A DNA stretch of 11,372 bases from the NCBI GenBank assembly GCA_000002435.2, contig AACB03000018.1. The stretch is one strand, 5' to 3'. This document shows, piece by piece, positions 1 through 11,372 of this stretch (positions within the stretch are counted from its first letter, which is position 1; the number at the start of each line of letters is the position of its first letter). The notes beneath the pieces are model-generated. The model ran no database searches. It saw nothing but the letters and a program-made list of their open reading frames with translations, and had not been told where the DNA came from. The position numbers and the translations under genes were made by a program. This DNA comes from Giardia intestinalis. Taxonomy: Eukaryota.

Positions 1-210
1 TTCACAATGGTTCTACTTGCGAAATTAATCAAGTGCTTGTTGATAAGGGTGTCAATTGCTCCTTGATGCAAAATTCGTGAGTCATCAAAAGAATCAGCAA
101 TCTAGCTATTATGACATTGGAGCCCAAAATGTTTCTAATCTGAATCATTATCTAGTTAAGGAACATATAATATGCCACCTAAGTATAATAATGATAAGTC
201 TCAGATAGAT
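1..210. other. Unique AT-rich flank (~33% GC) abutting the satellite array, with no repeat homology and no convincing ORF or RNA gene
   Basis: Hand count gives 70 G+C in 210 bp. There is no internal repetition and no similarity to the 51-bp unit. The boundary is sharp at ~210/211 (…cagatagatac | atgccaggacaggttggccc…). Confidence 0.7.
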
Positions 211-715
211 ACATGCCAGGACAGGTTGGCCCATCGACGCACCTCGTTGACCGGGGAAACAGCATGCCAGGACAGGTTGGCCCATCGACGCACCTCGTTG
301 ACCGGGGAAACAGCATGCCAGGACAGGTTGGCCCATCGACGCACCTCGTTGACCGGGGAAACAGCATGCCAGGACAGGTTGGCCCATCGACGCACCTCGT
401 TGACCGGGGAAACAGCATGCCAGGACAGGTTGGCCCATCGACGCACCTCGTTGACCGGGGAAACAGCATGCCAGGACAGGTTGGCCCATCGACACCTCGT
501 TGACCGGGGAAACAGCATGCCAGGACAGGTTGGCCCATCGACGCACCTCGTTGACCGGGGAAACAGCATGCCAGGACAGGTTGGCCCATCGACGCACCTC
601 GTTGACCGGGGAAACAGCATGCCAGGACAGGTTGGCCCATCGACGCACCTCGTTGACCGGGGAAACAGCATGCCAGGACAGGTTGGCCCATCGACGCACC
701 TCGTTGACCGGGGAA
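211..715. repeat. Homogeneous edge domain of 10 consecutive class-A monomers with the GC core. There are no B heads and no AT core variant, and the first five units are identical
   Basis: Units start at 259, 310, 361, 412 and so on, all acagcatgccaggacaggttggcccatcgacgcacc…. The single deviation is a 2-bp deletion at ~494 (cgacacctcg). The first B head appears at 716. Confidence 0.85.
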
Positions 716-2138
716 ATGGGACTCCGGGCCAGCTAGGCCCTCGACATACCTCGTTGACCGGGGAAATGGGACTCCGGGCCAGCTAGGCCCATCGACATAC
801 CTCGTTGACCGGGGAAACAGCATGCCAGGACAGGTTGGCCCATCGACGCACCTCGTTGACCGGGGAAACAGCATGCCAGGACAGGTTGGCCCATCGACGC
901 ACCTCGTTGACCGGGGAAACAGCATGCCAGGACAGGTTGGCCATCGACGCACCTCGTTGACCGGGGAAATGGGACTCCGGGCCAGCTAGGCCCATCGACA
1001 TACCTCGTTGACCGGGGAAATGGGACTCCGGGCCAGCTAGGCCCATCGACGCACCTCGTTGACCGGGGAAACAGCATGCCAGGACAGGTTGGCCCATCGA
1101 CACCTCGTTGACCGGGGAAACAGCATGCCAGGACAGGTTGGCCCATCGACGCACCTCGTTGACCGGGGAAACAGCATGCCAGGACAGGTGGCCCATCGAC
1201 ATACCTCGTTGACCGGGGAAACAGCATGCCAGGACAGGTTGGCCCATCGACGCACCCTCGTTGACCGGGGAAACAGCATGCCAGACAGGTTGGCCCATCG
1301 ACGCACCTCGTTGACCGGGAAACAGCATGCCAGGACAGGTTGGCCCATCGACATACCTCGTTGACCGGGAAACAGCATGCCAGGACAGGTTGGCCCATCG
1401 ACGCACCTCGTTGACCGGGGAAATGGGACTCCGGGCCAGCTAGGCCCATCGACATACCCTCGTTGACCGGGGAAACAGCATGCCAGGACAGGTTGGCCCA
1501 TCGACGCACCTCGTTGACCGGGGAAACAGCATGCCAGGACAGGTTGGCCCATCGACGCACCTCGTTGACCGGGGAAACAGCATGCCAGGACAGGTTGGCC
1601 CATCGACGCACCTCGTTGACCGGGGAAATGGGACTCCGGGCCAGCTAGGCCCATCGACGCACCTCGTTGACCGGGGAAATGGGACTCCGGGCCAGCTAGG
1701 CCCATCGACGCACCTCGTTGACCGGGGAAATGGGACTCCGGGCCAGCTAGGCCCATCGACAACCTCGTTGACCGGGGAACAGCATGCCAGGACAGGTTGG
1801 CCCATCGACGCACCTCGTGACCGGGGGAAACCAGCATGCCAGGACAGGTTGGCCCATCGACGCACCTCGTTGACCGGGGAAATGGGACTCCGGGCCAGCT
1901 AGGCCCATCGACATACCTCGTTGACCGGGGAAAACAGCATGCCAGGACAGGTTGGCCCATCGACGCACCTCGTTGACCGGGGAAATGGGACTCCGGGCCA
2001 GCTAGGCCCATCGACATACCTCGTTGACCGGGGAAACAGCATGCCAGGACAGGTTGGCCCATCGACGCACCTCGTTGACCGGGGGAAACAGCATGCCAGG
2101 ACAGGTTGGCCCATCGACGCACCTCGTTGACCGGGGAA

Positions 2139-2546
2139 ACAGCATGCCAGGACAGGTTGGCCCATCGACGCACCTCGTTGACCGGGGAAATGGGACTCCG
2201 GGCCAGCTAGGCCCATCGACATACCTCGTTGACCGGGGAAATGGGACTCCGGGCCAGCTAGGCCCATCGACGCACCTCGTTGACCGGGGAAATGGGACTC
2301 CGGGCCAGCTAGGCCCATCGACATACCTCGTTGACCGGGAAACAGCATGCCAGGACAGGTTGGCCCATCGACGCACCTCGTTGACCGGGGAAATGGGACT
2401 CCGGGCCAGCTAGGCCCATCGACATACCTCGTTGACCGGGGAAATGGGACTCCGGGCCAGCTAGGCCCATCGACGCACCTCGTTGACCGGGGAAATGGGA
2501 CTCCGGGCCAGCTAGGCCCATCGACATACCTCGTTGACCGGGGGAA
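2139..2546. repeat. Higher-order unit (A-b-B-b)x2, 4 monomers or 204 bp per copy. The same quartet recurs at ~2945-3150 and ~3770-3960
   Basis: Monomer typing gives 2139 A, 2190 b, 2241 B, 2292 b, 2342 A, 2393 b, 2444 B, 2495 b. Confidence 0.75.
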
Positions 2547-4643
2547 ACAGCATGCCAGGACAGGTTGGCCCATCGACGCACCTCGTTGACCGGGGAAACA
2601 GCATGCCAGGACAGGTTGGCCCATCGACGCACCTCGTTGACCGGGGAAATGGGACTCCGGGCCAGCTAGGCCCATCGACATACCTCGTTGACCGGGGAAA
2701 CAGCATGCCAGGACAGGTTGGCCCATCGACGCACCTCGTTGACCGGGGAAACAGCATGCCAGGACAGGTTGGCCCATCGACGCACCTCGTTGACCGGGGA
2801 AACAGCATGCCAGGACAGGTTGGCCCATCGACGCACCTCGTTGACCGGGGAAACAGCATGCCAGGACAGGTTGGCCCATCGACGCACCTCGTTGACCGGG
2901 GAAATGGACTCCGGGCCAGCTAGGCCCATCGACGCACCTCGTTGACCGGGGAAACAGCATGCCAGGACAGGTTGGCCCATCGACGCACCTCGTTGACCGG
3001 GGAAATGGGACTCCGGGCCAGCTAGGCCCATCGACATACCTCGTTGACCGGGGAAATGGGACTCCGGGCCAGCTAGGCCCATCGACGCACCTCGTTGACC
3101 GGGGGAAATGGGACTCCGGGCCAGCTAGGCCCATCGACATACCTCGTTGACCGGGGAAACAGCATGCCAGGACAGGTTGGCCCATCGACGCACCTCGTTG
3201 ACCGGGGAAACAGCATGCCAGGACAGGTTGGCCCATCGACGCACCTCGTTGACCGGGGGAAATGGGACTCCGGGCCAGCTAGGCCCATCGACATACCTCG
3301 TTGACCGGGGAAACAGCATGCCAGGACAGGTTGGCCCATCGACGCACCTCGTTGACCGGGGAAACAGCATGCCAGGACAGGTTGGCCCATCGACGCACCT
3401 CGTTGACCGGGGAAACAGCATGCCAGGACAGGTTGGCCCATCGACGCACCTCGTTGACCGGGGAAATGGGACTCCGGGCCAGCTAGGCCCATCGACATAC
3501 CTCGTTGACCGGGGAAACAGCATGCCAGGACAGGTTGGCCCATCGACGCACCTCGTTGACCGGGGAAACAGCATGCCAGGACAGGTTGGCCCATCGACGC
3601 ACCTCGTTGACCGGGGAAACAGCATGCCAGGACAGGTTGGCCCATCGACGCACCTCGTTGACCGGGGAAACAGCATGCCAGGACAGGTTGGCCCATCGAC
3701 GCACCTCGTTGACCGGGGGAAATGGGACTCCGGGCCAGCTAGGCCCATCGACGCACCTCGTTGACCGGGGAAACAGCATGCCAGGACAGGTTGGCCCATC
3801 GACGCACCTCGTTGACCGGGGAAATGGGACTCCGGGCCAGCTAGGCCCATCGACATACCTCGTTGACCGGGGAAATGGGACTCCGGGCCAGCTAGGCCCA
3901 TCGACGCACCTCGTTGACCGGGGAAATGGGACTCCGGGCCAGCTAGGCCCATCGACATACCTCGTTGACCGGGGAAACAGCATGCCAGGACAGGTTGGCC
4001 CATCGACGCACCTCGTTGACCGGGGAAACAGCATGCCAGGACAGGTTGGCCCATCGACGCACCTCGTTGACCGGGGAAATGGGACTCCGGGCCAGCTAGG
4101 CCCATCGACATACCTCGTTGACCGGGGAAACAGCATGCCAGGACAGGTTGGCCCATCGACGCACCTCGTTGACCGGGGAAACAGCATGCCAGGACAGGTT
4201 GGCCCATCGACGCCACCTCGTTGACCCGGGGAAACAGCATGCCAGGACAGGTTGGCCCATCGACATACCTCGTTGACCGGGGAAATGGGACTCCGGGCCA
4301 GCTAGGCCCATCGACATACCTCGTTGACCGGGGAAACAGCATGCCAGGACAGGTTGGCCCATCGACATACCTCGTTGACCGGGGAAACAGCATGCCAGGA
4401 CAGGTTGGCCCATCGACATACCTCGTTGACCGGGGGAAACAGCATGCCAGGACAGGTTGGCCCATCGACGCACCTCGTTGACCGGGGAAACAGCATGCCA
4501 GGACAGGTTGGCCCATCGACATACCTCGTTGACCGGGGGAAACAGCATGCCAGGACAGGTTGGCCCATCGACGCACCTCGTTGACCGGGGAAATGGGACT
4601 CCGGGCCAGCTAGGCCCATCGACGCACCTCGTTGACCGGGGAA

Positions 4644-5100
4644 ACAGCATGCCAGGACAGGTTGGCCCATCGACGCACCTCGTTGACCGGGGAAACAGCA
4701 TGCCAGGACAGGTTGGCCCATCGACATACCTCGTTGACCGGGGAAACAGCATGCCAGGACAGGTTGGCCCATCGACGCACCTCGTTGACCGGGGAAACAG
4801 CATGCCAGGACAGGTTGGCCCATCGACATACCTCGTTGACCGGGGAAACAGCATGCCAGGACAGGTTGGCCCATCGACGCACCTCGTTGACCGGGGAAAC
4901 AGCATGCCAGGACAGGTTGGCCCATCGACGCACCTCGTTGACCGGGGAAACAGCATGCCAGGACAGGTTGGCCCATCGACGCACCTCGTGACCGGGAAAC
5001 AGCATGCCAGGACAGGTTGGCCCATCGACGCACCTCGTTGACCGGGGAAATGGGACTCCGGGCCAGCTAGGCCCATCGACGCACCTCGTTGACCGGGGAA
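4644..5100. repeat. Copy 1 of the 9-monomer block A-a-A-a-A-A-A-A-B. Its seventh monomer (4953-5001) carries two 1-bp deletions
   Basis: The type order was read directly. ORF 4632..4991(+) has the same translation prefix as ORFs 5242..5682 and 6619..7059. Confidence 0.8.
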
Positions 5101-5253
5101 ACAGCATGCCAGGACAGGTTGGCCCATCGACGCACCTCGTTGACCGGGGAAACAGCATGCCAGGACAGGTTGGCCCATCGACGCACCTCGTTGACCGGGG
5201 AAATGGGACTCCGGGCCAGCTAGGCCCATCGACGCACCTCGTTGACCGGGGAA

Positions 5254-5712
5254 ACAGCATGCCAGGACAGGTTGGCCCATCGACGCACCTCGTTGACCGG
5301 GGAAACAGCATGCCAGGACAGGTTGGCCCATCGACATACCTCGTTGACCGGGGAAACAGCATGCCAGGACAGGTTGGCCCATCGACGCACCTCGTTGACC
5401 GGGGAAACAGCATGCCAGGACAGGTTGGCCCATCGACATACCTCGTTGACCGGGGAAACAGCATGCCAGGACAGGTTGGCCCATCGACGCACCTCGTTGA
5501 CCGGGGAAACAGCATGCCAGGACAGGTTGGCCCATCGACGCACCTCGTTGACCGGGGAAACAGCATGCCAGGACAGGTTGGCCCATCGACGCACCTCGTT
5601 GACCGGGGAAACAGCATGCCAGGACAGGTTGGCCCATCGACGCACCTCGTTGACCGGGGAAATGGGACTCCGGGCCAGCTAGGCCCATCGACGCACCTCG
5701 TTGACCGGGGAA
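5254..5712. repeat. Copy 2 of the 9-monomer block A-a-A-a-A-A-A-A-B (459 bp, indel-free)
   Basis: Monomer typing. ORF 5242..5682(+) is identical in translation to ORF 6619..7059(+), and ORF 5220..5645(-) is identical to ORF 6597..7022(-). Confidence 0.85.
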
Positions 5713-6630
5713 ACAGCATGCCAGGACAGGTTGGCCCATCGACGCACCTCGTTGACCGGGGAAACAGCATGCCAGGACAGGTTGGCCCATCGACGCACCT
5801 CGTTGACCGGGGAAATGGGACTCCGGGCCAGCTAGGCCCATCGACGCACCTCGTTGACCGGGGAAACAGCATGCCAGGACAGGTTGGCCCATCGACGCAC
5901 CTCGTTGACCGGGGAAATGGGACTCCGGGCCAGCTAGGCCCATCGACATACCTCGTTGACCGGGGAAATGGGACTCCGGGCCAGCTAGGCCCATCGACAT
6001 ACCTCGTTGACCGGGGAAATGGGACTCCGGGCCAGCTAGGCCCATCGACGCACCTCGTTGACCGGGGAAACAGCATGCCAGGACAGGTTGGCCCATCGAC
6101 GCACCTCGTTGACCGGGGAAATGGGACTCCGGGCCAGCTAGGCCCATCGACATACCTCGTTGACCGGGGAAATGGGACTCCGGGCCAGCTAGGCCCATCG
6201 ACGCACCTCGTTGACCGGGGAAACAGCATGCCAGGACAGGTTGGCCCATCGACGCACCTCGTTGACCGGGGAAACAGCATGCCAGGACAGGTTGGCCCAT
6301 CGACGCACCTCGTTGACCGGGGAAATGGGACTCCGGGCCAGCTAGGCCCATCGACGCACCTCGTTGACCGGGGAAATGGGACTCCGGGCCAGCTAGGCCC
6401 ATCGACATACCTCGTTGACCGGGGAAATGGGACTCCGGGCCAGCTAGGCCCATCGACGCACCTCGTTGACCGGGGAAACAGCATGCCAGGACAGGTTGGC
6501 CCATCGACGCACCTCGTTGACCGGGGAAATGGGACTCCGGGCCAGCTAGGCCCATCGACATACCTCGTTGACCGGGGAAATGGGACTCCGGGCCAGCTAG
6601 GCCCATCGACGCACCTCGTTGACCGGGGAA

Positions 6631-7089
6631 ACAGCATGCCAGGACAGGTTGGCCCATCGACGCACCTCGTTGACCGGGGAAACAGCATGCCAGGACAGGT
6701 TGGCCCATCGACATACCTCGTTGACCGGGGAAACAGCATGCCAGGACAGGTTGGCCCATCGACGCACCTCGTTGACCGGGGAAACAGCATGCCAGGACAG
6801 GTTGGCCCATCGACATACCTCGTTGACCGGGGAAACAGCATGCCAGGACAGGTTGGCCCATCGACGCACCTCGTTGACCGGGGAAACAGCATGCCAGGAC
6901 AGGTTGGCCCATCGACGCACCTCGTTGACCGGGGAAACAGCATGCCAGGACAGGTTGGCCCATCGACGCACCTCGTTGACCGGGGAAACAGCATGCCAGG
7001 ACAGGTTGGCCCATCGACGCACCTCGTTGACCGGGGAAATGGGACTCCGGGCCAGCTAGGCCCATCGACGCACCTCGTTGACCGGGGAA
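6631..7089. repeat. Copy 3 of the 9-monomer block, exactly 1377 bp (27 monomers) downstream of copy 2. The flanking A-x-B triplets are also conserved, giving a 15-monomer superblock
   Basis: The identical ORF translations on both strands at a +1377 offset are described under copy 2. Flanking monomers are u97-99 A-A-B versus u124-126 A-b-B upstream and u109-111 A-A-B versus u136-138 A-b-B downstream. Confidence 0.85.
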
Positions 7090-7702
7090 ACAGCATGCCA
7101 GGACAGGTTGGCCCATCGACGCACCTCGTTGACCGGGGAAATGGGACTCCGGGCCAGCTAGGCCCATCGACATACCTCGTTGACCGGGGGAAATGGGACT
7201 CCGGGCCAGCTAGGCCCATCGACGCACCTCGTTGACCGGGGAAACAGCATGCCAGGACAGGTTGGCCCATCGACGCACCTCGTTGACCGGGGAAATGGGA
7301 CTCCGGGCCAGCTAGGCCCATCGACATACCTCGTTGACCGGGGAAATGGGACTCCGGGCCAGCTAGGCCCATCGACGCACCTCGTTGACCGGGGAAACAG
7401 CATGCCAGGACAGGTTGGCCCATCGACGCACCTCGTTGACCGGGGAAATGGGACTCCGGGCCAGCTAGGCCCATCGACATACCTCGTTGACCGGGGAAAT
7501 GGGACTCCGGGCCAGCTAGGCCCATCGACGCACCTCGTTGACCGGGGAAACAGCATGCCAGGACAGGTTGGCCCATCGACGCACCTCGTTGACCGGGGAA
7601 ATGGGACTCCGGGCCAGCTAGGCCCATCGACATACCTCGTTGACCGGGGAAATGGGACTCCGGGCCAGCTAGGCCCATCGACGCACCTCGTTGACCGGGG
7701 AA
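7090..7702. repeat. (A-b-B)x4 three-monomer higher-order repeat, 153 bp per copy
   Basis: Units start at 7090 A, 7141 b (+1 g in its G-run), 7193 B, 7244 A, 7295 b, 7346 B, 7397 A, 7448 b, 7499 B, 7550 A, 7601 b, 7652 B. ORF 7180..8280(+) shows the corresponding GTPGQLGPSTH / SMPGQVGPSTH / GTPGQLGPSTY cycle. Confidence 0.85.
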
Positions 7703-8299
7703 ATGGGACTCCGGGCCAGCTAGGCCCATCGACGCACCTCGTTGACCGGGGAAACAGCATGCCAGGACAGGTTGGCCCATCGACGCACCTCGTTGACCGG
7801 GGAAACAGCATGCCAGGACAGGTTGGCCCATCGACGCACCTCGTTGACCGGGGAAATGGGACTCCGGGCCAGCTAGGCCCATCGACGCACCTCGTTGACC
7901 GGGGAAATGGGACTCCGGGCCAGCTAGGCCCATCGACATACCTCGTTGACCGGGGAAATGGGACTCCGGGCCAGCTAGGCCCATCGACGCACCTCGTTGA
8001 CCGGGGAAACAGCATGCCAGGACAGGTTGGCCCATCGACGCACCTCGTTGACCGGGGAAATGGGACTCCGGGCCAGCTAGGCCCATCGACATACCTCGTT
8101 GACCGGGGAAATGGGACTCCGGGCCAGCTAGGCCCATCGACGCACCTCGTTGACCGGGGAAACAGCATGCCAGGACAGGTTGGCCCATCGACGCACCTCG
8201 TTGACCGGGGAAACAGCATGCCAGGACAGGTGGCCCATCGACGCACCTCGTTGACCGGGAATGGGATCCGGGCCAGCTAGGCCCATCGACATCCTCGTT

Positions 8300-11200
8300 G
8301 ACCGGGGAAATGGGACTCCGGGCCAGCTAGGCCCATCGACGCACCTCGTTGACCGGGGAAACAGCATGCCAGGAAGGTTGGCCCATCGACGCACCTCGTT
8401 GACCGGGGAAACAGCATGCCAGGACAGGTTGGCCCATCGACGCACCTCGTTGACCGGGGAAATGGGACTCCGGGCCAGCTAGGCCCATCGACGCACCTCG
8501 TTGACCGGGGAAACAGCATGCCAGGACAGGTTGGCCCATCGACGCACCTCGTGACCGGGGAAACAGCATGCCAGGACAGGTTGGCCCATCGACGCACCTC
8601 GTTGACCGGGGGAAACAGCATGCCAGGACAGGTTGGCCCATCGACGCACCTCGTTGACCGGGGAAATGGGACTCCGGGCCAGCTAGGCCCATCGACGCAC
8701 CTCGTTGACCGGGGAACAGCATGCCAGGACAGGTTGGCCCATCGACGCACCTCGTTGACCGGGGAAACAGCATGCCAGGACAGGTTGGCCCATCGACGCA
8801 CCTCGTTGACCGGGGAAATGGGACTCCGGGCCAGCTAGGCCCATCGACGCACCTCGTTGACCGGGGAAACAGCATGCCAGGACAGGTTGGCCCATCGACG
8901 CACCTCGTTGACCGGGGAAACAGCATGCCAGGACAGGTTGGCCCATCGACGCACCTCGTTGACCGGGGAAATGGGACTCCGGGCCAGCTAGGCCCATCGA
9001 CGCACCTCGTTGACCGGGGAAATGGGACTCCGGACAGGTTGGCCCATCGACGCACCTCGTTGACCGGGGAAACAGCATGCCAGGACAGGTTGGCCCATCG
9101 ACGCACCTCGTTGACCGGGGAAATGGGACTCCGGGCCAGCTAGGCCCATCGACACCTCGTTGACCGGGGAAACAGCATGCCAGGACAGGTTGGCCCATCG
9201 ACGCACCTCGTTGACCGGGGAAACAGCATGCCAGGACAGGTTGGCCCATCGACGCACCTCGTTGACCGGGGAAACAGCATGCCAGGACAGGTTGGCCCAT
9301 CGACGCACCTCGTTGACCGGGGAAACAGCATGCCAGGACAGGTTGGCCCATCGACGCACCTCGTTGACCGGGGAAACAGCATGCCAGGACAGGTTGGCCC
9401 ATCGACGCACCTCGTTGACCGGGGAAACAGCATGCCAGGACAGGTTGGCCCATCGACGCACCTCGTTGACCGGGGAAATGGGACTCCGGGCCAGCTAGGC
9501 CCATCGACGCACCTCGTTGACCGGGGAAACAGCATGCCAGGACAGGTTGGCCCATCGACGCACCTCGTTGACCGGGGAAACAGCATGCCAGGACAGGTTG
9601 GCCCATCGACGCACCTCGTTGACCGGGGAAACAGCATGCCAGGACAGGTTGGCCCATCGACGCACCTCGTTGACCGGGGAAACAGCATGCCAGGACAGGT
9701 TGGCCCATCGACGCACCTCGTTGACCGGGGAAATGGGACTCCGGGCCAGCTAGGCCCATCGACGCACCTCGTTGACCGGGGAAACAGCATGCCAGGACAG
9801 GTTGGCCCATCGACGCACCTCGTTGACCGGGGAAACAGCATGCCAGGACAGGTTGGCCCATCGACGCACCTCGTTGACCGGGGAAATGGGACTCCGGCAG
9901 CTAGGCCCATCGACGCACCTCGTTGACCGGGGAAATGGGACTCCGGGCCAGCTAGGCCCATCGACGCACCTCGTTGACCGGGGAAATGGGACTCCGGGCA
10001 GCTAGGCCCATCGACGCACCTCGTTGACCGGGGAAATGCATGCCGGCAGCTAGGCCCATCGACGCACCTCGTTGACCGGGGAAATGGACTCCGGGCCAGC
10101 TAGGCCCATCGACGCACCTCGTTGACCGGGGAAACAGCATGCCAGGACAGGTTGGCCCATCGACGCACCTCGTTGACCGGGGAAATGGGACTCCGGGCCA
10201 GCTAGGCCCATCGACGCACCTCGTTGACCGGGGAAATGGGACTCCGGGCCAGCTAGGCCCATCGACACCTCGTTGACCGGGGAAATGGGACCCGGGCCAG
10301 CTAGGCCCATCGACGCACCTCGTTGACCGGGGAAACAGCATGCCAGGACAGGTTGGCCCATCGACGCACCTCGTTGACCGGGGAAACAGCATGCCAGGAG
10401 GTTGGCCCATCGACGCACCTCGTTGACCGGGGAAACAGCATGCCAGGACAGGTTGGCCCATCGACGCACCTCGTTGACCGGGGAAATGGGACTCCGGGCC
10501 AGCTAGGCCCATCGACGCACCTCGTTGACCGGGGAAACAGCATGCCAGGACAGGTTGGCCCATCGACGCACCTCGTTGACCGGGGAAACAGCATGCCAGG
10601 ACAGGTTGGCCCATCGACGCACCTCGTTGACCGGGGAAACAGCATGCCAGGACAGGTTGGCCCATCGACGCACCTCGTTGACCGGGGAAATGGACTCCGG
10701 ACCAGCTAGGCCCATCGACGCACCTCGTTGACCGGGGAAATGGGACCCGGGCCAGCTAGGCCCATCGACGCACCTCGTTGACCGGGGAAATGGGACTCCG
10801 GGCCAGCTAGGCCCATCGACGCACCTCGTTGACCGGGGAAACAGCATGCCAGGACAGGTTGGCCCATCGACGCACCTCGTTGACCGGGGAAACAGCATGC
10901 CAGGACAGGTTGGCCCATCGACGCACCTCGTTGACCGGGGAAACAGCATGCCAGGACAGGTTGGCCCATCGACGCACCTCGTTGACCGGGGAAACAGCAG
11001 CCAGGACAGGTTGGCCCATCGACGCACCTCGTTGACCGGGGAAACAGCATGCCAGGACAGGTTGGCCCATCGACGCACCTCGTTGACCGGGGAAAAGCAT
11101 CCGGACAGCTAGGCCCATCGACGCACCTCGTTGACCGGGGAAACAGCATGCCAGGACAGGTTGGCCCATCGACGCACCTCGTTGACCGGGGAAATGGGAC

Positions 11201-11372
11201 TCCGGACAGCTAGGCCCATCGACACCTCGTTGACCGGGGAAATGGGACTCCGGGCCAGCTAGGCCCATCGACGCACCTCGTTGACCGGGAAACAGCATGC
11301 CAGGACAGGTTGGCCCATCGACGCACCTCGTTGACCGGGGAAATGGGACTCCGGCCAGCTAGGCCCATCGAC
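8300..11372. repeat. 3' domain lacking the AT core variant entirely. It is indel-rich and contains chimeric A/B monomers
   Basis: No cgacatacc occurs after ~8294, and every core reads cgacgcacc or the 2-bp deleted form. Chimeric heads are at 9022-9071 (atgggactccgg+acaggtt), ~10037-10055 (atgcatgccggcagcta), ~11096-11112 (aagcatccggacagcta) and ~11201-11215 (atgggactccggacagcta). Confidence 0.8.

What the first reader, a model, noticed from the sequence alone, without database searches (positions are those of the whole stretch)
716..8294. Core GC/AT dimorphism linked to head class and spatially confined
The core site cgac[GC]acc versus cgac[AT]acc defines four monomer types. In the zone where it occurs (716-8294), the AT form is on about 32 of 60 B-class monomers (~53%) but only about 12 of 89 A-class monomers (~13%). 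It is absent from the first 10 monomers and from the last ~61 monomers (8300-11372). This indicates domain-wise homogenisation and non-random linkage of head and core variants within an array.
Basis: seen in the sequence. Interest (0 to 1): 0.5.

Follow-up and report, generated by a model that had tools for sequence, protein, structure and literature searches.

The report
Giant coding repeat in Giardia kinase

Summary
Automated typing gives 220 monomers. The AT core is on 32/60 B-head and 12/89 A-head monomers in 717-8310, and on none of the first 10 or last 61. Fisher p is about 4e-7, and 0 of 148 circular shifts reach the observed overlap.

The array is not an anonymous satellite. The 211-bp flank and the repeat in frame +1 are homologous to the C-terminus of a Giardia duodenalis NEK-type kinase (P15 EFO64379.1; assemblage B KWX12190.1), which carries only 3-7 units. 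Here there are at least 220.

The A and B heads (NSMPGQVG / NGTPGQLG) occur in all three lineages. GC to AT is a derived Thr-His to Thr-Tyr change seen only in this window.

Dimer, trimer, 12-unit and 16-unit block duplications explain both the linkage and the local spread. After all tandem duplications are collapsed, the association weakens to p=0.04.

Two caveats apply. The sequence carries deletion-biased indel noise and no point substitutions, including three frameshifts in the flank. The right edge of the AT zone coincides with a drop in consensus quality.

This is an ordinary process at an apparently undescribed locus.

The parts
1..211 (+). 3' coding flank of a Giardia NEK-type Ser/Thr kinase gene (the non-kinase C-terminal region just upstream of the repeats). 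It reads in three phase segments (about 3-76, 77-160, 163-212), separated by three 1-bp deletions relative to both orthologs.
   Evidence: DNA alignment A1 with P15 (84.4% identity) and assemblage B (73.8%) shows exactly three 1-bp gaps in the window. The frame-restored translation HNGSTCEINQVLVDKGVNCSLMQN/VSHQKNQQSSYYDIGAQNVSNLNHYLV/TYNMPPKYNNDKSQID aligns with P0062 and has no stop.
212..11372 (+). Tandem array of 51-bp units (220 monomers; the last is cut by the window end). In frame +1 it encodes 17-aa repeats N-[SMPGQVG|GTPGQLG]-PST-[H|Y]-LVDRG.
   Evidence: TRF; segmentation and typing; translation; homology to the repeats in P0006, P0059 and P0062.
209..716 (+). First 10 monomers, all A head with GC core (monomer 6 has the core dinucleotide deleted).
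717..8310 (+). AT-containing zone, monomers 11-159: 76 A-GC, 12 A-AT, 28 B-GC, 32 B-AT, 1 undetermined.
8311..11372 (+). AT-free tail, 61 monomers (37 A-GC, 20 B-GC, 3 core-deleted B, 1 truncated). It has the highest deletion density and holds all five hybrid A/B heads.
2548..4234 (+). Duplicated 16-monomer block. The type string 11411113143411411 occurs at monomers 47-63 and again at 63-79.
   Evidence: This 17-type string is the longest repeated substring; shuffles give a mean of 9.6 and a maximum of 15.
4543..5917 (+). Duplicated 12-monomer block. The type string 131212111131131 occurs at monomers 86-100 and 98-112. It carries the A-AT/A-GC dimers.
7142..8213 (+). Run of the 153-bp trimer B-AT / B-GC / A-GC (type string 4314314314331134314311).
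5000..8213 (+). Nearly error-free stretch (1 of 63 monomers non-canonical). Frame +1 is open except at a single G insertion.

Best explanation
The window is the 3' end of a Giardia duodenalis NEK-family kinase gene. It is orthologous to EFO64379.1 of isolate P15 (assemblage E) and to KWX12190.1/ESU43930.1 of assemblage B. The genome it comes from is closer to E than to B, probably assemblage A or a close relative.

The gene's C-terminal 17-aa (51-bp) repeat has 3-7 units in the orthologs. Here it has expanded to at least 220 units (at least 11.2 kb).

The two 'heads' are two old unit variants, NSMPGQVG and NGTPGQLG, that predate the split of the assemblages. The core GC to AT change is a derived tandem double transition, ACG CAC to ACA TAC. 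It is silent in Thr and changes His to Tyr.

Inferred steps: the AT change arose once, most likely on a B unit. It then spread only locally, because the array grows by duplicating blocks of adjacent units through unequal sister-chromatid or homologous exchange, or through replication slippage. The visible blocks are B-AT/B-GC dimers, B-AT/B-GC/A-GC trimers, and 12- and 16-unit blocks. At least one exchange between head and core moved AT onto an A head, and the resulting A-AT/A-GC dimer was then amplified. Linkage and confinement are therefore by-products of block-wise amplification, not of selection.

Shown: the typing and statistics, the block duplications, the homology, the coding frame, the purifying selection on the repeat peptide across lineages, and the ancestral state (His).

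Inferred: a single origin on B, the recombinational transfer to A, the molecular mechanism, and that the many 1-bp indels are consensus errors.
For: Homology:
- A full phmmer search with the +1 translation hits P0006 (76% identity over 50 aa at its C-terminus).
- The sources name it a Ser/Thr kinase of G. duodenalis assemblage B. Its cluster-mate is 68 aa (4 units) longer.
- The P15 ortholog, 'Kinase, NEK', carries the same flank and repeats.
- The DNA alignment of the flank gives 84% identity to P15 and 74% to assemblage B.

Unit comparison:
- SM-type and G-type units occur in all three lineages.
- The AAC-AGC-ATG versus AAT-GGG junction is shared by the window and assemblage B.
- CAC (His) is present in every ortholog unit, and TAC (Tyr) only in the window.
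- Assemblage B is a pure SM/GG dimer array with its own perfect head-core linkage (Ala after the SM head, Thr after the GG head).

Coding constraint: variable sites across lineages by codon position are 6/2/13, and eight codons vary only synonymously.

Block amplification:
- Repeated type strings at offsets of 16 and 12 monomers, the longest being 17 types against a shuffle maximum of 15.
- A trimer run and dimers are present.
- AT rarely follows AT (5 adjacencies against 12.7 expected, p=0.0016).

A-AT monomers sit in three clusters, mostly as 2-1 dimers. No single-step intermediate cores (ACA or GTA) exist.
Against: - Frame +1 is interrupted by about 66 indel bases in 46 monomers and by three frameshifts in the 211-bp flank. 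If these are real, the gene is dead in this genome and 'coding repeat' applies only historically.
- No assemblage A ortholog was returned from the protein collection.
- The right-hand AT boundary coincides with a quality change in the consensus.
- Neither the 5' part of the gene nor the 3' end of the array is in the window, so synteny and total length are unknown.
- A single origin on B cannot be proven from one array.
Confidence: 0.7

Rival explanations
1. Pseudogene or free-running minisatellite. In this lineage the kinase gene's 3' end is inactivated (real frameshifts), and the former coding repeat has expanded as neutral DNA. The variant pattern is still produced by block duplication.
For: - There are three -1 frameshifts in 211 bp of flank and frame breaks in 46 of 218 monomers.
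- No assemblage A protein ortholog was found.
- The expansion is 30- to 70-fold over the orthologs.
Against: - Every deviation is an indel. There are 50 deleted and 16 inserted bases and no true point substitution in 11 kb.
- 16 of the indels are G3/G5 versions of the G4 run, and they are not co-inherited with the duplicated blocks.
- The flank segments contain no stop codon once the frame is restored.
- Frameshifts caused by long-read homopolymer errors are documented for a Giardia assembly (PMC7000408).
Confidence: 0.22
2. The confinement, especially the sharp right edge at about 8310, is an assembly feature. The tail could come from another allele of the tetraploid genome, from a low-coverage contig end, or from a mis-join. 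In that case the true array may carry AT units beyond 8310.
For: - The last AT monomer (159) lies 1-2 monomers after the switch from 1/63 to 21/62 non-canonical monomers.
- All five hybrid A/B heads lie in the tail.
- Three tail monomers, all B head, have exactly the dimorphic dinucleotide deleted. This is what a consensus would produce at a GC/AT-heterogeneous site.
Against: - Random errors cannot turn AT into GC at about 15 expected sites.
- The head pattern in the tail is crisp, and its B fraction matches the zone (0.39 against 0.40). Wholesale majority-rule homogenisation therefore did not occur.
- The tail is not a copy of any zone segment (longest common substring 12 against a shuffled mean of 12.8).
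- The left edge (monomers 1-10) lies in ordinary-quality sequence.
Confidence: 0.2
3. Selection at the protein level. Tyr is favoured in GTPGQL units and His in SMPGQV units, so the association reflects function rather than history.
For: - The repeat peptide is under purifying selection across lineages.
- Assemblage B also shows a head-linked residue difference at the neighbouring codon (Ala/Thr).
Against: - All four combinations exist, and B-GC is as common as B-AT in the zone (28 against 32).
- The tail has 20 B units without any Tyr.
- The pattern follows duplicated blocks.
- After collapsing duplications the association is marginal (p=0.04).
Confidence: 0.06
4. Anonymous non-coding satellite DNA with higher-order repeats.
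For: - The array is long and homogeneous and abuts an AT-rich flank.
- There is no Pfam or Rfam hit.
- The word-index protein searches found nothing.
Against: Flank and units are homologous, in frame, to annotated Giardia kinase proteins. Variation across lineages has a codon-position pattern of 6/2/13.
Confidence: 0.03

Closest known systems
C-terminal 17-aa repeat of the Giardia duodenalis NEK-type kinase orthogroup (EFO64379.1 in P15; KWX12190.1 and ESU43930.1 in assemblage B)
   Same: The flank sequence, the 51-bp unit, the reading frame, the two unit types (SM and G) and the conserved PSTHLVDRGN body are all shared. Copy number already differs between two assemblage B isolates, 3 against 7 units.
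   Different: The window has at least 220 units instead of 3-7. It has the Tyr (AT) variant that neither ortholog has, an irregular interspersion instead of a strict dimer (assemblage B) or a B-A-A trimer (P15), and an interrupted frame as sequenced.
Minisatellites/VNTRs with variant-repeat interspersion (the basis of MVR mapping) and internally expanding sub-blocks in human VNTRs (e.g. PMC8327921, PMC2674676, seen; not read in detail)
   Same: The unit is 10-100 bp. There are a few discrete unit variants. Interspersion patterns are generated by duplication of adjacent units, and variants spread locally.
   Different: The array is much longer than typical minisatellite alleles. It lies in a protist coding region, and only one allele is available, so polymorphism in this lineage is untested.
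Satellite DNA higher-order repeats and concerted evolution (review PMC8122249)
   Same: Blocks of more than one monomer are amplified and homogenised together. The dimers and trimers here do the same.
   Different: There is no array-wide HOR: lag-2 and lag-3 autocorrelations are weak. The monomers are identical rather than 70% alike, and the sequence is coding in origin rather than centromeric or heterochromatic.

Membership tests
Giardia NEK-type kinase orthogroup with C-terminal 17-aa repeat (EFO64379.1 / KWX12190.1) | Sequence immediately upstream of the repeats is homologous to the orthologs' C-terminal region | tested here: met
   84.4% DNA identity to P15 and 73.8% to assemblage B over the 211-bp flank. 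The frame-restored peptide aligns throughout.
Giardia NEK-type kinase orthogroup with C-terminal 17-aa repeat (EFO64379.1 / KWX12190.1) | 51-bp units encoding x-PGQ-x-PSTHLVDRGN in the gene's frame | tested here: met
   The phmmer E-value is 7.7e-14, with 76% identity over 50 aa.
Giardia NEK-type kinase orthogroup with C-terminal 17-aa repeat (EFO64379.1 / KWX12190.1) | Kinase domain and conserved neighbourhood (four kinases and HMG-CoA synthase upstream) | not testable with these tools
   The window starts only 211 bp before the array. The neighbourhood is seen only in the P15 and assemblage B loci.
Giardia NEK-type kinase orthogroup with C-terminal 17-aa repeat (EFO64379.1 / KWX12190.1) | Uninterrupted open reading frame through flank and repeats | tested here: inconclusive
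   There are three -1 shifts in the flank and 46 indel-bearing monomers. The error profile (indels only, homopolymer-centred) fits consensus noise, but this cannot be proven without reads.
Minisatellite / VNTR with variant repeats | Head-to-tail units of about 10-100 bp with discrete interspersed variants | tested here: met
   Four canonical 51-mers account for 172 of 218 monomers.
Minisatellite / VNTR with variant repeats | Copy number polymorphic between individuals | tested here: met
   Met for the orthologous locus: assemblage B isolates carry 3 against 7 units (894 against 962 aa). It was not tested within the window's own lineage.
Satellite DNA with higher-order repeats | Non-coding tandem array | tested here: not met
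   The units are translated in annotated orthologs and evolve with a codon-position pattern of 6/2/13.
Satellite DNA with higher-order repeats | Array-wide multi-monomer periodicity | tested here: not met
   Only local runs are present (a trimer run at 7142-8213, dimers, two block duplications). Autocorrelations at lags 2-9 are at most 0.2 in absolute value.
Collagen-like (Gly-X-Y) repeat proteins | Long uninterrupted Gly-X-Y runs; Pfam Collagen match | tested here: not met
   There are at most three G-X-Y triplets per unit (GTP GQL GPS), and there is no Pfam collagen hit.

The most novel reading that the evidence does not exclude
The array is intact and translated, so this isolate makes a kinase with a disordered tail of more than 3,700 residues built from at least 220 repeats, 30 to 70 times longer than in sister assemblages. 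The unit order (SM/GT, His/Tyr) would then differ between the four genome copies and between isolates. That would give both a hypervariable typing locus and a rapidly evolving protein feature.
Probability: 0.3. Interest if true: 0.5.

Novelty: new member of a known kind. Interest (0 to 1): 0.3.

Why it matters
For tandem-repeat biology this is a clean but ordinary example of how block duplication creates linkage between variant sites and confines a young variant to part of an array.

For Giardia genomics it flags three things:
- a coding VNTR whose length differs by nearly two orders of magnitude between assemblages, making it a likely assembly breakpoint and a potential high-resolution typing marker;
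- two unit types that have persisted across assemblages;
- concrete annotation problems, namely frameshifts in this assembly and a probable frameshifted C-terminus in the P15 protein.

Tried and rejected
- Exact and degenerate DNA pattern scans of viral, metagenome and prokaryotic genome collections found nothing, or single chance hits in non-repetitive sequence.
- BLAST against plasmids and phages found nothing.
- Rfam found nothing. Pfam on the three open frames gave only sub-threshold noise.
- Word-index protein searches with all three open frames found nothing. Only the full phmmer scan found the Giardia protein. Its other 57 hits are unrelated periodic proteins; I inspected five of them (P0001-P0003, P0023, P0033).
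- Literature searches for the DNA or peptide strings gave no hits. The olive 51-bp satellite Oe51 was rejected because it is 33.5% GC against 63% here. No paper on a Giardia VNTR at this locus was found.
- DNA hairpin potential of the four monomers is not different from shuffles, with z between -1.0 and +0.8. A structure-driven explanation of the core dimorphism was therefore dropped.
- The idea that the tail is a re-assembled copy of part of the zone was rejected.
Full report
**1. What is in the window**

Positions 1-211 are AT-rich unique sequence. From 212 to the end of the window there is a single tandem array with a 51-bp period and about 219 copies. GC content is about 63% across the array.

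I cut the array at the conserved CTCGTTGACCGGGGAAA junction, which gave 220 monomers. Of the 218 complete monomers, 172 are exactly one of four 51-mers. These combine head A (CAGCATGCCAGGACAGGTTGGCCC) or head B (TGGGACTCCGGGCCAGCTAGGCCC) with core CGAC-GC-ACC or CGAC-AT-ACC.

**2. Check of the observation**

In monomers 11-159 (717-8310) the AT core is on 32 of 60 B monomers. Thirty of these are exact, and two have one base of the dinucleotide missing. It is on 12 of 89 A monomers. There is no AT in the first 10 monomers, which are all A, or in the last 61.

- Fisher's exact test in the zone gives OR 7.2, p=3.7e-7.
- D'=0.54 and r2=0.18.
- Monomers in an array are not independent, so I added two controls.
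  - Circular shifts of the core track against the head track never reach the observed overlap: 32 observed, mean 17.6, maximum 26, 0 of 148 shifts.
  - After greedily collapsing every tandem duplication in the string of monomer types, the association keeps its direction but is only marginal: 12/21 against 3/15, p=0.04.
- The empty tail has a hypergeometric P of 8.7e-8. The longest AT-free run (61) exceeds every one of 100,000 permutations, whose maximum is 55.
- AT density is flat at 5-6 per 20 monomers across the zone and then drops to zero, while the B-head fraction stays the same (0.40 against 0.39).

**3. Internal structure**

The type string (1=A-GC, 2=A-AT, 3=B-GC, 4=B-AT) contains several block features:

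- a 17-type string repeated at an offset of 16 monomers (47-63 and 63-79);
- a 15-type string repeated at an offset of 12 (86-100 and 98-112);
- a run of the trimer 4-3-1 (7142-8213);
- 2-1 dimers.

The longest repeated substring is 17, against a shuffle mean of 9.6 and a maximum of 15.

AT seldom follows AT: 5 adjacencies against 12.7 expected, p=0.0016. B runs typically start with B-AT followed by B-GC. The twelve A-AT monomers fall in three clusters, mostly as 2-1 dimers.

There is no array-wide higher-order period.

**4. Sequence quality**

Against the four canonical monomers there are 50 deleted and 16 inserted bases. The only 'substitutions' are in five mosaic A/B heads. There is not one simple point substitution in 11 kb.

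Sixteen indels are G3 or G5 versions of the G4 run, and they are not co-inherited with the duplicated blocks.

Non-canonical monomers are unevenly spread:

| Monomers | Coordinates | Non-canonical |
|---|---|---|
| 2-94 | 260-4999 | 24 of 93 |
| 95-157 | 5000-8213 | 1 of 63 |
| 158-219 | 8214-11343 | 21 of 62 |

All the mosaic heads are in the last segment. This is the profile of a long-read consensus. Frameshifts from such homopolymer errors are reported for a Giardia PacBio assembly (PMC7000408).

Five monomers have exactly the dimorphic dinucleotide deleted. This may mark positions where reads or alleles disagree, but that is inference.

**5. Identity**

DNA searches of viral, metagenomic, prokaryotic, plasmid and phage collections, and Rfam, Pfam and literature string searches, found nothing relevant. 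Word-index protein searches with the three open frames also found nothing.

A full phmmer scan with frame +1 (NSMPGQVGPSTHLVDRG / NGTPGQLGPST[H/Y]LVDRG) hit P0006. Identity is 76% over 50 residues at its C-terminus. The sources name it a Ser/Thr kinase of Giardia duodenalis assemblage B.

P0006 ends ...NLNHYLVKRTYNVSSAYNTDKSQTNSALIQLAPSTHLVDRGNSMPGQMTPSAHLVDRGNGGPGQLAPSTHLVGFYNSII. Its cluster-mate P0059 is 68 aa longer, which is two more SM+GG dimers.

The assemblage E ortholog (P0062, 'Kinase, NEK', isolate P15) has an even closer flank, CEINQVLVDKGVNCSLMQ..., followed by seven units.

At the DNA level the window flank is 84.4% identical to P15 and 73.8% to assemblage B. P15 and assemblage B are 73% identical to each other. 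The window therefore comes from a Giardia genome closer to E than to B. Assemblage A or a close relative is likely, but that is not shown.

**6. Coding status**

The window flank differs from both orthologs by exactly three 1-bp deletions. Once these are restored, the flank has no stop codon and runs in phase into frame +1 of the array.

Across window, P15 and assemblage B units, variable nucleotide sites fall 6/2/13 on codon positions 1/2/3. Eight codons (N, P, G, Q, P, S, D, G) vary only synonymously. The peptide has therefore been under purifying selection.

I cannot decide whether this particular copy is intact. The indel profile favours consensus error. The lack of an assemblage A protein in the collection and the three flank shifts leave a pseudogene possible.

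**7. What the variants are**

SM-type (A) and G-type (B) units occur in all three lineages. The synonymous AAC/AAT difference that accompanies them is shared by the window and assemblage B. The head dimorphism is therefore old.

This explains why the heads differ at 9 of 24 bases while the rest of the unit is identical.

All ortholog units have ACG CAC (Thr-His). ACA TAC (Thr-Tyr) occurs only in the window, and no single-step intermediate is present. AT is therefore derived and probably arose once.

All four head-core combinations exist. Either an exchange between head and core or, much less likely, a repeated double mutation must have occurred.

Assemblage B shows the same kind of linkage in miniature. 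Ala follows the SM head and Thr follows the GG head in every unit of a strict dimer array.

**8. Mechanism**

The most economical account is as follows. AT arose on a B unit inside an array that was already expanding. Duplication of adjacent blocks (dimers, trimers, 12- and 16-unit blocks) spread it locally and kept it mostly on B. One or a few intra-unit exchanges created A-AT, which was then amplified as a dimer. Regions that did not take part remained AT-free: the 5' edge, which is a pure A-GC run, and the tail.

The block duplications are shown. The molecular process (unequal exchange, slippage or conversion) is inferred from general knowledge of tandem arrays (review PMC8122249).

**9. 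Caveat on confinement**

The right-hand boundary of the AT zone lies within two monomers of the switch from the cleanest to the noisiest part of the consensus. An allele switch, a coverage drop near a contig end, or a mis-join cannot be excluded.

Random error cannot remove about 15 expected AT cores. The head pattern in the tail is neither homogenised nor a copy of any zone segment. I therefore consider the boundary more likely real.

**10. Verdict**

The phenomenon is the expected behaviour of a tandem array that grows by block duplication.

The added value is the identification of the array as a massively expanded coding VNTR of a Giardia NEK-type kinase, with trans-assemblage unit types. 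I found no description of this locus in the searched literature.

Noticed in passing
window 76-77, 157-158, 210-212: There are three single-base deletions relative to both Giardia orthologs. Each shifts the frame by -1, so together they restore the phase. No stop codons remain once they are repaired.
   Followed up: partly
window, monomers 6, 18, 176, 198, 217 (464-512, 1072-1120, 9124-9172, 10237-10285, 11195-11242): The dimorphic dinucleotide itself is deleted (CGACACC) five times. All three cases in the tail are on B heads. This may be consensus drop-out at sites that are GC/AT-heterogeneous among alleles of the tetraploid genome.
   Followed up: no
window 9023-9072, 10037-10084, 10691-10740, 11096-11143, 11195-11242: These monomers have mosaic A/B heads with extra deletions, and they occur only in the last 2.4 kb. 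They look like a consensus across reads or alleles that differ in head type.
   Followed up: partly
window 5000-8213 versus 260-4999 and 8214-11343: There are three zones of very different consensus quality: 1/63, 24/93 and 21/62 non-canonical monomers.
   Followed up: partly
window, G4 run of the unit (unit positions 44-47): The run is G5 in 10 monomers and G3 in 6. The changes go in both directions and are not inherited with the duplicated blocks.
   Followed up: yes
L004 12680-12852 (P15, EFO64379.1): The annotated P15 protein switches frame inside the repeats (…GNGHRARWVRPRTSLIGET…) because one G is missing in AAC GG-ACA. With the G restored it would read GTPGQVG… and end …SMPGQVGCF*. The deposited C-terminus is therefore probably an artefact.
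   Followed up: partly
L005 12521-12687 and L006 5521-5891 (assemblage B isolates): The copy number of the SM+GG dimer differs between two assemblage B isolates, 1 against 3 dimers (894 against 962 aa). The orthologous locus is therefore a true VNTR.
   Followed up: yes
protein collection: No assemblage A ortholog of this kinase's 600-aa non-kinase region was returned, although the E and B orthologs are annotated. The gene may be unannotated, broken or missing in assemblage A assemblies.
   Followed up: no
window 209-716: The array starts abruptly with ten identical A-GC units. There are no degenerate edge monomers, unlike the diverged first unit in the orthologs (NTLGQLG in P15, SALIQLA in assemblage B).
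   Followed up: no
method (versus 40): The word-index protein search missed the Giardia homolog when queried with the repeat. Only the exhaustive phmmer scan found it.
   Followed up: yes

What the first reader, a model, noticed from the sequence alone, without database searches (positions are those of the whole stretch)
4644..7089. Exact 27-monomer (1377 bp) periodicity: nested higher-order repeat or segmental duplication
The 9-monomer block A-a-A-a-A-A-A-A-B occurs at 4644-5100, 5254-5712 and 6631-7089. Copies 2 and 3 and their A-x-B flanks are co-linear at an exact 27-monomer offset, giving identical ORF translations over more than 440 bp on both strands. The two copies differ only by A/b swaps at two flanking positions. 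This indicates very recent unequal-crossover amplification of a ~1.4-kb higher-order unit inside the array.
Basis: seen in the sequence. Interest (0 to 1): 0.55.

Follow-up and report, generated by a model that had tools for sequence, protein, structure and literature searches.

The report
Giardia kinase gene's giant coding repeat
The repeated block is real, but it is one of several local duplications inside an 11-kb array of 51-bp units that encodes a 17-amino-acid repeat at the tail of a Giardia Nek-type kinase gene, so the duplication is ordinary and the size of the array is the notable part.

Summary
The block ADADAAAAB occurs three times, and 5185-5764 is base-for-base identical to 6562-7141, an offset of 1377 bp or 27 monomers. 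This 580-bp match is the longest exact self-match in the window.

There is no 27-monomer periodicity. Array-wide similarity at lag 27 is at background. Only two adjacent units exist, of 27 and 30 monomers, after a 12-monomer partial unit. Other duplications sit at lags 16, 12 and 30, and the only recurrent periodicity is a weak 3-monomer one.

The array (212-11372, about 219 copies, running off the window end) is not an anonymous satellite. Its +0 frame (LVDRGNSMPGQVGPSTH) and the 211-bp left flank are colinear with the C-terminus of a Giardia duodenalis Nek-like kinase that lacks two catalytic aspartates. The assemblage B proteins carry 2.5 or 6.5 repeats and the assemblage E (P15) protein about 6.

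Between assemblages, monomer differences are almost all synonymous (7:0 and 7:1; 30 of 38 at third codon positions). The frame is therefore coding and under purifying selection.

The window's frameshifts are mostly 1-bp deletions and homopolymer changes (83 indel bases against 10 substitutions), which looks like long-read consensus error.

Verdict: a coding minisatellite with ordinary unequal-exchange or slippage footprints. The scale (at least 3,700 residues) is unusual and I found no description of it.

The parts
1..211 (+). Unique, AT-rich (33% GC) 3' coding region of a Giardia Nek-like kinase gene just upstream of the repeat. It has three 1-bp gaps, after positions 76, 157 and 211, relative to both orthologues.
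   Evidence: The three-frame translation is colinear with the C-terminal regions of P0006 and P0080. DNA alignment A1 gives 85% identity to P15 and 75% to assemblage B, and each gap is a single base missing in the window only.
212..11372 (+). 51-bp tandem array of about 219 monomers that runs off the right end of the window. It encodes the 17-aa repeat LVDRGN[SG][MT]PGQ[VL]GPST[HY] in the frame whose codons start at 243 (CTC).
   Evidence: TRF, monomer typing, translation, HMMER hit to P0006 and synonymous-dominated divergence from the P15 and assemblage B monomers.
4628..5237 (+). Unit 1, 12 monomers: ADADAAAaB AAB. The block ADADAAAAB (copy 1) is at 4628-5084 and carries two 1-bp deletions.
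   Evidence: A 454-bp exact run at lag 610, starting at 4536, is.
5238..6614 (+). Unit 2, 27 monomers (1377 bp): ADADAAAAB AAB ACCB ACB AAB CB ACB. Block copy 2 is at 5238-5696.
6615..8145 (+). Unit 3, 30 monomers: ADADAAAAB ACB ACB ACB ACB B AAB CB ACB. Block copy 3 is at 6615-7073.
   Evidence: The 3' part BAABCBACBA matches unit 2 at lag 30 (6156 against 7687; a 547-bp exact run at lag 1531).
5185..5764 (+). First arm of the 580-bp exact duplicate (monomers B ADADAAAAB A).
6562..7141 (+). Second arm of the 580-bp exact duplicate, offset +1377.
2530..4216 (+). A separate, longer monomer-level duplication: 17 monomers AACAAAABACBCAACAA at 2530-3398 and again at 3348-4216 (lag 16). At base level it is obscured by 1-bp indels.
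5034..7175 (.). Zone free of indels: 42 consecutive perfect 51-bp monomers.
   Evidence: Elsewhere 53 of 219 monomers carry indels.

Best explanation
The window is the 3' end of a Giardia duodenalis gene for a Nek-type kinase, followed by a very large expansion of the gene's C-terminal coding repeat. By its flank, the lineage is closer to assemblage E than to B, so probably assemblage A-like. The orthologues lack two catalytic aspartates.

The repeat unit is 51 bp, or 17 aa, and at least 219 copies are present. Two monomer classes, NSM and NG[T/G], are shared by the three lineages compared, so they predate the split between them.

I infer that the array grows, shrinks and is homogenised by out-of-register recombination or replication slippage between monomers: unequal sister-chromatid exchange, gene conversion, or both. 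These events copy blocks of monomers. The 12-, 27- and 30-monomer units that all begin ADADAAAAB are the footprint of two or three such events around a locally arisen D (His-to-Tyr) variant. The lag-16, lag-12 and lag-30 matches are further examples.

Shown here:
- the duplication
- the coding frame
- orthology of the flank
- purifying selection on the peptide

Inferred:
- the recombination mechanism
- that the window's frameshifts are consensus errors rather than real mutations
- that the whole array is translated
For: - **Array and types.** A single 51-bp array with only four exact monomer types.
- **Duplication.** A 580-bp exact match at lag 1377. ADADAAAAB occurs 3 times against 0.019 expected.
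- **Homologue found.** An exhaustive HMMER search with the +0 frame finds P0006, 75% identical over 52 aa at its extreme C-terminus, E = 3.4e-14. P0006 is a Giardia duodenalis assemblage B Ser/Thr kinase, KWX12190.1, with a Pkinase domain at residues 15-274.
- **Independent support from the flank.** The 211-bp flank was not part of the query, yet it is colinear with the residues upstream of the repeat in P0006 and in the P15 'Kinase, NEK' P0080. Identity is 85% to P15 and 75% to B.
- **Selection on the peptide.** Window type A against the P15 S-type gives 7 synonymous and 0 nonsynonymous differences, all at third codon positions. Window type B against the P15 G-type gives 7 and 1. Pooled over five comparisons, 30 of 38 differences are at third positions.
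- **Copy number varies.** Annotated orthologues carry 2.5, 6.5 and about 6 repeats.
- **Error profile.** 61 deleted and 22 inserted bases against 10 substitutions, many of them in homopolymer runs. All three flank frameshifts are 1-bp deletions. The Giardia WB PacBio paper reports homopolymer frameshift errors, gaps 'at long repeats' and small repeat-rich contigs (PMC7000408).
- **Kinase family.** The best solved relatives of the orthologue's kinase domain are NEK2 and NEK1 (E = 9e-23). The HRD Asp is replaced by Asn and the DFG Asp by Gly. This matches the 71% of Giardia Neks reported as lacking catalytic residues (PMC3218828).
Against: - The window holds no kinase domain, so linkage of this array to an intact gene is inferred from 211 bp of flank.
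- As read, frame +0 is interrupted many times. 53 of 219 monomers and the flank carry indels. If those are real, this is a pseudogene or satellite.
- The within-window synonymous/nonsynonymous pattern between types A and C is not significant on its own (p about 0.3 by simulation).
- Short-read or 454 assemblies may have collapsed the orthologous arrays, so the contrast of 2.5-6.5 copies with at least 219 may be overstated.
- No assemblage A orthologue protein was found in the protein database.
- The recombination mechanism is not observable from one sequence.
Confidence: 0.75

Rival explanations
1. Assembly artefact. The order and number of blocks, or the length of the array, was produced by mis-joining noisy long reads, or reads from different chromosome copies of tetraploid Giardia, within a repetitive array. 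On this view the 27-monomer duplicate does not exist as such in the genome.
For: Indel errors are dense and unevenly spread. Both ends are noisy and the centre (5034-7175) is clean, as expected for a small low-coverage contig. The array runs off the window end. The WB PacBio assembly left gaps at long repeats and small repeat-rich contigs (PMC7000408).
Against: The three units are adjacent and differ internally (12, 27 and 30 monomers). That pattern is not what a simple overlap mis-join yields. The duplicated part lies in the best-supported, error-free zone. The irregular monomer order argues against a rolling-circle or consensus artefact.
Confidence: 0.12
2. Non-coding satellite or pseudogene relic. 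A 3' fragment of the kinase gene was expanded into a satellite-like array that is no longer translated, and the frameshifts in the flank and array are real.
For: There are three frameshifts in 211 bp of flank and indels in 24% of monomers. The window has no upstream gene body. Manning et al. report frequent Nek pseudogenes in Giardia (PMC3218828). No assemblage A orthologue protein is annotated in the database.
Against: Indel bases outnumber substitutions about 8 to 1 and many fall in homopolymer runs. That is a sequencing-error signature, not a mutational spectrum. The four well-supported monomer types are all exactly 51 bp and open in frame +0. A 714-codon stretch is uninterrupted where the consensus is clean. 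The monomers differ from the P15 monomers only synonymously, so selection on the peptide acted up to, or close to, the present array.
Confidence: 0.12
3. True nested higher-order repeat with a 27-monomer (1377-bp) period, as in centromeric satellites.
For: A 580-bp exact match at lag 1377. Two adjacent long units begin with the same 9-monomer block.
Against: Only two copies lie at that spacing. The next unit is 30 monomers, not 27, and what follows (8146 onward) does not restart with ADADAAAAB. Array-wide lag-27 autocorrelation is at background. Longer monomer-level matches exist at lags 16 and 12.
Confidence: 0.03

Closest known systems
Coding minisatellites (VNTRs) in protist and microbial repeat proteins, such as parasite repeat antigens and mucin-type genes, which evolve by unequal recombination or slippage with concerted evolution (my own knowledge, not checked in a paper here)
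   Same: The unit length is a multiple of 3. The ORF is maintained. Monomers are homogenised within a lineage while synonymous sites differ between lineages. Copy number differs between strains. Internal block duplications are present.
   Different: At least 219 copies (at least 3,723 aa) attached to a kinase that lacks catalytic residues. This is much longer than the 2.5-6.5 copies annotated in other Giardia assemblages. The peptide matches no Pfam family.
Giardia Nek kinase expansion (Manning et al. 2011, PMC3218828)
   Same: The orthologues are annotated 'Kinase, NEK' or Ser/Thr kinase. Their best solved relatives are NEK2 and NEK1. They lack the HRD and DFG aspartates, like most Giardia Neks. 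The gene is the last of five tandem kinase genes.
   Different: Giardia Neks are described as enriched in ankyrin repeats and coiled coils. This one has a 17-aa tandem repeat tail instead, and I found no mention of it in searchable papers.
Higher-order repeat (HOR) satellite arrays such as primate alpha satellite
   Same: Monomer subtypes are arranged in recurring multi-monomer blocks. The most homogeneous sequence lies in the middle of the sampled array.
   Different: No fixed multimer is reiterated. There is only a weak 3-monomer periodicity plus isolated block duplications. The sequence is coding rather than a non-coding satellite.
Beta-solenoid repeat proteins, such as ice-nucleation and antifreeze proteins and left-handed beta-helices with 16-18 residues per coil
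   Same: AlphaFold2 models 13 repeats as a regular beta-solenoid, one coil per 17 residues, with pLDDT 84.6 and pTM 0.77. The hydrophobic positions (L, V, and V/L/M) and the Gly/Asn/Pro turn positions are conserved across assemblages.
   Different: No significant structural match in the PDB (best E = 0.5). AlphaFold2 is known to over-predict confident beta-solenoids for perfect repeats (PMC11795689). A non-coding-frame control from the same DNA also gave a beta-rich repeat model, though weaker (pLDDT 63, pTM 0.56).

Membership tests
Higher-order repeat (HOR) array | A multi-monomer unit reiterated in tandem many times, giving a clear similarity peak at that lag across the array | tested here: not met
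   Lag-27 monomer autocorrelation is 0.39, at background. Only two units exist, of 27 and 30 monomers, and the following sequence does not restart the unit.
Higher-order repeat (HOR) array | Monomer subtypes in a fixed order within the unit | tested here: inconclusive
   There is a weak 3-monomer pattern (A-x-B). The commonest B-to-B spacing is 3 (17 times), then 1 (9 times), then 9 and 4 (6 times each). Lags that are multiples of 3 are enriched, with 6 of 2000 shuffles reaching the observed value. The P15 array also reads G-S-S-G-S-S. The pattern is irregular.
Coding minisatellite / VNTR | Unit length a multiple of 3, and one frame open in all variants | tested here: met
   The unit is 51 bp. 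Frame +0 is open in types A-D, though two minus-strand frames are open as well.
Coding minisatellite / VNTR | The repeat is in frame with a flanking gene | tested here: inconclusive
   It is in frame in the annotated orthologues P0006, P0077 and P0080. In the window it is in frame only after restoring three 1-bp deletions in the flank and the indels in the array.
Coding minisatellite / VNTR | Purifying selection on the encoded peptide | tested here: met
   Window against P15 monomers gives 7 synonymous to 0 nonsynonymous and 7 to 1. Pooled, 30 of 38 differences are at third codon positions.
Coding minisatellite / VNTR | Copy-number variation between strains | tested here: met
   2.5 copies (BAH15c1), 6.5 (P0077, same 90% cluster as the assemblage B protein), about 6 (P15) and at least 219 (window). 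Short-read assemblies may collapse arrays, which limits this comparison.
Giardia Nek kinase gene | A protein kinase domain most similar to NEK kinases | not testable with these tools
   The window has only 211 bp upstream of the array. The orthologues do meet this feature: Pkinase E = 9e-30 and NEK2 E = 9e-23.
Giardia Nek kinase gene | Orthologous flank sequence | tested here: met
   Window 18-211 aligns colinearly with the P15 locus at 85% identity and the assemblage B locus at 75%.
Beta-solenoid repeat protein | One coil per repeat with a stacked hydrophobic core, supported by structure or a reliable model | tested here: inconclusive
   AlphaFold2 gives pLDDT 84.6, against 63.0 for the wrong-frame control. 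There is no PDB match with E below 0.5. AlphaFold2 has a known bias towards this fold for perfect repeats (PMC11795689).

The most novel reading that the evidence does not exclude
In this Giardia lineage a Nek-type kinase that lacks catalytic residues carries an intact, translated C-terminal tail of at least 219 near-perfect 17-residue repeats. The tail folds as a continuous beta-solenoid rod about 100 nm long (219 coils at roughly 0.48 nm each). That would make it a giant structural or spacer protein of the Giardia cytoskeleton. The array may also be one of the 'long repeats' that still break Giardia chromosome assemblies.
Probability: 0.15. Interest if true: 0.7.

Novelty: new member of a known kind. 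Interest (0 to 1): 0.33.

Why it matters
The feature that was flagged, block duplication inside a tandem array, is routine repeat dynamics.

The context matters more. The array identifies a Giardia kinase gene whose repeat tail is annotated at 2.5-6.5 copies in published assemblies but reaches at least 219 copies (more than 11 kb) in a long-read sequence. Either the short-read gene models are badly truncated, or the locus varies in length enormously between lineages.

This bears on three things:
- Giardia genome finishing, because arrays of this kind break assemblies.
- Annotation. The P15 model has a frameshifted, probably artefactual C-terminus.
- The unexplained biology of the many Giardia Neks that lack catalytic residues, which are thought to act as scaffolds.

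Translation is easy to test. Trypsin would release the 17-residue peptide GNSMPGQVGPSTHLVDR, present roughly 100 times per protein molecule (type A monomers).

Tried and rejected
- **Prokaryotic, phage or plasmid origin.** There were no exact matches to the monomer or its conserved core in genome contigs, viral contigs or metagenome contigs. A back-translated search of metagenome contigs found nothing. BLAST against phages and plasmids found nothing.
- **Word-indexed protein searches.** The +0 frame and a chimera of the other four usable frames returned nothing, perhaps because each search reached 8000 candidates, which may be a cap. Only the exhaustive HMMER search found the Giardia protein. 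Its other 75 hits that I inspected are unrelated repeat proteins.
- **Structured RNA.** Rfam gave no match on 1-1500.
- **Hairpin or cruciform satellite.** DNA folding of dimers of each type on both strands gave z-scores from -1.1 to +2.1, not better than shuffles.
- **Bacterial promoter or terminator at the array start.** Nothing convincing.
- **Olive Oe51 51-bp satellite.** Rejected because it is 33.5% GC against 63% here.
- **Within-window synonymous/nonsynonymous argument for coding.** Types A and C differ by 4 synonymous and 4 conservative codons, but a simulation gives p about 0.3, so I dropped it in favour of the cross-assemblage test.
- **Literature string searches.** Searches for the monomer DNA and for the peptide found nothing. 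The Giardia long-read papers I checked do not mention the array.
- **Exact-ORF look-ups to locate the source contig.** Not on record.
- **Structural matches.** A Foldseek search of the model against the PDB gave no significant match.
Full report
**1. What is in the window**

Tandem Repeats Finder reports one array, 212-11343, with period 51, 218.9 copies and 89% matches. The repeat continues to the last base, so the array runs off the right end. The first 211 bp are unique, 33% GC, and hold only two CpGs. The array is about 63% GC.

I cut the array at the conserved CTCGTTGACC. This gives four exact 51-bp monomer types built from two variable sites:
- Site 1 is AACAGCATGCCAGGACAGGTTGG or AATGGGACTCCGGGCCAGCTAGG, which differ at 9 positions.
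- Site 2 is GCAC or ATAC.
- The types are A (96 copies), B (37), C (26) and D (9).

The other monomers are these four with small defects. Aligning every imperfect monomer to its nearest type gives 61 deleted bases, 22 inserted bases and 10 substitutions. The commonest events are gain or loss of a G in the GGGG run, and at least 8 of the 10 substitutions fall at sites where types A and B differ. This looks like long-read consensus error rather than mutation.

The defects are unevenly spread. Both ends are noisy, while 5034-7175 holds 42 perfect monomers in a row.

**2. Checking the observation**

At lag 1377, 5185-5764 is identical to 6562-7141. At 580 bp this is the longest exact self-match at any lag between 40 and 6000.

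The rest follow a 1-bp insertion in copy 3 that shifts the register.

The block occurs three times against 0.019 expected under a first-order Markov model of monomer order. Exact D monomers occur only between 4320 and 6818.

**3. Is it a 27-monomer periodicity?**

No. Across the array, monomer-type autocorrelation at lag 27 is 0.39, inside the background range.

The local layout is three adjacent units:
- 12 monomers, 4628-5237
- 27 monomers, 5238-6614
- 30 monomers, 6615-8145

All three begin ADADAAAAB. The last two also share their 3' end, BAABCBACB(A), which gives a 547-bp exact run at lag 1531. After 8145 the unit does not restart.

Once indels are ignored, longer monomer-level duplications appear elsewhere: 17 monomers at lag 16 (2530 against 3348) and 15 monomers at lag 12. 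The lag-27 pair stands out at base level largely because it lies in the clean zone.

The only recurrent periodic signal is weak and at 3 monomers. The commonest B-to-B spacing is 3, and only 6 of 2000 shuffles reach the observed enrichment of lags that are multiples of 3. The short P15 array is also ordered G-S-S-G-S-S.

Because I found almost no private substitutions in the array, the exact identity of the two copies says nothing about their age.

**4. What the array is**

DNA pattern scans of bacterial and archaeal genomes, viral contigs and metagenome contigs found nothing. BLAST against phages and plasmids also found nothing. Two word-indexed protein searches found nothing.

An exhaustive HMMER search with the +0 translation (LVDRGNSMPGQVGPSTH...) found P0006. 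It is 75% identical over 52 residues at the extreme C-terminus of an 894-aa protein, with E = 3.4e-14. P0006 is a Giardia duodenalis assemblage B serine/threonine kinase, KWX12190.1, with a Pkinase domain at residues 15-274.

The residues just upstream of its repeats are ...CEINQTFVDKGINCSLIQGS...QKNQQSNYY...NLNHYLVKRTYN...YNTDKSQ.... These are colinear with the window's 211-bp flank read successively in three frames. The flank was not part of the query, so this is independent support.

The assemblage E (P15) orthologue P0080, annotated 'Kinase, NEK', is closer still.

The DNA alignment of the three loci shows the following:
- 85% identity between the window flank and P15
- 75% identity between the window flank and assemblage B
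- 74% identity between P15 and B
- exactly three positions, after 76, 157 and 211, where the window alone lacks one base

Each missing base is a -1 frameshift, the same kind of defect that dominates in the array.

In both reference loci the gene is the last of five tandem kinase genes.

**5. Coding frame and selection**

Within the window, types A and C differ by four synonymous and four conservative codons in frame +0. A simulation shows this is not significant (p about 0.3).

The comparison between assemblages is decisive:
- Window type A against the P15 S-type monomer differs at 7 positions, all third codon positions and all synonymous.
- Window type B against the P15 G-type gives 7 synonymous and 1 nonsynonymous difference.
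- Pooled over five orthologous-type comparisons, 30 of 38 differences are at third positions.

The peptide is therefore under purifying selection. Synonymous states are homogenised within each lineage, which is concerted evolution.

The NSM and NG[T/G] monomer classes occur in the window, P15 and assemblage B. The two-type structure therefore predates their divergence.

**6. Copy number**

The annotated orthologues carry 2.5 repeats (BAH15c1), 6.5 (P0077, in the same 90% cluster as the assemblage B protein) and about 6 (P15). The window holds at least 219, or at least 3,723 residues.

The short counts come from assemblies that I take to be 454 or short-read based (from my own knowledge, not checked here), and these may collapse arrays. 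The P15 contig ends about 140 bp after the array. Its model is frameshifted by a 1-bp deletion in the fourth repeat (L001 monomer 8671-8720, 50 bp), which gives an artefactual C-terminus.

No assemblage A orthologue protein was retrieved. The WB PacBio paper reports homopolymer frameshift errors, four gaps 'at long repeats' and 33 small repeat-rich contigs (PMC7000408). This window would fit that description, but its source is not established.

**7. The protein**

The best solved relatives of the orthologue's kinase domain are NEK2 and NEK1 (E = 9e-23). In the alignment the HRD Asp is replaced by Asn and the DFG Asp by Gly. The protein is therefore probably catalytically inactive, like 71% of Giardia Neks (PMC3218828).

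The repeat matches no Pfam family above threshold.

AlphaFold2 without an alignment models 13 repeats as a regular beta-solenoid with one coil per repeat, pLDDT 84.6 and pTM 0.77. [quoted passage not shown] As a control I modelled a non-coding minus-strand frame of the same DNA. It also gave a beta-rich repeat model, but with pLDDT 63.0 and pTM 0.56, and three of its five models fell below 40.

A Foldseek search of the PDB gave no significant match. The best E was 0.5, and the list was dominated by generic beta-helix proteins. The solenoid reading is possible but unproven.

**8. Mechanism**

I infer that the array evolves by out-of-register recombination or slippage between monomers, together with gene conversion. 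The following fit that process:
- the block duplications at lags 12, 16, 27 and 30
- the confinement of the D (His-to-Tyr) variant to one neighbourhood
- the within-lineage homogeneity of synonymous sites

One sequence cannot separate unequal sister-chromatid exchange from slippage or conversion. Nor can it exclude that part of the block order is an assembly artefact.

**9. Verdict**

The 'periodicity' or higher-order-repeat reading is not supported. The segmental-duplication reading is supported and is ordinary for tandem arrays.

The useful result is the identification of the array as a coding 17-aa repeat at the tail of a Giardia Nek-like kinase gene, greatly expanded relative to published gene models and, as far as I could search, undescribed.

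Noticed in passing
window 243-11372, with the clean zone at 5034-7175: Indel defects are not uniform. There are 42 consecutive perfect monomers in the centre, against 24% defective monomers overall and the densest defects at both ends. This suggests a small contig whose consensus support peaks in the middle, or polishing that worked only where the monomer order is distinctive.
   Followed up: partly
window 2530-3398 and 3348-4216: A 17-monomer duplication at lag 16 (AACAAAABACBCAACAA). At monomer level it is longer than the flagged lag-27 match, but 1-bp indels hide it at base level.
   Followed up: partly
whole array, and L001 8518-8810: A weak 3-monomer (153 bp, 51 aa) periodicity of the form A-x-B. 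The P15 array is ordered G-S-S-G-S-S, whereas the 6.5-repeat assemblage B-cluster protein P0077 alternates S-G. The ancestral higher-order unit may differ between lineages.
   Followed up: partly
L001 8671-8720 (P15 locus), protein P0080 C-terminus: The annotated P15 protein ends in ...GNGHRARWVRPRTSLIGETACRARW.... This is the +1 frame of the repeat, entered through a 1-bp deletion (GGGACA read as GGACA). The published C-terminus is probably an assembly or annotation artefact. In the correct frame the protein would end ...PGQVGCF*.
   Followed up: partly
L001 1-8850 and L002 1-8685: In both reference assemblages the gene is the last of five consecutive same-strand genes with kinase domains, which is a local tandem kinase cluster.
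   Followed up: no
P0080 residues about 143-165 (orthologue kinase domain): The catalytic HRD Asp is Asn (HRNIRPE) and the DFG Asp is Gly (LGGMR) in the alignment to human NEK2. The orthologue is probably catalytically inactive.
   Followed up: yes
protein database search: No assemblage A (WB or DH) orthologue of this kinase was retrieved, although assemblage B and E orthologues were. The gene may be broken or unannotated in assemblage A assemblies, possibly because of this array.
   Followed up: no
window 5238-5900, frame +0: AlphaFold2 gives a confident one-coil-per-repeat beta-solenoid (pLDDT 84.6). A wrong-frame control from the same DNA gives a weaker beta-rich model (pLDDT 63). The hydrophobic positions (L, V, V/L/M) and the turn positions (DRGN, PGQ, PS) are conserved across assemblages.
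   Followed up: partly
every monomer, for example window 243-293: Cutting after the single Arg in each repeat (the Arg is followed by Gly, as trypsin would cut) would release exactly one 17-residue peptide per repeat, GNSMPGQVGPSTHLVDR. This gives a simple mass-spectrometry test of whether the array is translated. The NGT variant creates an N-x-T sequon that is absent from the NSM variant.
   Followed up: no

Follow-up and report, generated by a model that had tools for sequence, protein, structure and literature searches.

Indel-rich flanks around a clean core in a coding 51-bp repeat array of a Giardia NEK kinase gene: a probable signature of uneven long-read consensus quality

The closest described relatives of the array analyzed here are the Giardia NEK kinases EFO64379.1 (P15, assemblage E), KWX12190.1 and ESU43930.1 (both assemblage B). 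The window, an 11,372-nucleotide stretch of Giardia intestinalis DNA, shares with the genes encoding these proteins the upstream coding sequence, the 17-residue repeat unit (70-74% identical over the repeats), the same two classes of that unit, the strand and the reading frame. In contrast, the unit is present in at least 219 copies in the window, versus 3, 6 and 7 in this group of proteins, the frame is interrupted approximately 60 times, and the window does not include the kinase domain.

The edges of satellite arrays are older and more diverged, and satellites with a homogenized core, such as centromeric alpha-satellite, resemble the window in presenting a uniform center with more variants at the edges. 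The edge variants of the window, however, are nearly all 1-2 bp indels that are not inherited by duplicated blocks, and they affect a coding repeat inside a kinase gene rather than a non-coding satellite. A different likeness is to long-read (PacBio CLR, ONT or 454-type) consensus errors, in which indels also far outnumber substitutions, insertions fall in homopolymers, reading frames are broken and error density varies along the contig, although about half of the deletions observed here lie outside homopolymers and the transitions from clean to indel-rich sequence are abrupt. In the PacBio assembly of Giardia WB, homopolymer frameshifts truncated genes, and 33 small, repeat-enriched contigs of less than 33 kb were built out of reads with no mapping to the chromosomes (PMC7000408).

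The 51-bp array and its NEK kinase relatives

Comparison with orthologues, repeat detection and a census of monomers divide the window into two parts:
1-211, + strand: unique coding sequence for the C-terminal region of a Giardia NEK kinase, located just 5' of the repeats (orthologue alignment)
212-11372, + strand: 51-bp tandem array of at least 219 units (TRF, monomer census and protein search)

Run on the whole window, TRF returned a single 51-bp array (212-11343, 218.9 copies), which extends past the right end of the window. Monomers were delimited by a cut after each ...CCTCGTTGACC, yielding 218 whole units. Most of these (169/218) are 51 bp long, and all 169 are identical to one of four canonical types (A/GC, 97; B/GC, 37; B/AT, 26; A/AT, 9), while every one of the remaining 49 is a length variant of 47-53 bp. 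No AT-type (Tyr-coding) monomer occurs 3' of position 8303, and a higher-order ABb x4 run is found at 7084-7696.

The + strand frame of the array encodes a 17-residue repeat (PGQVGPSTHLVDRGNSM) with the sequence NSMPGQVGPSTHLVDRG in class A and NGTPGQLGPST[H/Y]LVDRG in class B. As read from the sequence, 7 of the 11 class-defining differences fall in third codon positions of this frame. A protein search with the + frame matched only the Giardia NEK kinases P0001 and P0002 (E=2e-34 and 1.6e-13), and the top BLASTP alignments of the repeat (PGQ.GPS.HLVDRGN..) to NEK kinases showed 69-74% identity over 94-100 residues (E=3e-42). The C-terminal NEK repeats are read in frame in assemblage B proteins, where the copy number varies between isolates (3 vs 7), and both repeat classes (NSM.../NG[TG]...) are present in proteins of assemblages B and E. 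The kinase domain of the orthologues is encoded about 2.4 kb upstream, and the window begins 211 bp before the repeats. The earlier note had overlooked that the array is coding, as the C-terminus of a Giardia NEK kinase, and it is this that allows the origin of its indels to be addressed without sequencing reads.

Other searches returned little. Pfam scans of three open frames revealed no significant family, and a 222-residue C-terminal query gave, contrary to expectation, no match in a protein search. Searching with full-length P0001 recovered only P0001 and P0002, with no assemblage A-like orthologue in the protein collection. Exact 32-mer searches with the monomer found no match in prokaryotic genome, viral or metagenome contigs, a protein-guided metagenome scan detected no relative, no independent copy of the array being recovered, and a literature search for the repeat peptide or DNA produced only chance primer matches.

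Distribution and spectrum of the indels

The array comprises three domains of contrasting indel density, and the core contains a single variant:
212-5001, + strand: left indel-rich domain, with 27 variant monomers and 29 indel events (15 deletions, 14 insertions)
5002-8230, + strand: near indel-free core, with 62 whole monomers, one of them variant
8231-11372, + strand: right indel-rich domain, with 21 variant monomers and the last partial one (29 deletions, 1 insertion)
7186-7190, + strand: sole core variant, G4>G5, shifting the reading frame (monomer census)

Tallied by monomer index (left, monomers 0-93, 253-5043; core, 94-155, 5044-8206; right, 156-217, 8207-11336), length variants make up 1/62 monomers in the core compared to 48/156 outside it (Fisher p=2e-7), as the earlier note had proposed in describing a clean core between indel-rich flanks. 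A permutation scan for any stretch of 62 monomers with at most one variant gave a scan-corrected p=5e-6, and a clean run of at least 42 monomers has p=2.5e-4. The core coordinates given in that note (5002-8230) are accurate to within a few bases by direct reading of the flanking errors: those on the left end with TT>T at about 4988 and G4>G3 at 4994-4996, and those on the right begin with TT>T at about 8231 and continue into the final partial monomer, which also carries a deletion. The transitions are step-like, with no significant gradient within either flank. Indels number 3 in 211 bp at the unique left end and, within the array, about 6 per kb to the left of the core, 0.3 per kb inside it and about 9-10 per kb to its right.

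Events were scored against a consensus allowing either class at the 11 class-defining sites. The indels of the array are deletions of one base (38 events) or two bases (6) and insertions of one base (16). A single substitution was scored, the non-class substitutions numbering 0 in the left flank and 1 in the right. The predominance of indels over substitutions claimed in the earlier note thus holds (60 events against one at a non-class site), and such a ratio has P=2e-16 even if the true ratio were 1:1. That most indels lie in the G4 run does not hold: this run accounts for 16/60, which is 3-4 times its expected share (p=8e-5) and falls short of a majority. Each of the 16 insertions lengthens a homopolymer (p=1e-6), whereas among one-base deletions 21/35 are within runs (p=0.18), and six other deletions remove 2 bp. 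The 2-bp deletion GACGCACC>GACACC occurs five times and could represent either a systematic error or a genuine variant monomer. Homopolymer-length changes constitute 25/29 events in the left flank, compared to approximately 40% (11/27) in the right, and the split between insertions and deletions also differs (left, 14/15; right, 1/29; p=6e-5). Sequences spanning variants are exemplified by CCTCGTTGACCGGGAAAC, CCGGGGGAAA and CATCGACACCTCG.

All 60 array indels are of 1-2 bp and each breaks the + frame. Long open + frames (743 and 366 residues) are restricted to the core, where the corresponding ORFs (5004-7235 and 7180-8280) are separated solely by the G5 variant. A frameshift within the same NEK repeat (GGG>GG) is present in the 454 assembly of P15.

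The unique sequence 5' of the array is frameshifted as well. Its DNA alignment with P15 (L001) and BAH15c1 (L002) contains three single-base gaps, all in the window sequence only, and these correspond to 1-bp deletions relative to both orthologues at 76/77, 157/158 and about 211/212. Both orthologues keep one frame across this region, whereas the translation of the flank matches the orthologous proteins piecewise, moving through frames 3, 2, 1 and 3. Nucleotide identity over about 200 bp is 84% to P15 (assemblage E) and 75% to BAH15c1 (assemblage B), and indels are 45 times as dense in this unique flank as in the core (p=9e-4).

Two further features of the indel-rich domains were identified:
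2540-4226, + strand: 17-monomer (869-bp) block in two overlapping copies, 2540-3408 and 3358-4226 (sequence comparison)
9016-9065, 10030-10077, 10684-10733, 11089-11136 and 11188-11235, + strand: five fine-scale A/B mosaic monomers in the right domain

The two 869-bp copies show no mismatches and differ by six 1-bp indels, each present in one copy only and none shared. The mosaics are limited to indel-bearing monomers (5/49 vs 0/169, p=5e-4); all of those in the right domain co-occur with deletions, and the left domain has none.

Consensus quality and competing accounts of the domain pattern

Judged from the sequence, the domain pattern very probably reflects uneven long-read consensus quality over a coding NEK repeat rather than biology. 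The window would cover the 3' end of a NEK kinase gene from Giardia in which the C-terminal 17-residue (51 bp) repeat has grown to at least 219 copies, and the true array would most likely be an uninterrupted in-frame run of the four exact monomer types, like the core. The 1-2 bp indels would then be residual long-read consensus errors, with miscounted homopolymers in the left flank and deletions in the right one, and the mixed A/B calls on the right may stem from disagreement among reads in different registers or from different alleles. Poor read support would be expected to concentrate such errors, the core representing well-supported consensus, and a short repeat-dominated contig or patch with coverage thinning toward its ends would yield the observed densities. 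The pattern, the coding frame, the frameshifts against the orthologues and the spectrum of errors are demonstrated by the sequence; from them we infer that the contrast between domains may be due to coverage or read support, and that the window is likely to come from a contig end or a small contig. The sharp difference in insertion/deletion direction between the two flanks could arise from an altered read set or a different degree of polishing, and a common mutational process does not obviously account for it. Since simple coverage decay predicts a gradient, the step-like boundaries require a further assumption, either discrete read ends or a segment that was patched or polished. A smooth coverage gradient finds no support, given the absence of any trend inside either flank, and neither does selective short-read polishing of a more mappable core, as unique class-words (2-6 monomers) are rarer in the core than in the left flank.

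The earlier note had offered two readings of the pattern without deciding between them. Regional differences in consensus quality are favored by the indel ratio, the broken frame, the frameshifts in the unique flank, the private indels of the duplication, the homopolymer insertions and the mosaics, whereas a recently homogenized core with older flanks fares poorly, given flanks with essentially no substitutions or inherited variants. The latter account, in which the indels are real, the core recently expanded and homogenized and the flanks the older, mutated edges of the array, is consistent with the strongly non-random, U-shaped distribution of variants and with the ABb x4 run in the core, which suggests local amplification. 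It nevertheless predicts substitutions at the edges, where one is seen against 60 indels, and a perfect 869-bp duplication within the left domain whose copies share no indel is difficult to reconcile with aged sequence. Moreover, the unique flank, which lies outside array homogenization, has the highest indel density, and every indel breaks a frame kept in the assemblage B and E orthologues, leaving this account exceedingly improbable. Equally improbable is a decaying second copy, that is, a pseudogene fragment (NEK 3' end plus array) in which frameshifts are tolerated and short homopolymers slip unusually fast. Frameshifts in unique and repeated parts alike, and the failure to find an assemblage A-like kinase orthologue in the protein collection, would fit such a fragment, but decay adds substitutions too, and none is seen in the array (one, at a non-class site, by another count). 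A pseudogene would also leave unexplained the 3.2-kb undamaged stretch, the confinement of mosaics to one end and the opposite insertion/deletion bias of the flanks.

Combining real indels with loss of function, a giant pseudogenized 51-bp array whose edges decayed almost purely by 1-2 bp slippage, and whose 3.2-kb core was recently regenerated by unequal exchange, is very unlikely; if true, it would point to a mutation spectrum in Giardia repeats with an extraordinary bias toward indels. Alternatively, an artefact might have arisen from real heterogeneity and not from low depth, if the order of monomers differs between the four genome copies of a tetraploid cell or from cell to cell: the consensus would be clean where copies agree and garbled where reads of differing order pile up. 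The B-A-B mosaics of a few bases with co-located deletions in the right domain only, the loss of AT-type monomers after 8303, as expected from a majority-rule consensus of mixed registers, and the copy number of 3 vs 7 between assemblage B isolates all agree with this scenario. Against it, the left domain has no mosaics and displays a pure homopolymer +/-1 spectrum, and deletions occur in the unique flank too. The mosaic-free left domain and the flank deletions thus indicate that heterogeneity is not the whole story, and as an explanation we regard it as very unlikely.

Implications for annotation and for the repeat tail

If consensus quality is indeed responsible, the domain pattern serves mainly as a quality flag, as anyone annotating this sequence would report a disrupted gene or numerous spurious ORFs on the two strands. 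The true sequence is probably that seen in the clean core, where a NEK kinase tail of 17-residue repeats is read in frame. With at least 219 copies (no fewer than 3,700 residues), compared to 3-7 in other Giardia lineages, this tail would, if confirmed, constitute a striking lineage-specific expansion of a coding repeat, and the locus would likely be collapsed or broken in short-read, Sanger and 454 assemblies. The coding expansion to about 219 copies is a more interesting by-product of the analysis than the domain pattern itself.

Coding on the minus strand was also considered and rejected. One of the minus frames is interrupted by a stop in B units, and in the other two, 5-8 residues differ between the classes and no database relatives were found, while NEK proteins are matched by the + frame. 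On the minus strand, two ORFs exceeding 1000 residues are open by accident.

Length variation across the 51-bp array

Tandem Repeats Finder identified a single 51-bp array at 212-11343 (218.9 copies, 89% matches), preceded by AT-rich, unique sequence (bases 1-211) and reaching the window's last base. Cutting after each ...CCTCGTTGACC yielded 218 whole monomers, 169 of which are 51 bp long and exactly identical to one of four sequences, as defined by a first block (CAGCATGCCAGGACAGGTTGG, termed A, or TGGGACTCCGGGCCAGCTAGG, termed B) and a second block (GC or AT): 97 A/GC, 37 B/GC, 26 B/AT and 9 A/AT. No private substitutions were found among these 169 full-length monomers, and the remaining 49 of the 218 are all length variants of 47-53 bp, distributed as follows:

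253-5043, left domain: 27 length variants in 94 monomers
5044-8206, core: 1 length variant in 62 monomers, a five-G run (G5) in place of the four-G run (G4) at 7186-7190
8207-11336, right domain: 21 length variants in 62 monomers

The incomplete final unit carries one further deletion. The difference between the core (1/62) and the monomers outside it (48/156) is far beyond chance (Fisher p=2e-7), also when assessed by a permutation scan in which the scanned window was free to sit anywhere (p=5e-6) or by the clean run of 42 monomers (p=2.5e-4). Direct reading places the final left-side errors at ~4988 (TT>T) and 4994-4996 (G4>G3), and the earliest right-side error at ~8231 (TT>T). The near indel-free core at 5002-8230 between indel-rich flanks, as described in the earlier note, is therefore confirmed with three corrections. 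Indel density per kb is 14 in the unique left end, ~6 in the left array, 0.3 in the core and ~9-10 on the right, with no trend with position inside either flank and abrupt transitions between clean and error-rich sequence.

When each monomer was aligned to a consensus in which both classes were allowed at the 11 class-defining sites, the events comprised 38 deletions of one base and 6 of two bases, 16 one-base insertions and 1 substitution, so that indels do far outnumber substitutions (60 vs 1). The G4 run is enriched for these events (p=8e-5), yet takes 16 of 60, short of a majority. All 16 insertions lengthen a pre-existing run (p=1e-6). The spectra of the two flanks differ in direction (p=6e-5): 15 deletions and 14 insertions on the left, where 25 of 29 are homopolymer-length changes, against 29 deletions and 1 insertion on the right, where under half fall in homopolymers. 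Five right-domain monomers are fine-scale A/B mosaics that switch state over a few bases, and all five also carry deletions, compared to 0 mosaics among the 169 clean monomers (p=5e-4).

The order of monomer classes presents higher-order structure:

2540-3408 and 3358-4226, left domain: two copies of a 17-monomer block (869 bp), overlapping by one unit
7084-7696, core: three-monomer unit ABb (A then B/GC-type pairs), repeated four times

The two 869-bp copies show 0 mismatches and six 1-bp indels, none of them common to both.

A repeat-bearing NEK kinase tail

Across all monomer types, three of the six reading frames remain open. The plus-strand unit reads GGA AAC AGC ATG CCA GGA CAG GTT GGC CCA TCG ACG CAC CTC GTT GAC CGG, and inspection of the sequence places 7 of the 11 A/B differences at third codon positions of this frame, with four synonymous changes (AAC/AAT, CCA/CCG, GGA/GGC and ACG/ACA). 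The 743-residue core translation matched only two of 5.8 billion clustered proteins, both Giardia NEK kinases: EFO64379.1 (isolate P15, assemblage E; E=2e-34) and KWX12190.1 (assemblage B; E=1.6e-13). The matched region consists of C-terminal 17-residue repeats, with 69-74% identity over ~100 residues in the top alignments. These repeats number 6 in P15, 3 in BAH15c1 and 7 in ESU43930.1, with a few residues between the last repeat and the stop. Both repeat classes, NSMPGQ[V/M]... and NG[T/G]PGQ[L/V]..., occur in assemblage B and E proteins, and therefore look older than the assemblage split.

Bases 1-211 align with the coding sequence immediately upstream of the repeats (84% identity to P15, 75% to assemblage B), which identifies the window as the 3' end of a Giardia NEK kinase gene. 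By sequence identity its lineage is closer to assemblage E than it is to assemblage B, and could reasonably be guessed to be assemblage A. The searches returned assemblage E and B proteins only; among the 5.8 billion clustered proteins, none from assemblage A (WB or DH) came up as an orthologue, possibly because the gene lacks annotation or is broken in those assemblies, for which the array may be responsible. None of the collections searched yielded another copy of the array or flank from this lineage. In the first 3000 bases of both contigs, P15 and BAH15c1, at least four protein kinase genes are arranged head to tail, and the NEK kinase carrying the repeat is the last of them.

On the plus strand, 212-11372 holds at least 219 copies of the 17-residue repeat (at least 3,700 residues if in frame). 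Elsewhere there are 3-7 copies, so that either the repeat has expanded greatly in this lineage or older assemblies have collapsed it. This kinase tail, a by-product of the analysis, is of more interest than the posed pattern of clean core and indel-rich flanks, which is of low interest. The opposite strand presents two further open frames:

4096-8188, minus strand: two ORFs of 1025 and 1192 residues, spanning the clean core

These are open purely for want of stop codons in the corresponding frames of the repeat; no homologues of either were found, and as genes they would be spurious calls.

Origin of the clean core and indel-rich flanks

All array indels are of 1 or 2 bp, and each breaks the reading frame kept in related genomes; uninterrupted plus-strand frames of 743 and then 366 codons are found in the core only. 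The unique flank provides an independent test, because it lies beyond the reach of array homogenisation. Relative to P15 and BAH15c1, whose orthologues have one common frame over this segment, single bases are missing between 76/77, between 157/158 and at ~211/212, such that the translation of 1-211 fits the orthologues in frame 3, 2 and 1 successively before the repeats return to frame 3. These three frameshifts in 211 bp are the window's highest density, 45x that of the core (p=9e-4).

Of the two readings previously proposed, a recently homogenised core with older flanks carrying real indels is contradicted by these data: substitutions are lacking, the indels are private to each copy of the duplicated block, and frameshifts extend into the unique flank. 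Biological divergence does not give a spectrum of 60 indels for 1 substitution (P=2e-16 even at a true 1:1), and the indels of the 869-bp blocks either are younger than the duplication, with no accompanying substitution, or are not real. A decaying pseudogene copy would not fit, since it would also gain substitutions and would not spare 3.2 kb. Allelic heterogeneity could contribute on the right, but leaves the left flank and the unique sequence unexplained. The alternative reading, regional consensus quality, is preferred on the indel excess, broken frame, flank frameshifts, homopolymer insertions, mosaics and flank-specific indel bias. The A/B mosaics are the expected consensus output where reads from A and B units stack at one place, and the opposite indel bias of the flanks is easily accommodated by different read sets or polishing states and hard to reconcile with one mutational process. 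The pattern is thus very probably explained by a long-read assembly whose consensus accuracy varies along this coding tandem repeat; the clean core with error-rich flanks is real in the sequence but, on this reading, not a biological feature, and the true repeat sequence is probably that of the core.

Read support may have been thin toward both ends of a small contig or patch, which would leave the ends worst and the middle best. Rather than smooth decay, the abruptness of the boundaries points to discrete read ends or to a stretch that was polished differently. In the right domain, the mosaics may reflect reads placed in conflicting registers or derived from different alleles of a tetraploid organism, and the disappearance of AT-type monomers (Tyr-coding, ...GACATACC...) is in keeping with this: of the first 156 units 43 are of this type, with none beyond 8303, and 8304-11372 contains A/GC and B/GC units only. 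This loss could be either a real array domain or a majority-rule effect of mixed read pile-up. A core that was more mappable and so selectively polished with short reads was also considered; this is unsupported, as unique class-words (2-6 monomers) occur less often there than in the left flank.

Such errors have precedent in Giardia. In the WB PacBio assembly, genes were truncated through homopolymer frameshifts, which were corrected only with at least 10 Illumina reads in support, and 33 small, repeat-enriched contigs (<33 kb) were built from reads unmapped to chromosome scaffolds (PMC7000408). By description, these resemble the window, with its 211 bp of unique sequence and 11 kb array. A likeness is also seen in the P15 contig, a 454-based assembly and hence from a homopolymer-sensitive platform, which carries a homopolymer-length frameshift within the same NEK repeat:

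ACVC01000096.1 (P15), ~5685-5700: GGG>GG in one repeat unit, GGAAACGGACACC in place of GGAAACGGGACACC

As a result, the deposited EFO64379.1 runs out of frame (HRARWVRPRTSLIGETAC...VVSDKSPHFNHMI); read in frame, it would end ...PGQVGCF*, and an error of sequencing or annotation in the public record is the probable cause.

A 2-bp deletion, CGACGCACC>CGACACC, is shared by five monomers that lie apart from one another in both flanks (~493, 1101, 9153, 10266 and 11224); it is either a consensus error made systematically at this motif or the mark of a rare variant unit that genuinely exists.
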